Below, piece by piece: positions 1-64,000 of a DNA stretch of 64,000 nt. This stretch comes from Macrostomum lignano (Eukaryota). The notes under the pieces are model-generated. The model worked only from the letters and a program-made list of their open reading frames with translations, was not told where the DNA came from and did no database searches. Every line of letters starts with the position of its first letter. Position 1 is the stretch's first letter. A program made the position numbers and the translations under genes. The stretch spans positions 372,001 to 436,000 of the forward strand of contig NIVC01000363.1 of the NCBI GenBank assembly GCA_002269645.1, read 5' to 3'.

Positions 1-3000
1 GCAGCTCCTCGGTCCTCGGCAGCTCGCGCTTGATCACCGGCGCCGCTGGAGCTACGACTTTTCCTTGTCTGAGTCGACAGAGTCGCGACATCCGAGCCGG
101 CGCCGCCGCCACCAGAACGTCGCTGCCGGAGTCGAGAACGCGTTGCGATGGCAACAGCATCGGAGCGAAATAGCCCTCGTCGTCTGCTTGGAACTCGTCG
201 CTAAGCTGCTCGGGATTAAGCCGGTTCGACTGTCGCTCAGCTGAGAACTGGCGAGCTGCCGACATCGGGCTGGCACCGCCGCATCCAACACCGCTGCCGC
301 CGCCGCTGTGCATCGATTCCGACGTGCTGCTCATTGGGGTGCCACCGTGGTTGACGCCTCCGCTGCCGCCGCCGCTGCCTCCAGCAGTTTTTCCGTATCG
401 TCTCAGCCGATTCTCCTCAGCCTTGGAGCTCCAACTCTCGCCTTTGATTTTCTTAGAAGCGTAGGCCTCGGCGCCGTGCACGGTTTTGATGTGCTTCCGC
501 AGAGAGCTGGGGTCCGTGTACCGCTTGCCGCAGCCCGCAGCGGCGCGGCACTGGTACGGCTTCTCGGCAGAGTGAGTCCGGTTCTGGTGCTTGGCTCGGT
601 CGGAAGCGTTTGAGAAGGCTTTGGCGCAGCCGGGCACCTCGCAACAATAGGGCTTCTCACCGGTGTGCGACCGGAAATGCGTCTTCATGTTCTCCAGGCG
701 GGAGTAGGCCTTGGTGCAGCCGGGGTACTGTTGCCATGAAGGGGCGGGTAAGAGAGGCGAATCAATGGCGTTGCTTGGGGGAATTTGAGATTTTACAAGC
801 TCGAAACTCGAAACTCGAAACTTGAACTCTAAACTCGAAATTTTACTAGACTTGAAACTCCACTAAGCTCGAAAGTTTAAGAACCTTCTAACTTCACAAA
901 GCTATTAAACATCATTTTTTAAATAATTTAAAGTTACAAGCTCAAGAAAGTGACCTCAAATGACTCAGACTTGTGTTTAAATTACTGTTAGATTAAGTAC
1001 TGCTCAAATTAATTTGGTGTTTCTTAGAATGCGGGATTATAGCTAAAACAGGAGATCCGTTCTCTACTCAGTAACTCAGTTTTCGGATTCAAGGTCAGGG
1101 AGAGGGTATAGAAGGGAGAGGGTATAGAAGGGAGAGGGTATAGAAGGGAGAGGGTATAGAAGGGAGAGGGTATAGAAGGGAGAGGGTATAGAAGGGAGAG
1201 GGTATAGAAGGGAGAGGGTATAGAGGAGGTCACGAATTGTCTTTTAACATTTGTGGTTTTTTTCAATCAAGACTCAGACTTTTCTGGACTTTGAAACTTC
1301 CGCAATAGTGTACTCTACGAAACAGCGACTCACGGTGCATCTGTAGGGTCTTTCTCCCGTGTGGCGCCTCACGTGCACGTTCAGCATGTACAGCGCTTTG
1401 AACGGTTTTTGGTTGCGGCTGCAGCCAATCCAATGGCACACGAACTCCTTGCGGTCCCCGCTGCCTTTCACGTGGACATCGTTCACGTGCTGCGGGAGGC
1501 GGATGTTCAAATGTTGACGGACTTATAGGTTCTCAGATTCATAGGTTCATGGGTTCATAGGTTCATAGGTTCACGGGTTTATAGGCTCATGGGTTCATAG
1601 GCTCATGGGTTCATAGGTTCATGGGTTCATAGGTTCATGGGTTCATAGATTCACAGGTTAATAGGTTCATGGGTTCATAGATTCACAGATTAATAGGTTC
1701 ACGGGTTCATAGGTTCACAGGTTAATAGGTTCACGGGTTCATAGATTCACGGATTCATAGGTTCATGGGTTCACAGGCTCTCGGGCTCATAGGTTCACGG
1801 GAACATAGGTTCACGGGTTCACAGGTTCATGAAGTCAGAGTTAAAAAAGCAGGTCAGCTTACTTCAACCAGCTCAGCATTGGTGCCGCACTGCAGCCCAC
1901 AGTTCACCCACCGGCACACCGTCGCCAGAATTTCGCCACTGGTCCCGTCGGCCTCCTCGTCATCATCAGCCTCATCATCGGCTGCTCTTCTGTCCGCCTC
2001 GCTTCCCGCAGCTTCCGGTCCGTCATCTTCGTTGTCGGCAGCAGCAACTGTTGAACTGCCGGCATCGCCAACGGACGGACTTGCCGGCTTGCTGACGGCG
2101 GCAGTGGCAGCAGCGGCGGCGGCGTTGTTCGTGTTCGATTTGCGACGGTAGAAAGCTGCCGCAGCTGCCGCAGCCGCCGCGGCCGCCGCCACGCTATTCG
2201 GAGGCGTCGCTGTCGGCGGAAACAGCGGCGAGTTGCCGCCGCCGCCACCAGCGCCGATGCTGCCGAAAGACGCCGCCGAGAGATGCCCGATGGAGCCCTG
2301 GCTGCCCGGGAGCTGGGCGAGCCTCTGACGCCGCTACCGCCGCCTCCGAGCACGGGAATCCATGACAGACAGTCGTGCGAGGCGGTCACCTGGTTGAGCT
2401 CGATGGTGCAGCAGCCGGCGTTCTCCACTGACGACTGGGACAGCGCTCGCTTCTTGGCACCGCGGCCGAGCTGCTGCTGAAATGTTGGCTGTTGAGTGGC
2501 TGGCGACATCTGCTGGAGCTGGTGTTGCTGGTACTGAGTTGCTGGGAACAGCGGTGTGTAAGCTCCGTGAGATGCGTACTGCCAGTGCGGCTGGGTCTGC
2601 AGCTGCTGGTGCTGTGGGTAACTGGGACACGGCGGAGGCTGGTGCAGCCCCGGATGAAGCTGCTGATGCTGCAGAGGGAAGCTGGGATAGGCGGGCACGG
2701 ATCTGGCTCCGTTGGGCAGCTGCTGAGAATAGAACGGGTTGGACCCATTCTGGCAGTGATGAAGCTGCTGCTGATGCTGATGATGATGCTGAGGATGCGG
2801 AAACTGCATCGGATGCTGGACGGGATAGGGGAAATCCGATGATGAGGCCGTTGCCATGGCGACTAGGCGCGACTGTTTGGCCTCGTTTGGCGCTGCAGCT
2901 GAAATTTGAATTTTTGCAAACCGAGATTGAAATGGACTTTCGTAACACCGTTTGATACGCGTGTAAATTTAACAAGCTGATCTCAGCTGCAAAGGCTTGT

Positions 3001-3586
3001 GTGTGTGCTCAGGGGTCAGCAAACTGGGGTCAGGGAGAGGGTATACAAAAGAGTGAGGGAGAGGGTATAGAAGAGAGTCAGGGAGAGGGTATAGAAGTGG
3101 GTCAGGGAGAGGGTATAGAAGAGAGTGAGGGAGGGGGTATAGAATAGGGTCAGGGAGAGGGTATAGAAGTGGGTCAGGGAGAGGGTATAGAAGAGAGTGA
3201 GGGAGAGTTATAGAAGAGGGTCAGGGAGAGGATATGAAGAGACTCAGGGATAGGAAGAAGGTCAGGGAGAGGGTATAGAAGTGGGTCAGGGAGAGGGTAT
3301 AGAAGAGGGTCAGGAAGGGAGGGGGGTATAGAAGGGGTCAGGGAGAGGGTATAGAAGGGGTCAGGGAGAGGGTATAGAAGGGATCAGGGAGAGGGTATAG
3401 AAGGGGTCAGGGAGAGGGTATAGAAGGGGTCAGGGAGAGGCTATAGAAGGGGTCAGGGAGAGGGTATAGAAGGGGTCAAGGAGAGGCTATAGAAAGGGTT
3501 CAGGGAGAGGGTATAGAAGGGGTCAGGGAGAGGCTATAGAACTCACCACCGTTCACAGTCTCGAAGTCAGCTGATTCAAATTGCAT
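1..3586 (-). CDS. GLI: GLI/Cubitus interruptus C2H2 zinc-finger transcription factor (3' end beyond the left window edge)
   Basis: Exons: 3586-3547 ([16 protein letters not shown], phase 1 GTGAGT), 2898-2390, 2324-1863 (boundary uncertain, see findings), 1489-1334, 727-<1 (open to the edge). Spliced product has five GLI-type fingers: [110 protein letters not shown]. It also has N-terminal KKRALSQS and GSIGHLS motifs. HQNRTH and the SxGH motif favour GLI over GLIS. Confidence 0.93.
1098..1222. repeat. 16-nt minisatellite (GGGAGAGGGTATAGAA), ~8 copies, last GLI intron in the window
   Basis: Direct reading; shortened derivative of the 23-nt unit at 3020-3540. Confidence 0.9.
1525..1830. repeat. 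Degenerate 8/16-nt minisatellite (ATAGGTTCATGGGTTC) in a GLI intron
   Basis: Direct reading. Confidence 0.85.
3020..3540. repeat. 23-nt minisatellite (GGGGTCAGGGAGAGGGTATAGAA), ~22 copies, GLI intron 1
   Basis: Direct reading; begins immediately after the GTGAGT donor at 3546-3541. Confidence 0.9.
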
Positions 3587-4711
3587 GGCGAGATAGAATT
3601 ACAGGCAAACTGTCCCTGCAGCTCATTCATGGCCATTCGCCCGAATATTTGCCCGGTTTTGTTTTCTAAACTAAGCGGAATTCTCAGACGCAGAAGCTGC
3701 AGCGGAGAGTCAAGCTGCTATAAGCGCAACTATATTGAAGTTGAAATAAATGATTTATAACGCTATACAGTCGTGGGAATCATTTTTGTCTGTCAGCTTC
3801 TTACTTTACTTTGTTTCTTATTTTCTTCGAAGTTTTCTAGATGACAATTGCTGCAGCTGATATGCATTTACACGAGCTGCAGTGTGTTGCAGAAGGTTTC
3901 TTTGACGCCATGGCGCACAGGGAATCGCTGTTGAATAGAAGAAAAACTCTTCTCTGAAATTCACAGCTCTCTGTGTCTCTGTGCATTGTAGCGAGTTATA
4001 CGAGTAAAGAGAAAGCGGTCTATGAAATTCTTGAAAGAGAGAGAGAGAGAGAGGGGCTGGCATGGAGATCGTCAACTAGAGTTTGGATTGCCAGCTTATT
4101 TTGACTTGGACGAACCCCAGAGAGTGTACGAGTACGGCCAGGGTGCCCGGAGCCCTTCTTTCAGTTATGATTTTATTTATTGTTTTTACTATTATCAATA
4201 ATTTACGCTCGCATATTACAATTCTGAACAAACATTAAATCCTGTCAACTTATAGCTAGCATTAGTAATTAGTTCTCCTTGCATTGTGAAGCGACGCGAG
4301 TGAAGGAAGAAGAGAGAGAGAGACAGACCAGTGTAGTAAAGTCGTCGAAATTAAGCTCACGCGTAATAAGTAAAATGCATCATTTTTCAAACGAAATTCG
4401 CTGATTTACGCTTGTCTTGTGCTGCGTTTGAGACATTGGCATGGACACCGCGAGAGCATTAAAGCTGAGAGATGAGTTAGGAAAAACAGTTATAAACAAA
4501 AGACGAACTGGAGTAGATAAAAATGCAGATCAACCATATACTAAAATAAAAAGCTAGACAGAATTAGCATGAGTAACTTTTAAAGCGCGCCAACCAACAT
4601 ATTCAAGGACTCAAGGTCTTCCATTAAAGCTGCTTTGAACTCAATTTTAAATGATCTGCTATCCAAGAATATTTTTGTGTCTGGTTTCATAAGGCACAAT
4701 CGCGAACTTCG

Positions 4712-6420
4712 GAGAATGACTCTCACTCAGATTGAGAATAGCACTCACTCAGATTGAGCATGGTACTCACTCAGATTGAGAATGGCTCTCACTCAGATTG
4801 AGCATGGTACTCACTCAGATTGAGAATGGCTCTCACTCAGATTGAGAATGGCTCTCACTCAGATTGAGCATGGTACTCACTCAGATTGAGCATGGTACTC
4901 ACTCAGATTGAGAATAGCACTCACTCAGATTGAGCATAGCACTCACTCAGATTGAGAATGGCACTCACTCAGACTGAGAATGGCACTCACTCAGATTGAG
5001 AATGGCTCTCACTCAGACTAGAGAATGGCTCTAACTCAGATTGAGAATGGCACTCACTCAGATTGAGCATGGTACTCACTCAGATTAAGAATGGCACTCA
5101 CTCAGATTGAGAATGGCACTCACACAGATTGAGAATGGCACTCACTCAGATTGAGAATGGCACTCACTCAGACTGAGAATGGTACTCACTCAGATTGAGA
5201 ATGGCACTCACTCAGACTGAAAATGGTACTCACTCAGATTGAGAATGGCACTCACTCAGATTGAGAATGGCACTCACTCAGATTGAACATGGCACTCACT
5301 CAGACTGAGAATGGTACTCACTCAGATTGAGAATGGCACTCACTCAGATTGAGAATGGCACTCACTCAGATTGAACATGGCACTCACTCAGACTGAGAAT
5401 GGTACTCACTCAGATTGAGAATAGCACTCACTCAGACTGAGAATGGTACTCACTCAGATTGAGAATAGCACTCACTCAGATTGAGAATGGCACTCACTCA
5501 GATTAAGAATAGCACTCACTCAGATTGAGAATAGCACTCACTCAGACTGAGAATGGTACTCACTCAGATTGAGAATGGTACTCACTCAGATTGAGAATGG
5601 CACTCACTCAGATTGAGAATGGCACTCACTCAGATTGAGAATAGCACTCACTCAGATTGAGAATAGCACTCACTTAGACTGAGAATGGTACTCACTCAGA
5701 TTGAGAATGGTACTCACTCAGATTGAGCATGGCACTCACTCAGATTGAGAATGGCACTCACTCAGATTGAACATGGCACTCACTCAGATTGAGAATGGCA
5801 CTCAGATTGAGCATGGCACTCACTCAGACTAGAGAATGGCTCTCACTCAGATTGAGAATGGCTCTCACTCAGATTGAGCATGGTACTCACTCAGATTAAG
5901 AATGGCACTCACTTAGATTGAGAATGGCACTCACTCAGATTGAGCATGGTACTCACTCAGATTGAGAATGGCACTCACTCAGACTGAGAATGGCACTCAC
6001 TCAGATTGAGCATAGCACTCACTCAGATTGAGAATGGCACTCACTCAGATTGAGCATGGAACTCACTCAGATTGAGCATGGCTCTCACTCAGATTGAGCA
6101 TGGAACTCACTCAGATTGAGCATGGTACTCACTCAGATTGAGAATGGCACTCACTCAGATTGAGAATGGCACTCAGTCACTGCAGATTGAGAATAGCACT
6201 CACTGCAGATTGAGAATAGCACTCACTGCAGATTGAGAATAGCACTCACTCAGATTGAGAATGGCACTCACTCAGATTGAGCATGGCACTCACTCAGATT
6301 GAGCATGGCACTCACTCAGACTAGAGAATGGCACTCACTCAGACTGAGAATGGCACTCACTCAGACTAGAGAATGGCTCTCACTCAGATTGAGAATGGCA
6401 CTCACTCAGACTGAGAATGA
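4712..6420. repeat. 22-nt minisatellite (TGGCACTCACTCAGATTGAGAA), ~75 copies
   Basis: Direct reading. Confidence 0.95.
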
Positions 6421-7129
6421 GAGCGCCAATCAAAGCAGAGGAGCCAGCAAGAGAATAAACGAGGCCGCTCACTTTTGCAAACAAACCTAATCTCATCCCC
6501 TTTCACCCCCGATCCCAAGCCGATGGTTTGAAAACGCTGCACAATATGGCGAAGCGATTGTTTTCTCAATGCAGTTCCCATTTTTTCTTAAACTTTTCCC
6601 ACTAGAACTCTTGCTTGACATCGCGGCTCACGGAGGGGGTAGTGGAGAGGGTCTTTCATTATACTTCAAAGAATGCCGACAAGAACAAGTGGAGATATAC
6701 AGCGGCTCCGGCTCAAACAAAGCGTGTTGGCAGGCAATGCGAAAGCCACAAAAGGAAATTATTCCCGATAGGCCAACAGTTCCGCGTGCGGCTGCGGCTC
6801 ATTTCTTTTTGGATTCTGAGCAAAATATTTTCGTAATTCGTCGTCGAAAATTTGACAGAAATTACTGAAGTCAGTATGAGTTACAAGTTAGTATGAGTTC
6901 TATGGAATCTGAAGAGTACCTGAATACCAAACAAGTTAGTTTTATTTAGAGAAGACATTTTAATTATCAAATTCTTATCTTATCAGTTGTACCGGACCGG
7001 TGCTCTGGGGTCTTTCTTATCTTATCAGTTTTGTATGAATTTATCATGTCTGACTGAACTGCAAAGTTAAGAAATCCTAAATACGCGCGCAATTTGAGAC
7101 TGAGAAGTTTGATAGCTTATTGACTCGCT

Positions 7130-8560
7130 TCTCATCACTCTCTGCTCTCTGTCTCATTATTCTCTGCCCTCTGTCTCATCACTCTCTGCCCTCTGTCTCA
7201 TCACTCTCTGCCCTCTGTCTCATCACTCTCTGCTCTCTGTCTCATCACTCTCTGCTCTCTGTCTCATCACTCTCTGCTCTCTGTCTCATTATTCTCTGCT
7301 CTCTGTCTCATTATTCTTTGCCCTCTGTCTCATCACTCTCTGCTCTCTGTCTCATTATTCTCTGCCCTCTGTCTCATCACTCTCTGCTCTCTGTCTCATT
7401 ATTCTCTGCCCTCTGTCTCATCACTCTCTGCTCTCTGTCTCATTATTCTCTGCCCTCTGTCTCATCACTCTCTGCTCTCTGTCTCATTATTCTCTGCCCT
7501 CTGTCTCATCACTCTCTGCTCTCTGTCTCATTATTCTCTGCCCTCTGTCTCATCACTCTCTGCTCTCTGTCTCATCACTCTCTGCTCTCTGTCTCATCAC
7601 TCTCTGCTCTCTGTCTCATTATTCTCTGCTCTCTGTCTCATTATTCTCTGCCCTCTGTCTCATCACTCTCTGCTCTCTGTCTCATTATTCTCTGCCCTCT
7701 GTCTCATCACTCTCTGCTCTCTGTCTCATTATTCTCTGCCCTCTGTCTCATCACTCTCTGCTCTCTGTCTCATCACTCTGCTCTCTGTCTCATCACTCTC
7801 TGCCCTCTGTCTCATCACTCTCTGCTCTCTGTCTCATCACTCTGCATTCTGTCTCATCACTCTCTGCTCTCTGTCTCATTATTCTCTGCCCTCTGTCTCA
7901 TCACTCTCTGCCCTCTGTCTCATCACTCTGCTCTCTGTCTCATCACTCTCTGCCCTCTGTCTCATCACTCTGCTCTCTGTCTCATCACTCTCTGCCCTCT
8001 GTCTCATCACTCTCTGCTCTCTGTCTCATCACTCTCTGCTCTCTGTCTCATTATTCTCTGCCCTATGTCTCATCACTCTCTGCCCTCTGTCTCATCACTC
8101 TGCTCTCTGTCTCATCACTCTCTGCCCTCTGTCTCATCACTCTGCATTCTGTCTCATTACTCTCTGCTCTCTGTCTCATCACTCTCTGCCATCTGTCCTA
8201 TCACTCTCTGCCCTCTGTCTCATCATTCTCTGTCTCTGTCTCATCACTCTCTGTTCTCTGTCTCATCACTGTCTGCCCTCTGTTTCATCACTATCTGCCC
8301 TCTGTCTTATCACTCTCTGCCCTCTGTCTCATCCCTCTTTGCCCTCCGTCTCATCACTCTCTACCATCTTATCAACTCCCTATGCCATCTTGTCACTCTC
8401 TTTTTGCCATCTCGTCACTTTCTTTGCTATCTTGTCACTCTGTTTACCATCTTGTCACTCTGTTTGCCATCTTGTCACTCCGTTTACCATCTTGTCACTC
8501 TGTTTGCCACCTTGTCACTCTGTTTGCCATCTTGTCACTCTGTCTGCGATCTTGTTAGTC
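7130..8560. repeat. 22-nt CT-rich minisatellite (TCTCTGCTCTCTGTCTCATCAC) grading into a 20-nt variant (CTGTTTGCCATCTTGTCACT)
   Basis: Direct reading; explains ORFs 7120-8613 and 8339-8650. Confidence 0.9.
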
Positions 8561-9198
8561 TCCCTGGCTTTTTATCACTCTCTTTCATTTTGGCGCCGCC
8601 ACCAAGAATTTAACAGTCATCTGCCAGATAAAAGAAAATATTTTCTATGAAATTTTTTTACCATCGACGGAATCTTAGCAGCTGGCACCAATCATCCAGG
8701 TTAAAAATGTAATAATTCATAAATCATAAACTAGGCGAAATTCCTCAAAACAAATGGAATGCATTAAGCCATTGTACATTAACTCAATCATAAAAAACAG
8801 ACAAATTCTAAAACTCGAAAAGGCATTAAATTGGGTCTCCAAGGTTCCACAGCTTCTATTGGTACGAAATAAGAAAGTGTTTTTTTTCAGATCACGGCAG
8901 ACTTGATGTCCAAAATCTGGAGAGACTTTTCAGCTACCGAACTTAACCAACTGCACGAATTGCAACTTTGAATCTTCCAGCTCATTAAGGCCGATCACTT
9001 CACTCGCTTATGCAACTCGGCAGCTTTCTGGTGAACCCATTTTTCGAGAATTTTTTCCTTTAGTGCCTACTTGGTGGCTGCTGCATGGCGCTAGGTGTGA
9101 AGACGAAGTGCCTAGGTACATGGAGACAGAACTGAGCTCTGACTCACCCGATAAATACTAATGCATATTGAGAGAATCTGCATGGCAAGCTTTAAATG

Positions 9199-9971
<773 letters not shown>

Positions 9972-10435
9972 ACAAACCGACAATAAATAAAAGCAAGCTC
10001 TTACCTTTTTTAATAAGGCAGAATTTCACAATAAACTTTGCCAGTCAGTCAGTGGTCTACCCGAGCAATCCAAAAATAGCTTGCACTGGCGCTCCGTGAT
10101 GGAGTTAGTGCGTGGTCCTCTTTAAAACGAGGAAAAAGACAATTTGAGAGCTGTACGATCCTGGCAGTAGCGGGAGGGCACAAGCGGAGGTACGAATTTA
10201 TAAACCGTATGTGAAAATATATCCTACTGCCTCTCGTATCCAGAACTTTACAGCAAGCAGCCAATAGAATCCCAGCTGTCGGCTTTCGAAACAAGAAAAG
10301 CCCCCCCCCCACCCCTAGCGCCACATTGGAAGTCTCCTGCTCCCCTGTACCATTGTTGCGGGGAAAGACAGGTAGCAAGCAATGGAGACATGTGGTTTTT
10401 TCACCGACCCAATTGATACTTCTCTTTTTTAGGGT

Positions 10436-12092
10436 TATTTAGACTTAGGCGCCATCTATCTGACTTAGGCGTGAGCTATCTGACTTAGGCGCTATCTATT
10501 AGACTTAGGCGCCATCTATCTGACTTAGGCGCCATCTAGCTGACTTAGGCGACATCTATCTGACTTAGGCGCCATCTATCTGACTTAGGCGCCATCTATC
10601 TGACTTAGGCGCCATCTATCTGACTTAGGCGCCATCTATCTGACTTAGGCGCCATCTAGCTGACTTAGGCGACATCTATCTGACTTAGGCGCCATCAATT
10701 AGACTTAGGCGCCATCTATCTGACTTAGGCGCCATCTATCTGATTTAGGCGCCATCTATCTGACTTAGGCGCCATCAATTAGACTTAGGCGCCATCAATT
10801 AGACTTAGGCGCCATCAATTAGACTTAGGCGCCATCTATCTGACTTAGGCGCCATCAATTAGACTTAGGCGCCATCTATCTGACTTAGGCGCCATCTATC
10901 TGACTTAGGCGCCATCTATCTGACTTAGGCGCCATCTATCTGACTTAGGCGCCATCTATCTGACTTAGGCGCCATCTATCTGACTTAGGCGTGAGCTATC
11001 TGACTTAGGCGCCATCAATTAGACTTAGGCGCCATCTATCTGACTTAGGCGCCATCTATCTGACTTAGGCGCCATCAATTAGACTTAGGCGCTATCTATC
11101 TGACTTAGGCGCCATCTATCTGACTTAGGCGCCATCAATTAGACTTAGGCGCCATCTATCTGACTTAGGCGCCATCTATCTGACTTAGGCGCCATCTATC
11201 TGACTTAGGCGCCATCTATCTGACTTAGGCGCCATCTATCTGACTTAGGCGCCATCTATTTGACTTAGGCGCCATCTATCTGACTTAGGCGCCATCAATT
11301 AGACTTAGGCGCCATCAATTAGACTTAGGCGCCATCAATTAGACTTAGGCGCCATCTATCTGACTTAGGCGCCATCTATCTGACTTAGGCGCCATCTAGC
11401 TGACTTAGGCGCCATCTAGCTGACTTAGGCGACATCTATCTGACTTAGGCGCCATCTATCTGACTTAGGCGCCATCTATCTGACTTAGGCGCCATCAATT
11501 AGACTTAGGCGCCATCAATTAGACTTAGGCGCCATCTATCTGACTTAGGCGCCATCTGTCTGACTTAGGCGCCATCAATTAGACTTAGGCGCCATCTATC
11601 TGACTTAGGCGCCATCTAGCTGACTTAGGCGCCATCTATCTGACTTAGGCGCTATCTATCTGACTTAGGCGCCATCTATCTGACTTAGGCGCCATCAATT
11701 AGACTTAGGCGCCATCAATTAGACTTAGGCGCCATCTATCTGACTTAGGCGCCATCTGTCTGACTTAGGCGCCATCAATTAGACTTAGGCGCCATCTATC
11801 TGACTTAGGCGCCATCTATCTGACTTAGGCGCCATCTATCTGACTTAGGCGCCATCTATCTGACTTAGGCGCCATCTATTTGACTTAGGCGCCATCTATC
11901 TGACTTAGGCGCCATCAATTAGACTTAGGCGCCATCAATTAGACTTAGGCGCCATCAATTAGACTTAGGCGCCATCTATCTGACTTAGGCGCCATCTATC
12001 TGACTTAGGCGCCATCTAGCTGACTTAGGCGCCATCTAGCTGACTTAGGCGCCATCTATCTGACTTAGGCGCCATCTATCTGACTTAGGCGT
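10436..12092. repeat. 20-nt minisatellite (TGACTTAGGCGCCATCTATC), ~80 copies
   Basis: Direct reading; variant unit AGACTTAGGCGCCATCAATT interspersed. Confidence 0.95.
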
Positions 12093-12654
12093 CAAAATAT
12101 TCTAATTGACTGCTTGTGCTACAGTTCATTAAAAATTAGGCGCCTACGCAAGTTATTTCCCACTTATTTCGCCCAGTTTCCTTTCCTGTTTTATTACCTT
12201 GCTGCACCGGCTCCCGCCCTGCATCGTAGTACATCCTACAGCGAATGCAGAACACTGGAAGACGCTCTAAGCTGCAGTCTCGGGTTGCCTAATAAATTAC
12301 AGAATTTCCAGAGCCCACAGGAGACTGAAGCGGTACCCCTCTCTCGCTGGTCAAGGCTAAAAAACTACACTTTATTAGCACCCGGAACTCCCGACTGGAT
12401 GGCCCCCTAAATATAATCCCCAACCTCTCTCTGATACCGACCCAGCGGAAACAAGACCACCCGGAATCCATTTTCTTTCGGAAGGAACTTTTATTTTTGT
12501 ACAAACTCGGCAAAAGGCGCCTTTTTATCTTTGTTTCTAGAATGCCAGCAGCTAGCTGCATGAAAATTCTCTGTTAAAGTTTGCTTCGGCTCATAAAAAA
12601 GTAATCTGTTTGTTTGTCTGTCCAGAATTAAAATGGCGAGTGGGCAATCCATGC

Positions 12655-13598
12655 TATGAAGAATCGGCAGAGACTGCCATAAAGAATATTACAAAACTGC
12701 CATGAAGAATAAGCAGAAACTGCCATGAAGAATCGGCAGAAACTGCCATGAAGAATATTACAAAACTACCATGAAGAATCGGCAGAAACTGCCATGAAGA
12801 ATCGGCAGAAACTGCCATGAAGAATCGGCAGAAACTGCCATGAAGAATCGGCAGAAACTGCCATGAAGAATCGGCAGAAACTGCCATGAAGAATCGGCAG
12901 AAACTGCCATGAAGAATCGGCAGAAACTGCCATGAAGAATCGGCAGAAACTGCCATGAAGAATCGGCAGAAACTGCCATGAAGAATCGGCAGAAACTGCC
13001 ATGAAGAATCGGCAGAAACTGCCATGAAGAATCGGCAGAAACTGCCATGAAGAATCGGCAGAAACTGCCATGAAGAATCGGCAGAAACTGCCATGAAGAA
13101 TATTACAAAACTACCATGAAGAATCGGCAGAAACTGCCATGAAGATTCGGCAGAAACTGCCATGAATAATCGGCAGAAACTGCCATGAAGAATAAGCAGA
13201 AACTGCCATGAAGAATAAGCAGAAACTGCCAAGAAGAATCGGCAGAAACTGCCATGAAGAATAAGCAGAAACTGCCAAGAAGAATCGGCAGAAACTGCCA
13301 TGAAGAATAAGCAGAAACTGCCATGAAGAATAAGCAGAAACTGCCAAGAAGAATCGGCAGAAACTGCCATGAAGAATAAGCAGAAACTGCCAAGAAGAAT
13401 CGGCAGAAACTGCCAAGAAGAATCGGCAGAAACTGCCATGAAGAATCGGCAGAAACTGCCATGAAGAATCGGCAGAAACTGCCAAGAAGAATCGGCAGAA
13501 ACTGCCATGAAGAATCGGCAGAAACTGCCATGAAGAATCGGCAGAAACTGCCATGAAGAATCGGCAGAAACTGCCATGAAGAATCGGCAGAAACTGCC
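12655..13598. repeat. 23-nt minisatellite (GAAGAATCGGCAGAAACTGCCAT), ~40 copies
   Basis: Direct reading. Confidence 0.95.
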
Positions 13599-14219
13599 AG
13601 AGAAATTTACCGGAAACTACGACCGAGAAACGACCGAAACTACCACAATAGCTCACGTAGCATTCAAAGTCAAGTAAGTATCTCCTAACACCTGAAGATG
13701 CAATGAACCGATTATTATTAAAGTACGGTAACACCGGAAATGGCCTGTTCGAGATTTGAGAGTAAAGTCTGGGAAGCAGGGACACAGATATAAGTAGGGG
13801 TGAGAGGAGATGTCATAAGCAGTCACAGTGGTCGGGAGGGCCATAAACTCGACACGAAGAGGTCACAGATAGGAAACGAGTTCGAAAAAAACTTAAAAGA
13901 AGAAATTTTTGTCAATTCGTCCCCAAGGTTAACCTGCTCTTTGAAACCAGCATGGACTTCTATGAAACTGTAAAACGGTAGAATTTCCTCACAACTACGA
14001 TAAAAAAGATAGCCAAAAAGAAACAATTCAGATCCTGAAGACTGTCGCTTTTTGTTCACCCCTGCTCTCGTCCCCCATTCATTTCCGATGTGTATAATGC
14101 AATAATTTTTACAACATTAGAAAAATAGATAGAAGACAGGAAAGAGAGACTCACAGCTATAAGCAGCTGGTGAGCTAAAATTATCTGAGGTGGCTTTGGA
14201 AACAGAAAGGAACACCATA

Positions 14220-15165
14220 ATTCAGTACCTAAAGTGACACAATTTCAGCAACTGAAGTGACACAATTTCAGCAACTGAAGTGACACAATTTCAGCAACTG
14301 AAGTGACACAATTTCAGTATCTGAAATGACACAATTTCAGTATCTGAAGTGACACAATTTCAGTAACTAAAGTGACACAATTTCAGTAACTAAAGTGACA
14401 CAATTTCAGTATCTGAAGTGACACAATTTCAGTAACTAAAGTGACACAATTTCAGTAACTGAAGTGACACAATTTCAGTATCTAAAGTGACACAATTTCA
14501 GTATCTAAAGTGACACAATTTCAGTATCTGAAGTGACACAATTTCAGTAACTAAAGTGACACAATTTCAGTAACTGAAGTGACACAATTTCAGTATCTAA
14601 AGTGACACAATTTCAGTAACTAAAGTGACACAATTTCAGTATCTGAAGTGACACAATTTCAGTATCTAAGTGACACAATTTCAGTATCTAAGTGACACAA
14701 TTTCAGTATCTAAAGTGACACAATTTCAGTATCTGAAGTGACACAATTTCAGTATCTGAGGTGACAAAATTTCAGCAACTGAAGTGACACAATTTCAGTA
14801 TCTGAAGTGACACAATTTCAGTATCTGAAGTGACACAATTTCAGCAACTGAAGTGACACAATTTCAGTATCTAAGTGACACAATTTCAGTATCTAAAGTG
14901 ACACAATTTCAGTATCTGAAGTGACACAATTTCAGTATCTGAGGTGACACAATTTCAGCAACTGAAGTGACACAATTTCAGTAACTGAAGTGACACAATT
15001 TCAGTAACTGAAGTGACACAATTTCAGTATCTGAAGTGACACAATTTCAGTATCTGAAGTGACACAATTTCAGTATCTGAAGTGATAAAATTTCAGTAAC
15101 TGAAGTGACACAATTTCAGTAACTAAAGTGACACAATTTCAGTAACTAAAATGAGACAATTTCAG
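14220..15165. repeat. 23-nt minisatellite (AAGTGACACAATTTCAGTATCTG), ~40 copies
   Basis: Direct reading. Confidence 0.95.
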
Positions 15166-15892
15166 GACCTGAGGAGCCAAATCTCGGACTTAAATCATTC
15201 ATGAAGCTAAACTTCAAAGCAAGAAGCCGAATATAATTAATAATTTAGATGAAGCTGACATATTATCATGCATGCTGATATTTCGCTCACACAAAATAAC
15301 TTTCTACTTCCAGTTCCAATAATATCGAAATTTGAAATGAAAGCAATGAAATGGAATAATAAAATGCAGCTACAAAGTGTAACGAAGCCAGAGCTAGAGG
15401 GTAAGACTTGCTCTCTCTCTCTCTCTCTCTCTCTCGTTTATTTAGAAATTTTCCTAAATCCACTGAAACTTGAAGGGGGCAAAAATTTAAAGAAATAGCT
15501 TTATTGAATTCGATCAGTCTTTGACAAGCAGCCACGTTCTGCAGTCCTACGAGTAGATTTGCAACAAAAACGATCGGAGAAAATAGTCTTTAAAAAAAGC
15601 AATAGCAAAAAACGTGGATTCGATAGTTTTTTGTCCAAAAATTCGACCAGAAAAAGTTTTACAGTTTTAAACTCTTTTTGACTGAAGAAAGTAGAACTGT
15701 AAAGGAATTTTCGATTTGTTTTCTTTGATTTTTCAGCGTCTTACACCTGAACGGGACTGTGACTGCGAGTCACTTCAGGCACCATTCAGCCACGGTGTGG
15801 GGGGGCGCATTATCACAAGGTAAAGGTGAGTAAGGTAGGGTACGTTTTGATGGGGGTTTTAACATGTCTTACCACCTGCTATAGGGAGAGGC

Positions 15893-16575
15893 GTCAGACG
15901 TAGACTGTGTGGTGTCAGACAGACTGTGTGGTGTCAGACAGACTGTGTGGTGTCAGACAGACTGTGTGGTGTCAGACAGACTGTGTGGTGTCAGACAGAC
16001 TGTGTGGTGTCGGACAGAGACTGTGTGGTGTCAGACAGACTGTGTGGTGTCAGACAGAGACTGTGTGGTGTAAGACAGACTGTGTGGTGTCAGACAGAGA
16101 CTGTGTGGTGTGTGGTGTCAGACAGAGACCGTGTGGTGTCAGACAGAGACTGTGTGGTGTCAGACAGAGACTGTGTGGTGTCAGACAGACTGTGTGGTGT
16201 CAGACAGAGACTGTGTGGTGTCAGACAGACTGTGTGGTGTCAGACAGAGACTGTGTGGTGTCAGACAGAGACTGTGTGGTGTCAGACAGAGACTGTGTGG
16301 TGTCAGACAGAGACTGTGTGGTGTCAGACAGACTGTGTGGTGTCAGACAGACTGTGTGGTGTCAGACGTAGACTGTGTGGTGTCAGACAGACTGTGTGGT
16401 GTCAGACGTAGACTGTGTGGTGTCAGACAGAGACTGCGTGCTGTCAGACGGACATTTTGGGGTGTCAGATTGAGACATTCGAGTGTCATACAGAAATGGC
16501 ATGGTGTTTATTCTGTATGTTTCAGACAAAGACAGTGTGGTGTCAGACGTAGACTGTGTGGTGTCAGACGGAGAC
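15893..16575. repeat. 19/21-nt minisatellite (GACTGTGTGGTGTCAGACA[GA])
   Basis: Direct reading. Confidence 0.9.
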
Positions 16576-17411
16576 ATTGGGGTGTCAGACGGACCAGTGA
16601 AATTCCAAGACGGAGGAGTTAACTTCAGTACGGACAGTACAGTACTTGACCGCACACTTAAATATTCGCATAATTTGCTGTCAGACAAATCTATGCTACA
16701 ATATATACCCCAGGCACAAGCCGACAGTAAAAACCACGTACTACTGTCTGTATGTTCGGTGTAGACGAAAAAACACCCGGTGTTATCTAATTTATTGTTG
16801 CCATGGGAGACGCTGTTACCAATCATGCTTAACGTATAGATATACGTGTATACTCGTACATGCACAGGGACCAAGGCAGTAATAAAACAGCTACGCTGTG
16901 GTAGCATTACAGCGGCTATAGAAGGCTGTAGAATCCGTGATGGAATCTGTTGCTATCTCGCCTTATAAGCTGCAGAGTTGGTTCCTCAGCACTTAACCCA
17001 ACCCGCGGCTGCAGCAGCGCCAGCTATAACCCCGAACCTCGGTTGCCCACAAGAAGCAACCGAGCTGACAGAAACTTCAACAGCAAGTTCAAAAACGGCA
17101 ATATAGTGTCATCTCCGTTTCCGCCGCTTCGGCTGACATTTCGCTTAATGCTGGTACAAAGTAGCCCATGGAATTGTAGAAGATGAAAATCAGTGGGGAC
17201 GAGTTTTCAGTGTGTCTGCGCCTGGGGGCTTTGTTTTGAAAATATTGCAGAATCAGAAGACTGAAATCTGAACTTTTTGAGGCAACGGCGCCACCGATCT
17301 TGTCGGGGATTGAAGTGGATGTGAAATCTGATTGCTGCGAGGCTGAGTTCTGTTCAAGTGATAGCTCGGCATTGCATCTGCTGCGGGAATATCTACGTTT
17401 ATACCTAGCGA

Positions 17412-17949
17412 TTTACCTGTCTATCTACCTTATCTACCTGTCTATCTATCTACTTTATCTATCTGTCTATCTATCTACTTTATCTACCTGTCTATCTATC
17501 TACTTTATCTATCTGTCTATCTATCTACTTTATCTATCTGTCTATCTATCTACTTTATCTACCTGTCTATCTATCTACTTTATCTACCTGTCTATCTATC
17601 TACTTTATCTACCTGTCTATCTATCTACTTTATCTACCTGTCTATCTATCTACTTTATCTACCTGTCTATCTATCTACTTTATCTACCTGTCTATCGATC
17701 TACTTTATCTACCTGTCTATCTATCTACTTTATCTACCTGTCTATCTATCTACTTTATCTACCTGTCTATCTATCTACTTTATCTACCTGTCTATCTATC
17801 TACTTTATCTACCTGTCTATCTATCTACTTTATCTACCTGTCTATCTATCTACTTTATCTACCTGTCTATCTATCTACTTTAACTACCTGTCTATCGATC
17901 TACTTTATCTACCTGTCTATCTATCTATCTATCTATCTATCCATCCAAC

Positions 17950-18034
<85 letters not shown>

Positions 18035-18095
18035 GTATCTATCTATCTATGTATCTATCTATCTATCTATCTATCTATGTATCTATCTATCTATG

Positions 18096-18151
<56 letters not shown>

Positions 18152-18155
18152 CAAC

Positions 18156-18196
<41 letters not shown>

Positions 18197-18230
18197 GTAT
18201 CTATCTATCTATCTATCTACCTACCCATCT
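17412..18230. repeat. 25-nt minisatellite (TCTATCTATCTACTTTATCTACCTG) running into a (TCTA)n microsatellite
   Basis: Direct reading; 25-mer to about 17920, 4-mer thereafter. Confidence 0.9.
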
Positions 18231-18892
18231 ATCAATTTATCTTTACACCGAGCAAGCACAGTCGTGTTTCTACCAGTCTATACCAGCCTATTTAAACTTG
18301 AAAACGCATCTATCAACCTCGTATTTACAGTGCAGGTGCAAATTCAGACATCAAGATTAATGACATTCCGAGTTCCGACAAGCCAAAGCTAGCCAAGACC
18401 GATAAACTCAAGACACTCATTAAAAGCACCGTGTTTAGACTGTAAACCCGACCGCACAGGGCGATTGAAAGCAACAAATTTGATTATTTCTACGCTCCTA
18501 CCAAAATCCTCTCCAGATAAATCTGGTATTTATGATTATTGCTGTCAGAAATATTGACCCATATATTATATGGGCCGAACCAAACCGCACTATATCGCGG
18601 TACTTCATCTAAAATTGCGAAGTTAGAAGAAAAAACAAAGATTTAAAAACCTATCGTTAAATATTTTTTGAATAGTTAATACTCATTTACAAGCTTGAAA
18701 TGAAATTCTGCTTATAATTAGGCTTTGTATTTTTGTCAATGAGCGAATCAGGTAAGTAAGAAAGCGAGTTAGCTGAAGCGAACAGGAAAAATGCTGCCGT
18801 CAGTAGGCGTTGGCGGATCTATTCACAGGAAACATAATGTGGCTTGGTTTTGTACGGAATTAATCTTTAAATTTTTTGTTTTAATTGTCTTC

Positions 18893-19207
18893 GGTTTGGA
18901 ACCATCCGGTTTGGAACCATCCGGTTTGGAACCTTCCGGTTTGGAACCTTCCGGTTTGGAACCATCCGGTTTGGAACCTTCCGGTTTGGAACCTTCCGGT
19001 TTGGAAACTTCCGGTTTGGAACCTTCCGGTTTGGAACCTTCCGGTTTGGAACCTTCCGGTTTGGAACATTCCGGTTTGGAACCTTCCGGTTTGGAACCTT
19101 CCGGTTTGGAACCTTCCGGTTTGGAACCTTCCGGTTTGGAACCTTCCGGTTTGGAACCTTCCGGTTTGGAACCTTCCGGTTTAGAACCATTTAGTTTGGA
19201 ACCTTCC
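18893..19207. repeat. 15-nt minisatellite (GGTTTGGAACCTTCC), ~21 copies
   Basis: Direct reading. Confidence 0.95.
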
Positions 19208-19301
19208 AGCAATTTGGAACTTGAGAATTTAATAAAACTTTAACAAAAATTACAACCAACAAGCTGGGCATAAAATAAATAACCGAAACAAACGAAAAGC
19301 G

Positions 19302-22300
19302 TCACAATGGGTAGGCAAAATCCGGCAACACTGCCACGAGGTCGCTGTCTCCGGGAATTCCGCTATTGAAAGCCCCTGCAATGCCGCCGCGACTAACCGA
19401 CGCCACGGCGGCCCGGCCGATGCCCCAGCCGAATCGCCATTTCAACTGCTGAAACAATCGATAGAACTCTGACGACTCGGTGCCAGCCGCAGGCTGCTGA
19501 CAATTAGGCAAGGCACTTGACTCGCCACTATGAGTAGTATGAGTAGGCATTTTAGCGCCAGAGTTATTCGACAATAATCGAATAACAATTCGTTTCTGAC
19601 GTTGCAACGGTCTTCTACTAGGATAATCGAATACTTCCAGATCGTCGGTGTCGATGCTGAACAAGGGCGGAGGCGGCGGTTGAGGCTGAGGATGAGGCGC
19701 CGGCGGCTGTGGAAGAGGCGGAGAGATTAATTCAAACATTGGCGGCTGCTGTGTCTGCTTCTGCTTTTGCTGTTGCTGCTGCTGCGGCGGCGACGCTTCG
19801 GCAGCCAGCCGCAGAGGCGGCTCCTCCGATGCCAGAGGCGGCGTTAGCGGACGGTCGCTGATGGCGGGCAACGTGGAGGCCTCCGAGCACTGGTCGGCTG
19901 ACAGAGCTGCAAAATTGGGAATAGATGTTCATTTGTGTCACTACTGCTCTACTACTGCGGATAGTAAGTAGTATAGAGAGAAAAGTTACACTATAACTTT
20001 TATGTGAAATGTAAAAACTGCCTTCAACACTTTAAAACTACGAGTACAAGTCCTGACACAACACTAAATGTCCTGACACAACAAACTACATGTCCTGACA
20101 CAACAAAACTGCATATCCTGACCCAACAAAACTACATGTCCTGACACAGCACTACATGTCCTGACACAACAAAACTACATGTCCTGACACAGCACTACAT
20201 GTCCTGACACAACAAAACTACATGTCCTGACACAGCACTACATGTCCTGACACAAAAAACTACATGTCCTGACACAAAAAACTACATGTCCTGACACAAA
20301 AAAAACTAAATGTCCTGACACAACAAAACTACATATCTAGACAGATTAAAAATGCATGTCCTGTAGTCCTGACACTGCAAAAGTACATACCTAGACGCAG
20401 TAAAAGTACTTGTTTAAGCATACTAAGTGCATATTTAGACAAAATATTTATAAAAATGCGGACAAACCTCCGAAATTAAGCAGGTCCGCCATGCAGCTGA
20501 CATCGGAGTCCGGCACTGGTAAATCGCCTCGACTTTCAACGACATCATCATCGTCTCTTAGCAGAGGCAGCTGGGAGGGCACCGGGTCGTCCTGCATCAG
20601 GCCCAGCTGAGGCATCGCCGGCTCCAGCACTGGCGGTCGAGAGTTCGGCGAGCAAGCAGCTTCTGGACTGATCACATCGACATCTGCGCCAATATCGATC
20701 GGCAGTAGAGCCTGGCTCAGGTGCTGCTCCTGCAGAAACTGCTGCTGCTGCTGTTGCTGCTCCAACAGCATCAACAGGCCGTCAACATTCTCGGCGATGC
20801 TATCAGCTGCGGCAACAGAGCTGAGCAGATCCGGGCCCTGCTGAAGTTGTCGCTGTTGCGACATCAGGCCGAAGTTCACTGATGAAGCAGCGCAGAGTCT
20901 GCGAAACTGATAGAGCGGCAGGTCGAGCATCGAAGCGAACCCGTCGCTCGATGCCAACGCGCTGTACACGCTAGCGGCCAAGCGCCAATCACGACAATCT
21001 TCGCCTGCGCCACGGCAGCTCTCCGAATCGCATTCGACGTCATCGGCAGCAACCGGAAGCTCTTCTTCCTCTTCATCTGACAGCGATTCGTTATCAGCCT
21101 GGCGCCTGGCAACAGATTCCATCGACAATCGCCTCAGATAGGCCAACAGTCTGCAGCGAAGCCTGACGGCGGAGGCCACGGACTCCACATCAGCAGTCTG
21201 GCCGACAATCGCCGGCGTCAATTGCGCCAGCAGGCGAGGCAGCGACTTGCGCACAGCTGGCCAGCTTCTGTCCAGCAAGGGCGGCATCTCTGCAGCTGAC
21301 TGCAGCCCGGAAGCCGCGGCTGAACCATCGGACGATAACAGCAGCCGACGAAGCAACGGATTCGACTGTCTGCCACGACTAGGCGATAGTCTTGCTAGAA
21401 GTGTCGCGGCGGCCTCTTGCAGATCGACAGCCTCGGCTGGTCGCCAGACTGAACAAGGCGGAGTGGTGGCCAGCAGGCAGGAGAGCAGGTGAACAGCGAT
21501 GGCGAACTCGGAGGCTGGCCAAGTCAGATGAGGATTACTAGCGCAAGCTTGCAGACAGCGTAGGCAGCGAGACAGCAGAACGGGCGAGTGGCCGAATCGA
21601 CGACATAGCCGGCCAAGGAACTGCAGTAGGCGGGAAAGGATCCGGCCGAGGGCGGGAGTGTCCGTGCTGGCAAGGTGGCGGAGCAGGTGATGGAATGGCG
21701 GCTGCTGCTGCGGACTCTGCTTAGAATTGCCTGGTTGCTGCTTCACTCGCTGCTGCTGCGGCTGCTTCAAAGACGAAGAAACCGACTGGATTGGACGATT
21801 CAACGGACGACGTAGTAGTAGGAGTCGACGAATCTCAGCGCTATAGGCAGCTTCAGCCTGGGTCAGAGTGGCCGTAGATGAAGCTAAACTGCCAGTATTA
21901 ACAGAGTCCAAACTGTTGGTAGAAGAGTTGCACACGCGCAGTATAGACAGAGGCGCCGATACGGACGGATCAGCGCTGCCAACCCGAGCTCTGCGCAGCA
22001 GCAGCAGCGGATCTAAGCAAGTCTCCGGCAGGTAGCGAAGACCAGCCAAGTCCGGGTCGCCAGCCACAGCTTCCGCCGGAAGTCGTACAGGCGTCGGGCA
22101 GGTTAGCAGCTCCGCTGGTGGCGCCAGATGACCAATCAAACGCGGCGACTTCGACGCTAAGCAAGCGGAATCGACATCGTCGACAGTTAATCGCCTGCGC
22201 GCCGAATGTCGCATCCGTTGGGCAGCCTTGGTGATGAGGTGCCGAGTCTGGTAGGTGACCTCCTGGGCCAGGCAGAGCAGGGCGTCCCGATTGGCCAGCT

Positions 22301-22532
22301 GGGCTCCGGCCGAGTCGCACCATAGGCGGAGAGTTTCGGCGCTTAGCAGAGCGAATGATTGGCGCTCCTGCTGGGCAGCGGCTGCAGCCGCCGCGGCGCC
22401 GGAGGTCACGCCAATGTACTGCTGCTGCTGCGGCTGTTGCTGCGCCTGCGGCGAAGGCGAAGATTGAAACGAAGGCGAGGGCGACGCTGACGGCTTTTTG
22501 CGCTTTGTTGTTGGCGCTTGCTGGATTGGCAA
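19302..22532 (-). CDS. TAF6L: TAF6/TAF6L-like histone-fold protein (TFIID/SAGA subunit family); 5' end unresolved
   Basis: ORF 22532-20468 encodes an H4-like TAF6 histone fold (AETLRLWCDSAG...LAQEVTYQTRHLITKAAQRMRHSARRRLTVDDVDSA) followed by a helical region. Donor G|GTTTGT at 20467 and acceptor TTTTGCAG at 19907 join in phase 1 to exon 19906-19302 (Pro/Gln-rich). The listed start at 22532 is TTG, not ATG. TAF6 versus TAF6L cannot be settled without alignment. Confidence 0.6.
20050..20345. repeat. ~23-nt minisatellite (TCCTGACACAACAAAACTACATG) in the TAF6-like intron
   Basis: Direct reading. Confidence 0.85.
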
Positions 22533-23331
22533 GAGTAGTTTTAGGACATATTGACACTGTTCATCCTGGGTTTGTCAAGCATCAGAATCGCAGTGCCATT
22601 CTAGGCATTTTGGGTCCAAATTCAAGATGCCAGCTGTTATCAGTCAGAAAGTCAAAAATCTAATAAAATACCAACATCTCTGCCCTATGCTTACACTTCT
22701 GACTGCCTCTCTGACTCACAGAAGTTGCAGAAATCTGCAGACTTTATGTTTACAGATTGCTCAAATTTAACAATTGATAGGAGACTAACCTAAATTTGGA
22801 ACCCCAGGTGCCAATTTGGAACATACATGTGCAACCCCCCCCCCTGATTTACACTGGCTGTGAAACTTACTAAAACCAATTTTGCTATCAATATCATTAG
22901 GCCTAGACTTAATTATCCATTGATAGTTAAAAGTTAATTAGGCAAGTTGGTGGCCATAAAAATAGAATTAAACAGAAAGAAACAACTTTTGTACATAAAT
23001 AATAATTCCTTTAAGCTATTGATAAATCTAAAAAGAGCAAAGATTTAATTAAGAATACATAGGCCTAAGCTAGGCCCTATTCATTTTCATATTATATTTT
23101 CTTTAAAGGCCAATCAAAACTACAATAGGCCTTTCTTTATAATATTTAAACTAGGCATAGTGCCTAGTCTCATCATTTAAAATCTTATAGATTGACCTTT
23201 CAATAAAAATGACAATTTATTATGGCCTTAGCCCCTAGGCATATTTTGTCTATTGCTATATCAACTATTTACTAGGCCTTAGTCTAGAGAATATGATAAA
23301 TGGTAGTAATAAAGTCTACTAAACTGGTAAG

Positions 23332-24091
23332 CAGTGGTGTGATTGGCAAAGGGCCATTTTTTCATGCCTCACAAAAACATTCGTGCCATTGTTTACTAGT
23401 TTAAATAACATGCTAACTACATATATGTACATGTAGAAAACCCATATTTTTATGGTTTTTGCTTCTTTTTTTCCAGCACTAAGGATCAATCCTTGCTGTG
23501 GCAGTACTTTACCACTCATAAAAGTTTGGCCTGCACAACTAAAAAGCGAGCAGCAAATGTCCTTGGACAAAAATGGGTGTCAAAACTTCATGGTATTTGA
23601 TTTCTAAACTTTTTTGAAGGACACTCTGGGGCAGGCAATGGCTATTCCTAACTTCCTACTCAACAGCCTTCCATTTCAGCACTTGCTCAGCAATTCTTTC
23701 AGCTTCCTTCAATTTCTTCTGCTGGAGCTTGCATTTCTCCTGTCGAAGCTGTTCCAACTCTTGATCCTTCTCCTTGTTACGAGTCAGCTCTAGCAGCAGT
23801 CATTGGAGCTCTCTTCAGTCTGCTTCTATTTTGACTGGATCTTGTCTTCTTTCATTTTCAGCTGCTGCTCTAGATCCAGATTTGCATGTATTGTACACCA
23901 GAACATAAAGTTTAAATTTGAATAAAGCATGCATGAATAGACTAAACGTGATCAGTTCATCAGTAAAAAATAAAATTCAAAAATTGAAAAATCGCACCTC
24001 TGCTTGACGAAAATTTGCGCCTGCCCTCAGAAATCGCGTATTCGCGCCTTTTTTTGCGCCTAGCACAATTCGCACTTTAATCACACCACTG
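23332..24091. mobile_element. 760-bp non-autonomous hAT-type DNA transposon (MITE)
   Basis: Perfect 13-bp TIRs CAGTGGTGTGATT (23332-23344) and AATCACACCACTG (24079-24091); perfect 8-bp TSD CTGGTAAG (23324-23331, 24092-24099). CAG-starting TIRs with an 8-bp TSD are typical of hAT. Confidence 0.9.
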
Positions 24092-25388
24092 CTGGTAAGT
24101 AATTCAATTATAATAAAATAAAATTGGCATAACTAGGCCTAGGCCCCCTATCTATAGTTTTGTTTATTAAAGACTCCAGAAAAGTAATCTACCAACTATT
24201 TCTAGTATAAAAAACTATTTTTAAGAGACTTAAGCCTGATTAAGCACTAATTCTATGCTTCAAAACTTGTTTTAATGTATCTGACACCAGAAAGCTGCAG
24301 TGCAGAAAGCTGCAACATTCTTCAGCTTGAAAAATGGTCCATGGTCCAGTCTAAATATATATGATCTTTAAAAAGTTGACAAATATCAAAGTATAGGCCC
24401 TATTATATTATATATTATATCTATAACTATAGATTTTATAGTTATAAAGGCAGCCTAACAATGCATAAATTTTATTCAGACATAGCCATAGGCCTAGGCG
24501 CCTAAATCTAGAGCATAGGCATAAGGCTCTGGACCAAGCTAAAAAAAAAAAAACATGATAAAATTAGGCTTATAATTATGACTATGTTAGGACTATCCTA
24601 TACAATTCTTAGACTTAGTCTTAGGTCTAGCTAGGTAAGCTAGGCCTTGCTTTTTAGCTTTCAGTTTTAATGTATTCTGTGATAATTGTACGTATAGGCC
24701 TATTAATATTAAGCCTACGTTCATTGAAACAGTAAAATTCAGACTGTTCTTTAACTGATTTGAAACTAGCCCCCCTTAATATTTCGTTTAGCGTAGACCT
24801 CATCGTAGACGTAGAGTCGTAGACTGTAATTTTTTTTCTTAGAAACTGTGCAAAATCGTTTGCTTGAATCATTGCTTTTCTAGAAGCGAGTCGAGTACCA
24901 CTGTACCGGCTTTAACTTTGGAAAATGTGTATTGGTGAGTTTAGACCTTAAGGTTAAAAGAGGGATAGCAATTGATCAGTTCGTGTAGCGTATAACTTTA
25001 TTTATGTTTTCAATTTTTAATTTTATGACTTGAATTTTTAATGACTTAGAATGTTAGGCCTACTCTGTTTCTACTGTGTTCTAGCTGCTTTTTCATAATT
25101 TCATTTGCATTTCATTCTTTCTCGCTTGAAAGTCTTATGACTGCCTTTATTGTTCTCCCGTTGTTACGACGGGAGAGGCCGAGCCGCTAGGCTACGCTGA
25201 CAATTATCGGCTCTGGCTGCGACAGTGTGTTTCCGTCGTGTTGTTTTAGATGGCCGTGCAAGGTCGTGACCGTCCTGCTTTGCTACGCCGAGACTATCGC
25301 TACTTTCCTACCTAGTCGCTAGTTTATTTACACTTTTCTCATCTGCTGTTTGGCTCTCTTCGTTTGTCTCAACCAATATAGTTCAAAC

Positions 25389-25526
<138 letters not shown>

Positions 25527-26418
25527 ATCTCTCACCCTTTTCTTCTTCTGATTGGTCGGTCTCTCATTCTTCTATAAGCCTCTCATTCTCTCGCCTGTCG
25601 CGTACACCACCCTCCTTACTTTATGTCAGCCAACCCCCTCAGTTTGAGCCTTCAACCCACCCCTTGCTGTACATAACGATACTGCTATAAATATAATAGT
25701 AGTAATAAATATGTACTATAAAGTACAGGGCTTCTAGCCCTTTCAGTGAGCATCTGAGTGTTAAAGTAGTGGCTACCTGCACCCCGGCCTAGAAATGTAC
25801 ATGTAGTTATAAACGATGCGGACTAGCTCAAAAAGCGCAGGTTGACGCGGCACATGCTGGTTTCTTGATGCCATTTGCCTTCACGATCGGCGATGAGCCA
25901 GTCACCAACCCGACACCCCGACACCCCGACACCACACGTTGCTTATTCTTGCCCAAGTCCGGAGAAGTGCTGTAATTGTAATTTAAAACATCTAAATATA
26001 CTAAATCTCTAAGGTTTGTATGCTTGTAAAGTACTAATATCATACTCGTAGTTGGTTGTTGTTGTAGTAAGAAAGTTAGTCATTAGGTACTAAGTCACAA
26101 CGATACCTCGGCGCCAAAGTCGACGCACATTGTCATAACAACCCAAAGACTGATATTCCCTGCGGATATTCCTGAATTAAGCAAAGCCCCATGTATAGAA
26201 ATAAGTTCATTCAGACGAGATTCTGCGAGCGGCCATAGACAGCGCGCTAAAATTAATTGCCCTGTCGACGGACTTTTGCCTTGTTGTGTATAATCTTTCC
26301 ATTAGTTTAATAATTTAAAAGCGAGAGAGCAAGCAAGTAGCATCTTGTTAAGCTCGTTCGCGTCCAATTTAATTTGAAAACAACTCATTTAACTGGCACT
26401 ATCTTCTGCAGTGTAACT

Positions 26419-29400
26419 ATGTCACACTTCCTACAGCCTGGCGATTTGGCGCCACCGTTTCGCAGCCAGGCAGTGAAAAATGGCGAAATCGTATCCGATT
26501 TCACGTTAGAGGACGCGATGCGAGACGCTCAGTACCTGCTGCTGGTCTTTTATCCATCCGACTTGTGAGTTCTTTTGTTTATTTTGAAGGTTGAGGCTTT
26601 TAAATTGATGCATGTAGAGTACACATTAAAGTCGATCGATCTCCTTGGGTTCCATCTCGGTGTCTTGGAAGTCTCCTTGATTTCCATCTCTGTGTCTTGG
26701 AAGTTTCCTTGATTTCCATCTCCGTGTCTTGGAAGTCTCCTTGATTTCCATCTCCGTGTCTTGGAAGTCTCCGTGATTTCCGTTAACGTGTGTTGGAAGT
26801 CTCCTTGAGTTCCATCTCCGTGTCTTGGAAGTCTCCTTGATTTCCATCTCCGTGTGTTGGAAGTCTCCTTGATTTCCATCTCCGTGTCTTGGAAGTCTCC
26901 TTGATTTCCATCTCCGTGTCTTGGAAGTCTCCTTGATTTCCATCTCCGTGTCTTGGAAGTCTCCTTGATTTCCATTAACGTGTGTTGGAAGTCTCCTTGA
27001 TTTCCATCTCCGTGTGTTGGAAGTCTCCTTGATTTCCGTTAACGTGTGTTGGAAGTCTCCTTGATTTCCGTTAACGTGTGTTGGAAGTCTCCTTGATTTC
27101 CATCTCCGTGTGTTGGAAGTCTCCTTGATTTCCATCTCCGTGTCTTGGAAGTCTCCTTGATTTCCATCTCCGTGTCTTGGAAGTCTCCTTGATTTCCATT
27201 AACGTGTGTTGGAAGTCTCCTTGATTTCCGTTAACGTGTGTTGGAAGTCTCCTTGATTTCCGTTAACGTGTGTTGGAAGTCTCCTTGATTTCCGTTAACG
27301 TGTGTTGGAAGTCTCCTTGATTTCCATCTCCGTGTCTTGGAAGTCTCCTTGATTTCCGTTAACGTGTGTTGGAAGTCTCCTTGAGTTCCATCTCCGTGTC
27401 TTGGAAGTCTCCTTGATTTCCATCTCCGTGTGTTGGAAGTCTCCTTGAGTTCCATCTCCGTGTGTTGGAAGTCTCCTTGAGTTCCATCTCCGTGTCTTGG
27501 AAGTCTCTTTGGTATTCCTCTCCGTGTCTCAGAACTTTATTCGATATACCTGCTCATATTTCCCTGCCTTTCATCTCTGCCTCATGGAAGTCCGCATGGC
27601 CTTCACGTGAAGGCCAACTAGTTTTGGGATTAAGTGATTCGACTAGGTTAGTTTTATAAATTTAAATTTTGATACGCCAGTCCGTTCAATCTTAAACCCA
27701 ATTGATTTTAATATTTGCTTTTTTAATTTTGGTCTTACGTGTCATTGATTCCTAGAAATAAAATTGATATTAAGAAAAACCAACTTTTACTGCAGCACAT
27801 TCGTTTGCCCGACCGAAGTGCAACAATTTGCCGACAAATGGACCGAACTAACCGAGCAGTTGAAGTGCAGCACAGTCTGCTGCTCAACTGACTCGGCTTT
27901 CACCCACCTGGCCTGGCTGAAGGCGCCTAAAAGCGAGCGCGGCCTCGGTTGGACTGCCGAACAGGCGGCCGCCGGATTTCCGGTTCTGCTCAGCGACCGG
28001 ACTCACGAGATTGCCGAGGCCTACGGAGTGCTGGCGCCGGATGCTGGGGCCTCGTACAGGTGGGAATGATGAAGTCTATTGTATATTAGGATGCTGGGGC
28101 CTCGTACAGGTGGGAATGATGAAGTCTACTGTTATATTAGGATGCTGGGGCCTCGTACAGGTGGGAATGATGAAGTCTACTGTTATATTAGGATGCTGGG
28201 GCCTCGTACAGGTGGGAATGATGAAGTCTACTGTTATATTAGGATGCTGGGGCCTCGTACAGGTGGGAATGATGAAGTCTACTGTTATATTAGGATGCTG
28301 GGGCCTCGTACAGGTGGGAATGATGAAGTCTACTGTTATATTAGAATGCTGGGGTCTCGTACAGGTGGGAATGATGAAGGCACACACACACAGGGTGTAA
28401 AGTTCCCCCCAAGTCTCCTAGTGTCAGGCATGTAAACTTTTTTGGCCTTCATGAACGACTATTTGGATGGCAAGTCCTTGGTCAATTTGCAGGGAATCGA
28501 ACCCTGGCGTCTGAAGAATGGAGCACGTAGGATTGAGTATTAGTATTTTTGTTTTGAGGCTGGGAATGCAGCGGAAATGTACCATAAGTTGTAGAAAGAA
28601 TGAAAAGAGGGACGCAGAGTGGGTGAGATGGATGAGAAGAATACGTGTTACAGGCCTGCAAGTAGTCAAATAATCGTTCAAATTTCTCCCCTCGTCGCTG
28701 TCCTCCCCAGAGCAACTTTCCTAGTCGGTCCCGATCGCCGGATCTGCCAGGCCAGCATCAGCGACATGCCGGTTGGCCGCTCGGTCGAAGAAGCCGTCCG
28801 CCTACTGACGGAGATGCGCGCCGGCGGCGGAGGGAGCCTCAACGGCGGTAGCGGCGGACCGACTGGCGGCCGGGTCAGTCGGCGCGTTGGCCGGTCAGCG
28901 TCCAGCTGCTCGCGACCGAGACTACCGGACCCGGGGCAGCAGCCGCTGATGCAGCAACGTCAGCAGCCGCAGCAGCCGCAGTTTCGATGTCAATCGCAGC
29001 AGCAGCAGCAGTACCAGCCAGCTGCGGCCATGGATCCCTATCCTGCGGCGTCCATGGCATCTGGGGCTCCGTTCCCCGCTGCTGTACAGTCTGCAGCAGT
29101 TGTTTCTGGCGGCGGCGGCGGCGGCGGGGGAGTCGGGGGCAGCGGGTACCAGTGCGAGCCGCAGTCGTTCAACGTTGGACAGCCGGTCTGCTCAAATCTG
29201 GCCGTTGAGGCAGCCAATTTGGAGAGACAGGTGAGAGGCTCGGTGTTTCTTAGCTGGTCAGTCAAGAATGTCGACTTTTTACACGCGTGTCTAAAGAGTT
29301 CTTTGTTGAATTTCAAAACTACGCTCGTATTAATCGTTATTTTTTGCCGTTTGGACAATGCTCGGTTCGGCATAAGGTCCTTGATTAAGTTTATTAATTT

Positions 29401-31197
29401 AGGTTGTCACAGGCCCGTGAAGTCTGTTATTTAAGGCTGAATACGAAGCAACCAAACAAACAGGCAACAAAGCTACCAAGAAATTAAACAACCAAGCAAC
29501 CAAGCAGCCATCAACCAAGCAATTAGACAGCCAAGCAACCAAGCAGCCATCAACCAAGCAATTAGACAGCCAAGCAACCAAGCAACAAGGCAAAAAGACA
29601 ACCAAGCAACCAAGCAACCAAGCAACCAAGCAACCAAGCAACCAAGCAACCAAGCAACCAAGTAATTAGACAGCCAAGCAACCAAGCAACCAAGCAACCA
29701 AGCAAACAAGCAGCCGAACAACCAAGCAACCAAGCAGCCGAACAATTAGACAGTCAAGCAACCAAGCAACCAAGCAACCAAGCAGCCGAACAACCAAGCA
29801 ACCAAGCAACCAAGCAACCAAGTAATTAGACAGCCAAGCAACCAAGCAACCAAGCAACCAAGTAATTAGACAGCCAAGCAACCAAGCAACCAAGCAGCCG
29901 AACAACCAAGCAACCAAGCAACCAAGTAATTAGACAGCCAAGCAACCAACCAAGCAACCAAGCAGCCGAACAACCAAGCAACCAAGCAGCCGAACAATTA
30001 GACAGCCAAGCAACCAAGCAACCAAGCAGCCGAACAAGCAAGCAACCAAGCAGCCGAACAATTAGACACCCAAGCAACCAAGCAACCAAGCAACCAAGCA
30101 AACAAGCAGCCGAACAACCAAGCAACCAAGCAGCCGAACAATTAGACAGTCAAGCAACCAAGCAACCAAGCAACCAAGCAACCAAGCAGCCGAACAACCA
30201 AGCAACCAAGCAGCCGAACAATTAGACAGCCAAACAACCAAGCAGCCAAGCAACCAAGCAACCAAGCAACCAAGCAGCCAAGCAACCAAGCAACCAAGCA
30301 ACCAAGCAACCAAGCAACCAAGCAGTCGAACAACCAAGCAACTAAGCCATGAATGAAATAAGCTAATAGAAAATTACAAACATACAAAAAACAATCAGAA
30401 TAATTCATCCAATCAATAACAAAACAAAGTGCTTCTATGTACTTTTGGGTGGCTATTCATATGTCTTTTGTATCTTGCTTTTTCTGTTCTTCATATCACA
30501 CTCTTCATATGTCAATACCAGCTCAGCAGCGCATCTCAAAGAGCACGCGCGTCAACCATCATCCATCCCGCAGGCCGCCATGCTGCGGGTGCGCGACAGC
30601 GAAGACCGGCTGGCCTGGATGCTGGCCGAGACAGAGCGGCTCCGGTCTGAAGCCGAGCGCATCAGGGCCGACACGGAGCGCCTAAAAAACGAGGCCAGAC
30701 GTCGCGAGGCCGAAGCAGAACGGGTGATGTCCTGCCACTCCGCCTGCCAGACTGTCAGCAGCAGCAGCGCCGCGCCAGTCAGCGCCGTCAGTGGGTCCGG
30801 CGGAATCGCCGCGATGACGCCTGCCAGAGCTGCAACAGCTGGCGCGGTTGACGACTGCAGCTGGTCAACAACGGGGATGCTTGGCGCTGGAGGAGGCCCC
30901 GGCTACAGTGCCGGAGTGAGCCAGGGTTATCGGCCTCCGCCGCCTCCGCCACCGACTCAGCAGCAGCCGCAACAGCAGCAGGCGATGGCGCAGAGTCAGC
31001 AGCTGTACCACCACTGCCAGCCGACCACAGCTGCTGTTGTATCGCTCGGCGGGATGTGCCAGCAGCAGCAGCCGCAGCAGCTGAGACAGCAGCAGGCCCA
31101 GCTCCAGCAACAACAACAGCAGCAGCAGCAAGCAAAGTCGCATATCTGCCGCAGAAGCAGCAACGTTGTCGCTTCTCACATTGGGCACAAATGCTAA
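26419..31197 (+). CDS. Atypical peroxiredoxin (AhpC/Prx1-type domain) with long Gln/Gly-rich and coiled-coil C-terminal extension, ~517 aa
   Basis: Exons 26419-26564 (GTGAGT), 27796-28059 (GTGGGA), 28711-29230 (GTGAGA), 30574-31197; phases 2/2/0 are consistent. Spliced active site FYPSDFTFVCPTE (PxxxTxxC, Cys53), STDSAFTHLAW, conserved Arg in SYRATF, DMPVGRSVEEAVRL. Inclusion of exon 4 is less certain than exons 1-3. Confidence 0.85.
26640..27510. repeat. 32-nt minisatellite (GTGTCTTGGAAGTCTCCTTGATTTCCATCTCC), ~27 copies, peroxiredoxin intron 1
   Basis: Direct reading. Confidence 0.93.
28039..28378. repeat. 51-nt tandem repeat (7 copies) comprising the peroxiredoxin exon 2 3' end plus its splice donor
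   Basis: Unit GGATGCTGGGGCCTCGTACAG|GTGGGAATGATGAAGTCTACTGTTATATTA; starts at 28039, 28089, 28140, 28191, 28242, 28293, 28344. Confidence 0.95.
29445..30345. repeat. 8-nt (AACCAAGC)n array with recurrent longer variants, peroxiredoxin intron 3
   Basis: Direct reading. Confidence 0.92.
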
Positions 31198-31935
31198 ACA
31201 AAGCGAAAAACAAGCGAAGGTGCGAAAGCGGAACAAAAACAAGTTTTTATCGATTTTTGCACATTTTTTCCAACGAAAAAACTGCGGCTCATTTTAACAA
31301 ACCGACTTTGCCCTGCGTGGTTTTAATTTTTTCCACCAAATCCGGTATACTCTGCACTCAACTCATATAGTTTTACCCTCAAGCCCGTTTAGCTTAAAAT
31401 AGCTTAAAAACACCGCCGGAAAAGAAGGTAACGCCAAAGAAAATAAACCATACTTCTGCGTCAATTTGTCGGCGAATATATTTTTTCTGGAACGAAGTTC
31501 GTCTATTTAATAAATACAATTGTTTAGTTTCTGCTAATTTTTACATATCATGGCGGGGCGGTCTCGGATTTTTGAACCCGAGAGTAATCACGTGACTTCG
31601 GCCTTGGTCCTCGGTTTGCAAAAGCCGGGGTATTCTGGACCAGTGCTCGGCGTGAATTAGGTAGTTTAGTCTTAAAAAATCTTTCAGCCATTAAAGATTT
31701 TGACAAATCAAGCGCACTTGCCTACTATTTTGCTGCTGTTAGTAGGTAAGCGCGCATGATTTGTCAAAATCTTTTAGTTGGTAAGAGTTTTTAAGAGCTT
31801 TGTTGGTAGAGTTGGTAGGGGATGCATGATTAAGCGCGCATGACATAAACGCGCATGACATAAGCGCGCATTTTTTAACTGCTCTCAGTGACACAAGCGC
31901 GCACTGGCACAAGCGCGTATTTAAAATGCATGAAT

Positions 31936-33365
31936 CAGCTGCAGCCAATGCCGGACCATCAGCTGCAGCCAGTACCGGACTATCAGCTGCAGCCAGTGCC
32001 GGACCATCAGCTGCAGCCAGTACCGGACCATCAGCTGCAGCCAGTGCCGGACCATCAGCTGCAGCCAGTGCCGGACCATCAGCTGCAGCCAGTGCCGGAC
32101 CATCAGCTGCAGCCAGTACCGGACCATCAGCTGCAGCCAGTGCCGGACCATCAGCTGCAGCCAGTACCGGACCATCAGCTGCAGCCAGTGCCGGACCATC
32201 AGCTGCAGCCAGTACCGGACCATCAGCTGCAGCCAGTGCCGGACCATCAGCTGCAGCCAGTGCCGGACCATCAGCGGCAGCCAGTGCCGGACCATCAGCT
32301 GCAGCCAGTACCGGACCATCAGCTGCAGCCAGTACCGGACCATCAGCTGCAGCCAGTGCCGGACCATCAGCTGCAGCCAGTACCGGACCATCAGCTGCAG
32401 CCAGTGCCGGACCATCAGCTGCAGCCAGTGCCGGACCATCAGCTGCAGCCAGTACCGGACCATCAGCTGCAGCCAGTACCGGACCATCAGCTGCAGCCAG
32501 TACCGGACTATCAGCTGCAGCCAGTGCCGGACCATCAGCTGCAGCCAGTACCGGACCATCAGCTGCAGCCAGTGCCGGACCATCAGCTGCAGCCAGTGCC
32601 GGACCATCAGCTGCAGCCAGTGCCGGACCATCAGCTGCAGCCAGTACCGGACCATCAGCTGCAGCCAGTGCCGGACCATCAGCTGCAGCCAGTACCGGAC
32701 CATCAGCTGCAGCCAGTGCCGGACCATCAGCTGCAGCCAGTACCGGACCATCAGCTGCAGCCAGTGCCGGACCATCAGCTGCAGCCAGTGCCGGACCATC
32801 AGCGGCAGCCAGTGCCGGACCATCAGCTGCAGCCAGTACCGGACCATCAGCTGCAGCCAGTACCGGACCATCAGCTGCAGCCAGTGCCGGACCATCAGCT
32901 GCAGCCAGTGCCGGACCATCAGCTGCAGCCAGTTCCGGACCATCAGCTGCAGCCAGTACCGGACCATCAGCTGCAGCCAGTGCCGGACCATCAGCTGCAG
33001 CCAGTACCGGACCATCAGCTGCAGCCAGTGCCGGACCATCAGCTGCAGCCAGTGCCGGACCATCAGCTGCAGCCAGTGCCGGACCATCAGCTGCAGCCAG
33101 TACCGGACCATCAGCTGCAGCCAGTGCCGGACCATCAGCTGCAGCCAGTACCGGACCATCAGCTGCAGCCAGTACCGGACCATCAGCTGCAGCCAGTGCC
33201 GGACCATCAGCTGCAGCCAGTGCCGGACCATCAGCTGCAGCCAGTACCGGACCATCAGCTGCAGCCAGTACCGGACCATCAGCTGCAGCCAGTACCGGAC
33301 CATCAGCTGCAGCCAGTACCGGACCATCAGCTGCAGCCAGTGCCGGACCATCAGCTGCAGCCAGT
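31936..33365. repeat. 24-nt GC-rich array (CAGCTGCAGCCAGTGCCGGACCAT), ~59 copies; possibly coding (see findings)
   Basis: Direct reading; open in two plus frames and one minus frame. Confidence 0.95.
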
Positions 33366-33939
33366 GGTAGAACTTTAAAGAGTCAAAGTCAAGTGAAAAC
33401 AACAGAGGCCAACCGATAAAAATCAAATGCTTTGCAAGTAATTCAAATATATAAAAGAGCATTGCGAACTGGATAGAGCTGGTTGCAAGTGTATTGGCTT
33501 TAGTGTGGGTGGCTTTTCAGTCTGATCCAGACAAACAGATTCACAATTGTCTGCAGAAGAGCATTTGGTTGTGTTTAAAAAATAAATAACAAAACTACAG
33601 TGCAGTGCACAAAGCACAAAGGCCTTGTTTATTAGGCAGCTTTTTTCCTAAGCACAAGCACTTACTTGGCTATTAGTTCTCTGAAGCTTAAAAAGCATAT
33701 GAAACTACTTTAAGTATAACAAAGATTGGCGAGATTAAAAATGGAAAATATTGAAAACAGAAAAATCGTTTCTGTAAAGCAAGCTAAAAGTTGTTTTACG
33801 CAATTTTTTTCTGTTAGAACTTGGATTAAAGCAATTGTGATGGTTGCCTACAAAATCATGCACTGCGTCTATTGTGCTTACGGACTTTGAAGGCAACTCA
33901 GGCTGTTTCGTGTTGATTTCAGTGTTTGTGTCACTCTCT

Positions 33940-34395
33940 AAGTCACTGTCTATCACTCTCTAAGTCACTGTCTGTATCTCTAAGTCACTGTCTATCACTC
34001 TCTAAGACACTGTCTGTCACTCTCTAAGACACTGTCTGTATCTCTAAGACACTGTCTGTCACTCTCTAAGTCACTGTCTGTCACTCTCTAAGTCACTGTC
34101 TGTCACTCTCTAAGTCACTGTCTGTCACTCTCTAAGTCACTGTCTGTCACTCTCTAAGACACTGTCTGTCACTCTCTAAGTCACTGTCTGTCACTCTCTA
34201 AGACACTGTCTGTCACTCTCTAAGACACTGTCTGTCACTCTCTAAGACACTGTCTGTCACTCTCTAAGACACTGTCTGTCACTCTCTAAGTCACTGTCTG
34301 TCACTCTCTAAGACATTGTCTGTCACTCTCTAAGACACTGTCTGTCACTCTCTAAGACACTGTCTGTCACTCTCTAAGTCACTGTCTGTCACTCT
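33940..34395. repeat. 22-nt minisatellite (CACTGTCTGTCACTCTCTAAGT/A), ~21 copies
   Basis: Direct reading. Confidence 0.92.
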
Positions 34396-34627
34396 TTTCA
34401 AACTTTAACAGTCTCCCAGTGCAATAAAAGCAATATTCAAAACATATAATGGTAGAATAACGTTGATAAATATACAAATACAGTTTAAACTCGAACCCCC
34501 TACACAAAAAGTTACAGTTAAATAAACGTCCGTGAGCAAAATCTGAAACACACACACAGAGATTTAGATGCCTGTGTTTTTCTTAAATAAAAATCTCTGA
34601 AGCTTTGCTTAATGGGGAGTGGGACTG

Positions 34628-37312
34628 GCTACACCCAAGCTACCAATGGTCACAGATACCCGTGCACCCAAGCTACCAATGGTCACAGATACCCGTGCAC
34701 CCAAGCTACCAATGGTCACAGATACCCGTGCACCCAAGCTACCAATGGTCACAGATACCCGCGCACCCAAGCTACCAATGGTCACAGATACCCGTGCACC
34801 CAAGCTACCAATGGTCACAGATACCCGTGCACCCAAGCTACCAATGGTCACAGATACCCGTGCACCCAAGCTACCAATGGTCACAGATACCCGTGCACCC
34901 AAGCTACCAATGGTCACAGATACCCGTGCACCCAAGCTAGCAATGGTCACAGATACCCGCGCACACAAGCTACCTATGGTCACAGATACCCGTGCACCCA
35001 AGCTAACAATGGTCACAGATACCCGTGCACCCAAGCTAGCAATGGTCACAGATACCCGTGCACACAAGCTACCAATGGTCACAGATACCCGTGCACCCAA
35101 GCTACCAATGGTCACAGATACCCGCGCACCAAAGCTAGCAATGGTCACAGATACCCGTGCACCCAAGCTACCAATGGTCACAGATACCCGCGCACACAAG
35201 CTACCAATGGTCACAGATACCCGTGCACCCAAGCTACCAATGGTCACAGATACCCGTGCACCCAAGCTACCAATGGTCACAGATACCCGTGCACCCAAGC
35301 TACCAATGTTCACAGATACCCGTGCACCCAAGCTACCAATGGTCACAGATACCCGTGCACACAAGCTACCAATGGTCACAGATACCCGTGCACCCAAGCT
35401 ACCAATGGTCACAGATACCCGTGCACCCAAGCTACCAATGGTCACAGATACCCGTGCACCCAAGCTAGCAATGGTCACAGATACCCGTGCACACAAGCTA
35501 CCAATGGTCACAGATACCCGTGCACCCAAGCTACCGATGGTCACAGAACCCGTGCACCCAAACTAGCAATGGTCACAGATACCCGCGCACACAAGCTACC
35601 AATGGTCACAGATACCCGTGCACACAAGCTACCAATGGTCACAGATACCCGTGCACCCAAGCTACCAATGGTCACAGATACCCGCGCACCCAAGCTACCA
35701 ATGGTCACAGATACCCGTGCACCCAAGCTACCAATGGTCACAGATACCCGCGCACCCAAGCTAACAATGGTCACAGATACCCGCGCACCCAAGCTACCAA
35801 TGGTCACAGATACCCGTGCACCCAAGCTACCAATGGTCACAGATACCCGTGCACCCAAGCTACCGATGGTCACAGAACCCGTGCACCCAAACTAGCAATG
35901 GTCACAGATACCCGCGCACCCAAGCTACCAATGGTCACAGATACCCGCGCACCCAAGCTAACAATGGTCACAGATACCCGCGCACCCAAGCTAACAATGG
36001 TCACAGATACCCGTGCACCCAAGCTAACAATGGTCACAGATACCCGCGCACCCAAGCTAACAATGGTCACAGATACCCGTGCACACAAGCTACCAATGGT
36101 CACAGATACCCGTGCACCCAAGCTACCGATGGTCACAGAACCCGTGCACCCAAACTAGCAATGGTCACAGATACCCGCGCACCCAAGCTACCAATGGTCA
36201 CAGATACCCGTGCACCCAAGCTACCAATGGTCACAGATACCCGCGCACCCAAGCTACCAATGTTCACAGATACCCGTGCACCCAAGCTACCAATGGTCAC
36301 AGATACCCGCGCACCCAAGCTACCAATGGTCACAGATACCCGCGCACCCAAGCTACCAATGGTCACAGATACCCGCGCACCCAAGCTACCAATGGTCACA
36401 GATACCCGTGCACCCAAGCTACCAATGGTCACAGATACCCGCGCACCCAAGCTACCAATGTTCACAGATACCCGTGCACCCAAGCTACCAATGGTCACAG
36501 ATACCCGTGCACCCAAGCTACCAATGGTCACAGATACCCGCGCACCCAAGCTAACAATGGTCACAGATACCCGCGCACCCAAGCTACCAATGGTCACAGA
36601 TACCCGCGCACCCAAGCTACCAATGGTCACAGATACCCGCGCACCCAAGCTACCAATGGTCACAGATACCCGCGCACCCAAGCTACCAATGGTCACAGAT
36701 ACCCGTGCACCCAAGCTAACAATGGTCACAGATACCCGCGCACCCAAGCTACCAATGGTCACAGATACCCGCGCACCCAAGCTAACAATGGTCACAGATA
36801 CCCGCGCACCCAAGCTACCAATGGTCACAGATACCCGTGCACCCAAGCTACCAATGGTCACAGATACCCGCGCACCCAAGCTACCAATGGTCACAGATAC
36901 CCGTGCACACAAGCTACCAATGGTCACAGATACCCGTGCACACAAGCTACCAATGGTCACAGATACCCGTGCACCCAAGCTACCAATGGTCACAGATACC
37001 CGTGCACACAAGCTACCAATGGTCACAGATACCCGTGCACACAAGCTACCAATGGTCACAGATACCCGTGCACCCAAGCTACCAATGGTCACAGATACCC
37101 GTGCACCCAAGCTACCAATGGTCACAGATACCCGCGCACCCAAGCTACCAATGGTCACAGATACCCGCGCACCCAAGCTACCAATGGTCACAGAACCCGT
37201 GCACCCAAGCTACCAATGGTCACAGATACCCGCGCACCCAAGCTACCAATGGTCACAGATACCCGCGCACCCAAGCTACCAATGGTCACAGATACCCGCG
37301 CACACAAGCTAC
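34628..37312. repeat. 33-nt minisatellite (CACCCAAGCTACCAATGGTCACAGATACCCGTG), ~80 copies, abutting the neverland stop codon
   Basis: Direct reading; a 1-nt-deleted variant unit recurs near 35530, 35860, 36125 and 37180, shifting the ORF frames. Confidence 0.95.
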
Positions 37313-37765
37313 CAGTCCTTCGAGTCGCGCAGCGATTCAATAGTCGGAGAATTCTCCGAATAGAACTGCGAGTACCAGCGCCTGTGCTGCACCATCAGCG
37401 AGTCCTCGGTGGACTTGGCCAGCACCGGCTTGTCTTTGAACTCTTTGTTGTTCCAGATCATGATGTCGCGCTCGAATTGGAAAGCCTCGCCATTCAGGTA
37501 GACTGTGGCCACGATGTTGGGCACCCAACGTTGCATGTAGATGCTGTGGTGGACTCGGAGCAGCAGCGGCTCCACCGGGGTCACGCAGTGCAGGAATACG
37601 CCTTTGCCGAATAGGCTGTCGAACTCCAGGTACACCACGGCGGGACCGAGCTGCGGGAATCGTTCGGAATTAGTTAGTCAATCAATCAATCAATCAATAA
37701 ATAAATCAATCAATCAGTCAATCAATTAATCAATCAATCAATCAATCAGACAATCAATCAATCAG

Positions 37766-37840
<75 letters not shown>

Positions 37841-37857
37841 GAAAATCAATCAATCAG

Positions 37858-37896
<39 letters not shown>

Positions 37897-37943
37897 GTCA
37901 ATCAATCAACCAACCAATCAATCAATCAATCAATTAATCAATT

Positions 37944-38013
<70 letters not shown>

Positions 38014-38015
38014 CT

Positions 38016-38048
<33 letters not shown>

Positions 38049-38174
38049 GTGAATCAATTAATCAATCAATTAATCAATCAATCAATAAATTAACCAATCA
38101 GACAATCAATCATCAATCAATCAATCTATCTATCTATCAATCCTATCAATCAATCCAATCAATCAACCAATCAA

Positions 38175-38205
<31 letters not shown>

Positions 38206-38250
38206 GTTAATCAATCAGTCAATCAATTAATCAATCAATCCTATCAATGA

Positions 38251-38285
<35 letters not shown>

Positions 38286-41200
38286 TAGTTAATCAGTCAA
38301 TCAATTAATCAATCAATTAATCAATCAATTAATTAATCAATCAGACAATCAATTAAATAATCAATCAATCAATCAATCAATCAGTTCATCAGTAAATCAA
38401 TATATTTAGTTGCAAATCATCTGTGGAACATAAAAACAGTCAACAGCAATCAGTTAAACAATTAATTTATATAGGTTTATTGATTTATTTAGCAGCATAA
38501 TAGAAAGCTAAACAGTTCCCACGCCCTGACCTCACCTGGTTGGCTCTGACCGTCATCTCAACAAACTTGACATTCTTTCCAAACAAGTAGGTCTTCTCGT
38601 GCAGCACCATGACAGCCTGGTGCCGGCTTCCCGGCTCGGTGCACGGCTTCCAGGTGGCTGAGAACTTCTGCCACAGAAAGCTGCTCCACCAGCGGAAGAT
38701 GTAGCGCAAATCTGTGCCGCCAAAGAAGCTGGGATCGTGCACCGTTGTCAGGTGGCCCACGTCTGCTCCGTTCTGGTTGATTTCCTGAGAGTAGGTTGAG
38801 TTTCAGCTTATTGTATCTATACTTGTCTCAGCCAGTCAAAAAGCAGTTAGTTTACAATGGCAGCAAAGCAGCTGCTATTCAAGTGGGGGGGCATCACAAA
38901 CCCGAAAAATCACAACTCCGAAAAGCGCTTTCCATCATAAACCCGGAATATCATAGACCCGAAATATCACAAACCCGAAAAATCACAACTCCGAAAAGCG
39001 CTTTCCATCATAAACCCGAAATATCATAAACCCGAAATATCATAAACCCGAAATATCACAAACCCAAAAAATCACAAGTCCGAAAAGCGCTTTCCATCAT
39101 AAACCCGAAATACCATAAATCCGAAATATCATAAACCCAAAATATCACAAACCCGAAAAATCACAACTCCGAAAAACAAAAATAGCATTGCCCATCATGA
39201 GCCCGAAATATCACAAACCCAAAATATCACAAACCCGAAATATCATAGACCCGAAATATCATAAACCCGAAATATGGTTTATGGTATTTCGGGTTTATGA
39301 TGGGCAATGCTATTTTGGTTTTCGGAGTTGTGATTTTTCGGGTTTGTGATATTTCGAGTCTATGATATTTCGGGTTTATGATATTTCTGGTTTATGATAT
39401 TTCTGGTTTATGAAATTCTGAAATTTTCTGAATATGCTGGAATTCTACTGTGCTTCGGGTCTATTTTAATTTTTGCATTTTTTCTTAATTACGGGTGCTT
39501 CCATTCACAGTCACTGTAGAAACACAGTTCCCCGTCCTACTTGAGCAGTCCTTGCTATTAGCAGGAATATAGTCTTTATAGTCTGGCAGTCGCAGTGTGC
39601 ATACATCATGCGCTTTGGGGGTTGGCGCCGGAGCCACTCTGCCCCGACAGATAAGGAAAGAACACGGCGATATTTAAGGTGCACATTTGATGCCTAGCGG
39701 TCTAGACGAGGCTAAACAGCCAGCCAATCAGGAACGAGATAAGAGCAAAGAAAGGAATCTATGGCTGTTTAATGTACATTCGCAACGTACATTCGTTAGA
39801 AAGAAAACTAGCGGTTCTCTTACCTCGATATGGCAGTTAACAAAGTGCCTAGTTCGACCCTTGAAAGACCATTCGCCAGTTTCAATCTCTTCAATCACAG
39901 GCAGATCCCAGGTCGGTTCTCTGCCCTCGGCGTCGAACCACAAGTAGAGGCCGCCGTTTACTTCCTTGACGATGTGACTGGTGACGCGAGCCATTTCGGG
40001 AACTGAGAACGGAGAATGGTATTAAAGTGCATTAATTTATAAAATTCATCGGTGACATCTACAGCAGATACCACCTGAGAGAGACAGCAGATACCACCTG
40101 AGAGAGACAGCAGATACCACCTGAGAGAGACAGCAGATACCACCTGAGAGAGACAGCAGATACCACCTGAGAGAGACAGCAGATACCACATGAGAAAGAC
40201 AGCAGATACCACCTGAGAGAGAGAAGATACCACCTGAGGCTCAAGTACCTTAACTTATAAGTGTCTTACCAGTGACAACGAAAAAAAAGTTTTAAAAATT
40301 CGCCGCAACGTTCATACTCGTAAATCATCCAGTGTTCAGAAAAAAAGAAGAAAGCATTTTGGTTTCAGTTCTGTGTTGTACCCTGCGTATTCAGCTACTA
40401 TATTCGTTCTTTTTGAAGGAAAGCGATGCGCGTACCAAAAATGTGCAGCCCAAGGAGAAAGCTTACCGAAACAGAAAGTTGAAGAAAGCCTACAAGAACA
40501 CAGTGGCTGGTCTTCTTTTAGTTGCTGGGTGCCCCTATTTTGGACAAACAGAAAATTTTTTTCGAAACTTACTATGCTGGAATTCTACTGTGCTTCGGGT
40601 CTATTTTAATTTTTGCATTTTTTCTTAATTACGGGTGCTTCCATTCACAGTCACTGTAGAGGGAGAACTGAAGTAGGAGAGGGTGGGGAGAAAAGACAGA
40701 GGGAAGACAAGGAGAGAGGGGATAAAGGGAGAGAGGAGGCAGGGAGAGAGGGGGAGACAGGAAGAGAGGGGGGATAGGAGAGAGGGGAAGATAGGAGAGA
40801 GGGGGAGATAGGAGAGAGGGAAGATAGGAGAGAGGGGGAGATAGGAGAGAGGGGAGATAGGAGAGAGGGGGAGATAGGAGAGAGGGGGGATAGGAGAGAG
40901 GGGGAGATAGGAGAGAGGGGGGATAGGAGAGAGGGGGAGATAGGAGAAAGGGGGAGAAAGTGAGTGAGGGGAGAAAGTGAGTGAGGGGAGAAAGTGAGTG
41001 AGGGGAGACAGTAGAGGGGGATGGGCATGGCTAGGGACCGTGAAAGCGAGATGTATAATCGCGAAGCAATGCCACTACGACCTAATACAGGTAGGAGGGT
41101 AAACGTTATTGTAAATTTACTAACTGAATGCACGTACTTCAGTACTTTGGGAGTATATAGTCGACCTCTCCTCAAAAAAGTACGCACTGCTCTATCAAGT

Positions 41201-44200
41201 TTTTTGACTGGATATAAGTTCTATTCAATATTTATTAAGTACATAATGAAACCTATTATTAAATTCCATGAACTATTAATTCGTTTCATTGTTGTTCCAC
41301 ACAATACAGCGCCTACCTTATAAAGGAAGTGATGTTGTGAATTACATGAATTACAGACAGCCCTCCTTAGCTCAAGTTGGTTTTTTCACATTGAACGCAC
41401 AACAATTATTCTCATACTTTACGATTCAGGTATAGCTTCTTGAGCTTCTTGGCCAAATTGAAGCATCCCGGGTGCCAAAGGCAACCAATATTGACAGGAT
41501 TCTCTGACTATTCAACTCCTACAATGATATTGAGTGTAGATTAACTATAATAGTAGCCAATTCAAGTTTGTAACACTCGGATGGAACAGGGCTGTGTCTG
41601 TTATCAGCTCACGGTCCAATAATGCATGAAGATGTAAATGAAATCCACTATTTTTAATACGAGTAGTACATGGAACGCTCAAAAGTACTACTCAAAAAGA
41701 TACCAAATCTGAGATAAGGACACCAAATCTGAGATAAGGACACCCAATCTGAGATAAGGACACCAAATCTGAAGTAAGGACACCCAATCTGAGATAAAGA
41801 CACCAAATCTGAAGTAAGGACACCAAATCTGAGATAAGGACACCAAATCTGAGATAAGGACACCAAATCTGAGATAAGGACACCAAATCTGAGATAAGGA
41901 CACCCAATCTGAGATAAGGACACCAAATCTGAGGTAAGGACACCAAATCTGAGATAAGGACACCAAATCTGAAGTAAGGACACCCAATCTGAGATAAAGA
42001 CACCAAATCTGAAGTAAGGACACCAAATCTGAGATAAGGACACCAAATCTGAGATAAGGACACCAAATCTGAGATAAGGACACCAAATCTGAAGTAAGGA
42101 CACCAAATCTGAGATAAGGACACCAAATCTGAGGTAAGGACACCAAATCTGAGGTAAGGACACCAAATCTGAGATAAGGACATCCAATCTGAGATAAAGA
42201 CACCAAATCTGAGATAAGGACACCAAATCTGAGGTAAGGACACCAAATCTGAGATAAGGACACCAAATCTGAAGTAAGGACACCCAATCTGAGATAAAGA
42301 CACCAAATCTGAAGTAAGGACACCAAATCTGAGATAAAGACACCAAATCTGAAGTAAGGACAAACAATCTGAGATAAAGACACCAAATCTGAGATAAGGA
42401 CACCAAATCTGAGATAAGGACACCAAATCTGAGATAAGGACACCAAATCTGAGATAAGGACACCCAATCTGAGATAAGGACACCCAATCTGAGATAAGGA
42501 CACCAAGTTAGAGACAGAATCACCAAAAATATGTCCATCTTCACCGCTATTATTAGTCTGACTGTTGGACATTTTTCCGAAGGCAGGACCGATGCTGGGA
42601 GCATTTTTCATTTTACAAAAGTGCACCAGAAAAAATTAATGCAACACGAGCATAGCTGACCAGTCTGGCGAATGTGATGAATGAGACCGACTGGGCTGAA
42701 CAAATGAAATTAATCATGCAGATTGCCCTTCTGGGTGAAGAACCCCCAGACGCACTGCTGGGGTTGATATGCTCAAACGCTATCTAGACTATCTAGAGCT
42801 TAACAGCGCAGGACAGAGAAAGTCATCCATGATCTCTCATGGACTATAGGGCTTGCTGCACACAACATAATTTCCTTGAATTTCCTAGTACTTTACAGTT
42901 TATACTTTATAATGTACCCGTTTCTTATAACTAATTGATGCAATCGTTACTCTCTGAGTAAGGGGTGTTAGACGCGCCGGAGGGTGCCGCTGTACATATC
43001 GCTGTACTTTGGCGGGGGGTTGAGGTGTGGGGGTGTTGGCCGCGCCGGCCAGCTTAAAGCCTCTGCACCCGGCCCGGCTTGGCTCCGCCGCCATTTCTCA
43101 ATTTTTTTATTTCCTTTTTACGAACCAATAAATAATAACTCGTTTAAACTAATAAATAAACGCTTCGCTTGATCCACTGGGATCCGCTTTCTCGGCCGCT
43201 GCCTGCTTTTCGCAACTGACTTTGTCTCGTTTGGCTCCTTCTGGCGTGTTTAAATTAAATATAATTTACTTTCGAAACTAACGATACTTTTGAGTATTTT
43301 TAACTTCTAGCAATTGGAAATGAAATTTCTGAACTATTGTGCTTACCCCAGTCCAGGTACGCACAGACAGATGTCCATGTGAATCCATACAGTATTTGCA
43401 AATATGGGCATGATTCACCCCAGCACGCCAACGCCCACTCAGCCCCACTAACAACTGCAAGCGTTTGTCATCCCGAACCGCCCACGCACAGGCCGCAATG
43501 CAATTATTGCAAACCCCCGAATTTTAACAAACGCTAAAATTTCTCGTTTCCGGTTTAGATGGAGGAAAAATTGCACGAGCCACTCTGGCTTTTTGGCTGG
43601 CTTTTAGATGAAAATATTAACCTATTTTGCATGAAGTTCACGAATATGTATCCCATACTCCCTTCACTGCCCCTACTCCCTTCACTGCCCCTACTCCCTT
43701 CACTGCCCCTACTCCCTTCACTGCTCCTACTCCCTTCACTGCCCCTACTCCTATCACTGCCCCTACTCCCTTCACTGCTCCTACTCCCTTCACTGCCCCT
43801 ACTCCCTTCACTGCCCCTACTCCCTTCACTGCTCCTACTCCCTTCACTGCCCCTACTCCTATCACTGCCCCTACTCCCTTCACTGCTCCTACTCCCTTCA
43901 CTGCCCCTACTCCCTTCACTGCTCCTACTCCCTTCACTGCTCCTACTCCCTTCACTGCCCCTACTCCCTTCACTGCTCCTACTCCCTTCACTGCCCCTAC
44001 TCCCTTCACTGCCCCTACTCCCTTCACTGCCCCTACTCCCTTCACTGCCCCTACTCCCTTCACTGCCCCTACTCCCTTCACTGCCCCTACTCTCTTCACT
44101 GCCCCTACTCCCTTCACTGCCTCTACTCCCTTCACTGCCCCTACTCCCTTCACTACCCATACTCCCTTCACTGCCCCTACTCCCTTCACTGCCCCTAATC

Positions 44201-47200
44201 CCTTCACTGCCCCTACTCCCTTCACTGCCCCTACTCCCTTCACTGCCCCTACTCCCTTCACTGCCCCTACTCCCTTCACTGCCCCTACTCCCTTCACTGC
44301 CCCTACTCCCTTCACTGCCCCTACTCCCTTCACTGCCCCTACTCCCTTCACTGCCCCTACTCCCTTCACTACCCCTACTCCCTTCACTGCCCCTACTCCC
44401 TTCACTGCCCCTACTCCCTTCACTGCCCCTACTCCCTTCACTGCCTCTACTCCCTTCACTGCCCCTACTCCCTTCACTGCTCCTACTCCCTTCACTGCCC
44501 ATACTCCCTTCACTGCCTCTACTCCCTTCACTGCCCCTACTCCCTTCACTGCCCCTACTCCCTTCACTGCCCCTACTCCCTTCAATGCCTCTAATCCCTT
44601 CACTGCCTCTACTCCCTTCACTGCCCCTACTCCCTTCACTGCCTCTACTCCCTTCACTGCCCCTACTCCCTTCACTGCCCCTACTCCCTTCACTGCCTCT
44701 ACTCCCTTCACTGCCTCTACTCCCTTCACTGCCCTACTCCCTTCACTACCCATACTCCCTTCACTGCCCCTACTCCCTTCACTGCCCCTAATCCCTTCAC
44801 TGCCCCTACTCCCTTCACTGCCCCTACTCCCTTCACTGCCCCTACTCCCTTCACTGCCCCTACTCCCTTCACTGCCCCTACTCCCTTCACTGCCCCTACT
44901 CCCTTCACTGCCCCTACTCCCTTCACTGCCCCTACTCCCTTCACTGCCCCTACTCCCTTCACTACCCCTACTCCCTTCACTGCCCCTACTCCCTTCACTG
45001 CCCCTACTCCCTTCACTGCCCCTACTCCCTTCACTGCCTCTACTCCCTTCACTGCCCCTACTCCCTTCACTGCTCCTACTCCCTTCACTGCCCATACTCC
45101 CTTCACTGCCTCTACTCCCTTCACTGCCCCTACTCCCTTCACTGCCCCTACTCCCTTCACTGCCCCTACTCCCTTCAATGCCTCTAATCCCTTCACTGCC
45201 TCTACTCCCTTCACTGCCCCTACTCCCTTCACTGCCCCTACTCCCTTCACTGCCCCTACTCCCTTCACTGCCCCTACTCCCTTCACTGCCTCTACTCCCT
45301 TCACTGCCTCTACTCCCTTCACTGCCCTACTCCCTTCACTACCCCTACTCCCTTCACTGCCCCTACTCCCTTCACTGCCCCTACTCCCTTCACTGCCCCT
45401 ACTCCCTTCAGTACCACAGTTGTAAATGACCGTTGGGTTACCTTCAAAAAAGACAATAAAGAAACAAATAAAGCCGTCTGTTTCCACCTCGAGTCTTGAC
45501 AATAAAACAAAAAGTCGGGACCCTAAAAAGAAGGTCCGCAAAGAAAGCAGAGCTTTTTTTTTAGTGCATTTCAAGCTTTCTAACGTGACGCTCTGTGTGT
45601 TCTTTTTCTAAAAGAAATTCGAAAATTGGTTTATCGGCCAAGACAATCCAGCTGAGCAGCTGTTTAAGAGATCGGAAAATTCTGGAAGTTATAAAAGCAT
45701 CTCCCCACCTCCAATTTAGAGAGGCCGTCCCGCCGTATCAAAAAGTCTCAAACGTACAGAAAAGTGCTGCAGAGAGTGCGAGAGAGAAAGAAGCACCTCA
45801 ACCCGGTGAGGGAGAATCGACCGCGGAAAATGTGACAAAACGGCGGCCCGACAAAAACGCAATCTGGCGACTTTTTTGCTGTCGTCATGAATTCTCCGAC
45901 TCTGCGTTTGCCTGATGTTGCTGGTCTTCAGGACTCTGTTGTTGTTGTTGTTGAGATTTTTGTTCCTGCGGTTGGTGCTGCGACCACGACAATGAGTCAT
46001 CAACGACTGTCGCGCCTCCCGCAGTCGGAGTGGTCACTGTGCCGTCGATCTCTTCGTAGTCGCGTCGTAGGCAGCTGAGAAACTCGCGCGCCTCGGCGAA
46101 CTCGGCCTCTTCCATGCCTTCGCCGACGAACCAGTGCACGAAGGCGCGCTTCGAATAGAGAAAGTCGAATTTGTAGGCCAGCCGGTCCCAGGCATCGCAG
46201 ATTGCTGTGGTGTTGCTAAGGGCGCACAGAGCTCTGGGCACATTGGCCAGGTCGCCACCGGGCACCACCGTCGGCACCTGGCCGTTGATGCCGACCTTGA
46301 AACCGGTGGGGCACCAGTCGACAAATCGGACGCGTCGACGCTCGGACGAGCGCAGGCGCTGGATGGCCATGTTGACTTCGCAGGGCGCCACGTCGCCGCG
46401 GTAGAGCAGGCAGCAGGCCATGTAGCGGCCAGACCGCAGGTCGCAGTTCACCAGCTGGTTAGATCGGTCGAAGCAGGCGCTGGTCATGTCCCACACTTTC
46501 AGCTGCTCGTGATTGGCCCGCTCGGGCGATAGAATTGGAGCGTAGTTCACCATCGGGTATTGGATCCGAGGGTAGGGCACGAGGTTGGTCTGGAACTCGG
46601 CCAGGTCAACGTTTAGAGCGCCGTCGAACCGAAGCGAGGCGGTCACTGCCGACAAAACCTGGCTAAGCAGGCGGTTCAGATTGGTGTAGTTTGGACGCTC
46701 GATGTCCAGACCGCGCCGGCAAATGTCGTACAGGGCTTCGTTGTCCGCGATGAAGTTGCACTCGGACCGGTCGCGCATGCCTCGCATGCACAGAGTGGCA
46801 TTGTACGGCTCCACAACCGCCGTGGAAATCCTGGGCGCCGGATAAATTGAGAACAACAGGCGGGACAGCTTGCCGCACTCGTTGGCCAGGTGTTCCATCA
46901 GTAGCGAGCCGAAACCGGAGCCGGTGCCGCCGCCAAACGAGTGGAACACCAGGAAACCCTGCGGAAAATCGCAGCGTTCGATGAGGCGCCCAACAGTTTC
47001 AGCAACCTGCGGCGCCAGCTCCTTGCCGATGGTGTACCGGCCACGGGCGAAATTGTTGGCAGCGTCTTCCAGCCCGGTGACCAGCTGGTCCGGGTGGAAC
47101 AACCGGCGGTAGGCGCCGCAGCGCACCTCATCAATCACGGTTGGCTCGAGGTCGACAAACATTGCTCGAGGCACTCTAGAGCCGTTTTGCGTCTCGGCGA

Positions 47201-50200
47201 AGAACGTCTCCTCGGAGTTGGGGCAGCTGTCGTGTGAGCAGCAAGTCTGCGGCTGCGGCTGCTGGCAGGAGGAGGAGCAGCTGTACATCGAGTGCGCTGC
47301 GACTGGAGGCGCGGCTCCGAGCTTGGTCCCGTCGGGTCGGATGCCGTGCTCCAGGCAGTACAGCTCCCAGCACGCGTTGCCCAGCTGTACCCCAGCCTGA
47401 CCAATGTGTACTGAGATGCATTCTCGCATGCTTAGGCTGAGTTCTATCGCTTGGAGTAGCTCCGATTGGTGTTTGAATGCCCCGGCACTTGCTTGCTAGC
47501 TGGTTGAGCTGCACTTCCGATGGTGGCCCGAAAGCGATCGCTTTCTATCGGTGGTTGAGCTGAATTTTCTGCGCCCTCTAAAAGTGCGGCTCTGTCTCTG
47601 CTCGCAGCTCGCGACCAACTTGTCTATGGCAGAAATTGGCTCGGCCTTGATAGAGCTGGCAATTCTGAGCCAGCTAAATTTAACATGTGCTTGATTTTCC
47701 GGTTGCACTTTTAAACTTCGTTGGCCGCAAAAAAACAAATTTTGTTAGTTTTAAGACAGTAGTTATCTATTCCATCGTTTATACCCGTGTCCTTGCTTGC
47801 TAATCTGACGGTTTACATTTTATAGCGCTACATTCAATCAAAAGGATTAACTAAACATTTCTCACTCTTTCCGCCTTCGGCCAGAACCGGGATCCTAGCG
47901 CAGCGACCGTCTGAACCGCGAAATTGCCAGCCGTGAAACGGGCACTCGATGCAGTCGCCAACGACACGACCGCCAGCGCCCATATTGGCGCCAAAGTGCG
48001 GGCAGTAGGCATCGAGTATGTGCGCTTCGCCCGACTCCGTGCGGAATACGGCCAGGGTTTTGCCTGTGGGGTCGCAGTTACGGGGGATCGGGCGTTGACC
48101 CATGTGTCTACTTGGCTTGTACATATTACAGTAAGCCTAACTTACACTTTTTTGGAATTATACGAGCGTAGATAGCCACCCTAACCCCAGACTGTTATAG
48201 GTAGCAACCCCAACCTGCAGACTATTATAGGTAGCCACCCCTACCTCCAGACTGTTATAGGCAGCCACCCCTACCCCCAGGCTGTTATAGGCAGCCACCC
48301 CTACCCCCAGGCTGTTATAGGTAGCCATCCTTACCCCCAGACTGTTAGAGACAGCCACCCTACCCCCAGACTGTTATAGGTAGTCACCCTTACCCCCAGA
48401 CTGTTATAGGTAGCCATCCTTACCCCAGACTGTTATAGACAACCACCCTACACCCAGACTGTTATAGGTAGTCACCCTTACCCCCAGACTGTTATAGGTA
48501 GTCACCCTTACCCCCAGACTGTTATAGGCAGCCACCCCTACCCCCAGACTGTTATAGGCAGCCACCCCTACCCCCAGACTGTTATAGGCAGCCACCCTTA
48601 CCCCCAGACTGTTATAGGCAGCCACCCCTACCCCCAGACTAGTTCGTATTATAGGCAGCCACCTCTACCCCCAGACTGTTATAGGCAGCCACCCCTACCC
48701 CCAGACTGTTATAGGCAGCCACCCCTACCCCCAGACTGTTATAGGCAGCCACCCTTACCCACAGACTGTTATAGGCAGCCACCCCTACCCCAGACTAGTT
48801 CGTATTATAGGCAGCCACCTCTACCCCCAGACTGTTATAGGCAGCCACCCCTACCCCCAGACTAGTTCGCATTATAGGCAGCCACCCCTACCCCCAGACT
48901 GTTATAGGCAGCCACCCCTACCCCCAGACTGTTATAGGCAGCCACCCCTACCCCCAGACTGTTATAGGCAGCCACCACTACCCCCAGACTGTTATAGGTA
49001 GCCACCCTTACCCACAGACTGTTATAGACAGCACCCCGACCCCAGATTATTACAGGTAACCACCCTTCCTCCAACCCATTCCCTGGGCTCTCTTTTCATG
49101 AATAGATCATTTTTGCACTTTTCGACCTCTGTAAAAAATATATAGACGCCCATAAAGCAAATGCAGGGACGAAGAATAAACATATATATATCCAGCTATC
49201 AGGTATTTGCTTAAAACCTAAAATACGAGGGTAAGAAGCCAAGACAAGCAAAGCTAAGAAGTCAGATAAAAAGAAATTTAAACGGATCTATATAAGTGTA
49301 GCCATATGTGCAGTGGATTAACCCTCGGCAGCTGATAAGAAGGCCAAAAAGGAAGACTTTACTACTCAAACTGGTAAAACAACAAACCTAAGGTTTCCTC
49401 TCCTTCTCTAACAATCTTATTTTCATATCTGTTTCTTGGTAATTTTTGGTTTCTTTATTGATAATACAGGGCCGGGGGTGCAAAGGTAGGTCCCGAGACA
49501 GTGCACCGCTTGTGTTTGGGTCTCACAACACCTGATATTGCATGACAGCAAACGCTTCTGCTAAAGCAAATCTTGTGCAATTTTCGCAGCAAAATTGCAA
49601 TTTTTGGCTCTTTCTAATCGCCCCCTTTTCAAACTTATAAAGCCTCAGAGCAGGCCCCAAGTGAAATCGAAATAGGGGTAGTGTTGGGCGACAGGTAGAC
49701 GAGTTTACCGAGTATTTGGTAATATTTGAAGCCGCAAATAGCCAGCAGACTGCACTGACCAAAACTTTTTTTGTACTGTATTTTACTGACCAGTTAATAC
49801 GCATGTCCGCACGCCTGCCCTGGTAGTCCAACTTTTTAATTACGTCAATGCACTGAAGGTTTTACTTATTAGATAATTGTTTTCGTATAAATGCTTTTTT
49901 CTTCTGCAGCGTACATTTTGGGCACATTTAACATTTTACTGATCATTGTTTACACAGAAGATATTTATGGAAACTAGCAACTCTTGTAGCAAAGGATGCA
50001 AGGAAATGACGAAAGCACTGGTGGCATGTGCGTGTTTAGCGCTTTGATGTACAGTTAACTATTAATATAACTGGGCCACCACCCTCCCAGATCCTCAGTT
50101 GCTGGGCCAGCCTCCCAGATCCTCAGTTGCTGGGCCAGCCTCCCAGATCCTCAGTTGCTGGGCCAGCCTCCCAGATCCTCAGTTGCTGTGCCAGCCTCCT

Positions 50201-51131
50201 AGATCCTCAGTTGCTGGGCCAGCCTCCCAGATCCTCAGTTGCTGTGCCAGCCTTCCAGATCCTCAATTGCTGGGCCAGCCTTCCCAGATCCTCAGTTGCT
50301 GGGCCAGCCTCCCAGATCCTCAGTTGCTGTGCCAGCCTTCCAGATCCTCAATTGCTGGGCCAGCCTCCCAGATCCTCAGTTGCTGTGCCAGCCTTCCCAG
50401 ATCCTCAGTTGCTGGGCCAGCCTCCCAGATCCTCAGTTGCTGTGCCAGCCTTCCAGATCCTCAATTGCTGGGCCAGCCTCCGAGATCCTCAATTGCTGGG
50501 CCAGCCTCCGAGATCCTCAATTGCTGTGCCAGCCTCCCAGATCCTCAGTTGCTGGGCCACAATCAAACCCTTTCAAGTCATTAAGAGTCTAAAAAGCTTC
50601 GCAAAGCAAGCTAAGAGACAATCAGACAGACAGTTAGAGCACTTAATTAAGTGTTGAATAAACAAAGCCACTGACCCGAAGCAACAGATGAAGAGAGAAA
50701 GAAACTGGAAAAATTTCTACTCGCTCATTTTACTAATAAAACTATAGAGCAGTGAGTGCTCTCGTAAATAGCACGTCAGGCACAGAGCCACAGGGCCACT
50801 CACCGATCATCTGGACAGACTTGGCCTCGCCCGGTTTCAACTGGTCGCCCTCCATCACCAGGTACCAGCCGTTCGGGTACACGGGCGGCACCCGGCCCTC
50901 CTTGCGAGCCCGCCGGATCCGGTTGGCGGTGTCTCTGCGCGACAGTCCGTCGAAGGTGATGTAGCCAACATCCTCCAGAGAGCGGCTGTAGTCCAGTTTG
51001 CGCAGGAAAATGCCATAGACTAACAGGACAATCAGCAGGACTAATGCTGGAGCCCAGGCCCACGGTGCCAACAGGCTTTCGCTGCCGCTGACTGTCTGTT
51101 GAACCAGCTGATGCAAAAGTTCGGGTAGCAT
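37309..51131 (-). CDS. nvd: Neverland/DAF-36 Rieske-domain cholesterol 7-desaturase, 431 aa
   Basis: Exons 51131-50804, 48063-47866, 40002-39824, 38784-38536, 37650-37309; all GT-AG, phases 1/1/0/0, total 1296 nt. N-terminal TM segment, PPVYPNGWY, Rieske CPH...CPFHGWQF, non-haem iron motif [35 protein letters not shown] and terminal DW* all match the family. Confidence 0.92.
37675..38400. repeat. Degenerate (TCAA)n microsatellite, neverland intron 4
   Basis: Direct reading. Confidence 0.95.
38900..39420. repeat. AAACCCGAAATATCAT-type tandem repeats followed by their inverted copy (foldback), neverland intron 3
   Basis: Left arm AAAATAGCATTGCCCATCAT (~39178-39198) pairs with ATGATGGGCAATGCTATTTT (~39297-39317); orientation switches at ~39272. 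Confidence 0.8.
39433..39520. repeat. 88-bp dispersed repeat, copy 1 (possible Tc1/mariner-like end)
   Basis: Identical to 40573-40660 in direct orientation; the reverse complement begins TA|CAGTGACTGTG. Confidence 0.8.
40060..40236. repeat. 23-nt minisatellite (CAGCAGATACCACCTGAGAGAGA), ~8 copies
   Basis: Direct reading. Confidence 0.9.
40573..40660. repeat. 88-bp dispersed repeat, copy 2
   Basis: Identical to 39433-39520. Confidence 0.8.
40662..41015. repeat. Purine-rich (GGAGAGAGGGGGAGATA-like) array
   Basis: Direct reading. Confidence 0.85.
41700..42505. repeat. 20-nt minisatellite (GATAAGGACACCAAATCTGA), ~40 copies
   Basis: Direct reading. Confidence 0.95.
43657..45410. repeat. 18-nt minisatellite (CTACTCCCTTCACTGCCC), ~95 copies
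   Basis: Direct reading; G-rich on the minus strand. Confidence 0.95.
45885..47429 (-). CDS. TUBA: Divergent intronless alpha-tubulin, 514 aa, nested in neverland intron 2
   Basis: [13 protein letters not shown] start, GGGTGSG signature, [49 protein letters not shown]; single uninterrupted ORF. Confidence 0.95.
48170..49070. repeat. 30-nt minisatellite (CCCCAGACTGTTATAGGCAGCCACCCCTAC), ~29 copies, neverland intron 1
   Basis: Direct reading. Confidence 0.92.
50083..50560. repeat. 28-nt minisatellite (GCTGGGCCAGCCTCCCAGATCCTCAGTT), ~17 copies, neverland intron 1
   Basis: Direct reading. Confidence 0.92.
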
Positions 51132-51526
51132 TTAATCAGATGCGTTGGCAGAGTCTCTGTAAGGCAACTGTAGCGATTCTGTTCTGCTCTCCAAACTTGG
51201 AATCCTTGTTAAAGCAATGTGTTGTGCTTTAGCTGCTGAAGAAATTCAGCGGCCTATGATATACTCTATTCCGCTCCCTGCACCTCTCGTTTCTCTCTCC
51301 CTCATTTTCTTTGGGGGGAGTGCAGGAGCGCCTGCACGCCATGCGCAACTCTATTTTTGGATAATTCACATTTGGCTCTGCAGCCAATAGCGAGCCGAGC
51401 CAGACGGACTCTCTGCAACTTCAAGGAGTACTAATTAGAGCCTAAATCTGGAATGCTTACAAACCAAATCCTCTCTGGTCACTTTCTGCAGCATGTTTTA
51501 GTAAAAACTTTGTCTCATTCTAAAGC

Positions 51527-51610
51527 TGGTGCTGGCGCCCCTTAGTGCTGGCGCCCCTTGGTGCTGGCGCCCCTTGGTGCTGGCGCCCCTTGGTGCTGGC
51601 GCCCCTTGGT
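51527..51610. repeat. 16-nt array (TTGGTGCTGGCGCCCC), ~5 copies, upstream of SINE copy 1
   Basis: Direct reading; same unit as 61523-61911 in inverted orientation. Confidence 0.9.
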
Positions 51611-51633
51611 GAAAGTCAATTTTATCAGCGAAT

Positions 51634-51940
51634 GGGGTGTTGCAGCCCAGTGGTCAGAGCGTCGGACTCACGACTGAAAAGTCAGGGGTTCGATTCTCGA
51701 CTCACTGGAACAATTTGTGTCCTTGAGCAAGACACTTGACTCTGCATTGCTTCAGTTCACCCAGATGTAAAATGGGTGCCAGCATTAGCTGAGGTAGTTG
51801 AGGGTGTGTGTGGCGACCCCCCAGTTCTTGGACTGAACAGCCGTACGCAGCCTTCAGATGCGCCGCGCGAATGGCTGCGACTGAGCTGTCGGTTGCACAT
51901 CTGGCCATTAGGGCAGGTGTAATAAATTAATATTATTATT
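51634..51940 (+). mobile_element. tRNA-derived SINE with CORE(MIR)-like central domain, intact copy 1
   Basis: A-box-like CAGCCCAGTGG (~51643-51653), B box GGTTCGATTC (51687-51696); central TGTGTCCTTGAGCAAGACACTT...CTTCAGTT...TGTAAAATGGG; AT-rich tail TAATAAATT..(TAT)n. A second near-identical copy lies on the minus strand. Confidence 0.8.
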
Positions 51941-52671
51941 GTTACTGTATTATCAGCCAATAAAATATCAGCAGAAATTGTGTCTGAGGATAATTTTGAG
52001 GGAGACTGTTCAGGGGCAGATTCTCGATAAAGATCTCCTTGACCGTAGGAAAGGAGAGAGGTAGGGCTGGGGGCAGGTGAGGATAGGACAGGAAAGACGA
52101 GATGGAGAGCAGTACTATTATAACGACGGGACAATAGCGCAGCTATTAAGCATAGCAACCCGATGAGTGGACATGAGGAGAGAAAGATTGGGAGAAGAAG
52201 GAGCAGTGAACTGATGCCAAAGTAGTAGGTGAAATAACATAGCTTTTATGCAGACCGGAAAACTCTATAGAGAATATTATGAAGAAAATTATCATCCATA
52301 ACCGGTTGGAAAAACTGGCGTTCTGACTTTCAATAAATTCTAAATGGAAGATCACCGCCATCTACTCTGCAATGGCTGAGGTTACTAGCTCTGGCGACCC
52401 TCTTAGGGGGCACTTACAATTTTCTGAAACTTCCAATGGCTACAGAAGTTTCCAAGTCTAATGATTTTATTATTTTTTGTTATAATTCTGTGTATAGTTC
52501 TTTCCTACAAAGATTTATTTCTTTAGTTGTAAATTATCGAGAGAAAATGAAATTACATATTAGCCGTTCGATTTGTTGATGAATTTAATTTTTTTTGCCT
52601 CCCACTGACGTATATGTTAGAGTAAAACAAAACGTTTTTGCACCTTAGTCTCAACATTACTGACTTTATAC

Positions 52672-53321
52672 CAGGGGCGTCGCCATGGATTTTATGGTGG
52701 GTGGGGGGGGGACAGCCAATAATTCAACATGTACATGACTAAATTTTGGCACTCATTTTGGCGCCGCAGGCACTCATTTTGGCGCCATAGGTACGCCGCA
52801 GGCACTCCTTTTAGCGCCGCAGGTACTCATTTTAGCACCACAGGAACTTATTTTAGCACCACAGAAACTCATTTTGGCGCCGCAGGCACTCATTTTGGCG
52901 CCGCAGGTACGCCGCAGGCACTTATTTTAGCGCCACAGGAACTCATTTTGGCGCCGCAGGCACTCATTTTGGCGCCGCAGGCACTCATTTTGGCGCCGCA
53001 GGCACTCATTTTGGCGCCGCAGGCACTCATTTTAGCGCCGCAGGCACTCATTTTAGCGCCGCAGGCACTCATTTTAGCACCGCAGGCACTCATTTTAGCG
53101 CCGCAGGCACTCATTTTAGCACCGCAGGCACTCATTTTAGCACCGCAGGCACTCATTTTAGCGCCGCAGGCACTCATTTTAGCACCGCAGGCACTCATTT
53201 TAGCGCAGCAGGCACTCATTTTAGCACCGCAGGCACTCGGGGGACAAAGCATTGGCATGTCCCCACATAGCATTTACTGGGAGGACAGCCCCCCCCTGTA
53301 TCCCCGGTGGCGACGTGCCTG
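52672..53321. mobile_element. Probable hAT-like MITE carrying an internal 21-nt minisatellite
   Basis: Imperfect TIRs CAGGGGCGTCGCCA / TGGCGACGTGCCTG; GGACAGCC near both ends; flanks CTTTATAC vs CTTTTACT only partly match as a TSD. Confidence 0.6.
52738..53238. repeat. 21-nt minisatellite (TTTTGGCGCCGCAGGCACTCA), ~23 copies
   Basis: Direct reading. Confidence 0.92.
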
Positions 53322-53857
53322 CTTTTACTTTTATTCCATTAACGCATTACTGACTGCCCTGTCTGTAGTTATTAATTTTATAAATTATTTGATTTTTACG
53401 AAACAGAAATTATACTGAGGGCTGTCGCAACTGGTAGCTCTGAAGAAGTTTGGTTAAAACAGAACTTAAATATAAAAAATTGTACTTTTACCGCTCTAGC
53501 ATACCCGAAATGATGTGAGAAAACGATGTAAAATTTTCGCATTTCTTCTAGAGTAATTTAGTCTCGACTAAAAAAATTATTAAAATATATAGTAATGAAA
53601 AATTCACAGACCCAGTTTAAGCCTAAAACAGATCTCTGTAAATAGAACTACAATTTATTATAATAAAGAAATTTCGCATGGGAAAATTTCTGGAGGCATT
53701 TTTCGGTGCAAATTTAATTTTGCTTTATTTGTTTTAATTCCTGTCACGTTCTTTCTAAGCAAGCGTTCTTTTTAAATTTCCAATTTGAAAGTACTGTACA
53801 TGTAGGTACATTCACAGATACTAGAATAACGCCAAGATTAAGTGTCTTGGTGGACAC

Positions 53858-54515
53858 CCCTGTCTCTTGGTTGGCGCCCAGCTGTCCCTCGGTTGGCGCC
53901 CCTGTCTCTTGGTTGGTGCCCCTGTCCCTTGGTTGGCGCCCTGTCTCTTGGTTGGCGCCCAGCTGTCCCTCGGTTGGCGCCCCTGTCTCTTGGTTGGCGC
54001 CCCTGTCCCTTGGTTGGCGCCCCTGTCCCTTGGTTGGCGCCCTGTCTCTTGGTTGGCGCCCCTGTCCCTTGGTTGGCGCCCTGTCTCTTGGTTGGCGCCC
54101 CTGTCCCTTGGTTGGCGCCCTGTCTCTTGGTTGGCGCCCCTGTCCCTTGGTTGGCGCCCCTGTCTCTTGGTTGGCGCCCCTGTCCCTTGGTTGGCGCCCT
54201 GTCTCTTGGTTGGCGCCCCTGTCCCTCGGTTGGCGCCCCTGTCTCTTGGTTGGCGCCCCTGTCCCTTGGTTGGCGCCCTGTCTCTTGGTTGGCGCCCGGC
54301 TGTCTCTTGGTTGGCGCCCTGTCTCTTGGTTGGCGCCCCTGTCCCTTGGTTGGCGCCCTGTCTCTTGGTTGGCGCCCTGTCTCTTGGTTGGCGCCCCTGT
54401 CCCTTGGTTGGCGCCCTGTCTCTTGGTTGGCGCCCGGCTGTCTCTTGGTTGGCGCCCTGTCTCTTGGTTGGCGCCCGGCTGTCTCTTGGTTGGCGCCCCT
54501 GTCTCTTGGTGGGCG
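53858..54515. repeat. 20/21-nt minisatellite (CTGTCTCTTGGTTGGCGCCC[C]), ~31 copies
   Basis: Direct reading. Confidence 0.92.
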
Positions 54516-55440
54516 CTACTGGTAGGAAGGTTACGTACCGGTAGTAGACTGATTAGGTATTAGGTAGGTCTACACATTTAGATGGGTATATATAGGATAG
54601 GTACGTGTATACCTGTATGTAGGATATATTATATTCCTGGTCAAGAAGGTATAGGTAAGCAGACAGGTAGGTGGCTAGCAAGTTTCATGTAGGTTTGTTG
54701 GTTTGTAGGTTGATGATCACAGGTACACTGTAGTTAGGTATAGACAGGTAGATAAAGTAGGTTAATAGATAAGGTAGATAAGGTAGATAAGGTAGTTAGC
54801 TAGGTAGCTCACTGAGTACTCGTAGGTATAAAGCTACCTAGAAATAGCTACAAGGAACAAGCAACTACAACAGTCAGTACTTTAAACTACAAACTTCACC
54901 AGTCAACTTGCATTCTCGTGACTCCAACAGCAATTTGTGCGGCCACTGCGCAGTGCATGGTAGAAAAAATTGTTTATTTATTCTCGGCGATATTTTGCTG
55001 TCGGAAAAAGTGCACGAACACACACACACACATCATCTGGAATTTAGCGCTGCAATTTTATTATTTTATTCATATAGAGTCGCAGATTAAAGTCAGACGT
55101 CGGGGCAGATTTTGAACAGATTGGTAGCTGCTAACAAACTGCGCGGCGAAAGCTGACAACTCTCGGAATTCCCAGAACAGAAATTAGTGAGAAATTTCAA
55201 GTCAATATGGAAACAAAAAGACTGCTTTTGTCCGAGAGACTTTTTAGACAGAGGCGCCAAACCTGTTTGCTAAGGTTGTTAATCTATTAATAAAATTAAT
55301 TTATTACACCTGTCCTAATGGCCAGATGTGCAACCGACAGCTCTTGACTTACTTGACTTAGCTGCAGGGCTGTCCCGGAGGGGACACAGCGGGAAGGCGC
55401 GGGCGCCCATTCCGCTAGTCCCTGAACGGCCGACGCGTCG

Positions 55441-58400
55441 CTATGGACGGAGGGTTGGCGCCGCCCAGGGAGGTCCCCCAGTGTCGCCAGCAGCTATGGT
55501 GCTCTCTGGAAAGGAGAGTTCAGCCCTGCGGGTGGCCCGAAGGTAGCGCATGAGCTGATTAAAGTTTTCGGGTTTGCACGCTTCAGTAATAGATGTGTGT
55601 GGCCCGAGGTAAGTGAGTCTGGCCCGCGTGAAGGCGGGACAGATGCTGACGAAATGCTCAGCGGTTTCGTCACCTGAGTTGCAGAAACTACAGGTGGCGT
55701 TGGTGGCGTTGCCCTGCAGGTACTGGTGCCTGGAGAAGCAGCCGTGACCAGAGAGGGTCATGGTGGCAGCCCGGATGTCTCTGCGCGAGAGGCGCAAGAG
55801 GAGCTTCCGGAGCTGGTGAGAGGGCTGAGGGACAGCGCCTCTGGATTGCCTGCAGTTCGTGCGGTTCGCCCAAGTCGAGCGGTGCTGAGTCCTGATCCAC
55901 GCTTTGATGCGCGAGTCGATGACACAGCCAGGATCGGGACAAGAGGTTCGGGGCCGAGAGAGGAGCCGGAGGCACCAACTTTTGCAAGGGTGTCAGCCAA
56001 CTCATTTCCTCGGATCCCCACATGCCCCGGAACCCACTTAAGGGTAATTTTGTTGGCGGAACCCAACACATTGAGGAGTTTGATACAGTCAAGGACTGTA
56101 GCAGAGTTGGTGCTGCAGCCACTGATGGCGTGCAAGGCAGCTTGGCTGTCCGAATGGAAAATGATGTTCTTACCAGTAACGCCAGTGGCGAGAAGCTCTG
56201 CAGTGCAGGAGCTGATGGCCAGAACTTCATTTTGGAAAACACTGGAGTTGACCCCAGTGTATTGAGCGTGGGTAGCGATGACCCTCCCGTTCAGAAAGAT
56301 TCCAACACCAAAGCCGGTGTTGGCTGACTGCTTAGAACCGTCGGTGTAGCAATGAAGCTCACCAGGGTTCCAATGGTCATTGATGTTATCGCGCGAGTCG
56401 ATAGCTACGGAGTAGCGCTGTCTCAGGTTGAGCGTTGAGGCAATGCCATCGGTGAAGACGCGATTGGCCTGACACTCGTTGAGAAAGTTGAGGCACAGAT
56501 CGCTATGCGGGACAAGGTTCCGCTTAGCAGGTGCTCTCATGTAAATGAATTTGACGCCGGCATCAATTAGACGCCGCGTCGTTCTAGCCGCCTCACCCCT
56601 GATGAAGAGGTCAAGAGGCGGAAGATTAAGAAAGGCCCCCATGCCAGCAAAGGGCGTGGACCTGGTGGCGTTGCAGATGAGCCTACACGCTCTGCCTTGG
56701 ATCGTGTTGAGCAGGTCTGCATGGCTTTTGACCTGGGTAGCGCTAACCCAGACAACAGAGGCGTACGTAATGGCAGGTCTAACTACGGAAGTATAGATCC
56801 ACCAAAGCCGCTTTGGGGATAGACCCCAAGAAGTGCCAAGTGCTCGTCGGAGCTGGGCCAGGATGGCTGAGGCACGCTTAGCTTTTGCTTTCACGTGGAA
56901 GGACCAGTTGAGCCGGTGGTCAAGTGTGACCCCGAGACATCTGGTCTGGTGCGCGAAGGCAATATCTCTGCCGTAGAGCTGCAGAGGACGTATGTTCCAG
57001 CGTAGTCTGCTGGTAAACATAATGGCAACGGTTTTGGGCTCAGAGAGTTCCAAACCATTGTCATTGGCCCAGGATTCTGCTTTGCGGATAAAGCTCTGCA
57101 TCAGATCCCTGAGCGTGCTGGGAGACGGTCCTGCCACAATGGCCGTGACGTCATCAGCATACCCGACTTTGAAGACGGGGTCAGGTCGGGAGTCACTCAG
57201 AAGAGCGTCCATGACCAGGTTCCAGAGCGTCGGGGTGAGGACTCCGCCTTGGGGTCCACCCTTACAGACTCTGGTGGAGGCAGTTTGCCCAAGAAGTTGG
57301 GCAGTGACCGTACGGTTGGAGATCATGTACATGATCCACCGTATGAGGGTAGCATGAGCTTTGCGATTTTGAAGGGCCCTCTGAAACGCTTCAAAGATAA
57401 CGTTGTCGAAGGCGCCAACAATGTCAAGAAAGAGAGCCAGGGCGTAACCGTCACCCAGTACCGCCCGTTCAATCTTTTCGACAATCGCATGCAGGGCGCT
57501 GTCAGTCGACCTCCCGGTACGGAAGGCGTGCTGATTATTGCTGAGGGGCATCGCTGTCAGCTCGCAGGAGAGCAGCCGCCAGAGATTAAGCCTCTCAGTG
57601 AGCTTAAGCATTGCTGACGTTAAGCTAATTGGCCGGAAGGCCTTGACGCTTTGGTAGTCACCCTTCCCAGGTTTGGGAATAAAGACTACTCGAGCTTCAG
57701 TCCAGCTTTTGGGAACGTATCCCAGCTGGATAGAGGCCCGCATAAGATTGCGGGTGAGTCTCAGGAACGAGGGTATCTTGGCTGCTTCACGAAGGAGAAC
57801 AGGGTAGATACCATCAGGTCCAGGAGATTTGAAGGGTTTGAAGGTTCTGACCGCACGAGCGATTAGGTCTTCAGTGACAATGCCCGCCGCTAGGGTGGCT
57901 CCATCCATCGAATGGTTGGGCTCCGGTCTAGCAGTAGGTACCCTCGGGAAGAATGTGCTAAGCATATGCTGAAGCACTTCTTCAGGGTCTTTAGTAAGAG
58001 AGCCATCATCTTTTTTATCATGGCTAATTTGGACATTTTGTCCATTGTAAGGGCCTTGACAAGCCTAGAAGTAGGTCTGTCTTGATCCAATTCATTGCAG
58101 AATTGGCGCCACTTACATTCCTTGGCCTTGCGCACTTCAGATTTGAAATTGCGGGAGGCTTGCCGGAAAAGCTCCATGTCCTCCGGGTTTCCGGTCTTCA
58201 TGGCACGGCGATGAAGGCTTTTGGCCTTCCGCCTGAGTTTCCCCAGCTCCGGGTTCCACCACGGCGCCGAGGTCTTGCCTCTGTAGGCGCGAGCAGGACA
58301 AGCCGCTTCGTAGGCTGCAATAATGCAACCTGTCAGCGTCTCAGCCATATGATCCACATCCTCGCAGGTCTCAATCGGACGTAAGTCCGTGAGTTCCTGC

Positions 58401-59179
58401 AGGTGCAGATCAAGGGCAGCCTTGTAGGCCGCCCAATCAGTGTTGCGGATATTGCGTCTCCAAGTGATCGGAGACTGGGTTTTAGTGTCCGCGATATTAA
58501 AGGCGATAAAGCAGTGGTCAGACAGGGAGGGCTCCTCAGACCAGACTCTCCACTCCTTGACTCTGTCAAAGAGTCTTGGGGTAACGAGTGTGGCGTCGAG
58601 GACCTCGGTCCATCTGCCATTATTAAAGGTAGGAGTGCTGCCGCGGTTGCAGAGCATGAGGTTTGTGTTAGAGATGAGGGCCAGAAGCTCCTCTCCTCTA
58701 GTGTTGGTATCTTTGCTGCCCCAGTGCTTGTGGTGCGCGTTGAGGTCGCCCCCTAAGCACAGCTCAGCGTTCTGGGACTCGCAGTACTGCGCAAGGCGCA
58801 GTAAACTCTCGGGAGCAGGGTCTCTGTCGCCTGGGATATAAACCGAGGCAACAAGACACGTACGCGGAGAGAAATGATTAGATTGGATGACGCAAAGGTC
58901 TCCATCAGAGAGATCAGTCCTCAGCCAAGCCTGGAGATGGCTAGCAGCGAGGATAGCCGCTCTAGGGCGGCTGTTCCCCGGGCCACACACATAAAAATCA
59001 GAGTAGCCAGAGGGAATGTTGGGCAACTTACCGTTGCGCATCCAGGGTTCCTGGATCAGGATGAGGCCTGGCCTGTACAGCTCAGCAATCTTCATCAGAT
59101 TTACTGACGCAGATACGCAATGCTGTAAATTTATTTGCAGACAGAATGTCGCTCCTTTGGCAGCGTGGAGCTTAGTCAT
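55441..59179 (-). pseudogene. LINE ORF2 (APE endonuclease, RT, RNase H, C-terminal CCHC) broken by two 1-nt deletions
   Basis: APE motifs QINLQH, LIQEP, GDLNAHH, SDH; RT QGGVLTP and YADD; RNase H YTDGSK, SDSQAAL, NELAD; CSFCNSGDETAEHFVSIC. Frame breaks at the T6 run 58011-58016 and at GG 55931-55932; repaired length ~1,246 aa. Confidence 0.88.
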
Positions 59180-59202
59180 ACTGTATTAAATGCAATATCT
59201 GG

Positions 59203-60723
59203 CTAGAGCCCAGGGCCATCAAGGAGACTTGGACAACAGATCGTCCTCGTCCCAGGCCGCTGGGGCTTGACTGGGAGATGGGAGTTGGTCGACGTCCATG
59301 GCCTCCTCACCCCCACCGGCCCCCCAGCAGAGTCCTCAGGCTCCGATGACAGGATGGAGGAAGCTTCCTCACCTGCATCTTTACCTTCAGACCCCACCAA
59401 GGTGGCCGAGGAGAGCTCGGATTCCGAAGACCCGGCCTCGTCCTCAACTCCTTCTCCGACTGGCAGGTTTGGTTCCCGGGGCTTGGCCGGAGCCGTTACC
59501 GCGGTCGCCGAACTGCTGCTAGCAGAGGGGCGAGATGCAGCTTTGGCTTTGGGATCGGCTTGCGCCTTTCCTTGGGCCTTAGACTGCGCCCCGCTCTTGC
59601 CGGAGATGCCGGGGTTGGCAGTAGCCTTCCCTTTGGCAGACTTTCCTCGGCGCAACTTGAGCTTGAGGGCACCCAGCTGGAAAGAGGATCCATTAGGGTA
59701 CCGACTCGCCCAAGTGCTGGAAAGGCCGAGGACAATTGAGTTGCCCGTCTCCCCCCTGCGGACTTTGCGGTGATACACCAGTCCACTAGCAGGGAGGTCG
59801 GGGTTCAGACGCAGTAGGACCCGGCGAATAACGTCTGGTCCAGCTGCGGTGCTCTTAGCAGGGACGAAAACCACATAGGGTATCGTCTTTGGACGCTGGC
59901 CCTCGCGAAGAAAAAGAGCTCCACCAAGGTCAGCATCCAAGGAGACCGTCGGTAGCCGCTGGAGCAGCCGCCGAGCGTCCTCCTCGCTGCTAGGAGCAAT
60001 AAGAACGAATGTGCTTCGCAGCACCATCCGCTCAACGCCGATGGAGATTCCCTCCTCGACAGTCAGCTCAATCAGATAGGAGTCAACAGCACTCCACACT
60101 TTTTGAAGCTGATCAGTGGTCCAGTCCTGGTCGCGACCTTGGATGATCACTCCCGGGATTTTGGCCTTGGCCTTCGCCGCAAAGGTAGCTCCCGAAGGAA
60201 CCTCCTTGTTGGCAGTGGCCATTTGTTGCGCCGTGGTTTCGGCCTCAGCAGCCGCGGCAGCAGCTCCAGGGAGCGCCGCCGCTGAACTACTGGAGCTTCC
60301 ACCGGCCGGCCCGCCTGGTTGCCTTGGGACTCCAGTCGCTTCAGCATCCATGGTGGACGCCGCCGCTTTGGCCCCCGCAGCTCCCTTCTTGGCCTGCCTT
60401 TTGGCGCGTTGTTTAGCGCGTTTGCGCTCAAGCCGAGCCCGCTGAGCTTCATCGGATCTGCCAGATTTGGCCGGTCCTTTAGGCTCAGAGCTCGCGGTTC
60501 CCTTAGATCCACCAGCGGAGCTGGCAGGTCTTAGGGTATTTTGAGTTTGGTAGCTCTGGTCGGATCTGCCAGCAGAGCCAGCCGGTCCTTCCTTTGCCAC
60601 AGTTGAATCAGTCGGTTGGGATCTGCCAGCAGGGCCGGCCGGTCCTTCGGACTGAGGTTGGGGTTTAGAAGGGTCCCCGTCCCTAGAAATAGCTTGTTTA
60701 TCCATAGTCGGCTCGAAGGCCAT
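59203..60723 (-). CDS. LINE ORF1 (gag-like nucleic-acid-binding protein, ~506 aa from the first ATG)
   Basis: Intact ORF upstream of ORF2; basic and low-complexity termini; central region (RVLLRLNPDLPASG) reminiscent of LOA/R1 ORF1; no CCHC knuckle seen. Confidence 0.75.
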   Translation of the reverse strand: MAFEPTMDKQAISRDGDPSKPQPQSEGPAGPAGRSQPTDSTVAKEGPAGSAGRSDQSYQTQNTLRPASSAGGSKGTASSEPKGPAKSGRSDEAQRARLERKRAKQRAKRQAKKGAAGAKAAASTMDAEATGVPRQPGGPAGGSSSSSAAALPGAAAAAAEAETTAQQMATANKEVPSGATFAAKAKAKIPGVIIQGRDQDWTTDQLQKVWSAVDSYLIELTVEEGISIGVERMVLRSTFVLIAPSSEEDARRLLQRLPTVSLDADLGGALFLREGQRPKTIPYVVFVPAKSTAAGPDVIRRVLLRLNPDLPASGLVYHRKVRRGETGNSIVLGLSSTWASRYPNGSSFQLGALKLKLRRGKSAKGKATANPGISGKSGAQSKAQGKAQADPKAKAASRPSASSSSATAVTAPAKPREPNLPVGEGVEDEAGSSESELSSATLVGSEGKDAGEEASSILSSEPEDSAGGPVGVRRPWTSTNSHLPVKPQRPGTRTICCPSLLDGPGL

Positions 60724-61522
60724 GATAAAAGGTTGGTGGGCTACCCTCAAAGGGGCGCGGTACCCACCCGGCCGCTCCACCTGACCGGGCAGTAGGCCAA
60801 TAGCACCCTCAAGGCTGGCCCGACACCAGGAGGGGGACCGCTTGCGACCGGACTACTCCCCGGCCTTCCAGCCCATCGGCACGGTCAACACCTTAGGCAT
60901 TAGAGAGTACGTTGAGCAGTACCACGGCCTGCAGGTTGGCGAGCCAGACCCGCATACCCAAATTCGGCCGAAGCCACTGGATAGGGTCGCCAGCGCCGGA
61001 GCCCAGTCTGTCCAGCAGCCCTAGGGACTGCCTTGAACACACGCGGGGACGAGTACCCTGGGTCGACTTGCGAGACAGCGTGGGGGGGTCTGCGGCTGCC
61101 AGAGGCAAATAGAGGGTGCAGACCTCCCACCAGCCTTGACCTGCTGAAGATAGGGGCAGGCGTGAAGCATCGCAGACCTTAGCCCATGGGCCTAGTCTGT
61201 CTCATACTTCACTGGCATGCTGAATACGCCTTCGCGTGCAACCGACAGCTCAGCCGCAGCTATTCGTGCTGCGCATCTGAAGGCTGCGTACGGCTGTTCA
61301 GTCCAAGAACCAGGGGTCGCCACACACACCCTCAATTACCCCAGCTAATGCTGGCACCCATTTTACAGCTGGGCGAACTGAAGCAATGCAGAGTTAAGTG
61401 TCTTGCTCAAGGACACAAATTGTTCCAGTGGGTCGAGAATCGAACCCCTGACTTTTCAGTCGTGAGTCCGACGCTCTGACCACTGGGCTACAACACTCCA
61501 TTCGCTGATAAAATTGACTTTC

Positions 61523-61911
61523 ACCAAGGGGCGCCAGCACCAAGGGGCGCCAGCACCAAGGGGCGCCAGCACCAAGGGGCGCCAGCACCAAGGGGCGCCA
61601 GCACCAAGGGGCGCCAGCACCAAGGGGCGCCAGCACCAAGGGGCGCCAGCACCAAGAGGCGCCAGCACCAAGGGGCGCCAGCACCAAGGGGCGCCAGCAC
61701 CAAGGGGCGCCAGCACCAAAGGGGCGCCAGCACCAAGGGGCGCCAGCACCAAGGGGCGCCAGCACCAAGGGGCGCCAGCACCAAGGGGCGCCAGCACCAA
61801 AGGGGCGCCAGCACCAAGGGGCGCCAGCACCAAGGGGCGCCAGCACCAAAGGGGCGCCAGCACCAAGGGGCGCCAGCACCAAGGGGCGCCAGCACCAAGG
61901 GGCGCCAGCAT
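61523..61911. repeat. 16-nt array (CACCAAGGGGCGCCAG), ~24 copies, upstream of SINE copy 2
   Basis: Direct reading. Confidence 0.93.
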
Positions 61912-62050
61912 TAAATAAGGCTTTTCAGCTAAGAATAAGTAATTTATTTACTGTATTAAAACACATTTATATTGTTTTGTCTTATCCAAAAAATCGTGTT
62001 TTCGACACGGAGCCTGTTTATTTTCAGTCTGTATCTCAAAGCCAAGATGC

Positions 62051-62100
62051 GTCTTGCTCAAAGACACAAATAGTTTCAGTGGGATCGGAAACGAACCCCC
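62051..62100 (-). mobile_element. Degenerate fragment of the same SINE family
   Basis: GTCTTGCTCAAAGACACAAATAGTTTCAGTGGGATCGGAAACGAACCCC resembles 61402-61448. Confidence 0.55.
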
Positions 62101-63385
62101 CCCCCGACCTTCAAGTCTGGCGATCTAACTATAGGCTATAACCCCTTCAATCTAATATATAAAGAACAAAGGACTTACTGATTGAGCTAAAATTAATTCT
62201 TTGTAACGAAAACACTGGACAGTGCTTATTGCAATCGCTACTCAAAATATTTATTTAAAGCATACCGAATAAATTTGATTTGATCACATTTTATATGTAC
62301 AAGGAAATTAGGCATTAGGCATATGATATTGCAGCGTTTGGCTATACTAATACATATTGTACATTTAGTACATTAACACACACACACACACACACACACA
62401 CCGTATCTCTGCTTTGACTACCACAAGAAACGAGTGTTCATATAGAAAAAATGTCGATATTGAAATTTCGACTTAAAAACTCAAAGTATGCACGACCTAA
62501 TAGATAAACAAATAATATATCCTTAAAGGCAGTGATACAATCATAAAAATCAAAGGAAGAAGTGTACTTTTCCTCAATTTGGAATAAAAAAGTATAATTA
62601 AGGCTTGCCTTATACAGAATCTGCTGTCAGAATGAAAAGGCATTTCTTGGGTAACAAATAATAGTAGTCGGTAAAGTTTTCACGTGTGTCCCCGCAGAGA
62701 CCACAAATACTCTGTCTACTATACTTTTAGAACTACTTTCTAGAATTGCTCTCCATACTACTAATGCCCATCTATTCAGTAGCAACTAAAGAAATTAGGA
62801 ATAAGGAATGGATCTTAGCGAGAGAAAAAAGAACACGTGACCTTTTGGGTTGCATAGATGATAAATTTGGGAAAGCAGTCACGTGATGATATTTGTACGC
62901 GAGTTAAATGTACATTTGGGGAATAGCTTGGGAATATTTTCTACGCGCGCTCGTTTTTCAGCCACCATTCAACGTCAAGCTACGAACTAAGTAAGCACTG
63001 TACCAACTACGAGCGTATACATTAAGCGACACGCACACAATATAAGTTCTTCAGCTAAGCTTAAACCCTTGCGGGGCACTTATGTGGAAGAGCAATAAAC
63101 TAAAATTGTTGGCTGGATAGACTAGACGCGCAGCTATCAAAGACTGTACGACTGATAATGTACATTGCTGCTTCAGGATGGGGTAATAAAAAGGGGGTGG
63201 GTTGGGAGTTTTCACTGATAGGCCAGATAAGCTAGGAATTGTCGGGAAGGAAAGTCAATTATACTACTTAACTGAAAGTAGCTTAATAGCGTATGGCCTG
63301 TGTTACAAATATCTTGCTCTTAATAAATTTTGTGGTCTGAACCGGGTACTAAAAAAAGTTCAGGTCAAGGGTCATTTCTTTGCGG

Positions 63386-63928
63386 TCACATGACGCTGCA
63401 GACTTGAGATGCCTTATCTCTGGCGTCCAATCCAGACAGGTCCAGCTGAGTAGCTCGTCGACGAGTACCTTCGACGTAGATGTCATGTCGAAATCGACCG
63501 TGAGCCAGTGGTATACTGCGGGGTCAAGGCATTGTGAGCCAGATGATGTTGTGTAATCTAGAGAGTACGAATGTATTGTCATTAGATGAAGCTGAGATTC
63601 TGGAGTGAGTTAGTTAGAATGTTGAAGCCCAAAACTTAGGGAATCTGGAATGATGATACTGCAATGATGAAGCTGAGATGATCTGAATATATTTAATTGA
63701 AATGATGAAGCTACAGATACTAGATATATTCGGTTGGAAGGATGGGTCTAGTGATTCTGAACTGAGAGCCATTTTGAGTAAGTTCTTCAACCTGTCAACC
63801 CCCGGCCTGATGGTGGCATTGATGACCGCATATACGGGTCGATGGTCTGAGCAGCGCAACTCTCGGATGCTGTTGTAGGCGGTCACCGTTGCGGTCCCGG
63901 GTCGTCTGCAGCGATAGAGAACTCGGTC
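63386..63928 (-). CDS. INPP5E: Inositol polyphosphate 5-phosphatase E-like, last two exons (5' part beyond the right edge)
   Basis: Exon 63928-63792 (DRVLYRCRRPG...SDHRPVYAVINATIRPGVD) joins in phase 2 to exon 63515-63386 (SIPLAHGRFRHDIYVEGTRRR...SQVCSVM*). 5-phosphatase DR(V/I)LY and SDHRPV motifs, INPP5E-type IPLA-G tail and terminal CaaX (CSVM). Confidence 0.88.
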
Positions 63929-64000
63929 CTGCAGGGCCAGAAATATCCAGAGAAATTTTTCTCATATATATACTTCATTGAATAATTGGTTTACCATCGT

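What the first reader, a model, noticed from the sequence alone, without database searches (positions are those of the whole stretch)
26419..31197. Peroxiredoxin with no canonical resolving Cys, fused to a ~345-aa Gln/Gly-rich coiled-coil tail
Seen: an intact peroxidatic site (PSDFTFVC53PTE) and catalytic Arg. After GRSVEEAVRLLTEM (~aa 172), where typical 2-Cys Prx1 enzymes continue to the VCP resolving Cys and YF helix, the same exon runs straight into GGGGS/poly-Q/poly-A sequence, so the fusion does not depend on my splicing model. A phase-0 join then adds a heptad-like charged segment (RLAWMLAETERLRSEAERIRADTERLKNEARRREAEAERV) and more poly-Q. GGLG has become RGLG, with a WTAEQAAAG insertion after it. 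Established: GGLG and YF confer hyperoxidation sensitivity, and the resolving Cys normally lies in the C-terminal arm. Inference: a neofunctionalised redox sensor or scaffold, in which a thiol sensor is tied to a condensate-prone tail with about ten scattered Cys that could act as alternative resolving or relay thiols. I do not recognise this architecture.
Basis: partly seen in the sequence, partly recalled or inferred. Interest (0 to 1): 0.75.

Follow-up and report, generated by a model that had tools for sequence, protein, structure and literature searches.

The report
Flatworm peroxiredoxin with long disordered tail
This is a real, already catalogued but unstudied gene of the flatworm Macrostomum lignano. 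It encodes a peroxide-sensing enzyme (peroxiredoxin) that has lost the second cysteine it normally needs and carries a long, mostly floppy tail with one conserved helix. That makes it an unusual variant of a very well-known enzyme, not a new kind of system.

Summary
Window 26419-31197 (+) is a 4-exon gene encoding 517 aa: a Prx1/AhpC-type peroxiredoxin domain (aa 1-172; Pfam AhpC-TSA E 4e-24) plus a 345-aa Q/A/G/S-rich tail.

- **Active site:** Pro46, Thr50, Cys53, Glu56, Arg137 and Arg160 are all present.
- **Losses:** the resolving Cys, the YF helix and the 1-cysPrx_C domain are absent, and no hidden "HGEVCPANW" exon exists in the 64 kb.
- **Annotation:** my model is identical to GenBank PAA84736.1 (BOX15_Mlig016974g2, "hypothetical protein"), whose annotation derives from RNA-seq transcripts.
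- **Paralogue:** Mlig013099 (about 58-60% identical in the domain) shares the truncation, a disordered linker and a homologous long helix.
- **Selection:** dN/dS is about 0.09 for the domain between paralogues and about 0.16 for the tail between near-identical copies, so the gene is not decaying.
- **Distribution:** searches of 5.8 and 1.84 billion proteins found the architecture only in M. lignano.
- **Tail cysteines:** the 11 tail Cys are absent from the paralogue, so they are not a conserved resolving or relay set.

The most likely function is a 1-Cys-type sulfenate sensor/relay, or a modifier of Prx hetero-oligomers, tethered through the helix. This is inferred, not shown. It is a new variant of a known kind, of moderate interest.

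The parts
26419..26564 (+). Exon 1 (aa 1-48 plus 2 nt): start codon, N-terminal beta-hairpin, beta3 up to YPSDF. No signal or transit peptide precedes the domain.
   Evidence: Same exon in copy g1. AF2 pLDDT 84-97.
26565..27795 (+). Intron 1 (phase 2, GT-AG), carrying a 32-bp minisatellite at 26640-27529 (27.8 copies).
   Evidence: The array has 12.9 copies in copy g1.
27796..28059 (+). Exon 2 (aa 49-137). Holds the peroxidatic Cys53 codon (27806-27808), Thr50 and Glu56; Cys73/77/78 in beta4; RGLG plus the WTAEQAAAG insertion (27938-27976); and the first two bases of the catalytic Arg137 codon.
28039..28379 (+). 51-bp tandem array (6.7 copies) that duplicates the 3' end of exon 2 together with its 5' splice site. 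Only the first donor (28059|28060) is productive; reading on reaches TGA after 3 codons.
   Evidence: The array is also in copy g1.
28711..28816 (+). Exon 3, first part (aa 137-172): beta6, beta7 (Cys149 codon 28745-28747), PVGR160SV and helix alpha5, ending at RLLTEM. This is the end of the Prx fold.
28817..29191 (+). Exon 3, second part (aa 173-297): Gly/Gln/Ala-rich linker, continuous with the domain in one ORF. GGP at 28853-28861 aligns with the VCP of canonical Prx.
   Evidence: pLDDT <50. Alignment to 76 canonical Prx. No stop before the donor.
29192..29230 (+). End of exon 3 (aa 298-310): start of the long helix.
   Evidence: helix 296-371 in P0001 numbering, which is 298-373 here
29231..30573 (+). 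Intron 3 (phase 0, GT-AG), carrying an AAGCAACC array at 29446-30347. If this intron were retained, the ORF would add 67 aa and stop at 29432-29434.
30574..30762 (+). Exon 4, first part (aa 311-373): charged heptad-like helix (RLRSEAE/RIRADTE/RLKNEAR/RREAEAE). This is the only tail segment homologous between the paralogues.
   Evidence: BLASTP E 4e-07 between the tails. pLDDT >90 in both paralogues. Heptad layout.
30763..31197 (+). Exon 4, second part (aa 374-517 plus stop): Ser/Ala/Gly, poly-Pro and poly-Gln C-terminal region. It is absent from the paralogue. AF2 predicts a poly-Q helix near the C-terminus (474-514 in P0001 numbering).

Best explanation
The gene is BOX15_Mlig016974g2 of Macrostomum lignano. 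It is an expressed, selectively maintained paralogue of the typical 2-Cys (Prx1/AhpC-type) peroxiredoxins, so far seen only in this lineage.

**What is shown**
- The thioredoxin-fold core keeps a complete peroxidatic site (Pro46, Thr50, Cys53, Arg137, plus Glu56 and the second Arg160).
- The C-terminal arm that normally carries the resolving Cys and the YF helix is gone.
- In its place is a roughly 345-aa tail that is mostly disordered and contains one conserved charged helix of about 75 residues.
- The design predates a gene duplication and is under purifying selection.

**What is inferred about mechanism**
- Cys53 should still react rapidly with peroxide to give a sulfenic acid.
- A homodimer cannot form the usual intersubunit CP-CR disulfide, so the protein behaves as a 1-Cys-type Prx.
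- The sulfenate must then be resolved by an outside thiol. Candidates are the resolving Cys of a canonical Prx1 subunit in a hetero-oligomer, a client protein held nearby, or GSH/Trx/TGR. Otherwise it is hyperoxidised.
- The conserved helix most likely dimerises or docks a partner, and the disordered Q-rich regions act as spacers or weak multivalent contacts.

I therefore read it as a tethered peroxide sensor/relay, or a modifier of Prx oligomers, rather than a bulk thioredoxin-dependent peroxidase as UniRef's automatic name says.
For: **Gene model and identity**
- Model.
- Identical to PAA84736.1 and to NIVC01000363.1.
- The GenBank annotation of this assembly was built from RNA-seq/StringTie/TACO transcripts, not ab initio prediction (PMC5730564). 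The same four exons are used in copy g1.

**Prx1-type domain**
- Pfam AhpC-TSA E 4e-24, with no 1-cysPrx_C hit.
- The 60 listed PDB matches are Prx1-4, tryparedoxin peroxidase and AhpC types.
- Foldseek TM 0.8-0.9.

**Catalytic residues and losses**
- Catalytic residues are invariant in the alignment with 76 canonical Prx, whereas their Cys in VCP (76/76) is Gly here.
- No C-terminal-arm exon exists in any frame of the 64 kb; only GRSVEEAVRLL matches the arm profile.

**Paralogue and selection**
- Paralogue Mlig013099 (two copies) has the same truncation point, a disordered linker and a homologous helix.
- dN/dS is 0.09 for the domain between paralogues. Between copies g1 and g2 there are 11 synonymous and 4 non-synonymous changes, with 0 non-synonymous in the domain.
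- Exons differ by 1.0% and unique intron segments by about 3.4% between the copies.

**Canonical Prx and literature**
- M. lignano also has a canonical prdx1. Its published qPCR primers encode RGLFII and FQFTDK and are absent from the window.
[quoted passage not shown] That this probe passes its oxidation to the fused roGFP2 and is highly H2O2-sensitive is my own recollection of the original probe paper, which I did not read here.
- In 1-Cys Prx the resolving role is taken by a small thiol or by another protein's Cys (PMC4749874).
Against: - I saw no reads or cDNA directly. Expression is inferred from how the annotation was made, and the gene IDs were in none of the supplementary tables I could search.
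- No orthologue outside M. lignano was found. The collections probably lack other Macrostomum transcriptomes, so conservation beyond one genome is untested.
- The domain is only about 40% identical to canonical animal Prx1, so hetero-oligomerisation is not assured.
- The helix's heptad and charge-pair statistics are marginal, and the monomer-only prediction cannot show a coiled coil.
- Outside the helix the tail is not alignable between the paralogues (dN/dS about 0.6 on a doubtful alignment), so much of it may be functionally neutral.
- No biochemical data exist.
Confidence: 0.5

Rival explanations
1. It is an atypical 2-Cys peroxiredoxin. A cysteine elsewhere in the same protein resolves the Cys53 sulfenate. 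Candidates are Cys149 in beta7 or Cys77/78 in beta4, which are conserved in both paralogues, or, in this paralogue only, a tail Cys such as Cys203. The protein would then remain a thioredoxin/TGR-recycled peroxidase.
For: - Cys149 replaces an Arg present in 66/76 canonical Prx, and Cys77 replaces a Gly present in 67/76. Both changes are shared by the two paralogues.
- The tail of this paralogue has 11 Cys.
- Glu56 and Arg160, which correspond to the Glu50 and Arg146 that Tsa1 needs for reduction by thioredoxin (Tairum 2012, as cited in PMC4749877), are retained.
- Resolving Cys have arisen several times in Prx evolution (PMC4749874).
Against: - None of these Cys lies at any of the five known resolving positions (N-terminus, alpha2, alpha3, alpha5, C-terminal arm). 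Cys73/77/78 and Cys149 are in core strands of the model.
- Tail Cys are absent from the paralogue and vary between copies g1 and g2.
- I could not measure distances because model coordinates are not exposed.
Confidence: 0.2
2. It is a redundant duplicate on its way to decay. After genome duplication a spare Prx1 copy lost its C-terminus by mutation, read through into junk low-complexity sequence, and has no specific function.
For: - M. lignano has massive recent duplication (PMC5730564).
- The domain is very divergent, about 40% identical to animal Prx1.
- Most of the tail is low-complexity, predicted disordered and unalignable between the paralogues.
- Degenerate Prx1-like proteins with long tails are predicted sporadically elsewhere. 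One is in the mite Dinothrombium (catalytic Thr lost); another is a Logan protein with CP changed to Ser.
Against: - Four intact copies exist, two per paralogue.
- The catalytic residues are all kept.
- dN/dS is 0.09 across a saturated-dS divergence.
- The helix is conserved (E 4e-07).
- The tail has dN/dS 0.16, and the only tail indel between copies g1 and g2 is in frame.
- The gene model is transcript-based.
Confidence: 0.12
3. The full-length architecture is partly an annotation artefact. Exon 4 (helix plus poly-Q) belongs to a separate or alternative transcript, and the real protein ends after exon 3 or after a retained intron 3.
For: - M. lignano has many polycistronic, trans-spliced transcriptional units.
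- Older models of the same loci differ (P0002, P0004, P0271).
- The position of intron 3 is not the same in the paralogue: phase 1, about 25 codons further upstream relative to the helix.
- An alternative in-frame acceptor exists at 30544.
Against: - In both diverged paralogues a helix-encoding last exon lies downstream of the Prx exons on the same strand and is joined in frame in the transcript-derived models.
- The helix begins in exon 3 and continues across the junction.
- Even without exon 4, the Prx domain runs into at least 138 tail codons within exon 3.
Confidence: 0.08
4. It acts mainly as a redox-switched chaperone or structural scaffold. It would form Prx-ring or high-molecular-weight assemblies decorated with disordered Q-rich arms, and peroxidase chemistry would serve only as the switch through hyperoxidation of an unresolvable Cys53.
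For: - Without a resolving Cys the sulfenate is long-lived and prone to hyperoxidation (established Prx chemistry).
- The segments that build the decamer interface (FYPxDFTF, STDSxxTHLAW) are largely kept.
- Long helix and poly-Q segments are predicted.
- The C-terminal arm that sulfiredoxin embraces during repair is missing (PMC4749874), so hyperoxidation might be irreversible.
Against: Oligomeric state and condensate behaviour cannot be tested here. The paralogue lacks the long C-terminal poly-Q region, so that part is not a family feature.
Confidence: 0.1

Closest known systems
Typical 2-Cys peroxiredoxins (Prx1/AhpC subfamily: human PRDX1-4, Schistosoma Prx1, hookworm Prx1, yeast Tsa1)
   Same: - Same fold and same subfamily by sequence and structure.
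- Same catalytic Pro/Thr/Cys/Arg, Glu56 and second Arg.
- Same FTFVCPTE, STDS..HLAW and PVGRSV motifs.
   Different: - No resolving Cys, no YF helix and no 1-cysPrx_C region.
- GGLG is RGLG, followed by an inserted loop of variable length.
- Arg to Cys at position 149.
- A 345-aa tail.
- Only about 37-41% identity to animal Prx1-4.
1-Cys peroxiredoxins (Prx6 subfamily), and the rare CR-less members reported in every Prx subfamily (PMC4749874)
   Same: No resolving Cys. The sulfenate must be resolved by an external thiol or protein.
   Different: - Not a Prx6 by sequence: the motif is FTFVCPTE rather than PVCTTE, and the listed best PDB hits are Prx1-type.
- Prx6 keeps a folded C-terminal domain (PF10417), which is missing here.
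Engineered probe roGFP2-Tsa2deltaCR, and Prx redox relays (Prx2-STAT3, Tsa1/Tpx1-transcription factor)
   Same: A peroxidatic Prx1-type module without its resolving Cys, covalently tethered to another polypeptide. As I recall the probe's design (not read here), removing CR diverts oxidising equivalents to a neighbouring thiol. [quoted passage not shown]
   Different: - This protein is natural, not engineered.
- The tethered part has no known redox-active domain.
- Its cysteines are not conserved in the paralogue.
- Relay activity is untested.
Leishmania cPRX2 (a Prx1-type isoform with a naturally shortened C-terminus lacking YF; PMC10955670, PMC13038412)
   Same: A lineage-specific extra Prx1-type isoform with an altered C-terminus that coexists with a canonical isoform. 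That isoform alters oligomer state in hetero-oligomers.
   Different: As I understand it from the abstract seen, cPRX2 keeps the resolving Cys. It is nearly identical to cPRX1 and has no added tail.
Other predicted Prx1-like proteins with long tails (Dinothrombium tinctorium RWS13540.1, 405 aa; an unnamed 692-aa Logan protein)
   Same: An N-terminal Prx1-like domain with a long charged or low-complexity C-terminal extension. The mite protein also lacks VCP.
   Different: - Their catalytic sites are degenerate (Thr lost, or CP changed to Ser).
- Their tails are unrelated.
- They are probably independent events or mis-annotations.

Membership tests
Peroxiredoxin superfamily, Prx1/AhpC subfamily | Thioredoxin-fold AhpC-TSA domain with the PxxxT/SxxC motif and the catalytic Arg | tested here: met
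   Pfam PF00578 at 85 bits against a cutoff of 26. P46, T50, C53 and R137 are invariant in the alignment. Foldseek TM 0.8-0.9 to Prx1-4.
Peroxiredoxin superfamily, Prx1/AhpC subfamily | Closest to Prx1-type rather than Prx6, Prx5, PrxQ or Tpx by sequence | tested here: met
   All 60 listed PDB matches are Prx1-4, tryparedoxin peroxidase, AhpC or Tsa types, with best E 1.8e-35. FTFVCPTE, STDS.F.HLAW and PVGRSV motifs are present.
Typical 2-Cys peroxiredoxin (mechanistic class) | Resolving Cys in the C-terminal arm (VCP motif) that forms an intersubunit disulfide | tested here: not met
   Cys is present in 76/76 canonical sequences and is Gly in both paralogues. No 1-cysPrx_C hit. No arm-like exon in the 64 kb.
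Hyperoxidation-sensitive eukaryotic 2-Cys Prx | GGLG loop and C-terminal YF helix | tested here: not met
   GGLG is RGLG in both paralogues (Gly in 76/76 canonical sequences), followed by an inserted loop. The YF region is absent.
Atypical 2-Cys peroxiredoxin | Resolving Cys in alpha2, alpha3 or alpha5, or at the N-terminus (PMC4749874) | tested here: not met
   Domain Cys are at 53 (CP), 73/77/78 (strand 73-79) and 149 (strand 147-154). None lies in helices 54-62, 83-91 or 161-174, or before residue 53.
1-Cys peroxiredoxin, Prx6 subfamily | Prx6-type active-site signature and a folded C-terminal domain (PF10417) | tested here: not met
   No PF10417 hit. The active-site motif is Prx1-type. It behaves like a 1-Cys Prx but is not a Prx6 member.
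Thioredoxin-dependent peroxiredoxin (UniRef automatic name) | Turnover by thioredoxin reduction of a CP-CR disulfide | not testable with these tools
   Needs an enzyme assay. The absence of a CR makes the automatic name doubtful.
Coiled-coil protein | Heptad repeat with hydrophobic a/d positions that forms an oligomeric helix bundle | tested here: inconclusive
   A long helix with pLDDT >90 is predicted in both paralogues, and an R-[LIV]-x-x-x-[AT]-E repeat is visible. The best-register score is reached by 7% of shuffles here and 84% in the paralogue. A single charged ER/K-type helix is equally possible.

The most novel reading that the evidence does not exclude
Macrostomum carries a small family of naturally hard-wired peroxiredoxin relays. 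A fully reactive Prx1-type peroxidatic module has deliberately lost its resolving Cys and is tethered by a disordered linker to a conserved docking or dimerising helix, plus Q-rich arms in this paralogue. H2O2-derived oxidation would then pass to a specific bound partner or to canonical Prx subunits, or would switch assembly or condensation. This would be the natural counterpart of the engineered roGFP2-Tsa2deltaCR design.
Probability: 0.2. Interest if true: 0.7.

Novelty: new variant of a known kind. Interest (0 to 1): 0.4.

Why it matters
Peroxiredoxins are the main cellular H2O2 sensors. How they pass oxidation to specific targets, and how isoforms modulate each other in mixed oligomers, are active questions.

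A natural Prx1-type protein would be a ready-made test case if three things hold together:
- it keeps full peroxidatic chemistry;
- it has discarded the resolving Cys and the sulfiredoxin/thioredoxin-binding arm;
- it is tied to a conserved helix.

M. lignano has RNAi and transgenesis, so the protein can be tested for tethered redox relay or oligomer modulation in a tractable regenerating animal. If it proves to be only a divergent 1-Cys peroxidase, it is a minor addition to Prx diversity and a correction to an automatic database name.

Tried and rejected
1. **Wrong acceptor.** My first exon-4 acceptor (30522) was out of frame. 30574 is correct and matches GenBank.
2. **Full-length homology search swamped.** Poly-Q words dominated the candidate list, so only 4 hits appeared, all M. 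lignano. I repeated it with a chimeric query of domain plus helix.
3. **False orthologue.** P0122 was the third-best hit of the exhaustive search, with 3 matched stretches. It is a mis-assembled canonical Prx3-like protein with repeated segments and an intact HGEVCPANW.
4. **My own Cys149 idea, rejected.** I thought Cys149 replaced the conserved 'second Arg'. By spacing from the catalytic Arg (+23 in Tsa1 and PRDX2), that residue is Arg160 of PVGRSV, which is conserved. Cys149 replaces a different Arg, in beta7 (notes).
5. **Hidden C-terminal-arm exon.** A profile of 76 canonical C-termini was run against all six frames of the window. Nothing matched beyond GRSVEEAVRLL.
6. **Known domain in the tail.** Only sub-threshold coiled-coil or low-complexity matches appeared (NRBF2 21 bits against a cutoff of 36.8, TFIIA, Rab11-FIP3). 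They were not shared by the paralogue.
7. **Profile search with the helix of both paralogues.** No hit.
8. **Gene IDs in supplementary tables.** Mlig016974 and Mlig013099 were searched in four M. lignano papers. They were absent from three, and the fourth had no supplementary files held as text. A full-text search also found none.
9. **Transcript contigs.** A look-up of contigs encoding the exact protein returned only the GenBank genome contigs.

Full report
**What is in the window**

Translating the region gives a four-exon gene on the + strand:
- exon 1, 26419-26564
- exon 2, 27796-28059
- exon 3, 28711-29230
- exon 4, 30574-31197

All introns are GT-AG. The CDS is 1554 nt and encodes 517 aa. 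My first guess for the last acceptor (30522) was out of frame.

- PSDFTFVC53PTE
- Arg137, whose codon is split by intron 2
- RGLG (97-100) followed by WTAEQAAAG
- GRSVEEAVRLLTEM ending at residue 172
- then GGGGS, poly-Q and poly-G in the same exon
- the charged heptad-like segment and more poly-Q in exon 4

The tail is 345 aa (Q 53, A 45, G 40, S 36) with 11 Cys.

**Identity of the locus**

The organism is Macrostomum lignano. The 517-aa model is letter-for-letter identical to GenBank PAA84736.1 (BOX15_Mlig016974g2, 'hypothetical protein'). Window 16419-41197 is identical to NIVC01000363.1:388419-413197 of assembly GCA_002269645.1.

A second copy, g1 (PAA87757.1, 515 aa, 99% identical), lies on NIVC01000218.1 and uses the same four exons. 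The paper describing this assembly states that the GenBank annotation is a filtered genome-guided transcriptome, not an ab initio prediction. It combined StringTie and TACO on RNA-seq with a mapped de novo transcriptome (PMC5730564). The exon joins therefore have indirect transcript support. I did not see reads myself.

Neighbours are a TAF-domain gene upstream and a Rieske/KshA_C gene downstream, both on the minus strand.

**The peroxiredoxin domain**

- Pfam gives AhpC-TSA (E 4e-24, residues 8-148) and Redoxin, but not the C-terminal 1-cysPrx_C domain.
- The best solved relatives are hookworm Prx1, Schistosoma Prx1 and human/bovine Prx3, with E 1e-33 to 2e-35. The alignments stop at residue 170-172.
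- An AlphaFold model built on 79 sequences has pLDDT around 90 over the domain. It superposes on Prx1-4 structures with TM 0.8-0.9.
- In an alignment with 76 canonical Prx, Pro46, Thr50, Cys53, Glu56, Arg137 and Arg160 (the 'second Arg' of PVGRSV) are all kept.
- The Cys of VCP (76/76) is Gly, the first Gly of GGLG (76/76) is Arg, and Arg149 (66/76) is Cys.
- A profile of canonical C-terminal arms, searched against all six frames of the 64 kb, matched only GRSVEEAVRLL. There is no hidden VCP exon.

**A paralogue shows the design is old and constrained**

M. lignano has a second locus, Mlig013099 (two copies, 342 aa). Its Prx domain is about 58-60% identical to this one, and the protein is about 50% identical overall. 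The paralogue shares:
- the same truncation (RMLTELRNG versus RLLTEMRAG)
- RGLG followed by an inserted loop of different length
- Cys73/77/78/149
- a disordered Q-rich linker
- a long helix

The helix is the only tail segment that aligns: 43% identity over 53 residues, BLASTP E 4e-07 with composition adjustment. AlphaFold predicts the same layout for both proteins. The helix is 296-371 (pLDDT >90) in g1 and 270-337 (pLDDT 83-96) in the paralogue, with linkers below 50.

In the paralogue, GGP lies exactly 16 residues after the Arg of R-M-L. That is the spacing of VCP in canonical enzymes. It suggests the resolving Cys was lost in place (Cys to Gly) and the arm decayed and lengthened, rather than a foreign domain being fused. 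This is an inference from the alignment.

Introns 1 and 2 have the same position and phase in both loci. Intron 3 does not.

**Selection**

| Comparison | Region | Result |
|---|---|---|
| Between paralogues | Prx domain | dN 0.28, dS saturated, omega about 0.09 |
| Between paralogues | helix | omega about 0.39 |
| Between paralogues | linker | omega about 0.6, on a doubtful alignment |
| g1 versus g2 | whole CDS | 11 synonymous, 4 non-synonymous |
| g1 versus g2 | Prx domain | 0 non-synonymous |
| g1 versus g2 | tail | omega about 0.16, plus one in-frame 6-nt indel |

Exons differ by 1.0% and unique intron segments by about 3.4% between the copies. Four intact copies with this pattern argue against a decaying pseudogene.

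**Distribution**

- A word-indexed search of 5.8 billion proteins with domain plus helix found only the M. lignano clusters. Below them came ordinary 2-Cys Prx of about 190-260 aa at 46% identity or less, all carrying PF10417.
- An exhaustive HMMER search of 1.84 billion representatives with the two-paralogue profile gave the same answer. The one apparent extra (P0122) is a mis-assembled canonical enzyme.
- Prx1-like proteins with long tails are predicted sporadically elsewhere, for example in the mite Dinothrombium and in one Logan contig. These have degenerate catalytic sites and unrelated tails.
- These collections probably lack other Macrostomum transcriptomes, so 'M. lignano only' is a statement about the databases.
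- I found no paper describing the gene.

The proposal that the scattered tail Cys act as alternative resolving or relay thiols is not supported as a family feature. The paralogue's tail has none, and one tail Cys differs between g1 and g2.

A review of Prx classes lists five positions where resolving Cys occur: the N-terminus, alpha2, alpha3, alpha5 and the C-terminal arm. It also notes that CR-less members exist, rarely, in every subfamily (PMC4749874). None of the five positions holds a Cys here. The domain Cys sit in strands 73-79 and 147-154. The protein is therefore mechanistically 1-Cys-like while belonging to the Prx1 subfamily. UniRef's automatic name, 'thioredoxin-dependent peroxiredoxin', is unverified.

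The 'coiled coil' is a confident long helix with a visible R-[LIV]-x-x-x-[AT]-E heptad. The heptad statistic is marginal, and a single charged helix is equally possible. The tail contains no known domain.

**How it most likely works (inferred)**

1. Cys53 should be oxidised by peroxide to a sulfenic acid.
2. With no resolving Cys in the partner subunit of a homodimer, the sulfenate must take another route. It could react with an outside thiol or be hyperoxidised. It could also be resolved by the CR of a canonical Prx1 subunit in a hetero-oligomer.
3. M. lignano does have a canonical prdx1. Its published primers encode RGLFII and FQFTDK.
4. Recent work shows that Prx1-type isoforms hetero-oligomerise across eukaryotes. 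[quoted passage not shown] That such a probe hands its oxidation to the fused reporter is my recollection of the original probe paper, not something I read here.
5. The conserved helix is the best candidate for dimerisation or partner docking. The Q-rich regions are candidates for spacers or weak multivalent contacts.

I rank this tethered sensor/relay or oligomer-modifier reading first (0.5). The rivals are an atypical 2-Cys mechanism through Cys149 or Cys77/78 (0.2), a decaying duplicate (0.12), a chaperone or scaffold role (0.1) and a partial annotation artefact (0.08).

**Verdict**

The gene is a new variant of a known kind: it is already in GenBank as a hypothetical protein, uncharacterised, and of moderate interest (0.4). 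No step needed to be referred.

Noticed in passing
window 28039-28379: A 51-bp tandem array (6.7 copies) repeats the last 20 nt of exon 2 together with its 5' splice site, giving seven identical donor sites 50-51 nt apart. Only the first is productive; the others would bring in an in-frame TGA. The g1 copy has 5.7 copies (L001 7131-7419).
   Followed up: partly
window 26640-27529, 29446-30347, 31934-33366: Large minisatellites lie in and around the gene: a 32-bp unit x27.8 in intron 1, AAGCAACC x113 in intron 3, and a 24-bp unit x59.7 starting 0.7 kb after the stop. Copy numbers differ two- to three-fold from the g1 copy (12.9, 31+41 and 20.7 copies). They create long spurious ORFs on both strands.
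   Followed up: partly
L001 8700-14227 (intron 3 of copy g1); absent from the window: A minus-strand insertion of about 5.5 kb splits the AAGCAACC array in copy g1. From the ORF translations alone (no domain search was run) it looks like a non-LTR retrotransposon with endonuclease, reverse-transcriptase and RNase H-like ORFs spread over different frames. It is an insertion difference between the two near-identical gene copies.
   Followed up: partly
window 30544: An alternative in-frame acceptor 30 nt upstream of the annotated exon-4 start would add HARQPSSIPQ. This resembles the paralogue's RARPPQQS at the start of its last exon. Intron 3 differs in position and phase between the paralogues.
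   Followed up: no
window 28745-28747 (Cys149) and 27878-27880 (Cys77): Two cysteines are shared by both paralogues at positions where canonical Prx have Arg (66/76) and Gly (67/76). Both lie in core beta-strands, and their role is unexplained.
   Followed up: partly
window 19302-22557 (-) and roughly 37300-41200 (-): The flanking genes are a TAF-domain protein (885 aa) upstream and a Rieske/KshA_C oxygenase (431 aa) downstream. Both are conserved in the same order at the g1 locus.
   Followed up: no
proteins P0240 (Dinothrombium tinctorium RWS13540.1) and P0127 (Logan contig): These are other predicted Prx1-like proteins with long charged or low-complexity C-terminal tails and degenerate active sites (catalytic Thr lost; CP changed to Ser). 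They may be independent pseudo-peroxiredoxin inventions or mis-annotations.
   Followed up: partly
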